From NCBI GenBank assembly GCA_977016875.1, contig CDRNST010000035.1, forward strand, positions 2,232,001-2,296,000: a DNA stretch of 64,000 bases. The letters run 5' to 3'. Position numbers and translations under genes: made by a program. How positions within the stretch are numbered: position 1 is the stretch's first letter; each line of letters opens with the position of its first letter. The notes beneath the pieces are model-generated. The model had not been told where the DNA came from and made no database searches. It saw only the letters and a program-made list of their open reading frames with translations. Shown piece after piece: positions 1 to 64,000 of this stretch. This stretch comes from Pavona decussata. Taxonomy: Eukaryota.

Positions 1-720
1 TTGAATACAAATCTAGGAACACATGCAAAATCTGAATTTGAAAAATATTTCTTCAAACTAATCAATAATTCTGTTTTGGAAAAACGATGGAAAACATTCG
101 AAACAAAGTAGATGTTAGATTAGTTAACAATGAAAAACAAGCAAGAAAATTAGTGAACAAGATAAATTTTGAAAAACTAAAAATATTTGATAAAAACCTT
201 ATCGCGATACATATGAAAAAAAAAACTGGTTTTCAACGAACCTGTTTACTTGGAAATGTGCATTCTTGATATCAGCAAATAACTAATGTTTGACTTTCAT
301 TATAAGTATATCAAACCAAAATCCAAAGAAAAAGTACAACTGTTATTCACAGACACTGATTCATCAATGTATGAAATAGAAACGGAATTTACAAGGATAA
401 TTCTCAAGATGTTAAAAAAAACATTTGATACCTCCAACGTTTCTAACCACTCATCAGGAATTCAAACTGTAAAGAATAAAACGATCATCGGTATGTTTAA
501 AAAATGAAACCGGTGGTAAAAAAATAATGGAATTTTCCAGATTGCGATCAAAACTTTTTTCTTTTAAAATTGATGGGGATGCGGGGTGAAACATCTGCAA
601 GAAAAGAAATACAAAGGAATTAAAAAGGTGGTTATTAAAAATGAGATAAGTTTGGAAGATTACAAACAAGGTTTATTCTCTGAAGAGGAAGAAATGAAAA
701 ATGTTAATTTAAAAGCATTT
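1..720 (+). pseudogene. Polinton/adintovirus-type protein-primed DNA polymerase B, C-terminal fragment (frameshifted)
   Basis: Fragments [37 protein letters not shown] (PolB motif C) and KGIKKVVIKNEI are spread over several frames. Paralogous to 26549-27260. Confidence 0.88.
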
Positions 721-1405
721 TTTTTTTTTTGCCTTTTGCTACTAAACTTAATTATGAATGCAGCTTTAATGAACTCGCCTAAACGTGCGTGCCCTCTGGA
801 CTCTAGCGAACATTAATATGCGAAATAGACGCTATTTAAGTGAATGTTTGAGTTAATTCTAAATGACTATCATACGTTCGTCGAAAGAAACGAACTAAGA
901 GGTAAGTTGTGTAAACTTCAGTCAATTTCTATTATTCTAAGCGCCCTCAAAGTTCCATAGTTTCAGGAAGCCTATAGTTCACAAGCCCCCGGCTTCTATA
1001 AAGGCTTCCTTACCTTTACCACATTTGATTTTGTAAATAATGTAGTAGGAATATTGTATATTATCTTTAATGTATTTCTGTATACTGTGGTTGTATTTCT
1101 GGTTAATGGCAAAATAATTGAATAAATGAAATAAATGAATAAAGTATTGTTAGCTTTCTTTCAGTGATTTAACAAGAAACGCCTAATCCCCGACGGTGAA
1201 ATGAAGTTATAAACAAAAAAACTAATATTATCAAAAGCGACAAACATGACATTTATTTCATCACTTGTAATAAAGTTATAAAGTTGCATTATCAGGAAAA
1301 GAGGATAAAAGAATAATAATGGATGACAAGATACACACTCTTGCATATAATCATTATAAACTTGTAACCTAATTAAAAAAAATAACGATTATTTAAAATA
1401 AAAAA

Positions 1406-2575
1406 ATGGACAAATATATCGAATCGGAAAAGTCCCCTGACAATGAATATCCTCCTGTGGAGCGAATCGGAAAAGTCCCCTGACAATGAATATCCTCCTG
1501 TGGAGCAAATGTTTGGAAACAAATACGAGATACGGTGTAGTAGTAATTTTCAAAACGAATCGGTGTATCAAAGAGATTATCACATACAGAAAGTTTTGAA
1601 TGAAATGAAAATTCCTGGAGAAGACAGGGATAAAATAGAATTAATTTTTCAAGTAATGGAAGAATTTATTTCGCAAGTTGATAAAGAAAGATAAAGAATA
1701 ATTCCTTTGAAATATACAATAAAGTGAATTTTAAATCTTTCTTCATCCTTGTGAAATAAAATCAGAATATGAAAAGTGGTTCTCAGAAATTTTTGAATTA
1801 TATAAAGATAAAATTGATAGAATAATCTCAGGAAACAACGTTTCTAATTTATAGGTTGAAAACCCCGTTAAACTGTTTTCAAAATTTATCGGAGGACACA
1901 GGTCAATAATCATTTCATCCAATAGTCTCTTATTGTAATAAAATTTGTGTGCTTAAAATCCTTCCCTTTCAGGAAAGATCTCAAATCCACCAGTGCGTGT
2001 AAGTGTGTGTAAGTTGTGTAAACAAACGTGCTTATTTCAATTTTCTTTTTATAATTTTTTATTTCAGAAAAGGTTTTCAATAACAAACCTGATCTGGAAA
2101 TTATTCCCAATGATATTGGATTTAAAGTTATTCCACCCACTATCTTTCCAATGACGATAAGAGAGGTGGAAGCCGTATTGATTAATAAATTTCTTTGCTT
2201 AACTGTTTATAAACCTTTTTATGACACCAACATTGCTTGTGGTAAAATTTGTACAGGGATTTAATCTCTTCCAATTTTTCTTTACTCATATTATTATCGA
2301 TATGATTGAAATAAAAAATGTTTTAAATTCATTGAATGGTTATATATTAATATATTCAATTTCAATAAAAATGTAGCCTGGTGTTAAGGTAAATCTCCAG
2401 GTCCAACTAATGTGGTATCTAAATCTATGATTTGTTGATGTGAATCGTATATCTTCATCATCATCTATTTCAACACTCAGAGGTGGGTAATCTTTATGTC
2501 TCAAAGGGAACCTCCACTCCGACAACAAATAGACGGTAAATTGTTTGAAATGGTTTCTAAATTCTAAATAATAGT
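1406..2575. mobile_element. Polinton-like element accessory ORF remnants (MDKYIESEKSPDNE.. on +, convergent remnant on -)
   Basis: Contiguous with PolB in both duplication units. A 43-bp tandem duplication (1420-1462, 1463-1505) frameshifts the + ORF in this copy only. Confidence 0.55.
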
Positions 2576-3565
2576 TTAAAAAGTAGAAGTGACATTCAAG
2601 TGTGCTAACAATCAAATATGGTTGTCGCCTATTTTCGCTCTTAAATTTCCCGGGCGCCGCCATTTTGGATTTTATGACGTCATGCGATTGCCGCTATCAT
2701 TAGTAAACAGAAGTTCTCTTGTGTGAAACAGTAGAGCAACCGTATTAAAAATCGCAATTAGTTTTGTATCGTGATTCGTCCATTATAAGGAAAAGTAAGA
2801 CTGAAAAAAAATATTTTGCGCCTGGTCAAAATGTATATTCTTGCTACCTGCAAACGTATCCATGGTAACATTTTTTACGCGTAAACAAATTCGTCGCGGG
2901 ATATTTGAAATTTGCCGACAATTTCGTAATTTTTCGTGTCTAAAATCGTTTAATTGAAACAGAAAAAGCTTGGAAAATCAATGGAAGAGTTGTCGAGGTT
3001 TCATATCGTTTCCCGTGGTGATGAATTTGGCGAAATGCCAAATTTTGATATTTGCGGTACTTTTTTCAAAGAGTTATTTGACAACATCGATGCCGAAACC
3101 AAAACAGGAGAGTCGCCGAGTAAAGATGGCTGAGGCGGCAGAACTGCCTCAGGACCTTGCAAATCGATGAGCCGTACATTGTAAACACAACTTAAGTTTA
3201 ATTCACAGAAATTCTTGTACACACTACCGTTGATTCCCAGATTCCTTACAAAAGATTCCTTGTGAATAATGCCTTGATAATGCAATGGGAACGTACTAGC
3301 GATGTAACGGATGCGATGCGATGCGACGCGTTGAGATGCGGTAAAGAAAAATCTGTGTCCTTGTTCCGTTAATGACATAAACCTTAGTCCTTAATCCGTT
3401 CCTTGGTACCTTTTAGCCGTAGAAATGTTCAACTCAAAGTACTAACTCAGCGAAAACGTTCTGAAACGTTCAACTAGCGTGGTCATCCGGGACCGCTCGG
3501 TCCCAAGCCACCGCAACGTAAGATTCTGTCATGTCACGCAGTGTCACGCGCAATGCCGCTGTGAC

Positions 3566-4820
3566 AATGGCGAGCCGAAAAGTAACGAAACTGAGCCCCA
3601 AACTGAGCCGAGTAAGAAAAGAAGTAGTATTGTAATCTTGGACGACGAGGAGATTGAAGAATTCAAGAGAAAGAAGATCGCGAAGAATACTGTCAAAGCT
3701 GGAAACTGAGAGTGCTGTTCGTCGGCTTCAAGCGTGGTACAACGATCGATATGGCAAGACACTGGAGTTGACAAGCATCAACAAAACCAACGCCTCCGAC
3801 CTGCTGAGGCACTTCTTTCTCGAAATACGAGATACAAGAAAAGATAGGCTTGGCGAGGAGTACGAGCCGTCCACCCTGAGCACTTACCGAAATTTTTTAA
3901 GAAGATTTTTCTTCGAAAGAAAGGACGGTGAGTCTTTCGACATCCGAGAGGATGAAAATCTTAAGATGAAGCTCGCTTCAAAAGGAAAGCAACTAAAGGC
4001 TGAAGGAAAAGGGAACCGTCCTAACAGGTCTGATCCGTTAGATGACAGTCAGATGGAGAAGCTGTGGACGAGTGGTGCTATTGGTTTGAAAACTCAGCGA
4101 CAGTTATTACATCTCATGCGGTGGAACATCACCAGATTCATTTGTTAGGCATGAGAGGCCGACAAGAACACTTAAACTGTAAGGTTCAGGGCCTCACAGA
4201 CCGAGAAAACTTCTATGAATACACAGAGCGTTCTACAAAAGCGAGAATCGGGGAAACTGACAACTCAAAAGCAAGACGGAAGTACAACAACAAAATATTT
4301 GAAGAAAAAGGGTGATGAGAGAGATCCGTACCTTGCTTTGAAGAAGTATTTAAGCCACAGACCACAGGGTATCGACGAATTTTATTTCCAGCCCATTGAT
4401 AACCCCAGAGAAGACATCTGGTATAAGAAGCTTCCACTAAAGAGAGACGGACTGGCCAACATCATGAAACGAATGGTCGGGAAGGCAGAAATCCAAAACG
4501 AGAGGAACTTTACCAACTCGTTGGGTCGATAAAAGAACCATTCAAAGTCTTCGAGGTCATTTCGATCCACTGGCAATCTCTGAGCTCACTGGGCACGCCA
4601 ACCTTACCTCCATCCAGTCTGACAGTCATAACTCCGTACAAACACAGAAGGATATGTTTGATCGACTGGAAGAACAGGGAAGATACTCTACGGCTGTCTA
4701 CAGTAGTACGGCCACAACTGTAAACGCGACAAGCGCAGAACAGCAGTTGTTCTCTAATCTTTTCAATTGTTCCACTTTGAACTCTTGCCAGATTAACATT
4801 AATTTCCCAAATGACAAGTG
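3566..4820 (+). pseudogene. Crypton/DUF3504 (KCTD1/ZMYM/QRICH1-related) tyrosine recombinase, frameshifted
   Basis: Motifs IAKNTVKA, LRHFFLEIR..GEEYEPSTL, LKAEGKGNRPN, LLGMRGRQEH, YTERSTK, DPYLALKKYLSHRP, FYFQP, WYKKLPL, FTNSLGR and ELTGHANLTSIQSDS. At least 3 frameshifts. Confidence 0.88.
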
Positions 4821-5195
4821 ACTTCCCATTTCATGACAATGTTAGCCGATGTTAACGTGACATTGTCTCTGTTAATGGAAAAATGAGTTTACAAGACTTA
4901 AGCGTAAGACAATCAGAATAATTTTAATTGGAAACGCGTGATTGTTTTGGAAGAAGTTTGTTTTGAAGTTTCGATATTAAATTTAATCAACGCATAACCG
5001 CTATTTCAGATCTCTTAGAATTGCAGGTTTCTATTAAAATGAATTAAAAAGTATTGTATAAACATACCATTTGTAATGAAGATTTCCAGTGAAGAGGAAC
5101 TAAAGAACTAAGCGCATTGGTACCCTTGTTAAAAGGAAAACTAAAGGTCAGACATGTCCCAACAGAATTACCGTTAACAATAACACCTTCACACA

Positions 5196-7190
5196 GGAGG
5201 AAGATATTGCTGAACTATTTAAAAACTATTTTTTGAATATCGGGCCAACCTTAGCTAAGGAAATAATAACTAATAATAAAGATCCTACACGGTACATAAG
5301 CTCTTCACCAACATGTAGTTTTTATCTTTCTCCAATAACGGAAGCACAGGTATTTGCATGATTTACTAGTCTAAACGAAAAAAAAAACATCCTTAAACAT
5401 CCCCAACAAGCTAATTAAACTCGCAAGTGAACTTCTCTCCAAACCTTTTACTGTAATATATAACGAGTCAATACTAACGGGGAAAGTTCCTGAACTGTTC
5501 AAAATATCCAAAGTAACTCCCATATTTAAGAGTGGTGCAGTAACTGAGCTAGGGAATTATAGGCCTATAGCAGTTAGTTCTCCATTTAGTAAAGTTCTGG
5601 AAAGATTAGTATATCAGCAACTTGTCTCCTTCTTAGAAAAACAATGTCTGCTCTTTAACTTCCAATTTCGGCTTTAGAAAAGGTTATTCAACAGAATATG
5701 CCATTCTGGAAACTCTAGAAAACTTAAAATCAGCAATTGACGATGAAAAAATAACATGCGCTATCTTTTTAGATTCTTTAAAGGCAATTGATACAATCAA
5801 TCATCAGATTCTTTTAGATAAACTTAGTAAATATGGCATTCGAGGTCTTCCCCACGCATGGTTTTCAAGCTATATTACCAATCATAAACAGTATGTTAAA
5901 GTTGGTAATACAGAATCTAGCTTGAAAACCATTACATGTGGTGTGCCTCAAGGTTCCACCTTAGGGCCACTACTTTTCTTGTTGTACATTAATGACCTAC
6001 CTGAATCCTCAAAGAAACTGAGTTTTAAAATTTTTGCTGACGACACAAATATTTTCTATTCATCAAACGACCCAGAGCAATTACAAAGAGTTATAAAATG
6101 AAGAACTTGGAAATGTTTTAAAATACTGTGCAGCAAATAAGCTATCAATTAACTTCAAGAAAACCCATTATATGTTAATAACCTCGCCTAGGAAGAAAGT
6201 TGATGTTCGAGTATCGGCCTGTGACATAGAACAAAAATCTCAAATCAAATACCTGGGCGTCTTTATCGATGACTGTCTAAGATGGGATGCCCAGCTCCAG
6301 TACATTAACAACAAAATAACAAAAAACATTGGAATTTTATATAAACTTAGATACTATGTCTCTATGAATACGCTTAAACAACTATACTATACGCTCATAT
6401 ATATGTATCTTAATTACGGGTTTATGAGCTGGGGTACTGCATGCCAAACAAAATTAAAAAAGATTAAAATAAGCCATAATAACTGCCTTCGCTGCATCTT
6501 CTTTGCACACTAAAGAGAAAATGCAACACTATATTTTACTCTATTAGAAATCCTTAAGCTAGAGAACAATTTTAAGTTGAAAATTGGTTCCCTTGTGCAT
6601 AAATTACAATACAATAAAAAAGAAACACCCCCTGCACTCCATGATCTTGTTTCCCTAGCTTCTGATATCCATAAATATAATACCAGATTTGCCACTAGTC
6701 AAAACCTGTACAGACCATTTTCAAGAACTAATTATGGTTTAGCACGGTTTAGAGTAGTGGCATCACAAACCTGGGAAACAATTCCAATGGAAGTTAAGTG
6801 TCTGCCCTACAATGATTTAAAAAAAAAATACAAACTTTTTTTACTTGATAGCCAAACATAAATAATATAAAAAAAATTAACGTATACTATATACTTATAT
6901 ATTTGTTGTAAACACTTTTTTCCTTACTATTGTATTTTCCACTCCTGAGTCTAATTTAACTAGCAGAACTCTTCAACCAGCGTTATGAATTCTACTTCCC
7001 CCTACTTTTTTTAACTGCACAGAGGTAGTGGCCAACACGAAAGCTTTGCTCCTTTGGCCACTACGCAATTCTTCCGTAGAATGTAAAATTACTAAATAAA
7101 TTGCTTTGCACGTTTAAAATTTTTTTTCTTACTACAAATTATGTTGTATTTCGTTGTAACAAGTGTGAATAAAATTGAATTGAATTGAAG
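5196..7190 (+). mobile_element. 5'-truncated L2/CR1-group LINE (reverse transcriptase remnant)
   Basis: Motifs NYFLNIGPTLA, GNYRPIA, KVLERLV, QF-GFRKGYST, GVPQGSTLGPLLFLLYINDL, FADDTN, IKYLGVFID and YLNYGFMSWG. 3' tail aataaaattgaattgaattgaa at about 7169-7190. Stops and frameshifts present. Confidence 0.9.
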
Positions 7191-8819
7191 AAAATTGTTG
7201 AAATAAGAGCACTGAAGTCCATTTTCAATCAGTAAACTGAAAGTTCAATCAACTCCGCATTAGAGTTTGAAAAGCCATTTGAATAAAGCGACCCTGTCAC
7301 AGTCAGTTTTGACCAGTCAAGGGCTAGCTAGTCCAGTTCAATGTCGCAATTGTTAATTACAATTTTGGAACCAATCACAGACCGCAAAAGTGAGACAGCA
7401 ACACCGCGTGATATTGACGTTTCTCGCGTAAGACAGAACCATAGGAAATTGTGGAAAGAGCGAAAAAAATGATTTGATCACTCGTTGTTTACATCAAACC
7501 ATTTTAAATTTTTAAAAAAATTAAGTCGCATTGAATGATACATTTCCCAAATTGGAACCACCAATTCCATCCGCCATCGTTTTAAATTCTTCAATGTTAT
7601 CTAAACAATTATCACGGCGACTTTGCAACTGTCTCAAAGCAAGCGACGTATTTCATAGATTTTTACACGAGCTGTGGAAGTTACACACAATTTTATACAA
7701 GATGTGGGAAATTTTGTGTAATCATTTCATTGCAGTGCCAACTCGTATACTAAACTTTAATCTCTTGAGCCTAAAAATATCACATTCTCAGAAAACAGGA
7801 CATCAATGATCTCATACCACAGGGACTTTCCCGTGACATTCTCAGAAAACAGGACATCAATGATGTCATACCACAGGGACGTTCCCGAGGAAGTTGGTCA
7901 TCAGAATGCCCATATAGCAGTTCTTTTTGAAAACCATAAAGTTTCGTATTTTTAGGCCCAACAGATGAAAATGTAGCGTACGAGTTGGCACTGCAAGAGA
8001 TCATTTTTTAAAATGTTCTCGTACCACCAACTTATAAACTACTTCCAGAAAGGCGTAAATTATTCATTTATCTTGAATCTCTCCCGTGAAGCCAGAAGGT
8101 GAATGATAACACGGACGTCTCACGTGATATGAATTGTAAAAGTGTAATTATTATTATTGGCCGGTGAAAATTATGCAGCCTGAACACCTGCTTGCAATCG
8201 CATAACAATATTGTGTTCCAGTTTAGCGGGAAGGGTTGAAGGATCCTTATGGCACAAATACAACGCAGGGGAAACGGCGCCATTCAAGAAACAAGTAAGT
8301 CAATAATTAAACTATTTACGCCTTTATCGTTTGTATCTTAATCGCACTAAATGTTCGCTAACAAGAAAACGTGCATTGTAAGCTATTGATATGTATATGT
8401 TAGATCAACTGGTATGCTCGTGAAATAAGGAAATAATTTCACTTTCGTTTTGTCAAATTTCTAATAATTTCCCTCGCCTTTTCACGAGTATACCATTTGA
8501 TTACCTTTTGATATCATGGGTGACAAATTACGCTCACAATCGTGGTCGGTTCCGTCTTGTTTACACACGCAGGCAAAAAACCCCTCGAGTACTTTATCCA
8601 ACTGCTCCGGACGAACCGTCTCAGGGTTTTTCTCAAGGACATTTTCATCACACCAGTTTTCGAAAAAACCCTCACTCAGTTAACTGTGCTCTTTCGCTTA
8701 TTTAGCTTTCGTAGTCACGCGCTATGACGTACGTGGACGGATGTCTGAATTTGGGTCCATCCGAAATCACTACCACTTGCATTTGGTAGACCACTCGACT
8801 CGCGTTTTTGCTGTGCCAC

Positions 8820-8864
8820 ACCGTGCTGACGATAGCCAACCAGCTCGAAACAGCTGTCCACGGT
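8820..8864 (+). ncRNA. Minimal type I hammerhead ribozyme motif (stem II closing pair broken)
   Basis: accgtg-CTGACGA-tagc/caacca/gctc-GAAA-cagctg-TC-cacggt. 6-bp stem I, conserved core, palindromic stem III and a GUC site (cut after 8858). G10.1 is replaced by U. Confidence 0.72.
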
Positions 8865-9242
8865 TGCCACATTCTCTTTATTCTCGGTTTGGTCTCTATT
8901 ATGTCGCTGTCCGTGTTAAGTGTCTACGCAGTCCGATCAGCCTTGCAGAAATTTGAGTCATTTAGGTTTTCTGTAGCGTATTTCAATACCGTAACTTCCT
9001 TCATCAGTAACATCTTCAAACATTGACGCCATCTTGGCACTGAGATATAGGAAACATTGGTATAGCTTGTAATTTCACATTAAGGCTGAAATTTCGCCCC
9101 AAACTTGAGGAGTAATTTGTCACCCATGATATTACAGCAAGAATAGAACAATCAATCTACGAACATCTTTAGAATCTGTTAAAATTTGGCTGGTGAATTT
9201 TTATTTTACATAAGTGTTACGTTGAACATGATCGCGTTGTTA

Positions 9243-10982
9243 CAGTGCGACTACTGTTAGTCTGCTACCAGGGTCACTTAAACAAAGTTATACAAATCAC
9301 ATCACAGAACATTCTGGCTAAAGTTGATCGAACCAATTATCAGTGCTTTAACCAAATATACAAAGATACAAAGTTTTCACAGCGAGCTAAATCAGAGGAT
9401 TCTTTACCGAACATATTTTTCAGTTGATGGGAAATTAATGTTTAGATTTGGCTTAGAGAATCACATAAAGACAAGTAGAAGGTAATAGTATAAAGGAAGT
9501 CGAAATTCAGTTGATTATCTTGCAAATGGCGGCGTGTCGTAGTATCTCAGTGTTGTTGACAAGCTTCGACAAATGATATTTAGGGACAATGCATGAAAGT
9601 TTAAGTAGAAAAATGTTTCTCTTTGAGGTCTGATTTTCTGAGCTTAGTAGCTGACTTGCCTATTTGCTCTACGCACGGACGAGGACCTGGCTTTGCCAGT
9701 AACATCAAAATCTAAGAACCTCATTGATATTGATATTCTGTTTGATATTCCGCAACTCCCGCACCTTTGTAAAACTTTGACGCGTATATTAGCTTTGTCT
9801 AGATGTCTGGCAGCCGGACAGGATAATTTACGCGAAATAGTCCTTTGATCCAATGCTATCTTCGTTTGAATCACGAAGAAGTTGTCTATTACAGTCCTCA
9901 TTTTGCTGAGTCAATTTCGCTGACCGCTCCGCAGTATATGCAAATCTCGCCATAATCAAATTTGGAAATTATTTGTGAGTTTGCGGTGTAAACTGCCGGA
10001 CAGGATTTTCAAAGCACTCCGTGTCCGGCAGTCGGACAATTTCTCCGTTCCGGGTCTATTTTAGAAGTAGTCCATTAAAGTCCTCAATTTGTTGCAATTT
10101 CCGTCACCGCTCCGCAAATGCAAATCTCGGAATAATCAGACTTGAAAATTATTTACGTGTTTAGACTTAACTTCGAGGCACCGTGTCCGTGAGTTGAGTG
10201 ATTTTTCAAACTCAGGACTGAAGTGATTTCATGGTATGTCCGAGCTCGCAGAATGATCGGCCGCCAAGGACCTTCGATTTCTGAATCGCCTTGCAACGAA
10301 AACAAAAATAGTATTGGATAAATGGACTCGAAATTGAGAAATTATCGCACTGCCGGACACGTAATATTTGATAATCCTGCCCGGCTACCGGATATCTAGA
10401 CAAAACTTATATTTATACGCGTCAAAGTTTCGCAAAGTTGCCGGGTTGCAGAAGATCAAACAGAATATCAAACGGGTGATATCAGTAAGGTTCTGAGATT
10501 TTGATATTACTGACAAAGCCAGGTCCTCGTCAGGGCGTAGAGCAAATAGACAAGTTAGTCAGGTACTAAGCCCAGAAAAACAGACATCAAAGAAAAAACA
10601 TTTCTCTCCTTAACTTTCATGTATTGTTTCTAAATATCATTTGTCGAAGCTTGTCAAAAGTCAGTTTATTGAGATATTCCGACACGCCGCCTTTTGCAAG
10701 ATAATCGACTGAATTTCGACTTCTTTACTATTATCTTCTACTTGTCTTTGCGTGATTCTCTGAGCCAAATCTAAATATATTTCTCATCAACTAAAAGAAA
10801 TGTTCGGTAACGAATCCTCTGATTTAGCTCTCTTTGTGAAAACTTTGTAATCTTTTCAGCTGTCTTTGGTTGTAAGCGCTGATTGGTTCGATCGACTTCA
10901 GCGGGAATTCGTTGTTCGTGTCCTGTGATTTGATCAGTCATCTTAATTTGTTTAAGTGACTCCGGTAACAGTAGTCGCACTG
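9243..10982. mobile_element. Foldback MITE with about 600-bp inverted arms, CAGT termini and TA TSD (Tc1/mariner-pogo-like)
   Basis: ta|CAGTGCGACTACTG...CAGTAGTCGCACTG|ta. 9243-~9830 is the reverse complement of ~10350-10982. Internal direct repeat ~9888-9975 / ~10075-10155. Confidence 0.8.
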
Positions 10983-11734
10983 TAAATATAGCTTTGTATA
11001 ATTATATTCATATTATTTTAAAGATATTCTACAAATGAATAATTGTGTCCACGAAGGAGACGCTCCCTAATCGAGTCGTTGTGCATGTTCCTATTAAGTG
11101 CGAGAAATCGAGAAAAGAGGTTATATGTCTGTTCCATCTTGAAACGTTACATTATACAATGAACAGTGTAAAACTCGCGTTTTGATATATGTAGCGGAGT
11201 TTGTGATTAGAGTATAGACACACAATCAACTTCATCGGGTGGTGTGACCGGCACACGTGATCAGAGTCTAGAGTCCAGCCAGCGACTAATCAACGAAGTT
11301 ATGCAAACTGTTTTTCGAGTAACGGACAAACAGGCGAATTTTCGCAGGAAAGGAAAACTGCCCGATAAAAAATTGGACAAAGACCGTTGAGGGTCACCTT
11401 AGCTAGAACTTTGTTGTGACGTGAAAAGGAAGCAAATATTTGTCGAAATATGTCGCCAACAGAAATCCGGTAATGACGAGTTATCGATTACAAATCGCAG
11501 GAAAGCGACAGGAAGCGACTTACATGCTGTAATATTTTGGGGTCAGGATTTCCTTATAGGATAAAGATCAATTTTGAAAGTATTGTTAGTGAAACTCTTT
11601 CGGATTATACTCCAATTTACAGGATCACAATTGCATTTGTTTAGTAGTCTAAAACTGAGTTTGCTGGAAAGTTGTTAACTCAGCTCAGGCAACGCGATGC
11701 TCCCGAAATGTGTTGAAATGTCTTATAGTTATTG

Positions 11735-11985
11735 TATAAAACAAATAGATTCCATTTTAATCAAAGGGATTTCCTGAAGCAGAGACATGCAAGATGACTC
11801 CGAAATGTCGAGCCCTTGTTGCATGTCTTAGATTCCCATTATTTTGCTGTGTTCTGTACTCTGATAATGCACAGAGGACGTCAAAACGAGGTAAGAACAT
11901 CAGATCATCTCACCACGTTTTGACGTCATCTGTGCTTTATCTGAGTACAGACGCAAGGCAAAATGGAATCTATTTATCATGAAAG
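11735..11985. repeat. Non-autonomous element fragment with inverted ends (probable Crypton derivative)
   Basis: aaatagattccattt ... aaatggaatctattt inverted pair. Confidence 0.45.
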
Positions 11986-12647
11986 GTGTTGGTCATCGTG
12001 GTTTAAAATGATAGATAAGTTAATTGTTTGTCTCACGATTGAGTCACAAAGATGTGGATCGCGACGTTTCGACCACTACACGCCCGTTGTACATTACGTC
12101 GCGTCAGAAATAGGTTTTCAACCGCAAACTAGCCTGTGGAACTACGAAAAGACCATGCTCATAAAAAAAATCCTATGCCCCTTTTAATCTCCTCATTTGA
12201 TGCTATAATACGAGTAAAGAGGGCTTTCCACCCAGCCCCAGCTTCGCGAGGTTTTGCGAGTCACGTATTTCTAGTCAGTATTCAATATAATTTAACTAAC
12301 CTTAAAAAATAACCTACAGCAAATCCAATTACGCTGGAAGTCCTCGAAGCTCGCGTCAACAATGTCAGCAAAACGTCCTTCGATCCATGTGACAGAAGCT
12401 TGGATCCCATCAACCTCGTTCTCAGACCCTGGGAACGAGGTTGGGATCCCATGTGACAAACTGTTCTAGTTGACACATAGTTTGCATTTTTATCGTTCTT
12501 AGGTTGCAGAACAAAAGTTATTTGTTATAAACGTGGCGCGCACGCGTAATACGCAATCCGCTGGTCACTGTCAAGATTAGGTTTCTGGCCTCCCTTGGGC
12601 CCGCAACAAAAATAGATTTTTTGGGTACAACACATGGGGACAAGCCC

Positions 12648-12775
12648 ACAAGTCAAAATGGTCAAATCAAATCAAATCTCGCAAATCTCACAAATCTCAC
12701 AAATCAAATCTCACAAGTCAAATCACACAAATCTCACAAACCTCACAAATCAAATCTCACAAGTCAAATCTCGTT
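12648..12775. repeat. Degenerate micro/minisatellite (tcacaaatc / tcaaa units)
   Basis: Repeated aatctcaca, aatca and aagtca words. Confidence 0.75.
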
Positions 12776-12874
12776 ACAGTCTCCATCTCTAATTATGGCT
12801 CCTGCAGATATGCATGATTTTCCTGTTTTTGTTTGTTTGTTTGTTTTTTTAATTTTTTGTTTGTTTGTTTTTAG

Positions 12875-13176
12875 ATGACGTTGTTACCAAAGTTACCGTA
12901 GGTGAGGTGGCTCTCGGGATTCTACTGATTCTCACGGCTCCCGTGGCTCTTTTCATCCTCTTCTTGTGGTTCTTCAACTTCATTAGTGTTTCTTGGACTT
13001 TTCTGGTTTTCGCGGCTCTGGTTCTCGTGGTTATTTGGTTACTTCTGTGTTATGTGGTTTACCTGCTTGATCTGGTTGCCGTTCTTTTGAGTATCGTGGT
13101 ACCCGTGCTTCAACTGTTTGAGCTTTTTTCGCGTCTCGTCATTGCTGTGGGTAGACCTTCTGGTTCTCGTAATTAA
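12875..13176 (+). CDS. Putative orphan hydrophobic (Leu/Val-rich) exon, about 100 codons, copy 1
   Basis: Follows a strong polypyrimidine acceptor (tttgtttttag|), phase 1. Two or three hydrophobic stretches. Homologue at 33561-33826. Low complexity weakens the ORF evidence. Confidence 0.3.
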
Positions 13177-13631
13177 AGTGGTGCTCCTGTTTTCGTGGTT
13201 TTTCTGGTTCTCTGGTTGTGCCTCTCGTAGTTCTCGTAGCTCTTGTGGTTCTCGTGGTTCTTCTGGTTCTGATGGTTCTTGTAGTTCTTTGTTGTCGCGT
13301 TTCCTCCTTGTTGCGTGGAAAACCATACATATGTGTTACAGTGACAGTCATGATGTCAGCATTGGAGATTACACCGGAGATGAGCCAAGTTCTGAAACAA
13401 AAAGGTTCTCCAGATTGATAACTTAAAAAATTATACACTTATCAATTATTTAATATGAACTGTGTTTTCACAGAAGCGTGTAAGGATTGAATATTTCAAT
13501 TTGAAGTTATTATTATAAAATTATTTTCTTATTCTTATTTTATTTCTCATCCTCGCATCCTCGCATACAGGTTATTTATTATCACCAGACATTGTTCTTT
13601 GACTAATACATCGACATCTTCTCTGTTTCAG

Positions 13632-13652
13632 ATGGAGCTGTTGATGACAATG
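13632..13652 (+). CDS. Putative 21-nt phase-1 microexon of stomatin copy 1 (xDGAVDDNG)
   Basis: ctctgtttcag|ATGGAGCTGTTGATGACAATG|gtaatt. Phase is compatible with the exon at 14452. Confidence 0.4.
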
Positions 13653-13734
13653 GTAATTTTCTAGTTAGTCCAAGTAGTTCTAGTGTAACTGTATGACCAA
13701 CAGCGTATTTTTGGACCAGCAGGTTAGGTAATGT

Positions 13735-14290
13735 TTGTGCCGAGTGGTTTTAGACCCGATAAAACACGTGCTGCAAGTTTTTTGAACGGCTTCAAAAACA
13801 TTCCTTGAAAAGCGTGTGTCAATAGATTTTATAACAAGTATGCTTTTGTGAGCGTTGGAAATTAGCATACGAGAAAAACATTAGGTTTTAAATTAGTATG
13901 CAAGAAAATCAAATCTAACACGTGTTTGAACTTTTCTTCTACTAACCGAAGAGGACATGGCGTCCTGTTTCAGAGCTTTTCGGAAGGCTAATTTAATCGA
14001 GAATGCTACTCCAAAGTCAACTCATGAAGTGACAAAGTGTTCATTTGAAATTTTTCTGGAATGGCAGAATGGTAGGAAAAACAAAAATCCAAATGCACCC
14101 ACCATTTGTTATGTCAGTTGCTGTGTTGATAATTAATTCATATTAAAAGGTAACGTGCAATGTTTTTATATCTGATAATACACCGCATAATAACGAGGAA
14201 TGTTTTATCAGCTGATAAAACACCGCATAGTAAAAAAGAGGAGTTTTAAGAGTCTTTTAACGATATAAATTCACTGCACATGATGTATTA
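13735..14290. mobile_element. Non-autonomous Crypton-like element in stomatin intron
   Basis: N-terminal YR remnant LIENATPKSTHEVTK..FLEWQ at ~13957-14090, plus gataaaacac / gttttatc inverted motifs. Confidence 0.55.
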
Positions 14291-14451
14291 TCGACCATTT
14301 GATATGTCAATGGGCTTATGAATTATGGAAATAGAATAATCCAAACATTCTTATACAGACAGGAAGGACTTGTGTAGGTACAGTGTAGTTTATGGTTGTA
14401 AACTTTTAAAATTTGCTAATAATTAATTTTACTTGACTGTTTTATTTTCAG

Positions 14452-14555
14452 GCGGTGGTTCTGAAAGCCGAGGCATATGTGATTGTGTGCTGCCACATGT
14501 CTCTCTCTTGATGTTTATTTGTACCTTGCCATTGTCACTATGCTTCTGTGTTAAG
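14452..14555 (+). CDS. STOM: Stomatin/MEC-2-like copy 1, exon 2 (hydrophobic hairpin)
   Basis: ag|..GGSESRGICDCVLPHVSLLMFICTLPLSLCFCVK|gt, 104 nt. Confidence 0.88.
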
Positions 14556-15254
14556 GTATGCTTGCAGATCTAGCCAAATGTATAGCCAAAATAACTATGA
14601 AAATTCTAACATCTCATTCCGACGAGTGTTGGAAAAATTAATTTGTTTTTAATTGAAGAGGGAGATTTTTTGATAATGTATGTACCGGATGTTTTATTTG
14701 TTTGTTTTTTTGGGGGGGAGGAAGGGTGGGTAGTGGGGGGAAGGGAGAGTGAGCTTTTCATTTCCCACTCATTTTTTCTGTCAGTTCCACAGCACTTTTC
14801 CTTCTAGAAAATTTTATGCAATTGTAGTGTAATTATAGTTTTTTCTTCTTTTTCTTCCGATTCCTGTTTTCAGTGCATATGACTGCTGTTTGTTGTATAA
14901 TCTGCGCCTTTCAAAGTTGAATGTAACGCATGGTTTATAAAGTGAATACTTCATATTTAATACCAGGGATGGGGCTTAGCCCTCGCCCACTGGACAGGCG
15001 AGTGTCAAATCTTCTTGGGCTTACAAATTGTGACTTTTTTGGTGCAGTTCTTATTAGGACACTAGCCCATATGGTGAGCGCTGTCAAAATTTCGTTCCCA
15101 ACCCTGTTTTACTCTCAAATTTTTTCTTCATCTCCCTCTTGAGTTCTGTTGTTATAATTATTAAAATACAAAGTACTGAATACAATACACACTACTTTAA
15201 ACAAGGTAGCCACTCGTGTAATAATAAATTAAAACATTTGTTTAAATTAAACAG

Positions 15255-15327
15255 ATTGTTCAGGAAAATGAGAGAGCAGTGATATTTCGTCTTGGTCGAC
15301 TGCTGCCTGGGGGAGCAAAAGGACCAG
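15255..15327 (+). CDS. STOM: Stomatin-like copy 1, exon 3
   Basis: ag|IVQENERAVIFRLGRLLPGGAKGP(G)|gt, 73 nt. Confidence 0.93.
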
Positions 15328-15741
15328 GTAAAATTAAGTTTTAATGTTGTTTCTTTTTGACAAGTTTAAACACCTTTTTTTAACCTTCGATAATTTAAAG
15401 TTGGAGAATAAAATTCTGGTCCTTGATGTTAAAAAAAAAATATTCCTTTCCTTGGAAAATGGACAAATCATGGAATTTCAGATTTTCCCAAATTTGTTTT
15501 AAGTTCATGGTTGAAAACTAAAGAAATTTAGGAAACTTTGTGTTAACCATCTAAGATGTTCAGCCAGTGGAGCATTTCATGCATTGTTTTCACCAGTCCT
15601 CTTGTCAGCGGCTCACTTTGGCAGCCAATTTTAAGGTCATGAAATTGGGTTAAAAGTCACAAAAAATTCATACAATGTTGTTTGCCGGTTTCTGTGTGAA
15701 CTCTTCTGTCCTGAAATGCTGCTGCTGTTGTTGTTTTTCAG

Positions 15742-15824
15742 GCATGTTCTTTGTCTTACCCTGTATTGACTCCTATCAGAAAGTGGATTTGAGAGTAGTG
15801 TCATTTGATGTATCACCCCAAGAG
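15742..15824 (+). CDS. STOM: Stomatin-like copy 1, exon 4
   Basis: ag|(G)MFFVLPCIDSYQKVDLRVVSFDVSPQE|gt, 83 nt. Confidence 0.93.
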
Positions 15825-16925
15825 GTACAAGTTATTATAGTGATAATTAAAATTAAAAATGACCCTTGAAAATCTCACGCTGGGTTTTATCCATTTTATT
15901 GTAGATACTGTGCAGCAAACCCAGGAACCATTGATTAGGCCTGTGCACTGGGTCCCACCCAAACTTTGAAGTAGACAATGAAATAATGAAACGATTTATT
16001 GTCTTGGGTTTGAGTTTATTTATTTTACCACAAAATAAAATAAAGAACAAAAAGATACATGTTTGGGAAACACTGTTGGAAAATAATGTACAGCAAAGTG
16101 ACACTTATATGAAGGGAAAGAGGGAGCGGGTAGAACTTCGTTGTAAATCATGATGTAATTTCCTCATCAAATGATGTCACCGCATCCCATTACAGACAAT
16201 CCTCCAAGTGACACCTAGTCTTGACAACAAGAAATCCAGAAACTAACTATAGGCTTTTATTAGCGTGCCGCGTTGCCCCACTCTACACCCCTTAGATTTC
16301 TTACCCCCACCCGCTACACCATTCAGCTCTCCTGGCAAACATTCAATGTGAACTCCTTGTAAAACGATTGTGAACTATTGGAATAGCTTGGGGTATTCCT
16401 GCTCTAAAATTGTAATCATCTCGATGGCGTAACATTTAAAACTATACATACTTCTCAGAGCACCACCATTATTCATCATGGGTACGTCACAAAACATTGT
16501 GAAGCGATGTTGTTTTTATTAATTCATGACTCGCCAATAATTTACCGGATATTCCAGAAGGGTGCTTTGCAGTGTTCCCGATAACTTTCAAAGTCAGAGA
16601 GTCGATGAAGAATTTTGAGGGGTCAATAGGTATGGTTCTAACCCAATATTCTTCAGCTTACCATTCAATTTGATGGGTCAGGGCGTCAACTTTCTCGGGT
16701 TTTTGACCTGAGGCCCCTCTCTTAGCTGGAACACTGGCTGTGTTGACCAACTGAAAACAAAGATAAAGGTCTAGGGTAAGGGACGAACAAAATGAAAACT
16801 TCAGGTAAGCCTTAAACCTGGCTCGCCCCAGACGGCCTGGTTAGTAAAGCAACCATTGTATTCTTGTAGATCTTTAATAATGCAGCCAACTTAGATAAGG
16901 CCTCCACTGTTTGATTTCCGTTAAG

Positions 16926-17132
16926 GTTTTGACAAAAGACGGTGTGACTGTAGCAGTTGACGCTGTGGTGTACTTCCGAATATACAATGCCCCCATGTCA
17001 ATAATTACAAACGTGGAGAATGGAAACCGTTCCACCCGTCTGCTAGCACAGACTACCCTGCATGATGTGCTGGGAACCAAGAACTTGAGTGAGATCTTGG
17101 ATGAAAGAGAAACAAAAAGTGAGACTATGCAG
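16926..17132 (+). CDS. STOM: Stomatin-like copy 1, exon 5
   Basis: ag|VLTKDGVTVAVDAVVYFRI...STRLLAQTTLHDVLGTKNLSEIL...MQ|gt, 207 nt. Confidence 0.93.
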
Positions 17133-18032
17133 GTGTGTATCATTATTTTTGTTCTTAATTAAATATGCCTAATTACTGATCATCGTGCCCAAACTACTAG
17201 CTGACTTACGCATATTGCCCCTAATCAGGTAAATGCAGGTGAGCAAAGGGTGAAATGGATGAAATGACCAACTTGATCCAGCCTAGATGGTGGGCTGATT
17301 TGTTACAGATCTATAAATGCAAGATAAGATTCATCCCAATGTTATTACCAGGCTGCGGCCTTGTACGATTCCTGCAGGAAAAATTGAATGGCACATTAGA
17401 AGCCAAGAAAAGGGCGCACTGGGATGCTTCAAACCAAATCGACTTTTAGAAGTTAGTAGGTTGAGTTGAGAAATCTTTTAACCGAAATGCGAATACTCCA
17501 GCTCAATTTGTGTCAATTTGAACCTTATTATTACTCCCAAACAAGCAGCTTGCTGCAAGTTCCCATCAAGTAGAGAGATAGCCTTGACAAAGTGGAAGGG
17601 GGAGAAATCCCATAGGATTTTCTCCAAGCCAGTAAGCGACAGTGATTAACGCTGACCCAATCCATTTCCTGCAGGACCCCTTTTGTTCGGCAAAGGGGCC
17701 CTAGGGCTCTCCAAGACAAAATGTTGGTAAGAACACTGCATCCCACTCACCTGGTTGGCCCACCCTTAAAGGGACTATGTCAGATGAGGCACACGTGCAG
17801 TAGAGTCCAGCTGAGACTAATTTGCATACAACTCGTCGCATGATTTTTGCTTTTCCCCCATTGCAGAAGCTTTCAAAAATATCGCAACAAACAGCTTCTG
17901 TAATTACCAAATATTTGTAAATAAAAAACCCACTAATTTTTCGATCATGAGCATGATTCATACAGATGAAAACAGCTCCCTGAACTCTCCCAGCGTATTT
18001 GAAAAAGTTCTCTGCCTGACACTGGGTGATAC

Positions 18033-21000
18033 CACAAAACTTGTGTGCTTGATACCGTTTTTAGCCAGGAAATCTCAAATGTGCTCGTGAAATTTGGACC
18101 GTTGTCGCTAACGATGGTTTCTGGAAGACCATGGGTTGCAAATATTTCCCTTAACTTTACGATGGTGCTGGCTGATGTGGTCGTATGCATAATGTGAACA
18201 TCCATCCACCTGGAATGTGCGTCGATCACCACTAGATACCTGTGACCCTTATATGGCCCTGCATAGTCGATGTGCTCTCTTGACCAGGGTTGACCTGGCC
18301 ACCCCCATGACTCCCATGGGTGAGGGGGTGCTTCTGCTGGGGCGTTCTGATGTCGTTAGCATTGTGGACAATTCTTTACGGCATTTTCTAGCTCCGCATG
18401 ATCCATGTTCGGCCACCAGATGTAACCACGTGCAAGCGCTTTCATCCTTGAAATACCTGGATGGGCCTCGTGAAGCTCAGCTACGACTTGCTCTCGTCCT
18501 TGTGGTGGTACTATTACCCCGTTGCCCCATGCAACGCATCCACCCTTTATGGTTAATTCTACTTTTCGGCTCAAATATGGGTGTAACTGCACATCAAGGC
18601 AATGATGTGGCCACCCATTAAGTGTAAACAGATACACGTTTGAGAGTACAGGGTCGCGCCTCGTCCATTCTCGGATGTGAGCTTATTGGTGTGTGGTCTC
18701 GATGATCCAATAGCAAAACGTCTCTCCTGGTACAGGAACAAACTCTGGCGTAATAGACAAAGGAAGGAAGTCTACTTAGTGCATCGGCATTGGCGTTTGT
18801 CTTCCCAGCTTTATGGACAATCCTACATTCTTACGCTGACAAGGTCAGGGCCCACCGCTGAACTCTAGGGGCGGCTTATTGGCGGTACTCCCTTCTTCTT
18901 ATTAAACAGCCCCTCCAGCGGTTCGTGATCTGTCTGTATGATGAGCTTCCGCCCATACAAGAACTGGTAAAACTTTCTCACTCTGAAGACAATAGCCAAA
19001 GCCTCTTTTTTAATAGTGAAGTAGCCACGCTCGGCTGTATTCAGTGATCTTTAAGAATAACCGATTGGGCGCTCCGTTCCGTCAGCCATCCGGTGGGAAA
19101 GTACCGCCCCTACTCCATAATCTAAGGCATCCCTCGCAAAGATATAAAGTTCCAGTTCTGGCTGAAAATGTACTAGGAGATCTGCAGACTGAAAAGGTTC
19201 TTGGGATTTTTCGAATGCCACCTGCTGTTCAGTCTTCCAGCACCACTTTGTACCCTGCCTTAGAAGCTTGTGGAGTGGTTCTAGTACTGTAGCTACGTCT
19301 GGTAGGAAACTATGGTAATAATTCAGCATTCCCAGGAGTTCTCGCAGCTGTGTGACATTCTCAGTCACTGGGGCATTTTCTTATGGCCTCCACCTTAGCT
19401 GCTACTGGCTTGATACTACTACCATTGATCACGTAACCACAGTAGGTGACTTCCGGCACCATGAAGTAACACTTTTTTTTTTCGCAACCGCAGCCCAGCT
19501 TCAGACAGCGTCTTGAGCACTGCTTCTAAGTTGGCCAGGTGATTGTTGTCACCCTTCCCACTGATAAGGCTGTTGTCCATCCGCACGATTACATGAGAAA
19601 TGCCTGCAAGAGGTTTTCCATTGCTCTCTGAAAAATTGCAAGTGCAGAGGAGACTCCAAAAGGCAGTCTGTTATATTGGAAACGGCCTTTATGCGTGTTG
19701 ATAGTTGTAAACGTTCGCGATTCCTTGTTCAAGGTCATTTGCTGATAAACCTTAGGACATGTCGAGCTTGGTAAACTTTTCACCACCTCCTAGGGTAGCC
19801 AGCAGATCTTCTGTCTTAGGTATTGGATAGTTGTCGAGTTTAGAAACTTAATTTACTGTCAGTTTGTAGTCTCCGCAAATCCTCACATATTTGGTTTAGC
19901 GACAGGTACGATTGGTGCTCCTAATTCCGAAAATTCCACAGGCGATATTATTCCTTCACGCTCTAGTCTCTCGAGCTCAAGTTCCACACTGGTTTTCAAT
20001 GCATAGAGCACCGATTGGGCTTTAATATATTTCAGATCTGCATCTTGATAAACATAGATCTTCGCATTTACTCCTTTGAGGGTTCCCAGACCTTCAGCGA
20101 AGACATCTGGATATTTCGCGAGGACGTCTTGAAGTGCCGTTCGGGGGTTATCGTTCGCAATTTGAAAATTGTGTTCCAATCGAAACGAATTACTTCGAGC
20201 CAGTCTCGGCCCAGTAGCTTCGGTTCGCTACCTTTAACCATTAGGGCTTCTAATTCTTGCTGAAATTTCCATATTTTACAGGAACCATAACAGCTCCTAG
20301 CACTGGAATCTTTCCTCCGGTCTACGTGCTTAGAACCGCTTTTGATTTTGAAGTGGACCCAACGCGTCACGCAATCTTCTATACGTGGCTTCATTTAATA
20401 TCGTCTTTGGCGCACCAGTGTCGATTTCCATCATGTTTTTCCTTCCACATCATCCTTAAATTCACCCTTTAATTTACAGCCCTAGGGATCGTGGTTTTGA
20501 CTGTATAATTCGGAGATTTAGCTTCTTCGTCTACTTTGTTGACCTTGTTGTCATCGTTGTGCATTTTCCCGCCTAAATCAATGAGATTCTTCAAAGCCAT
20601 TTCAGTTGCTGTAGCACGAATTTCCAACGCTTCTTCGAAGGAGAGTTCCCGTTCGGCGGACAGTAGTCGTTCAATGCGATCGTCGACAAACGAGTCTATC
20701 GCGCAGTATATCCTCGAGTGTTGCTTCGACAGCCTCCTGAGTCCAGCAACGAACTCCGCAACAAATTCCCCTTCGAGTGGACTCCTACTATGGAATTTGA
20801 ATCGCTTGACGATTACACTTGGCTTATGCCAGAAGTGATTTTCCAGCGTCTCGTAGATCACTTTCACTTTCAAATTACTTTCAAATCCGCGTCTCCTGGT
20901 TTCTTGGGTTGTAACAGATCTCGAATTAACCCGTACGTTTTGCATCCACAAACGCTTAACAGGATAGCTCTCCGTTTCGTCGCGTCTTTAATTTCATTTG

Positions 21001-21286
21001 CGGCAAAGTGCTGCTCGAGTCGTTCCGCGTATTGAGTCCACCATTCCTCTGACTCCTTAAACTCTCCTACGTTCCCGTAGGTTGCCATGTTTTCCTCGTC
21101 GCCAATGTAATAAATCGAGGAGACACGAATTTCATCTACATACTATTTAATGATCACGGTAAGGAATGAACTAACAAAATCATGCATTGCACAACTGAGA
21201 CATCCGATTACTGACAACATCACTATGCACGTGACTAGATTATAACAATCTGTTACATTCATTTGTTGCTGACTAGATACATTACG
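18033..21286 (-). mobile_element. Gypsy/Ty3 LTR retrotransposon, degenerate and 3'-truncated (gag-PR-RT-RH-IN, one LTR)
   Basis: Gag MATYGNVGEF..W..YAERLEQHFAAN, RT (APIVPV, YNRLPFGVSSA), RNase H (YGVGAVLSH..ERPI) and integrase (LHEAHPGISRMK..WWP..C..C, HGLPETIVSDNGP). LTR 21106-21286, PBS 21093-21104. Confidence 0.93.
21093..21104 (-). promoter_or_regulatory. Gypsy primer-binding site complementary to the tRNA-Ser(GCU) 3' end
   Basis: TGGCGACGAGGA on the - strand, 1 nt after the LTR end (..TTACA) and just upstream of the gag ATG (21088). Confidence 0.75.
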
Positions 21287-21401
21287 CACTGGCCATATGC
21301 GCTTTCCCTGTCTGACAAATGTGAAAGTTGGTGTGAGGAAATAAGGATTGCAAGATCTCTTTGATATTCCAGTACCTAGCTTGTTTGTTTATTTCCATCA
21401 G

Positions 21402-21599
21402 GTTATTGCTGCCGAGGGAGAGATGAATGCATCTCGTGCACTGAAGGAAGCTGTTGACATCATTTCAGAGTCACCGTCTGCTCTTCAGCTGCGATACTTG
21501 CAAACACTGACCACCATCTCTACTGAGAAGAATTCCACCATCGTTTTCCCTCTCTCTGTCAATTTTTTGTCCAGATTTCTTCCAAATGAAGGCAAATGA
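21402..21599 (+). CDS. STOM: Stomatin-like copy 1, last exon (exon 7 equivalent)
   Basis: ag|[65 protein letters not shown]. Confidence 0.93.
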
Positions 21600-22925
21600 C
21601 TAGATGGGCAGTGTGAAGACAATAGTCGCCTTTGACTGAAATCAGCATTCTTTAAAATCAGATTATTGTCTGAATGCAACTTGAAATGTTACCAAAGTTT
21701 AAGACTTTTTGTTTATACTGTGAAGTACATGTAGGCTAAGGGTTTTTTATGTAGGCTACGGTTAGTCACCATGGTAAAATGTCTAAGTTTGAGAGCATCA
21801 GTGGCTCTGTTGTCTTTTCCACAGTTAGGCATGAAAACAAAACCTTTCTGGCTTGCTGGCATATCAGATGATATGCACGACAATACCCTCCGCTGAAAGA
21901 TTGCCCTCAATACTTCAAAGTGTCCCTAAAAGCTTTTTAGCCAACTGTCAATTTTTTTTCTAGGAAGTCTTTCAGCCTCGGGAAATGTCCTCAGATATAC
22001 CAGCCGCCTGAAGGGGTTTATTTACTAAATAATAGTAATACCAGGATACCATACTTGTAGACCCTCTAGTGTTCCAGATATCTCATAGATTCCATTGGAA
22101 GCCAATTTTGAGGGATCCCTGGGTGGTACACTGACATTAGCAGTAGCATATTAATTTGTGTTTTATAAGAAACTTGTCTTGAGCACCTTAAAGGTGAGTA
22201 GATTTTCCATATCATTGTATGAATAAAAAATGGAAAGTAATTACCATTAATTATGATAGACAAGAACTTGCTTTGTTTGGGTCAGCTGTCACTTCAACGA
22301 TGTGAATGTTTCAACAACATGTCAATTGAAAGATACTGCATTCACCAGGCCAGGGACACTGTATTACATTTTTAGTAAATGCTATTAACGTGCTCTTTCA
22401 AACTATATATTATAATATTCCAAAGGTCCACTGGAGGAATGTTTATTCAGGTCATTCAGTTATGTTAAAATAAATAAATTTCTGTCTGCCTGATAATTCT
22501 GTCAGTCGTTGGTGTTTGAAAAAACCTCAAGGTAGCTCAGTTTCAAATAGGGTAGCTGTAGATATTTTTTGTCTAAATATAGATTTATAGGTCAGAATTT
22601 GAGCTATGGACAAACTCCTGCACTCAAAATTCCCAGGAGTAACACCAGAAACATCAGCTCTTACCCCGAAAAAGACCATTTGTAATAAACCAAGCATTGA
22701 TTAGAAAAACTTCAGTGGCAGTCTTAATGACTTTGATGTATTCAAATAAGTTCATAAGTTATTTGGTTATGTATTCATTAAATAGAAATATAATAGACTT
22801 TAGTCTGACCGTATATAATATGCAATCTGTAAAACAGGACATCTGTAAGTTGTAATCCTAAATCTGTAGGTTCTGATGAATAAAATTGTATTTCAGCCTC
22901 CAGCTGTCTCGTTATATTGAATTCA

Positions 22926-23050
22926 TGAATATGAATGTATTAAACATATATTTTGAACTGCGGATGAAAGATTAAATAGAAGAAAGATCCTCGCAGTTAT
23001 TACGAACTCACAATATGACCAGCTCCCAGTTGGCTTGATAGCTCAGCTGA

Positions 23051-23092
<42 letters not shown>

Positions 23093-23175
23093 ACGTTCAA
23101 GCCTGAATTTTTTCAGGCTTTCTTTTCGCAATTGCTTAAGTTGCTTACTATCTGTGAGTATTTTTCTTCTATTTA
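22926..23175 (+). mobile_element. tRNA-derived SINE-like repeat with 12-bp TSD
   Basis: TSD atattgaattca (22914-22925 and 23176-23187). tRNA-like core 23032-23103 with GGCTTGA/TCAAGCC acceptor stem and A/B boxes. Inverted arms taaatagaagaaa/tttcttctattta. Confidence 0.85.
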
Positions 23176-24839
23176 ATATTGAATTCAATCCATTTTTTCA
23201 GTGGTGCCAAGTACTTGCCCCAGGTACGCGTTATCCCTGATTCATCATTTCCCTTCCGTAGGTGTTTAGCACAGGCTGCAAGTGTGGCGAAGCAGTCTCT
23301 TTCACTGCATGCAAATAGTTAAATACAAACCTATAAAGTTTTAGCGTGCGTAGAAGGTGCATGCACGAGGGAGAGCGTGTCTCCCTGGCGCTCCTCGCTC
23401 TTTTTTGCGCCCTATATATTTTTCATGCTGCCGTCACGCAGCCGGCTAGTGAAGTTACGGCTTGCGTAGAAGTTAAAGTTGGGTTTAGCGGCTTCAGACG
23501 CTTAATGCGTTACACATACTGGGAGAACTCAATGTCGCCCACATTTTGAGTTCGACAACGTTTAACCGGGTTGTACATAAGGGTCCAAATCGAAATGTAG
23601 GTGGCGAACTGGCTTCAACGTTGTGGTCAAACTCTAACTGGGCTTGGGGCGAAACGTCCTGCCCTTTCAAGTGGAACTAAATTAGATGGGCTGAAGCGAT
23701 AGGTCTGAAAACTTGTAGTTTAACACTAGCTTTCGTAGTGCTCAGCTAGTGCTCATAACAAGGCATTTAAAGGAGCCCATTACCCTGGCTCCTGACATAT
23801 GTTGATTATTCGGAAAGCAGCGAAATCCATTTTCGAAACAGCTTTCAAGATCAATAGGTGGTTTGCAACCAATCCCTAAAGATCCAAAAGACATTGATGT
23901 GGCAGCCATGTTGGATGACAGAACCTTTCGTTATCTTGTTTCGTTATAAAAAGAAATGACAAAAAAAACTTTGGAAAGAAATTATCAAATCTTTTATACA
24001 AAAGAAATGATATAAACAAAACAATTTCATGCGTTGAAAATGAATTAAATGATAGACGAGTGAGAGTTGCAAAATTCGAAGTAATATTTGAAGCAGAATT
24101 AAGAACATTAAAATTAAAAGCTATTTGCCTGCATTAAATAAAATTATGTTTGCGGGAGAAAAAAATGACCCAGAAAAAAAAAATGGAAAAAATAAAAAGT
24201 GGTTTAAAGAAATGAGATAATTGGATATAATGAAACCAACAAAAGTTGTTAAACCAAACTATAAATCTCGTCCCCAGGATAAGGGTAAAAGAATAATTAA
24301 AAAATTTAATGTTTGGAAAAAAAGAAAAGTTTCACAAAGTTTCACAAGCTGAAATTCAAGAGATTTGGGATTGTTGCCATAAAATTCCTTAATATATTGG
24401 AAAGTCAAACCAGAATTGCAAGCTCTCAAAGAAAAAATAATTAAACTTTTACAAATAACGAATATATCAATTGATGAAAAGGAAACAGCTCTTGGCATTT
24501 ACAAAGAATTTTATGACAAAATGAGTTAGTGGTATTGATCCAATAACGTTTTTCAAAAAATATAAAAGAAAAAATATCAAACTTTTAAAAGAAAATAAAA
24601 ATATAAAAGTCAGGTTTGTTCTTTATTGTTAATTGTCCTGCCATAATTTTGCGACTGGAGAAATAGCTGATAGACCTTAGTTTAATTCTGGGACAAAAAT
24701 AAACATTGAAACAAGTAATAAAGCCAAGCTTTATAAAGAAGCAACAGATGAAATAATTTAAAAATTGCAAAACTCTAACAAAAATGGCAGCAACTGGATT
24801 TTTAAAGAGAGAAATAATCTCTTTTGAATATAAACCCAT

Positions 24840-27260
24840 AGAAGAAAATCCATATATTCCTCTTCCAAGAGAATTTGCTTTGAAAAAAACATAGTTAATA
24901 TTCAAAACAAAGATAATGAATATTTTAAATGGTGTATCTTGCGATATTTAAATCCTCTTGAGAATAATCAAGTGAGAATTGGTGATTTGAAAAAAAAAAG
25001 ATAATTTAAATTTTGATGGGATTGAGTTTCCAGTTAAACTTGATGATATTGAAAAACTTGAAAGACGAACTACTGATTTGACAGGAATTAATGTTTATGG
25101 ATACGAAAATAAAAAAGATTTATTTACTTAAAATTAATATAAGAGATACTTGCAAATCTATTGATTTGTTATTAATATCAGACGATAAAACGAAACATTA
25201 TTGTCTAATGGTGAAATCAGCTCACAAATTAATAAACACGATGGGGAAAATATTTTTGTAAAATGTGTTTTTCTCATTTTGACAAAAAAAGAATTGTTGG
25301 AAAAACACGCTACATTTTGTAAGTCAAATAAACCTGTCAGAATTGACATGCCCAAGCATCCTCTTCTTTGTTTTAAAAACCATAATAGAAAAGTAAAGAA
25401 GCTTTTTGTGGTGTGTGCTGATTTTGAATGTTTTACAAATTCGATTCAGAGTTGTTCTCAAAATCCAGAATCTTCTTTTACTGAAAAATATCAAAAACAT
25501 ACTCCATCTGGATACTGTTTGATTGTCAAGGCTGATGATTCAATAAAATGTGAAATGGAACCCTTTATTTATTCAAAACAGGGTGAAGAAGATAATGCAT
25601 CAGAAGATTTTGTTCAAGATCTTCAAATACTTACGAATAAGACAAATTTCCAAAAAAAAAAAAGGAATTGTGGCAAAAGAAGATAAAAACAATTTTAAAA
25701 CGAAATTGTATGTCATATATGTGGTATTGAATTCAATTCACAACCTTTCGGGATTTGATTCTCATCTTTTTATTAAATAGTTATGAAGAGGTGGAGAAAA
25801 TATAAAATGCATCCTAAACGCGAATGAGAATATATTTCATTTCCAAAGATTTAATAGTCGACAAATTCAAGTTGGATGAAAAAACAATCAATACCAGATT
25901 TGAATTAACCGTTTCAAATTCCTGTCAACACGTTTGGTAAGTTTAGTCAACAAACGTGAGAAAAAAGTATGAATTAGATCCCGTTTATTATTACACTGCT
26001 CCCGATCTTGCTTGGGATGCTTGTTTGAAGCAAACAATTACAACTTTTACAACTTTTATAAGATTCTGAAATGTTGCTCATGTTTGAAAGAGGTATTCGA
26101 GGAGGAATATCAATGATACCAAAGAGATATGCTAAAGAAAATAAGAAGTATATGAAATATTATGATCCTTCTAAGCCATCCAAATTTATCCCATATCTTG
26201 ATGCAAAAAATGTCAAGATAACTTTCAACAGGAGAATTTGAATGGATGAAAAAGAAAGAATTAAGTAACTGGGACAAATTTAATGAATGTGAAGAAAAGG
26301 CTTGTATTTTAGAAGTTGATCTCGAATATTCTTCCACATTACATGAAAACATGATGAATATCCTCTTGCTCCTGAAACAATTAAAATCAATGGTGACGAA
26401 AAATTAATTCCGCATCTTGTACCGAGTAAGAACTATATATTGCATGCTTCAAATTTACGTCTTTACACTGCTTTAGGAATTTTTTTTAACATAAATTCAT
26501 AGAGGAATAAAATTTGATAATAGTAATTTGCTTAAACCATATATTGATTTGAATACAAATATAAGAACACAGACAAAATCTGAATTTGAAAAAGGTTTCT
26601 TCAAACTAATGAATAATTCTGTTTTCGGAAAAACGATGGAAAACATTCGAAACAAAGAACATGTAAGATTGGTTAACAATGCAAAACAAGCAAGAAAATT
26701 AGTGAACAAGACAAATTTTAAAAAACTAAACATATCAAGTTGATAAAAATCTTATTGCGATACATATGAAAAAAACTTGTTTTCAACGAACCTGTTTACT
26801 TGGAAATGTGCATTCTTGATATTAGCAAATAACTAATATCCGAATTTCATTATAAGTGTATCAAACCAAAATGCAAAGAAAAAGCACAACTGTTATTCAC
26901 AGACACTGATTCATTAATGTATGATAGAGAAACGGAATTTACAAGGATATTTCTCAAGATGTCAAAAAAACATTTGATACCTCCAAAGTTTCTAACCAGT
27001 CATCAGGAATTCAAACTGTAAAGAGTAAAAAGATCATCGGTATGTTTAAAAAATTAAACCGGTGGTAAAGAAATAACGGAATTTGCCGGATTGCGATCAA
27101 AACATTTTTCTATTAAAATTGATGGGGAAGAGGGGTGAAAGCTCTGCAAGAAAAGAAATATAAAGGAATTAAAAAGGTGGTTATTAAAAATGAGATAAGT
27201 TTGGAAGATTACAAACAAGGTTTATTCTCTGAAGGGGAAGAAATGAAAAATGTTAATTTA
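24840..27260 (+). pseudogene. Protein-primed DNA polymerase B of Polinton/adintovirus type, frameshifted
   Basis: Motifs YIPLP..VNIQNKDNE.FKWCIL, VCADFEC (ExoI), HNLSGFDSHLFIK (ExoII), [50 protein letters not shown] and LFTDTDS. Confidence 0.92.
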
Positions 27261-28130
27261 AAAGCATTATTTTTGCCTTTTGTTACTAAACTTAAATACA
27301 AATGCAACTTTAATGAACTCGCGTAAACGTGCGTACCCTCAGGACTCTAGCGAACATTAATATGCGAAATAGACTCTATTTAAGTGAATGAGCGAGTTCT
27401 AAATGACTATCATACGTCCGTCGAAAGAAACGAACTAAGGGGTAAGTTGTTTAAACTTCAGTCAATTTCCATTATTCTAAGCGCCCTCAAAGTTCCATAG
27501 TTCCAGGAAGCCTATAGTTTATAAGCCCCCGGCTTCTATATAGGCTTCCTTGCCTTTACCACATTTGATTTTGTAAACAATTATGTAGGAATATTGTATA
27601 TTATCTTTAATGTATTTCTGTATACTGTTGTTGTATTTCTGGTTAATGGCAAAATAAATGAATAAATGAAATAAAAGAATAAAGTATTGTTAGCTTTCTT
27701 TCAGTGATTTGACAAAACGCCGCTGCTGCTGCTAATGTAAAAATCCCCGACGGTGAAATAAAGTTATCAACAAGAAATATAAATATTATCAAAAGTGACA
27801 AACATGACATCACTTGTAATAAAGTTACATCGTCAGGAACAGAGAGTAAGCGAATAATAATGTATGACAAGATACACACTCTTACATATAATCATTATAA
27901 ACTTGTAACCTGATTCAAGAAAATAATAATTATTTTCAAATAAAAAATGGACAAATATATCGAATCGGAAAAGTCCCCTGACAATGAAGATCCTGCTGTG
28001 GAGCAAAAATTGGAAACAAATATGAGGAACGATGTAGTGGTAATTTTCGAAATGAATCGGTGTATCAAAGAAAATATCGCGTACGGAAATTTTTCAATGA
28101 AATGAACATCCCTGGGGAAGACAAGGATAA

Positions 28131-28306
28131 AATAAGCCATTTCCGAATTGTTGCAAACCTCATATGAAAGCGAGGCTAAGTGCCAAGTTTTCATTAGGAA
28201 AATTAGTTTTCATTCATATGCAAACAAAACTAATTTTAAAATCAAAAGCTTTGCATTTAGCTTCGCTTCCATAATGAGGTTCACAGCAACTCGGAAATGG
28301 CCTATT
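28131..28306. mobile_element. Short MITE inserted in a Polinton ORF
   Basis: TIR aataagccatttccga / tcggaaatggcctatt. Absent at the paralogous site (~1635). Confidence 0.8.
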
Positions 28307-29039
28307 AAATTATTTGTTTATAAGTAATGGAAGAATTTATTTCGCAAGTTGATAAAGAAAGAAAAAGAATAATTCCCTTGAAATAAATCATAAAGCGAAT
28401 TCTAAATCTTCTTCATGCTTATAAAACAAAATTAGAATACAAAAAGTGGTGCTCAGAAATTTATGAATTACATAAAGATAAAATTGATAGAATAATATCA
28501 GGAAACAACGTTTCAAATTTATAGGTTGAAAACCCTGTTAAACTGTTTTTCAAAATTTATCGGAGGACACAGGTCAATTATCATTTCATCCAATAGCCTC
28601 TTATTGTTATAAAATTTGCGTGATTAAAATGATTCCCTCTCAGAAAAGATCTGAAATACACCAGTTCTTTTTTTTTTTTTTTTGATTAGTTGTGTAAGCA
28701 AACTTGCCTACTTCGATTTTCTTTTTATAACTTTTTATTTTAGAAAATGTTTTCAATAACAAACCTGATCCGGAAATTATTCCCAATGATATTGGATTCA
28801 AAGTTATTCCACCCCACTATCGTTCCAATGACGATAAGAGAGGTGAAAGCCGTATTGATTTATAAATTGATTTGCTTAAACTGTTCATAAGTCTTTTTAT
28901 GACATTAAAATTGCTTGTGATAAAATTTGTACAAGGATTTAATCTCTTCCAATTTCTCTTTACTCATATTGTTATCGATATGATTGAAATCCAAAAAGTT
29001 TTTAATTTATTGAATGATTATATATTATATATCATATAT

Positions 29040-30150
29040 TATATCAGTCATCATTTTTCCATTTTCAACCACAAAAGCTGAATCGTATACTTATAGATCA
29101 ACCGAGGAAAAATAATCTTTGACACCATAAACAATCAAATGTCCAGTTGTTGAAAACGTTGTTTTGCAATGCAGATCAAAATATATATATATAATCAAAT
29201 TGAACCAATGTTTTTGTGTATTTATTCAAGGTTTTTTTTTTTGTTTGTTTGGTTATTGATAGTGTGGTTCCCACAGCTGTTACATTGATATTTGTCATCT
29301 CTGGAGGAAAAAATTCAAGAACGATGGTATAATATCCTATTGGAATCTTGTAAAGATTGAATCCAATCCTGGATCCGTTATCTTTGACGAGTGTTACTTG
29401 ATATGTTTTTTTTGTTCAACCGATGTGGTATGTTTGCATAATCTACGATTCCAACGACCTGAATGTTGTTTTCCAAACTATTGTCGTCAATATCTTGCAT
29501 CAAGCATCTGAATACGTCTTTTTTTATTCCGAGGATGAAACATGACACTCATCCACATATGTTTTGTCTACATCTTTATCACTTGTAGGATTACCAACAT
29601 TTAACCTTATTGTCACACCAATCATTGTATCCTTGATTTACTTTTGCTATCTCATCATCAACGTATCTTTTATGAACAGCTTCATAATTCAAATAAGGAT
29701 TTTTATTTAAATTAGTTATTTCATATTAATCGGACCTTGCAGTGTGCCTCCATGTTTGTTAAACTTTAATTTCAATTCTGCTACTCTTGCGGCGGCGGAT
29801 GGGTCTTCGTGGAATTTCAGAGATCTTATTCTATTTCCTCTCATATCCAAATCCCCACCGATAGCGCCACCTGTTAATTTGTTTAAGAAATTACCATCAA
29901 CATAATTCTTTGAAACAGCATCAGCATTTTCCGTTGGATTAGGAACCTCACTATCATGAAAAATCTTTTTTCCGGTAATTGTTTGATCTCTGGAAGTAAC
30001 CATTACTGCTGATCGTCTATTTCCATCAAAACCATCATAGGTCTTCAAATTGACCAGGCGGACCTCTTGTACCTTTGGATGCAAAATATCTTTTATTTTC
30101 TTGATTAGAGTTGAAGAAACTCATTTTATTTTTAGATGATATTATCCGTA
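29040..30150 (-). pseudogene. Fibre/spike-like repeat protein of the Polinton-like element
   Basis: Repeats VPNPTENADAVSKNYVD, GGAIGGDLDMRGNRIRSL, GGTLQGPINM, AVHKRYVD and NPTSDKD..KTYVD. Frameshifted. Confidence 0.55.
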
Positions 30151-30169
30151 GAAATGTTTTGCAAATATT

Positions 30170-30749
30170 TGTTTAGGCTTGTCAACATGGTTCTTTAGTT
30201 GCTTGTGAAAATTGTTCCACTCCCAACTCTCTTGAAATCATTTTGCTTTCATTGCTGCTTGGAGAATCATAAATGCAATAATGCGAACAGTTTATTCTAA
30301 TATTTTTCAGAGTCTTGTAACAAATTTGAGATGAATATATTACAGAGCAATTTTAATGTCTTCCTTGAATAAAATAGTCCACCAATGGCTTTTGATTTTT
30401 TGCGCGAAAAAGGTAATCAAAAATGACATTTTTTGGCTTTCATTGTCTAAGTCATTGACAGGAAAAATACCATCATTGCTTGGAAGAATAACATTATAAC
30501 CAGCTTGCTGACTACTTTTTCAAATTTATTTAACATATTTTGGTACTTTTCCTGTTCCAGATTTTTGGCATTAAGATGAATTTTGTCATGATACGATAAT
30601 GGTTTCATCAACATGTGCACTAATAGATTTGTTTTTCCACAACAAGTGTTGCAGCAAATTAGCATTCTGAAAGTGTCTTGAGGCATACAATGAAAAAAAC
30701 GTTTGAAATTATTGTTTTTCTTTCTGGAATCATAATTAGGAATGTCCAT
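30170..30749 (-). pseudogene. A32/FtsK-like genome-packaging ATPase of Polinton/adintovirus type
   Basis: FRMLIC..CGKTNLL (degenerate Walker A), and downstream YFIQGRH* and NIRINCSH. Stops and frameshifts present. Confidence 0.85.
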
Positions 30750-30874
30750 TTTATTATATCTTCAGGTAAGGTATATATCTAAAGTTAATATAAAAAGATT
30801 ATACAAGATTACAAGAATACAACAGTTTGGTAGAACCAATGATTAAAGCAGGCGAAATTACAAAGCTCGTAATA

Positions 30875-31172
30875 AGAAATAATAGGTAAATTCAAGGACG
30901 AAGCATGCAGAGTTCCTACACAATGAGTTTATTGGAGTGAGAAGTAAGATGATACATAAAAGACAATGATAAAGGCAGTAAAACAGCAAAAGGAAGAAAG
31001 AAAAATGTTGTAAAAAAGGACATCAAACATGAAGGCTATAAAAATATGTTATTTAATAACAAACAAATGTATCATAAAATGAAAACTATCAGAAGCAATA
31101 ATCATCAACTTGGAAGCTATGAGATAAATTAAGTGTCATTATCATGCTTCGACGATAAACGATATATCCTTC
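30875..31172 (+). pseudogene. Second, distinct Polinton PolB C-terminal fragment
   Basis: IGKFKDEA..NEFIGVRSKM..KTAKG.KKNVVKKDIKHE..TIRS..H.L...EIN*VSLSCFDDKRYIL. Confidence 0.82.
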
Positions 31173-32517
31173 TCAAACTCATCAATAATTCATCAAGAGA
31201 AAACAAAGAAAATCACTACGTGACCGTGGTTTGGACATGTGATCCTAATCACCATAAAATTTTGCCAACTTTAGCCTTGAATTTCTTCAAGAATTATTGA
31301 TCATTTGAGAAGCCATATCAAACACTCGAAAGAGTGTTTCATCAGATATCCAAATACCTCGAAGTCGTTTGAAAAAACTCGGCTGCGCCTCGTTTTTTCA
31401 ACCTACCACTTTGCAACTATCTCAAAGTAAGCGGCGTTTTTCACAGATTTTACGCAATTAAGCTGTGAAAGTTACACACAATTTTATACTAAATGTGGAA
31501 AACTATGTGCCATCATTTCGTTTCTTTAACAAATCACACCACTGTCATTTCACTTAAACACAATAGGATTCTGATGACCAACTTCCTCGGGAAAGTCCCT
31601 GTGGTGTGACATCATTGACTTCCTGTTTCTGGGAATGTCACGCTATGGTGATTCTTTCCTGTTCTTTTTGAAAAACATAGGGTTTCATATTTTTAGGCCC
31701 AACAGATGAAAATGTAGTATACGAGTTGGCACTGTAAGTGATCATTTTTTAAAATGTTCTCGTACCGCCAACTCATAAATTACTTCCAGAAAGGCGTAAA
31801 TTATCCATTCATCTTGAATCTCTCCCTTGAAGCCAGCAGGTGAATGTTAACACGGACGCCTCACGTGATATGAATTGTAAAAGTGTAATTATGATCGGCC
31901 GGTGAAAATCATTCAGCCAGAACAAGTGCTTGCTATGACATTGTGTTCCAGTTTAGCAGGAAGGGTTGAAGGATCCTAATGGCAAATAATCAACTAACAG
32001 AACGCAAGGAAAACGTCGCCGTTCAAGAAGCAAGTAAGTCAATAGTTAAACTACTGACGCCTTTATCGTTTGTATCTTAATCGCACTTAAATGTACGCTA
32101 ACAAGAAAACGCGCATTGTAAGCTATTGCTCGTGAAATAAGGAAATAATTTCACTTGTGTTTTGTCAAAATTCTTATAATTTCCCTCGCCTTTTCACGCG
32201 TATACCATTTGATTACCTTGTAATATCATGGGTGACAAATAAGGCTCACAATCGTGGTCGCTTCCGTCTTGTTTACACACCCAAGCAAAAAAACCATCGA
32301 GTGCTTTATCCAACGGGTCAGGAAGAACCGTCTAAGGGTTTTTCTGAAGGATATTTTCATCACACCAGTTCTAAAAAACCCTCACCCAGTTAACTGTACT
32401 CTTTCGCGTATTTAGGTTTCGTATTCACGCGCTATGACGTGGACGGATGTCTGAATTTGGGCCCATCCAAAATCACTACCACGTGCATTTGGTAGACCAC
32501 TTGACTCGCGTTGGTTG

Positions 32518-32558
32518 CGTGCTGACGAGAGCCGACCAGCTCGAAACAGCTGTCCACG
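32518..32558 (+). ncRNA. Minimal type I hammerhead ribozyme (intact core)
   Basis: cgtg-CTGACGA-gagc/cgacca/gctc-GAAA-cagctg-TC-cacg. All core nucleotides present, 4-bp stems I and II, palindromic stem III and a GUC site (cut after 32554). Confidence 0.82.
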
Positions 32559-32913
32559 GTTGCCGCATTCTGTTGATTCTCGGTTTGGCTTCTATTCTGT
32601 CGCTGTCGTGTTAAGTTTCTACGCAGTCCGATCAGCCTTGCAGAAATTTGAGTCATTTAGGTTTTCTGCAGCGTGTTTTAATGCCGTGACTACATCGTTA
32701 AACCTTGACGCCATCTTGGCGCTGAGATATAGGAAACGTTGCTATAGCAATTTTGTAATTTCACATTAACGCTGAAATTTCGCGCCAAACTTAAGGAGTC
32801 ACCCATGATATTACAGCAAGAATAGAACAATCCATCTACGAACCGCCTTTAAAATCTGTCAAAAGTTGGTCAGTGAATTGTTATTTTCCGTTCAACCTGA
32901 TCGCGTTGTGTTA

Positions 32914-33195
32914 CAGTACGACTAGTGTTACCGGGGTCACACAAAGTTGACCAATCACATCACAGGACACTCCCGCAAAAGTCCATCGAACCAATCATCC
33001 CTTTAACCAAAGCAAGCAAAGATACAAAGTTTTCACAACGAGCTAAATCAGAGGATTCTTTGCCGAACATTTTTTTTTTCAGTTGATGAGAAATTAATAT
33101 TTAGATTTGGCTCAGAGAATCACGTAAAGACAAGTAGAAGGTAATACTTAAAAAGAAATAGAAATTCAGTCCATGATCTTGCAAACGCCGGCGCC
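32914..33195. mobile_element. Left-arm remnant of the foldback MITE seen at 9243-10982
   Basis: ta|CAGTACGACTAGTG... matches 9243-9540. The remainder is missing. Confidence 0.75.
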
Positions 33196-33560
33196 GGAAT
33201 TTTCGCTCAAAGTGTCATTGTACAATTGATACATCGCAGACAAACGACAGAGAGACATTTTGAAGCGTGTGAGGTCTAATATATACTGTACATTTTCGTA
33301 TGCTCTTTCGTTTGGCGTTAAAATGCAAATTACTGTAAATCATGTTTTCCTTTTCTACACTTCTGGCGAGAATGACGAAGCCAAGACATATAAAATTACT
33401 TATAAAAGCCACTTATTTTCAACCTGAAAACATTTAATAACTGTGATCATTATTGCGTCCATAATGTGTTCTTTGCAGTCTTTGCCTTCTGTTTAGTGTT
33501 GGTTTCCAACACTTTTTGTTTTTGTTTTTGTTTTTTTTAATTTTTTTTGTTTGTTCTTAG

Positions 33561-33826
33561 ACCGCGTGGTTCCCGTAGATCGCGTGGCTCCCGTAGTTAA
33601 CGTGGTTCTCAAGGTTTTTCGGGTTGTCGTGGTTGTTCTCGTGTGTCTGATTCTCTTTTTCGCGTGGTTCTACTACTTCATTGTTTCTTCTGGGGCTTCT
33701 ATGTTTGTCAAGTTTCCCACGGTTCTCGTGTTTTTATTTGTTCTTGCGTTTCTCGTGATTAGCGTGGTTAAAGCGGTTGACGATCTTTTGGCTCTCGTAG
33801 ATCGTGTGGTTCGTGGGCTCCGGTAG
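33561..33826 (+). CDS. Putative orphan hydrophobic exon, copy 2
   Basis: ttgttcttag| phase 1 acceptor. LILFFAWFYYFI aligns with LFILFLWFFNFI of copy 1. Confidence 0.3.
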
Positions 33827-34385
33827 ATCTCGTGGCTCTCGTAGTTATCGTGGTTCTGGTTCTCTGGTTCTCGTGGTTCTTAAGCTTATCTGATACTCTA
33901 GTTTTGTAGTTCTCGTGGCTCTTAGGATTCTCTGGTTCTCTGGTTCTACAGGTTCTCTGGTTGTCCTTCTCGTGGTTCTCTGGTTCTCGACTCCTCGTGG
34001 CTCCCGTGGTTCTTATAGTTCTTTGTTGTCGTGTTTCCTCCTTCTTGCGTGGAAAACCATACATATGTGTTACCGCGACAGTCATGATGCCAGCTGTGGA
34101 TATTACACCGGAGATGAGCCAAGTTCTGAAACAAAAAGGTATATTGGTTACTTTAACAGGATTTAACAAATTATACAACTACCAATTAATTAGTATGAAC
34201 TGTACATGTGTTATCACGGAAGCTTGTAAGGATTGATTATTTAATTTAATTTGTTTTAAGTTCACGGTTGAAAAGTAAAGAAATTTGGTAAACTTTGTGT
34301 TAACCATCTAAGATGAATTTTGTTTGCCAGTTTCTGTGTGAACTCTTCAGTCCTGAACTGGTGCTGTTGTTGTTTTTCAAAAATC

Positions 34386-36185
34386 ACGGTTCTTTGTCTT
34401 ACCCTGTATTGACTCCTATCAGAAAGTGGATTTGAGAGTGGTGTCATTTGACGTACCACCCCAAGAGGTACAAGTTATGCATCAGTCAATTCCAACAGAT
34501 CCCCCCACCCCGGGCTGACCCCGGGAATTAGGATTTTTTGAAAATAAACTGGCAAATGCCCCTCCGCCGGGACAAAATAATTGTTCAAATGCCCCTGGGT
34601 GGTGGCTCAAACATGTCAAAAATGTTTCATTTTCGTCGTTTCTCGTCTTACTTTCAGTAAAATCTAAGCTAATTCAGACCAAATTAAGTCATAGCTGCGT
34701 CTTGTTTCCCGTAGTTAGTGGAAAAATAGGTCATTCTACAACTCTAGCGTCCCATTTTATGTCCTATCTAGACGTATTCAATAAGAAATTTACTGTATTT
34801 TCAGATGAATTTGTCATTAAGGAAGCGACAATGCTGTAGGGTGAAATTAAAAAGTGAGGTGGTCAAATGCCCTGGGGTAATTGGGTGGAAGGCTAATGCC
34901 CGACCCCCGTGATGGACAGTGTGGGAAAATGCCCCTCTATTGCCCGGGAAGGATGGGCACGGCTGGAATTGACTGATGCATTATTATAGCGATAATTAAA
35001 AATAAAAATGATCCTCGAAAATCTCACGCCGGGTTTTACCCATTTATTGTAGATACTGTGCAGTAAACCCAGGAGCAAATAGGCTTATGCACTGGGTCAC
35101 ACCCAAACTTTGAAGTAGAAAAAACATGACACCAGAAAGATTTAATGGAATGAAAAGTTGATTTATTGTCTTTTGATACGTTTGGGAAAATCTGTTGGAA
35201 AATAATGTACAGCAAAGAGAAACTTATGTGGAGGGTAAGAGGGAGTGGGCGGATTACTCCTCAGTCATAAATCATGACATAATTTCCTCATCAGATGATA
35301 CCACCATTGCAGACATTATCCTCCAAGTGTCGCTGCTATAGCTTTAAAACCTGGTCTAGATAAGGATAAACAAGAAACCCACTAAAAAAAACTAACTAAA
35401 GGCTTTTTTTACCATGCCCCTTTTGCCCCATATTCCGTTGGGTGCCCCTGCTATATATATAAACGCAAGACGAGATTCATCCCCAGTGTTATTACCAGGC
35501 TGCGGCCTTGCGGGATTCCCACGGGAAAAATTGAATGGCACATAAGAAGCCACGAAAAGGGCGCCCTAGGATGCTTAACAAACCAAATCGACTTTCAGAA
35601 GTTAGTAAGTCGAGAAATTTTTCGACCAAAAAGCGAATACTCCAGCTCAATTTGAACCCTATTATTATTCCCAAATCAGCACCTAATCAAATAAGTTCCC
35701 ATCAACTAGAGAGCTTGGCAAAGTCGAAGGGGTTCAGTAATCCCAAAGGATTTTCTCCAAGACAGTTAGTGACCATGAGGAACTCTGACCCAATCGATTT
35801 CCTGCGGGGCCCCCTTTTTCTTTCAGCAAAGGGGCCCTAAGGCTTCACAAGACAAAATCCTGGTAAGAGCAGTGCATGGCCATGGGCTTTCCCTGTCTGA
35901 CAAATGTGAAAGTAAGTGTAGGGAAATAAGGATTGCAAGATGTTTTTAATATACTGGTACCTAGCTTGCTTGTTTATTTCCTTCAGGTGATTGCTGCCGA
36001 GGGAGAGATGGATGCATCTCGTGCACTGAAGGAAGCTGCTGAAATCATTTCAGAGTCGCCGTCTGCTCTTCAGCTGCAATACTTGCAAACACCGACCACC
36101 ATCTCTGCTGAGAAAAATTCAACCATCCTTTCCCCCTCTCTCTGTCAATTTTTTGTCCAGATTTCTTCCAAATGAAGGCAAATGA
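34386..36185 (+). pseudogene. STOM: Stomatin-like copy 2 pseudogene (only exon 4 and exon 7 remnants)
   Basis: Exon 4 remnant ~34386-34467 has lost its acceptor AG. Exon 7 at 35987-36185 has a 1-nt frameshift near NSTI. Exons 2, 3, 5 and 6 are absent. Confidence 0.9.
34478..34980. mobile_element. PIF/Harbinger-type MITE, TTA TSD
   Basis: tta|TGCATCAGTCAATTCCA...TGGAATTGACTGATGCA|tta. Empty site at ~15832 in copy 1. Confidence 0.88.
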
Positions 36186-36304
36186 CTAGCTGGACAGTGT
36201 GAAGACAATAGTCGCCTTTAACTGAATCAGTATTCTTTAAAATCAGATTATTGTCTGAATACAACTTGGAATGCTTCCATAGTTTAAGACTTATTGTTTA
36301 CACT

Positions 36305-36845
36305 CAGGGGCGTAGCGTGGGAATTTGAAGATATACGCACGAGAATAAATTTTCGTAAGCGCCTTTGGCGCTTTAGGGTCTCGGAAATGCCATTTCCTGG
36401 TTGTTCTGCGGGGCATTTTCAATAAATAATGCGGCAACAATGCAGTAGAAAGTTGTTTATTTTAACCATTTCCCTAGTGTTTTCTGTAAGCTATAGTGGC
36501 TGAAAAGAGAAAAAATACAAAAACAATGAAGCAGGTCACAAGCAAAGGGCGAGGCGTCGGCCCTTAAGACGGGCAAATTCCGTAACCAACTTGTCAATAT
36601 CCACGTTCTTATGTTTATGTATTTGAAGGATTGCTAGGGAGCTTAATCTTTCGTCCGTCATCGTAATAGTTATTAGTGGCCAGCACTGAATGATTAATAC
36701 TTGGATAATGGAAATTTTTATAAGAAACGCCAGTATAATGTGAAAATATGAAATTATTACCCAGCAAATTTAATGAGAAAATTTTTTTTCTCAGATTTCA
36801 GCTGTACGCACGGGCGCACGTGCGTATATGGACGCTACGCCCCTG
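36305..36845. mobile_element. hAT-like MITE (CAGGG ends) with 5-bp TSD
   Basis: acact|CAGGGGCGTAGCGT...ACGCTACGCCCCTG|atact. Empty site tttatactgtg at ~21712-21722. Confidence 0.85.
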
Positions 36846-38053
36846 ATACTGTGAAGTACATGTAGGCTTTGGTTAGTCACAGCATCTTGAGACCGTCACT
36901 GGCTGTTTGTCTTTTCCACAGTTAGGCACGAAAACAAAACCTTTCTGGCTTGCTGGCATATCAGATGATATGCACGACAATACCCTCAGCTGAAAGATTG
37001 CCCTCAATATTTCAAAGGTTCCCTCAAAACTTTGCTTTTAGGCCAACTGCTGTTTTTTTCTAGAACGTCTTTCAGCCTCGGCCTCGGGCAATATCCTCAG
37101 ATATACCAGCCGCCTGAAGGGATTTGTTTACTAAATAATAGTAAAACCAGGATACCATACATGTAGGCCCTTTAGTGTTCCAGATATATCATAGATTCCA
37201 TGACAGCCAATTAGCAGTAACGTATGAATTTATTAAATGTTGTGTTTTATAAGAAATTTGGTTAAGCACCTTAAAGGTGAGTAGAATTTGCACACCAATG
37301 TGTGAATAAAAAATAGAAAGTAATTACCATTAAATGATAAATAAGAAATTGCTTTGTTTGGGTCAACTGTCACTTCAACAATGTGGATGTTTCAACAACA
37401 TGTCAATTGAACAAAGATAGTGCATACACCAGGCCAGGGACCCTGTATCAAATTTTTAGTAAATGTTATTAACCTGCTCTTTCAAACTATACGTTATAAT
37501 ATTCCTTAGAGGTCCACTAGAGAGTATGTTTATTCAGATCATTCAGTTATGTTAAAATAAATAAATGTCTGTCTACCTGATGATTCTGTCAGTCATTGGT
37601 GTTTCAATAAACCTCAAGGTTTAAGCTCAGTTTCAATAGGGTAGCTGTTGATATTTTTTTGTCTAAATATAGATATATAGGTCAGCATTTGAGCTATGGA
37701 CAAACCCGTGCACTCAAACTTCCCAGGGGTAACACCAGATACATCAGCTCTTCTCCCGAAAAAGACCATTTGTAATAAACCAAGCATTGATTAGAAAAAC
37801 TACAGTGGCTGTCTTAATGACTTTGATGTATTTGAATAATTTTATTATTAGTTCATTTAAAGTTCGCTAGGTTATGTGTTCATTATGCTACAACTAAATT
37901 ATATAGAAATATAATAGACTTTAGTCTGACCGTATATAATATGCAATCTGTAAAACAAGTAAGTTGTAATCCTAAATCTGTAGGTTCTGATGAATAAAAA
38001 AGTGTTTTGGCCTCCAGCTGTCTCTTTTTGTTTTTGTTTTTATATTGAATTCA

Positions 38054-38141
38054 TGAATATAAATATATTAAAGATAAATTTTGAACTCTGGATGAAAGAC
38101 ATAATATGACCTGCTCCCAGTTGGCTTGATAGCTCAGTTTG

Positions 38142-38178
<37 letters not shown>

Positions 38179-38265
38179 CAATCCCACTCAGCCTGAATGT
38201 TTTCAGGTTTTCTTTTCGCAACTGCTTAAGTTTCTTACTAACTGCAAGTATTTTTCTTCTATTTA
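38054..38265 (+). mobile_element. tRNA-derived SINE-like repeat, paralogue of 22926-23175
   Basis: Same TSD atattgaattca (38042-38053 and 38266-38277). tRNA-like core 38123-38193. Confidence 0.85.
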
Positions 38266-39949
38266 ATATTGAATTCAATCCGTTTTATTGTGTGACAGTG
38301 TGCGTTGAACATTTAGTGTTACGTACTGGGGGAACTCACTCTTCACCTACATTTCGAGTTCGACAACGCTCAACCGGGTTAAACATGGAGGACGAATCGA
38401 AATGTTGTGGGAATGGTGGGAATTTGATTGAATGTTGGAGCCAAACTCTTTTTTGTTTTGGGGCGAAACCTCCTGCCCTTTCAACTGGAACTAAAATAGA
38501 GCTGGGCTGATGGGATCTGAAAAAACTAGTTTTCGTGCTACTCAGTCAGCGCCAGCGCCCAAATTACGGCATTCAAGGAACCCATTACCCTGGCTCCTGG
38601 CATATGTTGATTATTCAGAAAGCAGCGAAATCAATTTTCAAAACAGTTTTCAAAATCAATACGTTTAATTAAATGTTCTGCTACTGAATATGCTTTAGTA
38701 TCACGATCATTGTCATTTCTATGTCCGTGGATAAGAATATTGTACGCGAAAGTGTTTGGTTGCACCTATGTCCTGATTGTTGTTTTTTTATTTTTTTGCG
38801 GAAATGTGACAGTTTTAGTTACATTTGAATAGAATTTAAAAAGTTTCAGCTAGCTAGCATAGATTTTGAGCATTCCGCTAATATTTGCATATTTAAAAAA
38901 ACTAGCATAATTTAGGGCCCAATTTTGGAAAAGCAGAAGCTCTGTCAGTGGCATTAATACGAGCACAATCTGTCCCCCAGCCCACATCCCCGGGTATCAT
39001 TTTCACATTGCCCCTCCCGGGGGTCGGACATAATTAAGTCCACGTACCAAGGAACATTGGACGGCCTTGTGATTTGCACGTCATGGCTTTCTAATTTCCT
39101 TTGAATGGTAAATTCGAGGTGGGGGAAGGGGAAGGGTGGGTGGGCCTATTTGATTTCTTATTCTACTTCAGCGTCAACGCTGAATCGGCTACGCGAATGA
39201 TGTCATTACGATGCTTCAAGCCAATAATTAACTTGTTGGGTTTTCCATATACTACAATCATGATAATATCTGTCTGTTTTCACCCGTGAAAAGTAAAAGT
39301 TCTTTCTTCAGGATATTTTCTGGTGTGATGCTAATGAATTTAAAGTAGTTATGTGTAACTGGGAGTTTCGGTGTGAAAGTAAGTGCTAGAATTAAAGCTG
39401 AAAGAAAAAATATTAACAATACCCTATGAAATGAGATTAAGTAGAGTAGAAGCCCACGAGAACTAAAGAGAACGGGTGTCCCCATATTCATATTCCGTAT
39501 TTTTTCTTTCAGTTACTATACACAAACTGATGCTGTATTATCAAAATCCCTAACAGGCTTCTCGTATTTGTGTATTGCCAGTCTTGTATTTCTATCCTGA
39601 ATTCCCTGATCATGTCTTTTGTGGTTTTTGGCGTTTCAGTTCCCATGACTTCTCTCTCTATCCAAAACCACACGGGACACAAATATCGTTTCTAATATTG
39701 CCTTCAAATACGATACTTTTTTCGCCATACAAACCCTTGTAATTTTATTATTACGCATTGGTCATCTTGATGCTCAAATGACCTAACGCTAGTGTTTACG
39801 TTATGGTAAAGAGCTAGAGCTTGCGTCACCTGTAGCATTATCAAAATCCCTAACAGGCTTCTGGTTAATGTATTGCCTGTACACCAGTACGTATTGTATT
39901 TTTATATTTACTTCTATGATCATGTCCGCTGATATGACAAAGTATAGAC

Positions 39950-41419
39950 CTATACTGAGAACAGAAATTCAGGAAATTGGCCTACAGTAGAAGACGTTCC
40001 GTTAGCTAGCCGTGAAGTGTAGTCTAAAAAGGTAAATGTCACACCATTGCACAGGAAAGTACTGGAGCCACTCACTCCATTCCCAGACATTGGACCACAT
40101 ATTAATGCTTCTATCTGGTACTTGATGTTCTTTTTTAAGTCAACTGGAGAATCAAACAAAACCTCAAATCCATGATATTTTTCGCGTTTATATTGCAGAA
40201 GCTTTGAAGAAAATGTTCCTGACTTTGAGACAAGCAGACACAAATTGTCGATGTCACTGGCATCTTTTATCTCTAAGGAAACGGTGTAGTTATTATTCTC
40301 ACTGCCAAATAAACAAAGTCCATGCAACGTCACATCTTTGTCTACAGTGACACCAAGAAAGTCTTTCCGCCCTCTACCATAACCCCAGCTAGCGACTATA
40401 ACCGATTCAAATCTGTCACATCGGTGAAAGACTACAGTCTTGGCTCTTGTTTCAGGCTCGATTAATACCAGCTGCTGTTCGGGAAATGAACCCACGTTCA
40501 CCTCCGAACAGAGTCTCTCAGGCTCGGGAAGGAAAGACGGACTCGAGGGAGCGGAGGAAATTGTTCTTGTTCCTGATCGTCTGGTTTCTGGAAATCCTAC
40601 TGGAGAAGTCAGTTTTGAACTGAAGAATTTAAAAAAGGTCACCTCTTCATTTCGAGTAAGAATGCCTGTATCGAGGACAGCAGAGGCAAATTCTTCCTGT
40701 TTCAACACTGGAAATCGGATTGCTTTTATGATATCTTCGCCAAGAATCCTTCTTTTCAGTGCACCATCTGCTGCTAAGCCTTGTTTTTCGCATTGTTTTG
40801 TTGCCCACAGATCAACAGCTTGAAATAAATCGATTTCTTCAATGCACAGAGTTTCTCTTGCGACTATTTCTTGAAGTAAGGATCTCTCAATTGTCACAAA
40901 TCCATCCGATTTCACTGCTACTTCTAATTGTTCATCGATTACTTTCCAGCATTGATCGAGCAAGGCTCTCTCCTCATACTTTTCGGCCATTGGCAAAAAA
41001 TTGAAAACATTTGACGGAGCTAGATTATTTTGCAAACATTCCGTGCATTTCACAGCGAGTGAAGGCACCATGTATTTCTTCGCCAAGTATAACACTCTCA
41101 TCGACACATCACTTCCGCTCAAATTCACTTCATCGCTGTACATGTAACGAAACAACTCCAACACACTCTCGTAATCACAGTCAGGCAGTTCAATGGAGTC
41201 TCTAGTCTCCGCTAGCTCACCGTAAAACATGTTTTCAAACACAGGACTGCCAATCGACAGCACAAATTTGTGAGCTGGAATCACTTGATTACTTTCACTT
41301 TCACCATCACTCCTACGAACCACAAACTTCACATCGCTGAAGAGATCGTTGTTTAGCAGGAACTTGGTTCTTTCCCTGATGGTGGGTTTTGTTGTTTGCC
41401 AATTTTCTGGAACAGACAT
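39950..41419 (-). CDS. BTB/POZ-BACK-PHR protein (BTBD1/2/3/6 family, BTBD6-like), single coding exon, 489 aa
   Basis: Uninterrupted ORF with BTB (FSDVKFVV..IPAHKFVLSIGSPVFENMFYG..LYLAKKYMV), BACK (EIDLFQAVDLWA..IRFP) and PHR (WGY..GLCLFG..VTFTF..NGTSSTVGQFPEFLF). Confidence 0.93.
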   Translation of the reverse strand: MSVPENWQTTKPTIRERTKFLLNNDLFSDVKFVVRRSDGESESNQVIPAHKFVLSIGSPVFENMFYGELAETRDSIELPDCDYESVLELFRYMYSDEVNLSGSDVSMRVLYLAKKYMVPSLAVKCTECLQNNLAPSNVFNFLPMAEKYEERALLDQCWKVIDEQLEVAVKSDGFVTIERSLLQEIVARETLCIEEIDLFQAVDLWATKQCEKQGLAADGALKRRILGEDIIKAIRFPVLKQEEFASAVLDTGILTRNEEVTFFKFFSSKLTSPVGFPETRRSGTRTISSAPSSPSFLPEPERLCSEVNVGSFPEQQLVLIEPETRAKTVVFHRCDRFESVIVASWGYGRGRKDFLGVTVDKDVTLHGLCLFGSENNNYTVSLEIKDASDIDNLCLLVSKSGTFSSKLLQYKREKYHGFEVLFDSPVDLKKNIKYQIEALICGPMSGNGVSGSSTFLCNGVTFTFLDYTSRLANGTSSTVGQFPEFLFSV

Positions 41420-41738
41420 GTTGCTTATTTGAACGCGTCCAGAAATTTACGATATTTCTTCGCCTCGGGCGCTGTAGACCGCCAGAAAGTTCTTGTTTAT
41501 GTAAGGAGTATACGAGAACAACGCGCGTCATTATGCAAATCACATGCTAAGTTTGCGTTCCAGACGGTTACGGATTATTTCTGTAGCAATATGGTTTTTG
41601 CATGTTTTTCTGATAAACAGCACGGCGGGAAATACCGCTAAATAAGCCACAATCAAGTGGTCTCCCTCAAAGTATTCTATCCACAAGCACAAATTCCTTG
41701 CTGACTCTGTGGCACTGTCAAATTAGCCTGATGGTGTT

Positions 41739-41769
<31 letters not shown>

Positions 41770-42869
41770 CTTTTTTTCAGTTATAACCGTGTTTCTCTCT
41801 TTTTTTTTTTTAAAGATTCGTTGATCGCATGACTTACCAAGGACCATCTCTAAAAACACGAGCAAGGGGACCCTCGTGTGGGTGTGGGGACTAATCTTGT
41901 ACCCAGATCTCAGTCGGTTCGGGAATTTCGAAATGTGAGCTGACCGTGGAAGATCTGGGTACGAGATTAGGTGGGGACATGAGCCGGACCGTGAACTATC
42001 AAGATATTTCACTAGTGTGTGGGTCTCAATGGGGGGAAAGCTTTGACGGTTATGAAGGGGAAATCTTCATCCGTGAGTTAAAAGTTAACTTTTGTGTGTG
42101 TGGTTTTTTTATAATAACAATTGTTTTCAGGAGACAACCTCGTTCCCAGGGCATTTCCATGTGAAAATTGGAAAGCCCCGGGAATGAGGTTGTTTGGTCA
42201 GAAACAAGTGATCAATGTAGTAAATCAGTGATATCTTGAAACCCGAAGTTCTTCCAGACGGGAAACTAGTTCAAGTTGTGATGTCAATTTAGAAAAGACC
42301 ATAATTGCCTTTTTGAAGCTTGACAGTAAACATTACCCTTTTTGACGGTTGATGGTTAAATTTTAGGTTGTTTGACGACTGACCGTAAACCCCACTGAGA
42401 TCTCTAGCATGAGAGCGACGATTCATGCATTCATCGATAAAGTTATCGAAATTCAGTAACGATAAGATCCGAGAACCATCGTGGCTTCTTGTTGTCAAGA
42501 ATAAGGGTAACACGAGAAGACACTTGTGGCTGAACTTCATAGTCTATTCAGAAATGAATTTATAAATTGGTTAGGCTTGTGACCAGATCGAGCAACAGCA
42601 CAATATAAATTCACCTCAACTGAATCGTGAGAATTATTTTTATTTACAGGGACTGGGGCTGAGAGTAATGCCATGGCAAAATCAAAATTGGTGTCATTTT
42701 GTGTCTCTGTTGGGCATTATTGGTACTAAATTTGAATGGGATCAATCCAATATTTCCAGAAATATCCAGACATATGGGCTCCTGCTTTGTGCTGAGACGA
42801 TTTGTGATATATCTTGGCATCCAACGGTCTTGTCAGACTATTGAGTTGCGCGCTGGAAGCATTTTCTGT

Positions 42870-44300
42870 TGTGGCTGGAAAGGCCAATTCTTCAATGACA
42901 GTCCTTTCCGCAGGTGGGGCAGATGAAGGTAGAGTCTTTATGCCCCTCTTGCTGTTTCTTCATTCTTCTCCTTCTCTTCTCGTCTGTGTTGGATGATTGT
43001 GAGTGTCTCCTCAAAAGTATCAAGGCCAGCTATCACTGCTCCCTTCAGGCTGATCTGTCTTTGGCAAGAGTTTCCCAAGAGTTTGTATCGCCGGATGTTC
43101 ATGGATTTCAGGTCGCATTTACAGATGTCTTTGAATCGCAGTTGCGGTCTGCCAGCGGGGCGCTTTCCTTCCGCCAGTTCACCACACAGAGTGTCCTTTG
43201 GGATTCTGCCCCCCTCCATTCTACAAACATACCCCAGCCATCGCATGCGTCGCTGTTTCAATAGAGAGTACATGCTTGGCAGATTTGCTCTCTCAAGAAC
43301 CTCTGTCAGTGTTGGGAACTATGTCTTACCAGGTGATGTTCAAAATGCGTCGGAGGTTGCGCAGGTGGAAGATGTTGAGTTTGTGCTCATGCAATGCATG
43401 TAGCACTCAAGACTCGCTTCCATACAGAAACGTGCTCAGCACGCACGCCTTGTATACTTGAATCTTGGTGTTTTCTGCCGTGAGTTTTCCATTCTTCCAA
43501 ACTCTCTTTGTCAGGCTGGACATGGTGGTTGATGCCTTGCCAATCCAAATCATGGACCACTTCAAGTTGATGATTGGAGATTGTTATCCCAGGTGGGTAA
43601 GGGACTCCTTCCCCCATCACTTGGGTCTTCTTGAGACTGATGGTCAGTCCGAAGTGCTTGCAGGCTGTACTAAAGCGTCTCATCAATTGCTGGAGTTCCT
43701 CACCTGAGTGAGCTACGACAGCTGCGTCATCTGCGAACAGAAAGTCTAGCAGAAGTTTGAGTTGCGTTTTGGTGATGGCTTTTAGCCTGGCGAAGTTGAA
43801 CAGTTTCCCGTCAGCCTGGTCCTCAGGTAGATGCCTTCGGTGGAAGTCCCGAATGGGAACTTGAGGAGGACAGCAAAGAATATCCCGAACAGGGTGGGGG
43901 CGAGTACACATCCCTGCTTGACTCCGCTGCGGATGTCGAAGGCTACCGAGGTTGAGCCATCGAAGATCGCAAAACCATTCATGTCGTCATGAAAAGATTT
44001 TTTATGATGCTGAGGAGTCTTGGTGGGCAACCAATCTTTGGGAGGAACTTGAAGAGTCCATCTCTGCTAACTAGATCAAAAGCCTTGGTTAGATCGATGA
44101 AGGCAATGTAGAGAGGCTTTCGTTGCTCTGTACTTCTCTTGGAGCTGTCTGATGGAGAAGACCATGTATAATGTTGATGTGTTGGTTCTGAATCCACATT
44201 AAGACTCGGGATAGACTCTTTCAGAGACAATCTGAGATAAAAGGACCTGAAATTATGACCATCAGGGTGAGTGTAGTCCTGAGAAGAAATGTTTGAGGCG
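42870..44300 (-). mobile_element. RTE (BovB-like) LINE remnant
   Basis: Motifs LYIAFIDLTKAFDLVSR, GVKQGCVLAPTLF, LFADDAA, FGLTISLKKT and LKQRRMRWLGYVCRM..R.AGRPQLRFKD. Many frameshifts. Confidence 0.9.
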
Positions 44301-44468
44301 GCATTAAACGCCATTCTTCTTCTCTTTGAAAGGCCTTTCAAATAGGCATAAATTATTTTTCACTTCATATCACTTCAATTGTTTTTAGTCTCAGTTTATG
44401 TTCTTTCGCCATTTATGTAATTCAAGTATGATGATGATGTGGTTGCCAAGGCAACATCCATAATTTCA

Positions 44469-45127
44469 AGGTCGGCATACACGAAGGGACTAGTCCCCGC
44501 TACTAGTCCCGGGGACCAAGTCCTTTCGTGTGAACTACCCATTTTCATCAAAAAATTTAGTCACAGGGACCAGAATTTGGTCCCTGCGACTTGTCCCACG
44601 GATTCAAACATGGTTTGAATTCGTGGGACAAGTCCTCGGGACTTATCCTCTCAAATTATGGTCGCCCCTGCGACCAAATGAAAATAAGATGGGGGCCGAT
44701 TGTGAGGTTGAAATTTTATTTGACATGGCCTGGAGAATAAATCTTGAATTTGTTTGTATTAAAGGCCTTGTTTGAATAGCTGCTATTTTTCGGTTCTAGA
44801 TCAGTAGTATACTGAACTCTAGAAAAAAACAAAAAACGTTTTCCAAATTGTAAATAACTGACTAATTTTATAGATCGACTGTGTGCTGTTTTATTGACGT
44901 GTACGTGTATTTCGATGTTTTGGGGTTAATTTTGTAACTTCGGATGCACCGTTTAGGACCGCTCCTTTTTCGTGTCTGCGCCCTAAATTTTGCTATTTCG
45001 ATGTGTAACAGGTCCCCGCGTGTAAACCCTTTAAGGGACTTGTTCCATCGTGTCATCGTGTAAACCCTATAGCGGACTAGTCCCTAAAATAAGTCCCTGC
45101 GACTAGTCCCCTCGTGTGTGCCGACCT
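44469..45127. mobile_element. Harbinger-type MITE upstream of stomatin copy 3
   Basis: TIR aggtcggcatacacga / tcgtgtgtgccgacct with subterminal gactagtccc repeats. TSD tca/tta. Absent in the copy 4 paralogous site (~61030). Confidence 0.8.
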
Positions 45128-45175
45128 TTAGGAATTAAGAAGGGTGACTGTCAAGGCGCAATTAACCTACAGAGC

Positions 45176-46859
45176 CAGGGCCGTACCTAGGATTTTTTGT
45201 CGGGGGCAAACTCCGCACACCTCTCACAGGGGTCTCCCGTATACAGACAGTTTCTAGTTGAATGTTTTATTTTTTTTTTACCCCCACACAGAAAGTTCCC
45301 TCTAAGATCTTTAAAGAAAACAAAACACACTGATGCTTTTTGTCTTAAATTGTCATGATTTACTATGGCATAAACACCTTGTTTAGCTGGAACCACACAT
45401 TGCCTTAAAGTTTCATTTAATGGTAAATTTAAAACAGTCGATGCACTGCTGAAAACAAAAGGAGGAAATCACTGAGCTCCCACAAGTCAAACGCACTATA
45501 ACAATTTGCAAAAAGATTTAAGTATAATTCAAGCCTTTTATTACTATAAAACGCTGCATAGCTCTATAACACGCTACAATGATTACTAGAGACCTAAAAA
45601 AACTAAACAGCCGTGTAAGAAAGGTCAAGAAACGCAACACCTTGTGACAAAAACTCATGAATAGCCGGGCCCGGCATTACAACAACTACAGAATGAAGCT
45701 CATTGCACGATACAAGCAATGATTAATCCCTGTCCTAATATTGCACAAAAACGAGCCAAACCAAACCTAGCTGACATGCCCTATGTGGCATCAAAAACAC
45801 CGTCGTTAAATTAACACACAGAATAAGAAGTCATATTCAAAATGAGGAGAATTCAAAATAGGAAAATCAAAACTCATCAGCTACAAATGACCTGTGGTGT
45901 CGGAACATACGATGCTTAAATTCAAGGCTCTATCAAATCCTCCAAACCTTGGGAATTAGCGCAGGCCTTTAAAAACCAATTTAAACATGTCTCCGAGATA
46001 TACATTCCTACAACACCAAGTCAGCAATCGCTAACAAATTTTATATCATGTCTCCACGTCTTGAACAACTAAAGAATTCATTTTCTCGATTTGGGGCACG
46101 GTTATGGAATTCTGACCTGATAATATTAGAAAGTCTGACAACAGAAAACTATTCAAAAACAAATAAATGAAATACTTATCAACATTTTAAAAAAGAAAAT
46201 TCTTACCTTACACCTGGCTTCAATTCTTGAAATAATCAAAAACTTGTAAATTTTGTAACAATCCCGTAATTTCTATCAATATAGCTTGCAAATCCGTTTT
46301 TGTCCTGTATATTCACTTAATTTTTTACTACTTATTTAAGTCTTATTTTAGTTGCTGCTGTTGCTTTGTAATGTCAGCTTGTAAACACAAAAATGTATTT
46401 GCACTTAGCTTAATATAGTCATACCTACCCGCCTCGACTAGCTTTAGCTATTTGCGGGTAGGTATATACCTAACTTGTAACTCTCTGGTTTCTACTGAAA
46501 GTGTTGTTGTTGTTAGAAACATACTCGTGTAAGCTAGATTTAAAAAGGCTAGGAGTGGCTTAGGCTTGTCAGTCTTAATTTACTCGCCAACTTCTAAACC
46601 ACAGGCAGCCCAAATTACAAAATCATTATTTTTATAGGAAAACTCGTACTGGCGTTTGCCTCGAAAGATTTTCCAAAATAATTATTTGGAATTCACATTG
46701 AAGGAAGATTTTTTTCAGTCAATTTGTCGATTTTCTTGTGATTTCGGACCATTATAGCTATAGAAATAGCTCAGCAAACTCAACACTATGTCAGAAAAAA
46801 CTGAGTTTTCCTAGCGGAGTCAGCTGCCCCCTCTGCACCCCCCGCTATGTACGGCCCTG
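45176..46859. mobile_element. hAT-like element (CAGGG ends, 5-bp TSD) carrying LINE 3'-end debris
   Basis: agagc|CAGGGCCGTAC...GTACGGCCCTG|agagc. Confidence 0.78.
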
Positions 46860-47067
46860 AGAGCAGAAAAACGCAAGTGCCCGCGTCCCGGTTATACAAA
46901 AGCGAGGAGACTGGAGAGAGAAGGCGTTCTTTCGCCCCCTCCTCGAGTCTTTTGTTTCCCGCGCCTTATTGTTCGATTCGCACCTATATCCCATAAGAAC
47001 GCCAGTATTAAACTAAAACAGGCTAGTAAATCCCAGACAAAAGAGAAGTCAAGAACCAAAGGAGCTA

Positions 47068-47080
47068 ATGGATTCAGAGG
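47068..47080 (+). CDS. STOM: Stomatin-like copy 3, exon 1 (MDSE-)
   Basis: ATGGATTCAGAGG|gtaag, phase 1. Conserved at 61212. Confidence 0.78.
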
Positions 47081-47567
47081 GTAAGAGAAACAACAGTTTT
47101 GATCGTACAACTAGTGTGGCCAAAGGTGATCTCAGATACAGAGATACAACATGTAGTGAGGAAGGAAGAAATCACGCAATGTTTTGTTTTTCCCTTTTGC
47201 TTTAAAAGTAATGCAATTCCCAAGAGAAGGTCTTGTGATAAAGGTTACTGGCTAAGTACTCCTTTAGCTTCAGTTAAGCTTACGTGTAGATAGAGGCAAT
47301 AACAAATCGATCGCTGATCCATAAAAACGTGGCCGGATCAGAGAAAACAATCTCATTACAATACAACCGGCCGAGCTAGAAAAGCACGTGTGCTTAATTA
47401 TATAAACTACCTTGCTGGCAAAACAATCGTTAATATTATCGAAAATTTGAATTGTTAAGGCCCATTTACTGTAAGTTGCGATTTTTGTGCAATTTTTGTC
47501 ACACCCCTCTTTGAAGCAGCTTTGGTCACAGGCAGCCCAAGCTCGTGTCACTGGAGAGCGTGTAACA

Positions 47568-48491
47568 ATTCTTGGTTTTCACATGACGTCATAAAAACCT
47601 GAAATTCATAACTAAACACAATTTTGCAAAATTTTGGGTTTTTATCTTCATCACATAAAATAAATATAAATTTCAATCGGCTTGCTTGTTTTCAGCAGGA
47701 TAGCATTCTTTGTTTTGAAAATAGAGCAGTTTGAATTTTAGATTTTTGGGTAGTGCGTGACAGAAGCGATTGCTGCTCTAAACATGTCACGTACATGAAA
47801 ACATCGATTTGCCTCGTGTTTTTCTTAGGTCTGATCAGCTAACATGTATTAGTATAAATCTACTAGTGTTCTATCACGAATGCCGTTCTCTGATTGGCTA
47901 CGCTACTCGCTATCTATTCTGTGATAGATAGTGAGTAGCGATTTTCAACAAAATGGCGCCTGCTTCTTCGCGTTTTCGAAGTGTCTGCGATGAGGAAATA
48001 GATAATTTACTTGTTTAGTTTTGACCGACTAGTAGATTTATACTAAAACAATTAGATTATTCGCTCTCGATTTCTATGCGTGATAGCTGATTCGGGCTGC
48101 GCCCTCATCAGCTATCACGCGATAGAAATCTCGAGCTCATAATCTAATTGTTAAATAGAAGCGACTATGCCAATGTGTGAAAGTTCAGCAGAGAGAAGAA
48201 AGGCTTTGAAATAGCCAAGGTAGCTCCAGATGTTTTTGCTGGTTTCCAGCCGCCATGTTGGTGGCTATGTTGGTGTCCACTAACATGGCGTCCCATACTA
48301 AACTCTGTAATTTTCCTTGGTACATTTTCTCGAATAATTCGATTATGAGATATCGCACAGCCCCGTGGTTTTCACACGTTGTTTATGTATCACTCTTCTA
48401 CAACATATCAATTTCTTGACTTTATCTATTGAATGGTTGAGGATTTCATTTTTTTACTTGCATGACGATGTGTGAGGTGAAAACCACCAAT
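47568..48491. mobile_element. MITE (attcttggttttca TIR family) with a nested hairpin-ended Crypton-like insert (~47850-48155)
   Basis: Homologous to 49173-49770. The nested piece has a long hairpin gatttctat.cgtgatagctgat / atcagctatcacg.atagaaatc. Confidence 0.65.
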
Positions 48492-48528
48492 TAATTACTA
48501 GTGTGACGAACACCTTTGAGTGCAAGCG

Positions 48529-49958
48529 GTATTGGGTCACAGGCAGCAGTTGAGAATTTAAATGTGTTATAAGACTTTGTATGGGGAATAAAATCAGTAC
48601 TGTCGATTCCGATGCTTAAATAATGCTAAATTTTAACTTTCATTCAATAAAATGAATAAAACTGACTCACCTCTGGTGTATTCTCATGCATTTGAGGGTT
48701 ATTTTACCAATTCGGGCAATCTTTGAAATCACTGTTTTTCCATTCATAAGGTGGAGTCTTATTATTTTAACTTTCATTCAATAAAATGAATAAAACTGAC
48801 TCACCTCTGGTGTATTCTTGTGCATTTGAGGGTTATTTTACCAATTCGGGCAATCTTTGAAATCACTGTTTTTCCATTCATAAGGTGGAGTCTTATTATT
48901 TTAACTTTCATTCAATAAAATGAATAAAACTGACTCACCTCTGGTGTATTCGTGCCTTTGGGGGTTATTTTATTGTTTCGGGCATTCTTTAAAAATTATC
49001 ACTGTTATTCCCTTCATAAGACGGAGTCTTAATTGTTGTTTTAACTTTTATTCAATAAAATGAATAAAACTGACTCACCTCTGATGTATTCTCATTCATT
49101 TGGGGGTTGATAAGTTTACCGTTTCGGGTATTCTTTGAAAGTTATCACTGGGAATAACAGTGATTTCAAAGAATTCTTGGTTTTCATGTGACGTCACCAA
49201 ATTCTAGAATTCAAAGCTGGGAGGCCTACAAAATTTTTACCTTCATTCAAGGAAAGATTACCTAAAAATATGTCTGTTCACAATTTCTTAGCTCGATGTC
49301 GTGCTTCCTTTTGAAAATAGACCAGTTTCAATTTCCGAGTTTCCATCGTGCGTGACATAAAGAGGACGGCCGTGACAGAGCTTTTCCGTATCTTAAAAAT
49401 GACTCTTCGGGTGATTTTCAGCATTCTAAACAATTTAAGTTTGAGGAGAAATATTAATCTAAACATTCAAAAATTCACAAGGGCAAACAAACTTCTTTTC
49501 TGGCAAAAGTGAACTCCAGATGTTTTTTCGTATTTCCGGCCGCCATGTTTGTGCCCCTCAGAGGGACACAAACATGGCGTCTCCATACTAAGCTCTATAA
49601 ATTTATGTTGAACATTTTGTCAAATAACTCGAGTACAGAATGCCGCACAGACCTGACACTTGGACAGATGCCTTATTTATGTATCCTCTATACCATGTCA
49701 ATTTCTTGACTTCATTCACGGAATGGTTTCGATTTTTTTTTTCAATGGCGTGACAGTGAAAACCGAGAATAAAGGGCCGAAACAGTAAAATAACCCCCAA
49801 ACGCACGAGAATACATCAGAGGTGAGTCAGTTTTATTCATTTTATTGAATGAAAGTTAAAATTTAGAATTATTAAAGGTTCGGAATCAGCAATATTTTAT
49901 TCCCCATAAAAGTCTTATAATGTATTTAAATTCTCAACGGCTACCTGTGACCCAATAC
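48529..49958. mobile_element. Foldback element with internal ~134-bp tandem repeats and a nested MITE (49173-49770)
   Basis: gtattgggtcacagg... / ...cctgtgacccaatac long TIRs. Units start at 48631, 48765, 48899 and 49039, with an inverted unit after 49152. Confidence 0.82.
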
Positions 49959-50153
49959 GGATAAAACACTGGAGTACAACTGGCCACATGCAAAAATAAT
50001 TTGCAGTTAATCTGAGCTAAAACAACCAAAAATGATCTGAAATGTCATTTGGGTCAGTTTAATGCTCTAGCCAGCCCTTCGTTTATAGCATTATATTATT
50101 ATAGTGTGATAATTTATGTGAAACTTTTTTCAATGTTCTTTTGATTTCCTTAG

Positions 50154-50257
50154 AGCATTCGGGTGGAAGTTTCAGCTGCTTTGACTATGTGTTGATTGTT
50201 TTGTCTTTACTCTTGGTCCTCCTTTTCATGCCATTTTCGCTGTGCTGTACCTTGAAG
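50154..50257 (+). CDS. STOM: Stomatin-like copy 3, exon 2
   Basis: ag|(E)HSGGSFSCFDYVLIVLSLLLVLLFMPFSLCCTLK|gt, 104 nt. Confidence 0.85.
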
Positions 50258-50445
50258 GTAAGTTTGTCAGGATGCTGACTCTATTAGAATCAGCCATTTC
50301 AATAATCCCAACTTGTTTGCATATATATGTGCCAACTAGAAGGGATTCTGATATAATGTGATAAATTATGTAATTTTAATCTAAAAACTTTCATTGGTCT
50401 TAGACAACTGGGACGACCGCTCATTTTGAGCACTGGTGGGTTCTT

Positions 50446-50447
<2 letters not shown>

Positions 50448-50501
<54 letters not shown>

Positions 50502-50502
50502 T
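50448..50502. repeat. (ATT)n microsatellite (second tract at ~52420-52480)
   Basis: Perfect trinucleotide run. Confidence 0.95.
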
Positions 50503-50574
50503 TGTGCAGTTAATAAACATATGTATGCTAAAATAGAACAGCATAGGGCGCGCAGCGTAACCTATGCGATCTTT

Positions 50575-52254
50575 GACTTACTTGACTTAGTTCCTTATCT
50601 CCTCTGGGAGAATAGGGCCGTTGACTTGTTTTCTCTATCCCACCCTGTCTCTCGCAGCGATGACAGCCTCTCCCCAAGTGTCAAAACCCATCTTCTGCCT
50701 CTCTCCTTCCACAGTCCTTCTCCAGGTCTCTTTCGGCCGCCCGCTTTTCCTCTTCCCCTCCGGTGTCCAAGTTAGGGCAATGTGCGGGTTCTGATCGCTG
50801 CTCATGCGCAGGACATGCCCTATCCACCGCCACCTCCGTCTCCTAATCTGCTCACTGATGGAGCAGGTTTTTGCTCGCCGTCTAACCTCTTCATTTGTCA
50901 CCTTCATTGGCCAATAGATCTTAAGTAATCTACGTAAGCACTTGTGTAGGAATGTGTCCAGCTTTCGTTCGTCCCTCTTTGTCATTCTCCATGTTTCACA
51001 TCCGTAGAGTAACACTGCTACGACATTGGATTTGAATATTCTGATCTTAGTGTTTTTGCTCAGTTGTCCACTTCTCCAGATCTTAGTTAGTTTGTTAAAT
51101 GCTCCTGTAGCTTTCCCTAGACGGTGCTTGATATCGTCCTCAGCCCCTCCATGCTTGGTTATTCTTGCTCCTAGGTAGTCAAAGCAATCCACATCCTCAA
51201 CTTCCTGCCCATCTATAACAACTGTCTTGTTGCTGTTGGCGTTGATCCTCATCAGTTTGGTTTTCTTGGTGTTAATCTTTAAGCCTGTTCCTTTACCATT
51301 ACTACTGAGATGGTTAATCTTCGACTGTATCTGCGTGAATGTACTTGAGATGAGAGCTAAGTCATCTGCAAAATCTAAGTCCTCTAACATAGTTGTCAAC
51401 CTCCACCTAATACCTGTCCTTGTGCATTCGACTGATCTTCTCATCACCCAATCAATCACCAAGAGGAACAGGAACCCTGACATGTTGCAACCCTGTTTGA
51501 CGCCTGACTTCACTTCGAACCAATCTGATCTTCCAGCACCATCTACCACAGCACATGTGCAGTTAGTATACATGACTTGCACCATTTTCACGATCTTAGT
51601 TGGTATTCCATAGCACGTACCTCATGATCTTCCAGAGAGTGTCTCTGTGTATGCTATCGAAGGCCTTCTCGTAGTCCACAAAACAAAGGTAGAGGCTGGT
51701 GTTCCATTCGGCTACCTGTTCAATTATATTTCGCAATATGAAGATCTGCTCAGTCGTGCTCCTTCCTTTTCTAAAACCAGCTTGATCTCTTCTCAACTCA
51801 GCATCCGTTCCAACAACAATCCTCTTGATCAAGACTCTTCCCAACACCTTGGCGACAATAGACATGAGGATGATACCTCTCCAGTTTCCACAACTCGTCA
51901 AGTCCCCTTTCTTGGGCAGTTTGATGATAAGCCCCCTAGACCAGTCCTCTGCAATACTTTCTTCCTCCCATATTTTGTTGAATAACTCATACAGGACACT
52001 AACTGTGGTGTCAATGTCAACCCTCAGAAGGTCTGCCGTGATACTATCAATACCTGGCGCCTTTCCACTTTTCATGTGCCTCAATGCACTCCTAATCTCC
52101 TCCCTTGTTATTTCTCCTGTATTGATGCTGTTATACACTACGTCTGCCTCTTCCATCTCAATAACAACTTCGGGAACTGGCCGGTTTAAGATTTCCATGA
52201 AGTGCTCTTTCCATCTTGCTTTAGCCTCGTCTTCTTTAGTCAATAACTTTCCTT
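50575..52254 (-). mobile_element. Young 5'-truncated RTE-clade LINE with 14-bp TSD
   Basis: TSD cctatgcgatcttt (50561-50574 and 52255-52268). RT motifs GNWRGI, QAGFRKGRS, FVDYEKAFDS, GVKQGC and LDFADD. ORFs of 215+318 aa are broken by one ~4-bp insertion near 51615. Short taag/tcaag tail. Confidence 0.95.
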
Positions 52255-52419
52255 CCTATGCGATCTTTAGGAACTTATAAAAAGAAAACTGCTGACTTAA
52301 AAAAAAAATAGCGATAAAATATAAAAATCTCATACAAATATAAAAGTTCTCTAATACCAAAACTATATTGAGCTTCTACGCTATTCCCTAAAGGAAAGTC
52401 AATTGACGGTAGCTTTATA

Positions 52420-52480
<61 letters not shown>

Positions 52481-52554
52481 GGTGCGTTAATTCTTGAGTC
52501 ATCAGCCTGGATGTTAGGTACAATGCTATTTAGTTTCCAACCCTTCTGTCTGGA

Positions 52555-52562
52555 TTATTTAA

Positions 52563-52618
<56 letters not shown>

Positions 52619-53772
52619 AAGCGCCGGGTTGGCTATAACTAATCTCATATCCAACAAGCGCGAATGGAATAATTGTTTTATTAAATTCTCCACGTTTAGA
52701 CATTGCTGTTGAAGTTTACTGAATTTTTATATTTTAAGAAAAAATTTCTGTCAAATTAAAACGACCGGATATTGAGGCAACCTCCGACCAAAGCGCGCGA
52801 AACCTAATGATCACATGACACGCGAAGCGCTTTGCAAACGGAGTTGAATGAAAAATCGAAAGCGAAGAAAATTGGACACAGTCGGACATCTAAAATTCAA
52901 GAAACGTTTAAATGTACGAATTATAACCTTTCTGAGACTAGCATTCAAGTGCTTTTGGAGTTCAAGCTCACCGAGAAGCGTAATAGTTGTGCACATTTGA
53001 GCAAATGTTCTGCTGTGTGGTGCCGAGCGAAGGAAGAGATCAGGGCAAGGTCGGCTTTTTTCATGCTGAACTGAATTCCTTGCGGACGATTTAAAACACT
53101 TCAGGCAAGTCCAAGTGTACGAGGTACAACCTCACTGAGACAAGCATTCAGTGCAAGTTTTTAAACTTCAAGCTTATTTGAGAAGCGTAAGAGCTGTGCA
53201 CATTAGTGCAAATGTTTTGCTGAGTGGTGCCGAGCGACGGAAATGAACATTATGGCCGCCGCTCGTACGGATTTCATAGATGAACCATCTCAAGTCCTCG
53301 TAAATTCGTAAAAACATAAAGGCAGGCATAAAGCTCTTCCTGAGAAATTTCTTCGATTGGTTTTAACCTCTTACCGCCAGGATTTGCAAGCCATCCTGAA
53401 ATTTTTGAAGGTAACCGGTTGTTTATATTATTGTTGTTATGTGATCTAAAAAATTGTAAAATCTTGCAATTTTGAAGATTTTGAAGGAAACTCCTGAGAT
53501 ATGTACCATTAAATAGTGTCATACCGAACTTTGTGGCTTTTATTGTTGTTATATTGAGATGGCATTGTTTGGAATTTCTTTCTTTTCCTTTTTTTTCTAC
53601 ATTTTTCTGAAGAAACTTTTGCTTCCCCCGGAAAAAAAAATTTAGCTTAGCGACACCTGGGGCATTCGTTTTCCATATAAGGTCAAACTACGGTATATGA
53701 GCTGATAACCGAGATTTAGTGAACCAATCAGAACGCTAGAAATGCAATATCCGAGGCTGAGAATTTAATAAT
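52555..53772 (-). mobile_element. Non-autonomous Crypton-like element with terminal hairpin
   Basis: Long hairpin aacaattattccat..ttggatatgagat../..atctcatatccaa..atggaataattgtt. YR N-terminal remnant NAISITTIKATKFGMTLFNG and KPIEEISQEEL.ACL on the - strand. Confidence 0.72.
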
Positions 53773-54135
53773 TACCAATACTAGTTTTGCTCTGTCAATA
53801 TACCATGTCCAACAATATTGCACACTGCACAGAGTATGTCAAGCTATTCTTTTTGTTGTTGTTTTTGTTTTTGCTTTCTGGCTGTCATTTTCTTCAGTTT
53901 CTTAGGCTCGCTTAACTTTAAATTCATGGTTATAATTATTTTGGAGGTCTGACATTTCATGTGTACTTTCAACGGTCGATAATTTGCATGATAGAACTTT
54001 ACAGCACACCCCAGTCCATCACAAAAGAAGCCATTTCATCCATGAGTGAATCAAGGCTTACTCAGCCTGGGAACTGGTTAAAATTGGAGATAATTTATAG
54101 TTAACTTTTACTATTGTCTTCTAAACAAACAACAG

Positions 54136-54208
54136 ATTCTGCAAGAACATGAGCAAGTAGTAATTTACCGTCTTGGTCGGCAGCTTCCTGGCGGACCCAA
54201 AGAACCAG
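54136..54208 (+). CDS. STOM: Stomatin-like copy 3, exon 3 (diverged)
   Basis: ag|ILQEHEQVVIYRLGRQLPGGPKEP(G)|gt, 73 nt. Confidence 0.88.
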
Positions 54209-54631
54209 GTATTGAAGTTTCTGTTCTAAAATGTAACAACACTGCTCTAAACTGGTGATAGATATAGTTATCTGTGAGGACTGCTGTACAAAAGTGACAG
54301 AGATGCCTGTCCAAACTTTCTTTTATTAAAAGTACTAGAATCGCGGTTGTGGCCAAAATTCCTTTTTACCTCTTGGAAGTTACAGTTTTACTGCAAATTA
54401 ATACATTGTTAGTAGATCCTGTAATTTTGTTTTTGGTTGTGGGTCTTTTAGCATCGTACGTGAGAACGGTATTTAAACCTACAGGAACAGGAAGCATCCC
54501 GATTACTTCTCCCTCTCCCCTCCCCCACCCCCTTTTTGCTGGGATATAATACGTCCAACTCCTAGATAATGTATGGTTTACAGCTTTTTTTGGTTAAAGA
54601 CAACAATTTATGTTATATCGTTGTTTTCCAG

Positions 54632-54714
54632 GGTTGTTTTTCATTCTGCCTTGTACTGACACATATCAGAAAGTTGATCTCAGGACTACATCATTTGACA
54701 TGCCACCTCAGGAG
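54632..54714 (+). CDS. STOM: Stomatin-like copy 3, exon 4 (exons 5-7 not found, so probably a truncated pseudogene)
   Basis: ag|(G)LFFILPCTDTYQKVDLRTTSFDMPPQE|gt, 83 nt. Confidence 0.9.
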
Positions 54715-54780
54715 GTTTGTATTTTTACTACAGTTACTGCAACATTAATATTCATATGCCACCACAGGGGGTTTGTAAAG

Positions 54781-55676
54781 CGGTCAGTATAAAATGCAGA
54801 CTGCAGACTGCAGACTGGGTATAAAATGCAGACTAGGTATAAAATGCAGACTGCAGACTGCAGATTGGGTATAAAATGCAGACTGATATCAAAACCGTCT
54901 CTTCGTCAAATACAGGATACATTTTCAATTTTCAACTCACTCAAGTGTCACGCAATCACATTTCCGAGATCGTCTCCCTCGAAATTGACCTTATTTTTGA
55001 CCCATTTCTCAACAATTTGCTTTCTTTATCTTGATTTGGTAGCTTTCATTTCCTGAGGCCCTTTCTTCACAAAGAAGACTCCAGCTTAATCGCTTTGCAT
55101 TAGTTCGTAAACAATTACGCCCATGACGGTTTTCATAATTATTATTATGAGGGAAACAGACTTGATTTCTGAGGGGGCAAGCAATTTGACATCGACAGAT
55201 TTTAACTAGTTTCCTTGAATATTAACGAAGTTTGTCAAAGACAAATTGTATACCTTCACTATTCTAACAATACATAAACACACATTTTATTCAAGAAACA
55301 TTATTTTACTGCCACCCTGACTACCACTTACCGATGTTGCCGATGTCATGTTGACGCAAAGCGGCGAAAAGGTCAACCACGTGCGAAGTAAAGGTCATGT
55401 GTCAACATTTAATTGCTTACGTCATGCTTTGAGGTTGTTTATTTCAAGGTTGACGCTTTTCGAAAAGAATATAATAATGTCAAATAAATATTTTATGGCA
55501 AATGATCTCGAAAGACGATTGTATGACACTAAGTTAAGTTGAAAAATTCAAAATGTATCCTGTATTTGACGAAGAGGCGGTTTTGGTCTCAGTCTGCATT
55601 TTATACCTAGCCTGCATTTTATACCCAGTCTGCAGTCTGCAATCTGCAGTCTGCAGTCTGCATTTTATACTGACCG
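54781..55676. mobile_element. MULE/Mutator-like MITE, ~150-bp TIRs, 10-bp TSD
   Basis: gtttgtaaag|CGGTCAGTATAAAATGCAGACTGCAGAC...GTCTGCATTTTATACTGACCG|gtttgtaaag. Confidence 0.9.
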
Positions 55677-58616
55677 GTTTGTAAAGTACCGTTACTGCAA
55701 CAATAATATTCATCTGACCTATCTTCCCTATGGAATGAAGGACTTCTTCAAAGCCTATCATGAAATTCCCATGCCACATTTTTGTTGACAGTAGTATTAG
55801 CGAAATTTATACTAACAGTAACCTTAATTTGAGAAAACCTGTTCCTTAGTTGTTTTTTGCGTAGGCTCGATTACCAGCTGTTGTTTGGGAATCCAACAAA
55901 ACAACTATTTAAACAAGCTCTCTTCCAGTATTATTTTGCTCAGTATTAATCACTGCCATACAACCCTGTAAAACGTTTTCTGTCTTTCTTCTCCTCTATT
56001 TATAATTAGTTTTGCTTTTCCTTTTCTATTTTTTTTATATTTCAACAAATATTGTTTCGTATTTTTAAAGGGCATACAATTATAGTTAACTAATTATTAT
56101 GCCCTTCTCCACTCCTCTCTTTAGCACTGTAACCTTATGTAATAGCATCATGTGGAGTAAATAAAAAATACAAAATAATAATACAGAAATGAGCCTGCAC
56201 TCATCCCCAAAGATAACCGAATAAAACCCAAGGGAGCGGCAGAAATTGAACCTACTTTTTGTGTGGAGAGAAACAAAACTGTGTGGACAAAATTATGACT
56301 GGGAATGTTGAATGCTCACAATGAAACAACTGAGGAATAGAAAAACCGTAAAATTAACGATCCTGTGTTGACATCACAGCTATACTATCCCCAGTCTCCC
56401 ATCTTGTGCAGTATTGTAACCCACCAAAAGTAAAATTTAATGCTTTATATGCTTTAGCAAATGTTGGGAAGAAAAATTGGCAATAAAGGAAAATCTTTTT
56501 TTATTTCCATATCAGAACAACACAAAGATTTGATTAAGCAAATAAAGACACTTTAAAGATCATACAGCTAAATTGCCAGTAATTTTGCTATTACGGACTC
56601 TTGCCATTAAGGACACTGACTTGCGGTCCTGAGGGTGTTCGCAATGAAGGGAGTAGCCTGTATTGGTAGTAAGATAAGTAAAAAAAGTGTGTAATTTACA
56701 CAGTCTTTAATTTTGGTTATCAATGTTTCATCAAAGACCTGTTAAAAAGCCAACCTTTAGTTGTTTGTTTGAGATGAAGGATGCAGTCAGCATTATAATG
56801 GAAGCTGAACCCTTGAAACTTTCAGTTATTTGTATACTCAGGTCTGACTTTTGTGACCATTTGCAGATGAAAAAAGAGGAGTGTTGAGGTTTGCAAAGTT
56901 TGGAGGACTGTCCCTTTATCTATCCGCAATGAGTCTTTGAACATTACATGTACATCTGGTTTCTGGTTTCCTTGGTTACTACATAAGGTGACATCACTTT
57001 TAATTAAGATACTGGTCATCTTGGCTCACTAGGAGGCCGTCACATTCCAGCAACGAAAAGCAGTGCAAGTGACCCTGTCATAGGATGACAACCTTGATTT
57101 GAAATTTATCCTTGCAAGGATTGACTTTTTACTGCTAGGCGCCTTGTCAGTCTATGCAGAAACTTCATGGAACCAACTCTCAGAACACCTTTGGAAACTC
57201 ATGCACACATTTACGGAGCTGCATGCTTGCCTCAGGGTTTTTCAGAACTAAAATATGTGACAATGATGTTTCATAATGTTCTGCCTGCAAACACATGGCA
57301 AATTAAAGTGCACATTAATGCCCGCTTGAAATCAAAGAACTCCATAAAGCAATCAATGATGAGGGTCTGCTGGTAGGCTCCAATACAAGTAATAATAATT
57401 ATTGTTAATATTTAACCTTCCCGGGTGGGAGAGAGGCCTGGTGGTAGCATAGCTCCTTAGGCTGCTGTCATCCTAGGGATCACTAGAGACTGGGCCTAGC
57501 ATGCAAACTTGCAATCTGTTAAGCATTCATGGGTGGGAAAATCCTGTCTAGTAGTTATTATGTAATTGCATGTATTTTTTTCGATAACTTATTATCCTGG
57601 TTCCATCAATCCTTGTGAACATGCAATAAACATGAATAAAAGAAAAGTTACGCATAGGAAGATATAGTTTTACCACCAGGCATTAGGAAAAGCTCTTCGG
57701 CTGAATAATAAATGTATTTAAACGTAAACTTAAATCATGGCTTTAATTAACAAAGTGTTTTATGAACCATAATGAGATAATGTCTTCATTCTTTTTGTAA
57801 TAATTTTATTGTATTTTAATTATTATCTTTAAGTTATATTGTTGTAAAGTGCTATAACTGTATCTTTCAGGAAATATAGTTCTATATAAGTGTATTCAAT
57901 TGTTATTATTATTATTATTGTAAAGTTTACATAGAGATATGCATATAGGAACTTGTGTTTAGCACATTAAAAGTATTAGATTTTCTATACCACTGTTTCA
58001 TTCAAAAATGAAAAGTAGTTATATAAAATTATTAGTAAATTATAGATATTAGGAACCTGTACTTTGTTTGTTTAATGTTGTTTCAACAAAGAAATGTTGT
58101 ACAGCATATTGTCAATAAGACAAAAGATGGTTTGTACTTCAGGTAGGGGACACCTAATCAAGTTTAAAGTTAACATATAGTGCCTTTGAAAGGCAGAAGA
58201 ATAGTATGAGTCCCAAACTGAAAGGTAAAAATAAAAGTTTCTGCCCCAGATGTTTACTGGAGGGACAGCTGGTTATAATTTCTAAGAAATACCTCAATTT
58301 TTGTCTTTTTGATTCTTATACAGGCATAATTACAGTAGTCTTTGACTTAACACCACTTCATGGCAATTCAGTTTGTAATAAATGCCTGAGAAAATTTACC
58401 AAGATCTTTTCTAGGATTGCTTCTTTTTCTGGCTGTATGAAAGGCCATAAAGTGATAAATAGACACACCTGAGTTTATTTACTTTTAAACCAATAAGATT
58501 CTTCAAAAGATTTTTGTGCCTCAGTTTTGACTTACACTTTTCTTTACCATTAGCTTAAAATAATTTAATTGCATGAGATGAAAACCTTGGTTAATTTTTA
58601 ATCGGGAATTAGCTAA

Positions 58617-58860
58617 TTAAATAGAAGAAAGATCCTCGCAGTTAGTACGCAACTTAAGCAGTTGTGAAAAGAAAGCCTGAAATTTCTTTTCAGGCGTTCT
58701 TTTCGCCAGATGACATCATTTGACTACAACCGACCAGAATTCATTTCGTTTCCCTTTTCAAATTTAAGTTACATACTAACTGCGAGGATCTTTTCTTCTA
58801 TTTAAACTTTCATCTGCAGTTCATAATTTTTAGTTTCATATATTCATACTCATTTATTCA
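58617..58860 (-). mobile_element. Same SINE-like family as 22926, inverted, tRNA core missing
   Basis: Arms taaatagaagaaagatcctcgcagtta / taactgcgaggatcttttcttctattta, with a ttcatatattcata end. Confidence 0.7.
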
Positions 58861-61211
58861 TCCTTCACTGGTATATTGTTATTCCGTTATTTTTCCTTAT
58901 AAAATTCTTTACGTAAAACAGGACTTCTGCAAGTCGGAGCTTTAAAATAATGTTGTTCACTGACTGTTTCTTAATCTGTAATCTAGGTTCTGATGAATAA
59001 AAAAGGTGTTTCAGCCTACAGCTGTCTTTATAATTCAATCCATTTCTTCGCGTGACTGGGGCAAGTGACACAGCACGCGACGAGCCACGCGTTGCGTCTC
59101 CTTGCGGCGAGCAATTTCGCGCGCGCTCGCGTGTGTCCCTCGCTCGCTTACTACTCGTATTCTCTATAGTTGTTTAGCGCAAGGTGCTAGTGGGGCGGAG
59201 CATTTAAATATTTGCAGGTAGTGGCATGGGACAGACTACAGACCTGTCGTGTTTTTGCGGGGTAGGTTTTGTACGTTGTGAAGTTACACATGTACGCAAG
59301 CTCCTCGCCCATATCCACTGCAACCAACAGAAAGCTGATAATTCTGGACTCCAGCCACCCTCTACTACACGCATCAATGAATTCCTCATACCGCTTGAGT
59401 TTCGGGTCCTCTGCATTTCAAAATTCTCTTTCCAAAACACTGTCAATTCCCAAACCTCCCTTGTACACTGATCTCCGCGGCGAACTCCACTAACTTCTCT
59501 TCCGTACTCTCTTTGCACCTCCACGGCACTAACTCACTCACTTCAACACTAAATACTTGATGTTACTGCATCATTCGTTTTTGTGTCGTTGTGGTGTAAC
59601 TCCTCCCACTTTGGTTAACTACCTTGGGCATCTGTCCTCACTTCTCCGACCTGCGCTGACTTGGGCTGCCTTAGCCAGGCTCCCAAGAAGGGTATAGGGC
59701 GAAGAGTAAAATCGAGACCGCGCTGCGCTCGTCCGTCTCCGTCGCGCCGATTTTTCTCTTCGCCCTATGCCTTACTTGACACACTTGAGAGCCTGTTCAC
59801 AGGCTAGGCTGGCCAGAAACGAGGCTGTAACTAAGAAGAAACGGGGACGGGGGTAAAAGGAGATAGGAAAACAAAAACAAAAAAAGAGAGAGAGAGAAAT
59901 TTTTTCACAAGTTCAGTTTAGTGGCTAAAATAGCTGTGTTACTGCAGGTAGTCAGTCGTCGCAATATTTACATAAAGAAATGCTTACAAGATGAATTAAA
60001 GAAAAGGTGGTTGGTTAAACAAAAATAGGCGTCGGCAGTCCTCTCTTTTCGCGGGCCGATCAAACCCCCTACACGAGCATACCCCGGGCATTTGACCGTG
60101 CACCATCCCCGGGGAGGGAAAATTTGAACTGAATTTTTCGTTTTTGTCTAGCGGCTTTCGCACGTGGTTTTTCCCTAGTTTTGGGGAGTAAGGAGATTTT
60201 TAATTAAGGAGAGAATTCCGCCTTTGTGAAGGAATGGCTCACTCAAACGGCTTCAAAATAGGTTTTGAAAGTGTCAAGAAACTATATCACGTTTTGCAAA
60301 GCATGAACAGTGTGTGATTGATTGATTCTGAAAATTTGTCCTCGAGGAGGAAGCTTGGTAGGTCATTTAAACGACTTTTTGGCCCCGGGATGCGAGAATT
60401 GAACAAGCCAATGTAGTCTCCTTCGTAGCTGCTCGCGCTCTGGCCGGAGGCACGCAACGAGGCTAAGGGGGATGTTGAAATTTGGAATTGATTGGCGCGG
60501 GAGAGAGAGAGAGCCTGAATAAAAATGAAAACGTGGAGGCCGCAATGTTGTGAAATTTCCCATAAAAACTGCATTGTAGCTCTACAACTCCACTAGCTTT
60601 TGTCATTTGCAGAAAGCCCTAAACCACATGATAAAATATTGATTACCACTTGCAGAAAGAGTCACGTTCGTGACACCACATTGCGAGCTTGGGCTGCCTG
60701 TGGCCTCGCAAATTTTTTGATAATTTTACTCATTTTTCACGGAGATGTATAATTTTTGCGAAGCTGTCTGTTTTCAAGGGAGAGCTCACAGCCTCACCGT
60801 CGTTACCATAATTTTCTCACAGCAGGTGGCATGGGACTGATTCACCTCAGAGGTAAACTTATGTCCACAATAACATCATAAATTTCTGTATATTTTAAAG
60901 GTGGTTCCTTCAGGAAATTTAGTAGTGTAATTCTAGTGAATAAGTAGATTTTTGTTTATATTTTCATTTATTTTTTACATTTTGCTTTTTGTAGTGTGAT
61001 GATGTGGTTGCCAAGGCAACATCATTTTAGGCACGAAGACAGGTGTTTGTCTTTCAAGGCGCACTTAACCCTTTCCCTGTCACGTTACCTCCATATTAGG
61101 TAAATGGTTTAATTATCCAGCGCGAACACCGCGAAGTGCTCTTCTTCGGTTTTCTTCGCCCTGGCGGACTTTGAGCGAATTCCCGCGAATAAGGAACCCA
61201 AAACGGAACTT

Positions 61212-61224
61212 ATGGATTCAGAAG
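61212..61224 (+). CDS. STOM: Stomatin-like copy 4, exon 1 (MDSE-)
   Basis: ATGGATTCAGAAG|gtaagt. Confidence 0.8.
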
Positions 61225-62329
61225 GTAAGTCAAATAACAGTTTTTGCCGTATTTTGTAGTATGATTTACAACTTTGGCCCTAAATCCAATAAACGTGATT
61301 ACAGTTTACCTAAGAAGCAGTGCAGTTACCAGCAAGCTATCCAGTGAGGAAGGAATAATCGATTAAGTTCTTATATATAAGCTTAATTCGTAATGTTTTG
61401 CTTATTTTAGTGGATGTGTTCACATAATTTGCGTTAAAATATTATTTAAAACTGTTTCGAGTGTTATGCGCTACGTTGAAAGAAATATGCAATTCCCAAG
61501 AGAAGGTCTTGCCGTGGTCTTGTGATTTTACGTTGCATGCTGTATGCAGCGAAGTACGTAAGCTTTGAGCTAACGTAAATTTCTAAATTTAGCTGGGCTG
61601 TGACCCTAGTTTTGACATGTTTCAGTGATGGAAACTAAGCGGGATTCAGCAGTTTTGATCAATTTTAATGGTAAACGTGGCATAAATATGACTCCAGAGG
61701 CAATTTATTAATTCAGCTCAACCAAAAAAAGTTCAGTGTCGCAGCACGGATGTTTATAAACGCAAGTGTAAATCGAACTGACGAAGATGTCTTGGATAAG
61801 TTTCGTTCTTGACATCATTCATTTATTTGTTTCATTTCGATATCGCTTCATAAGTCCAATTTTTCTTTGGTGAAGTTCTTCCTTCGTGATCAGCTTGTTT
61901 CGAACCTCTTTGGTGTTTCATAAGCAAGACATTATCACCTTCGAATAATAATTTGCATGCGCATAATGTCTGGGGGAGTTGCCCGTTTCCTACCGTTTCC
62001 GAAGGAATCAGCTTTCGGAATGACCATAAAAGTGACATTAAAGGGCGAAGGATATAGGAATCCTTGTAAACCATAACAAAATAATGTCAACTTGGCTTTT
62101 AAAACGTGTAAAATTGGATTCCTTTTTGAGGAAATAATTTATTAATGAGACAACATCGGAAAGGTTTAGGTTACTTTGTATACTGTCTGTTACTAACACC
62201 TTGTACATGGTTAGATATTTTAGCATTATGTTTTAATTTGGTTTGGTGAAGTTTCAGTAGTTTTAAGTTGGATTTTACAAGCATTACTACTTGTTGTAGC
62301 TTTTGTCTGTTTTATTTCTATTCCTTCAG

Positions 62330-62433
62330 AGGATTCGGGCGGAAGCCGTGGCTGTTGTGACTATGTTTTGACGGTTTTGTCCTTCATCATATTCATCTGT
62401 ACGCTGCCATTATCTCTGTTCTTTACCTTAAAG
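62330..62433 (+). CDS. STOM: Stomatin-like copy 4, exon 2 (gene continues beyond the window)
   Basis: ag|(E)DSGGSRGCCDYVLTVLSFIIFICTLPLSLFFTLK|gtaag, 104 nt. Confidence 0.88.
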
Positions 62434-62870
62434 GTAAGTTTGTCATAGCGCTGTTCTATCAAGATCAGTCATTTAAATCTAAACTAATTTTTGCTTGCTA
62501 TGTGCCAACTGGTAGGGGATCTGATATCATGTGCACGATAAAGTAATTTTGCACAATTATCGTATTAAACATCGGCGTCTAAGCCGCATTTTTTTGGCCT
62601 AGAATTTTCGTTCAAAATCCGGGCTTGCGAAGAACATCTCCAAATGGTTTGGTAAATCTGCACTTTCGACACTTTTAGAAGAAAAAAAAGACAGTGTTAT
62701 ATGACCAGAAGAAACTGTCAATGCGACTAGAATTATTGGTCATTCAGGTGGCTCCATATGGTTTTCATCCATATGGCACGGGCTGTTACAAAGACAGTTT
62801 TCTCCTTGTTTTCTTTCTACAACAACAACAACAACAATAATATATTTATTTACATAAAATAGCGTACTTA

Positions 62871-63533
62871 GGGCCTGTTTACATGGAGGTAGGGTTACCG
62901 TAGGAGAAGGGGAACCCTATCTGCTTGTTCGGGTTACCCTTCTAGGAGGGTCAACTTTCTGTTTGTTTAAGCCATGTAAACGCTCAAGGTGGGGTTACCC
63001 TCCTAGTAGGGCCAAATTTAGGGCGATCAGATTACTGTTACATTACAACTATAAACATAGCTTTGCATGGTTATAAACCTGGAGAATTATTTTGGAGAAC
63101 TATGCTGACAGAGTGGTGAATCCATGCCGGAACGAGGGCAACAGCTTGGCAGCTGGAATGAAACATTCTCCTGATGATGTGATTGTCCAGTTAATAGGCA
63201 AAATTCTTGACCAAGAACGAAAGCTTGAGAGATGGAGCCGTACTTGATCAGCCACGCAGTAAATCGAAAGGTAAAAGAAAAGTGGCCAATCGACCAACTT
63301 CTTCGTCGAAGAAGGCAAGGAAACTGCCGTGAACACCTGAAACCATTGAACTGCTTCTCAGATATGTCAACCAGTACAGGACGAAGTGTGAATTCAGCGG
63401 CGTCGATTTCAAAGCGATGGCTTCAGGTTTGTGCGGCTTTGTTGGCAGACAGAGCTCCAGGGATGACCCTACACATGTAAAGGAGGGCTGTCTTATGACC
63501 CTTCTACAAGGGACCTTCCATGTAAATAGGTCC
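62871..63533. mobile_element. PIF/Harbinger-type MITE, TTA TSD
   Basis: tta|GGGCCTGTTTACATGGA...TCCATGTAAATAGGTCC|tta. Confidence 0.82.
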
Positions 63534-64000
63534 TTATCGTACGAAGTGGGTCAGTCTTTAACCTACATTATGCATGTCATGTCACCACTCATTGAAATCA
63601 CCCAAAATGTAAAAGTCAAGAACAAACCTGTGTCCCCAAACCCTCTTGCTGGTAAAATAATGCCTTTGAGTCTCAAGTTAAAACTACTCAAAGTCCAGGG
63701 CTTCTGATAGGGTGCGGAAAAAATTTGGAAATTATGCGGCACTTTTAAATCTCATTATGCGGCAAGAAAGGTCTATTATGCGGCAAATTATGCGATTTCA
63801 TTTAAGCTAATTTAACCTTGTTTTATTAGGTCTAAGAGGAACACAATCCATTTTTTGCTGTTCAAGAAGCAATTAGAGCACGGAGAAATGAAGAAACAGC
63901 TGAAATAAATCATTTGTTGCCTCATTTCAAATTATTGAAAATCAGATATTGCTAATTTGGTCAAGTCAGCGTTTGTTGCTTCCCGCCCGCATTTTTTTCC

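Follow-up and report, generated by a model that had tools for sequence, protein, structure and literature searches.

The hammerhead motif at 32518-32558 (+) of the 64-kb window, the whole stretch of DNA analysed here, is most probably (about 0.85) a decaying type I ribozyme in a truncated insertion of a non-coding, Penelope-type or retrozyme-like family, the ∼485-bp unit of which has hundreds to >1000 copies in the genome. Helix I of the motif pairs CGUG (32518-32521) with CACG (32555-32558) in 4 bp and is followed by the core CUGACGA (32522-32528), helix II in which GAGC (32529-32532) pairs with GCUC (32539-32542), loop 2 of sequence CGACCA (32533-32538), the GAA (32543-32545), helix III, which is the 8-nt palindrome ACAGCUGU (32546-32553), and C17 (32554), with cleavage predicted at 32554/32555. 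All conserved positions are kept in the window copy, namely C3 U4 G5 A6 N7 G8 A9, G12 A13 A14, A15.1-U16.1, and H17, which correspond to 32522-32528, 32543-32546, 32553, and 32554. The type I topology with its three helices, the G10.1-C11.1 pair, and the GUC site are likewise all present. An earlier note on this DNA had read the core, the G10.1-C11.1 pair, the GUC site, and the palindromic helix III from the sequence; that reading is borne out, and the note was right both in calling a hammerhead and in relating it to ribozymes of the Penelope and retrozyme type.

The full Rfam Hammerhead_1 model (RF00163) aligns to 32516-32560 with 32.3 bits (E 1.9e-6, 301 nt searched), so the Rfam check suggested in the earlier note succeeds as a full-model alignment but falls 1.7 bits short of the gathering score of 34 bits. 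Because its score is below this cut-off, the hammerhead is missed by the default Rfam scan of the whole 64-kb window, which returns two tRNA-like matches only. The Rfam alignment flags two non-standard pairs in helix I, which is limited to 4 standard pairs since G-G and U-U mismatches follow them. A score under the gathering threshold, and the fact that a ∼32-bit match alone is not significant in a 602-Mb genome, might suggest that the motif resembles a hammerhead by chance and has no ribozyme ancestry. The likelihood of this is close to nil: intact family copies reach 42.0 bits with all pairs standard, which effectively refutes it, and a strict hammerhead pattern has one match in the 64-kb window, for which shuffled sequence predicts 0.02.

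The tRNA-like sequences lie at 23032-23104 and 38123-38195 (+), at paralogous positions of a duplicated unit, and score 50.4 and 42.2 bits with the Rfam tRNA model. Similar matches are found beside GIY-YIG ORFs at two other loci (L047, 603-675; L052, 1184-1256). Instead of functional tRNA genes, these sequences may represent parts of a retroposon that carries a tRNA.

The motif had been taken for an orphan ribozyme, a description that does not survive comparison with the genome. The proposed copy-number check, in which 32400-32700 is compared with its own 602-Mb assembly, reveals a dispersed multi-copy repeat with 1052 first-look candidates; 40 of these were scored and gave 46 matches, most of which span window positions 32418-32656 at 79-89% identity. 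At up to two mismatches, the hammerhead 33-mer has 439 genomic copies compared with 0 for its reversed control. The 33-mer adjoining the ribozyme is retained about as well (396 copies), and the copies therefore decay neutrally. Four intact copies (L005, L010, L016, and L033) score 42.0 bits with Hammerhead_1 and have only standard pairs and a 6-bp helix I; the family ribozyme is therefore a clear member of RF00163, of which the window copy is a degraded version. Type I hammerheads are abundant in this genome, with 50 of 74 scored candidates above the cut-off. In the literature and its supplements, the exact ribozyme sequence returns unrelated primer matches only.

The limits of the insertion are defined by the sequences on either side of it. 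What the earlier note described as a non-coding ‘cassette’ at ∼32435-32650 is a 5′-truncated transposon insertion of 234 bp at 32420-32653 (+), which corresponds to ∼351-612 of the reference stretch L004. It is flanked by a 10-bp target-site duplication of the AT-rich sequence ATTTAGGTTT, with the 5′ copy at 32410-32419 and the 3′ copy at 32654-32663; the latter partly overlaps the usual 3′ end of the family (...GAGTCATTTA). The insertion divides an older dispersed repeat into a left part (32129-32419, 321 first-look candidates), the matches of which stop at the insertion point, and a right part (32654-32820, 273 first-look candidates), which is contiguous with the left part at L050 and four other loci. 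Alignment of L050 to both window junctions reveals an empty site at 5700-5775 (-), in which a single ATTTAGGTTT joins the left flank to the right flank. Since the target sequence is present once at this uninterrupted locus, the hammerhead-bearing piece is identified as a 234-bp insertion with a 10-bp target-site duplication. At the other four loci (C62, C42, C161, and C40), for which the two flanks were searched separately and the match coordinates compared, the left and right matches abut with a 3-nt overlap, as predicted for a single copy of the duplicated target. Across the family, target-site duplications are clear in just 2 of ∼12 independent insertions, L023 and the window copy, and a systematic search among the sampled copies does not rise above mismatched controls (mean longest shared word 5.6 versus 5.3). 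The older host repeat (32129-32419 plus 32654-32820; 5548-6024 of L050) has ∼300 candidates in the genome, and many of its copies carry short inverted 5′ segments.

The sampled family copies differ in where they begin and agree in where they end. On the L004 stretch, their 5′ ends fall at 113, 137, 185, 209, 225, 253, 260, 272, 302, 325, 328, and 351, the last being that of the window copy, and the 3′ end common to nearly all of them is at ∼598-613. As read from these aligned ends, the combination of graded 5′ ends with a fixed 3′ end is the 5′-truncation pattern of target-primed reverse transcription. L004 itself contains 1.26 units, with a 125-bp terminal direct repeat at a spacing of 485 bp and an inverted fragment directly at its 5′ end; similar inverted partners accompany L006 and L007. 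Among the first 100 listed ribozyme copies, most are single, the close inverted pairs are head-to-head (-/+) in seven out of seven cases, and one same-strand pair is present (on C12, 491 bp apart). The sampled copies and their immediate surroundings contain no long ORF. Insertion as partial tandems (pLTR-like), inverted copies in head-to-head orientation, and 5′ truncation are all observed in the family, which, on this sequence evidence, behaves like a non-autonomous Penelope-type element or a metazoan retrozyme.

A larger, 3.3-kb hammerhead element suggested by a first view of L010-L021 is rejected, as these loci represent a ∼5-kb element with 970-bp terminal inverted repeats in which one subfamily of the hammerhead unit is a nested passenger. 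The ∼5-kb element, seen at 1955-6870 of L032 and 1546-6546 of L033, has no long ORF and has arms that are 98% identical. It carries the nested hammerhead unit and is itself amplified (L010-L021).

Comparison with the family shows that the window copy has lost 23 nt between 32517 and 32518 (+). The loss is visible in family alignments and in RNA-library contigs, which extend past 32517 with the missing family letters TTCTACTTTTTGCTGTGCTACAC and then CGTGCTG. The deletion removes the outer two pairs of helix I and the neighbouring bulge, which shortens helix I from 6 to 4 bp. In canonical type I hammerheads, a loop-1 element makes contact with loop 2, and the deleted bulge seems to resemble this element; loop 2 of the window copy also differs from the family by an A-to-G change. 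The window contains a second, paralogous hammerhead in the other stomatin unit at 8820-8864 (+), which retains a 6-bp helix I and scores 31.0 bits in Rfam. In this copy, a U at position 10.1 (8833) breaks the G10.1-C11.1 pair. With 32.3 and 31.0 bits compared with 42.0 bits for intact family copies, both window copies are ∼10 bits lower.

The two hammerheads belong to a duplicated unit in which 1-23859 of the window corresponds to 26549-38664. As the copies at 8820-8864 and 32.5 kb have common flanks, they derive from one insertion that predates the duplication; the copy at 8.8 kb is joined in its group by a third one, L003 on C110. The different defect in each paralogue implies independent decay since the stomatin unit was duplicated, as in neutral drift, and the independent decay of both argues against a host role. 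The window copy is most likely without host function and probably has little or no cleavage activity on its own.

The second stomatin unit (26549-38664) is a shortened, degenerate duplicate that retains the exons near 34402 and 35993. Two exons of the first unit, the FRLGR exon at ∼15285 and the Band_7 core exon at 16917-17129, have no counterpart in it. Elsewhere in the assembly, the order and scores of the stomatin (Band_7) exon matches at C110:827170-937792 mirror those at C35:2223795-2320195, which could mean that C110 is another haplotype or that it arose by a large, recent duplication of this region.

The earlier note had proposed that the ribozyme cuts read-through transcripts between stomatin units. 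In such a case of host exaptation, the hammerhead would cleave read-through RNA or pre-mRNA that runs from one unit into the next and thereby insulate the units from each other, a role that suits its position on the stomatin-exon strand, ∼1.9 kb upstream of the exon at ∼34402, and the intact state of every core nucleotide in the window copy. This role is highly improbable, as the damage differs between the paralogues (the 23-nt deletion in one, U10.1 at 8833 in the other) in a pattern of neutral decay, and both have fallen ∼10 bits under the intact family copies. The unit that would be insulated downstream is a degenerate stomatin copy without at least the FRLGR and Band_7 core exons. Local fold prediction weighs strongly against the hammerhead shape, and the RNA contigs over the site carry family-type letters rather than those of the window copy. 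The proposal is thus unsupported, and the motif is better regarded as the remnant of a mobile family.

The folding evidence consists of predictions that contrast the window copy with the family. In cofolding, the predicted minimum-energy structure of the family sequence is a domain-swapped hammerhead dimer; that of the window copy is not. Within 121-141 nt of context, a share of ∼1e-9 of the window copy and of ∼4e-5 of a family copy is predicted to adopt the hammerhead fold. As tertiary contacts in the hammerhead core do not enter these folding energies, the two values are informative only relative to each other. Many RNA contigs, from coral metatranscriptome libraries and from runs of the source organism, cover 32470-32666, and nearly all of them show family letters (for example at 32596/32597) in place of those of the window copy. 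These RNA data are assembled contigs, which are free of ends, strands, or circles, and the summed contig depth over a repeat of >400 copies is confounded with copy number or DNA carry-over. A separate repeat at 31091-31484 of the window has a summed RNA-library contig depth of up to ∼72,000 (X2), with many strand-switch joints near 31354-31406.

The genome provides many candidates for an autonomous Penelope-like element (PLE), with 933 GIY-YIG candidates and ORFs of up to 1041 aa that often occur in inverted pairs. When 11 PLE ORFs of this genome are compared by tblastn with the window and 33 family loci (L001-L033), no relevant match is obtained, in agreement with the earlier note, which saw no Penelope RT or GIY-YIG ORF in the window; its observation that the window has no visible tandem monomer also holds. 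The window does contain an uninterrupted 489-aa ORF at 39950-41419 (-), the N-terminus of which is BTB/POZ-like by eye. Eight long-ORF GIY-YIG loci resemble the family unit at neither the nucleotide nor the protein level; they yield tRNA-like matches but no hammerhead that exceeds the cut-off. The unit is also without similarity to the PLE-ORF loci L034-L053, a small sample of the ∼933 GIY-YIG candidates. As an autonomous PLE that shares the family sequence was not found at the eight sampled loci, we infer, rather than observe, mobilisation by a PLE.

These searches bear on the possibility that the family is a pLTR fragment of an autonomous PLE, the ORF-bearing master copies of which were not sampled. 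Hammerheads are conserved in the pLTRs of PLEs (PMC4209133), the genome has many PLE ORFs, and just 40 of >1000 candidates were scored per search, all of which would accommodate such an origin. It is nonetheless unlikely, since the near-full copies L030 and L028, together with the 1.26-unit L004, close at ∼485 bp and leave no room for an ORF. Pairs of same-strand ribozymes ∼3-4 kb apart are absent among the first 100 listed copies, no PLE protein similarity is found within 1.5 kb of 30 family copies, and no GIY-YIG match lies within 6 kb of a ribozyme copy among the matches listed. In L030, a hairpin at 2214-2296 has weak similarity to bantam and mir-81 precursors (39.2 and 35.8 bits, well below the cut-offs), which is probably due to chance.

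The family ribozyme resembles the canonical metazoan type I hammerhead (RF00163; Schistosoma, newt, and coral type) in its core, GUC site, and helix lengths. Metazoan type I hammerheads typically combine a 6-bp helix I and a 4-bp helix II with a short helix III that ends in a palindromic loop, and those in which helix III is short and palindromic depend on dimers for efficient cleavage (PMC4209133). An intact family copy has, like RF00163, a helix I of 6 bp, a helix II of 4 bp with a 6-nt loop, and an 8-nt palindromic helix III. The window copy departs from the canonical form by its 4-pair helix I, lost bulge region, A-to-G change in loop 2, and score of 32.3 bits. The family ribozyme also differs from the minimal hammerheads of PLEs, in which helix III is absent and helix II is longer, by its full helix III hairpin and 4-bp helix II.

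At the level of the repeat unit, the family shares features with two known systems. Type I hammerheads occur in corals by the thousand, partly in retrozymes; in Acropora millepora, >6000 such motifs are present, and the 1508 canonical ones among them lie within 220-240-bp tandem retrozymes that are expressed as circular RNA (PMC7229834). As in metazoan non-LTR retrozymes (Cervera and de la Pena 2020, PMC7229834), the unit is short and non-coding with a canonical-looking type I hammerhead and lies in a cnidarian-type genome, partial tandems are present, and family-type sequence is found in RNA libraries. In contrast with published retrozymes of 170-400 nt, the unit measures ∼485 bp, and its copies are mainly dispersed 5′-truncated singletons and head-to-head inverted partners rather than long tandem arrays. 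The latter features are those of PLEs (PMC4209133; Frangieh et al. 2024, PMC11167929), with which the family shares insertions of more than one unit, head-to-head inverted partial copies, 5′ truncation, an AT-rich target (ATTTAGGTTT in the window), and a hammerhead with a palindromic helix III. In purified form, a PLE enzyme nicks both strands of the DNA and extends them, acts on AT-rich targets, and produces partial tandems (PMC11167929). Unlike autonomous PLEs, the family has no RT/GIY-YIG ORF at the sampled loci. Animal retrozymes have been proposed to be non-autonomous PLE derivatives (2026 preprint, bioRxiv 10.64898/2026.07.22.740005).

The mode of amplification that best fits the family would begin with multi-unit transcripts that are processed by the ribozyme, with the palindromic helix III pairing two motifs into an active dimer. 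A Penelope-like RT/endonuclease, supplied in trans, would then copy the RNA into the genome, and such copying would yield 5′-truncated copies, partial tandems, and head-to-head inverted partners. The window copy would have landed in the older repeat upstream of a stomatin gene and later been duplicated together with the stomatin unit. Neutral drift would have followed, with the loss of 23 nt beside helix I in this copy and mutation of G10.1 in the paralogue.

For ribozyme biology, the finding is of little consequence, as coral genomes are already known to contain thousands of type I hammerheads in retrozymes and Penelope-type repeats. Its value lies in annotation: even a hammerhead that keeps its core intact and seems to stand alone beside a gene can be the relic of a truncated, nested transposon, and the tests that decide such cases are copy number, the empty site, and paralogue comparison. 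The family could also represent a cnidarian intermediate between retrozymes and Penelope elements, defined by a ∼485-nt unit, a hammerhead of the canonical tertiary-contact type, and spread mainly by dispersed, 5′-truncated and head-to-head insertions of Penelope style instead of tandem arrays, an idea that is very unlikely to be correct. If it were true, decayed sense-strand copies might be cleaved in trans through helix III pairing with abundant family transcripts, and copies cleaved in this way might occasionally cut host read-through RNAs. The co-occurrence of a canonical hammerhead with Penelope-style insertion signatures modestly strengthens, in a non-vertebrate, the case for retrozymes as non-autonomous derivatives of Penelope elements.
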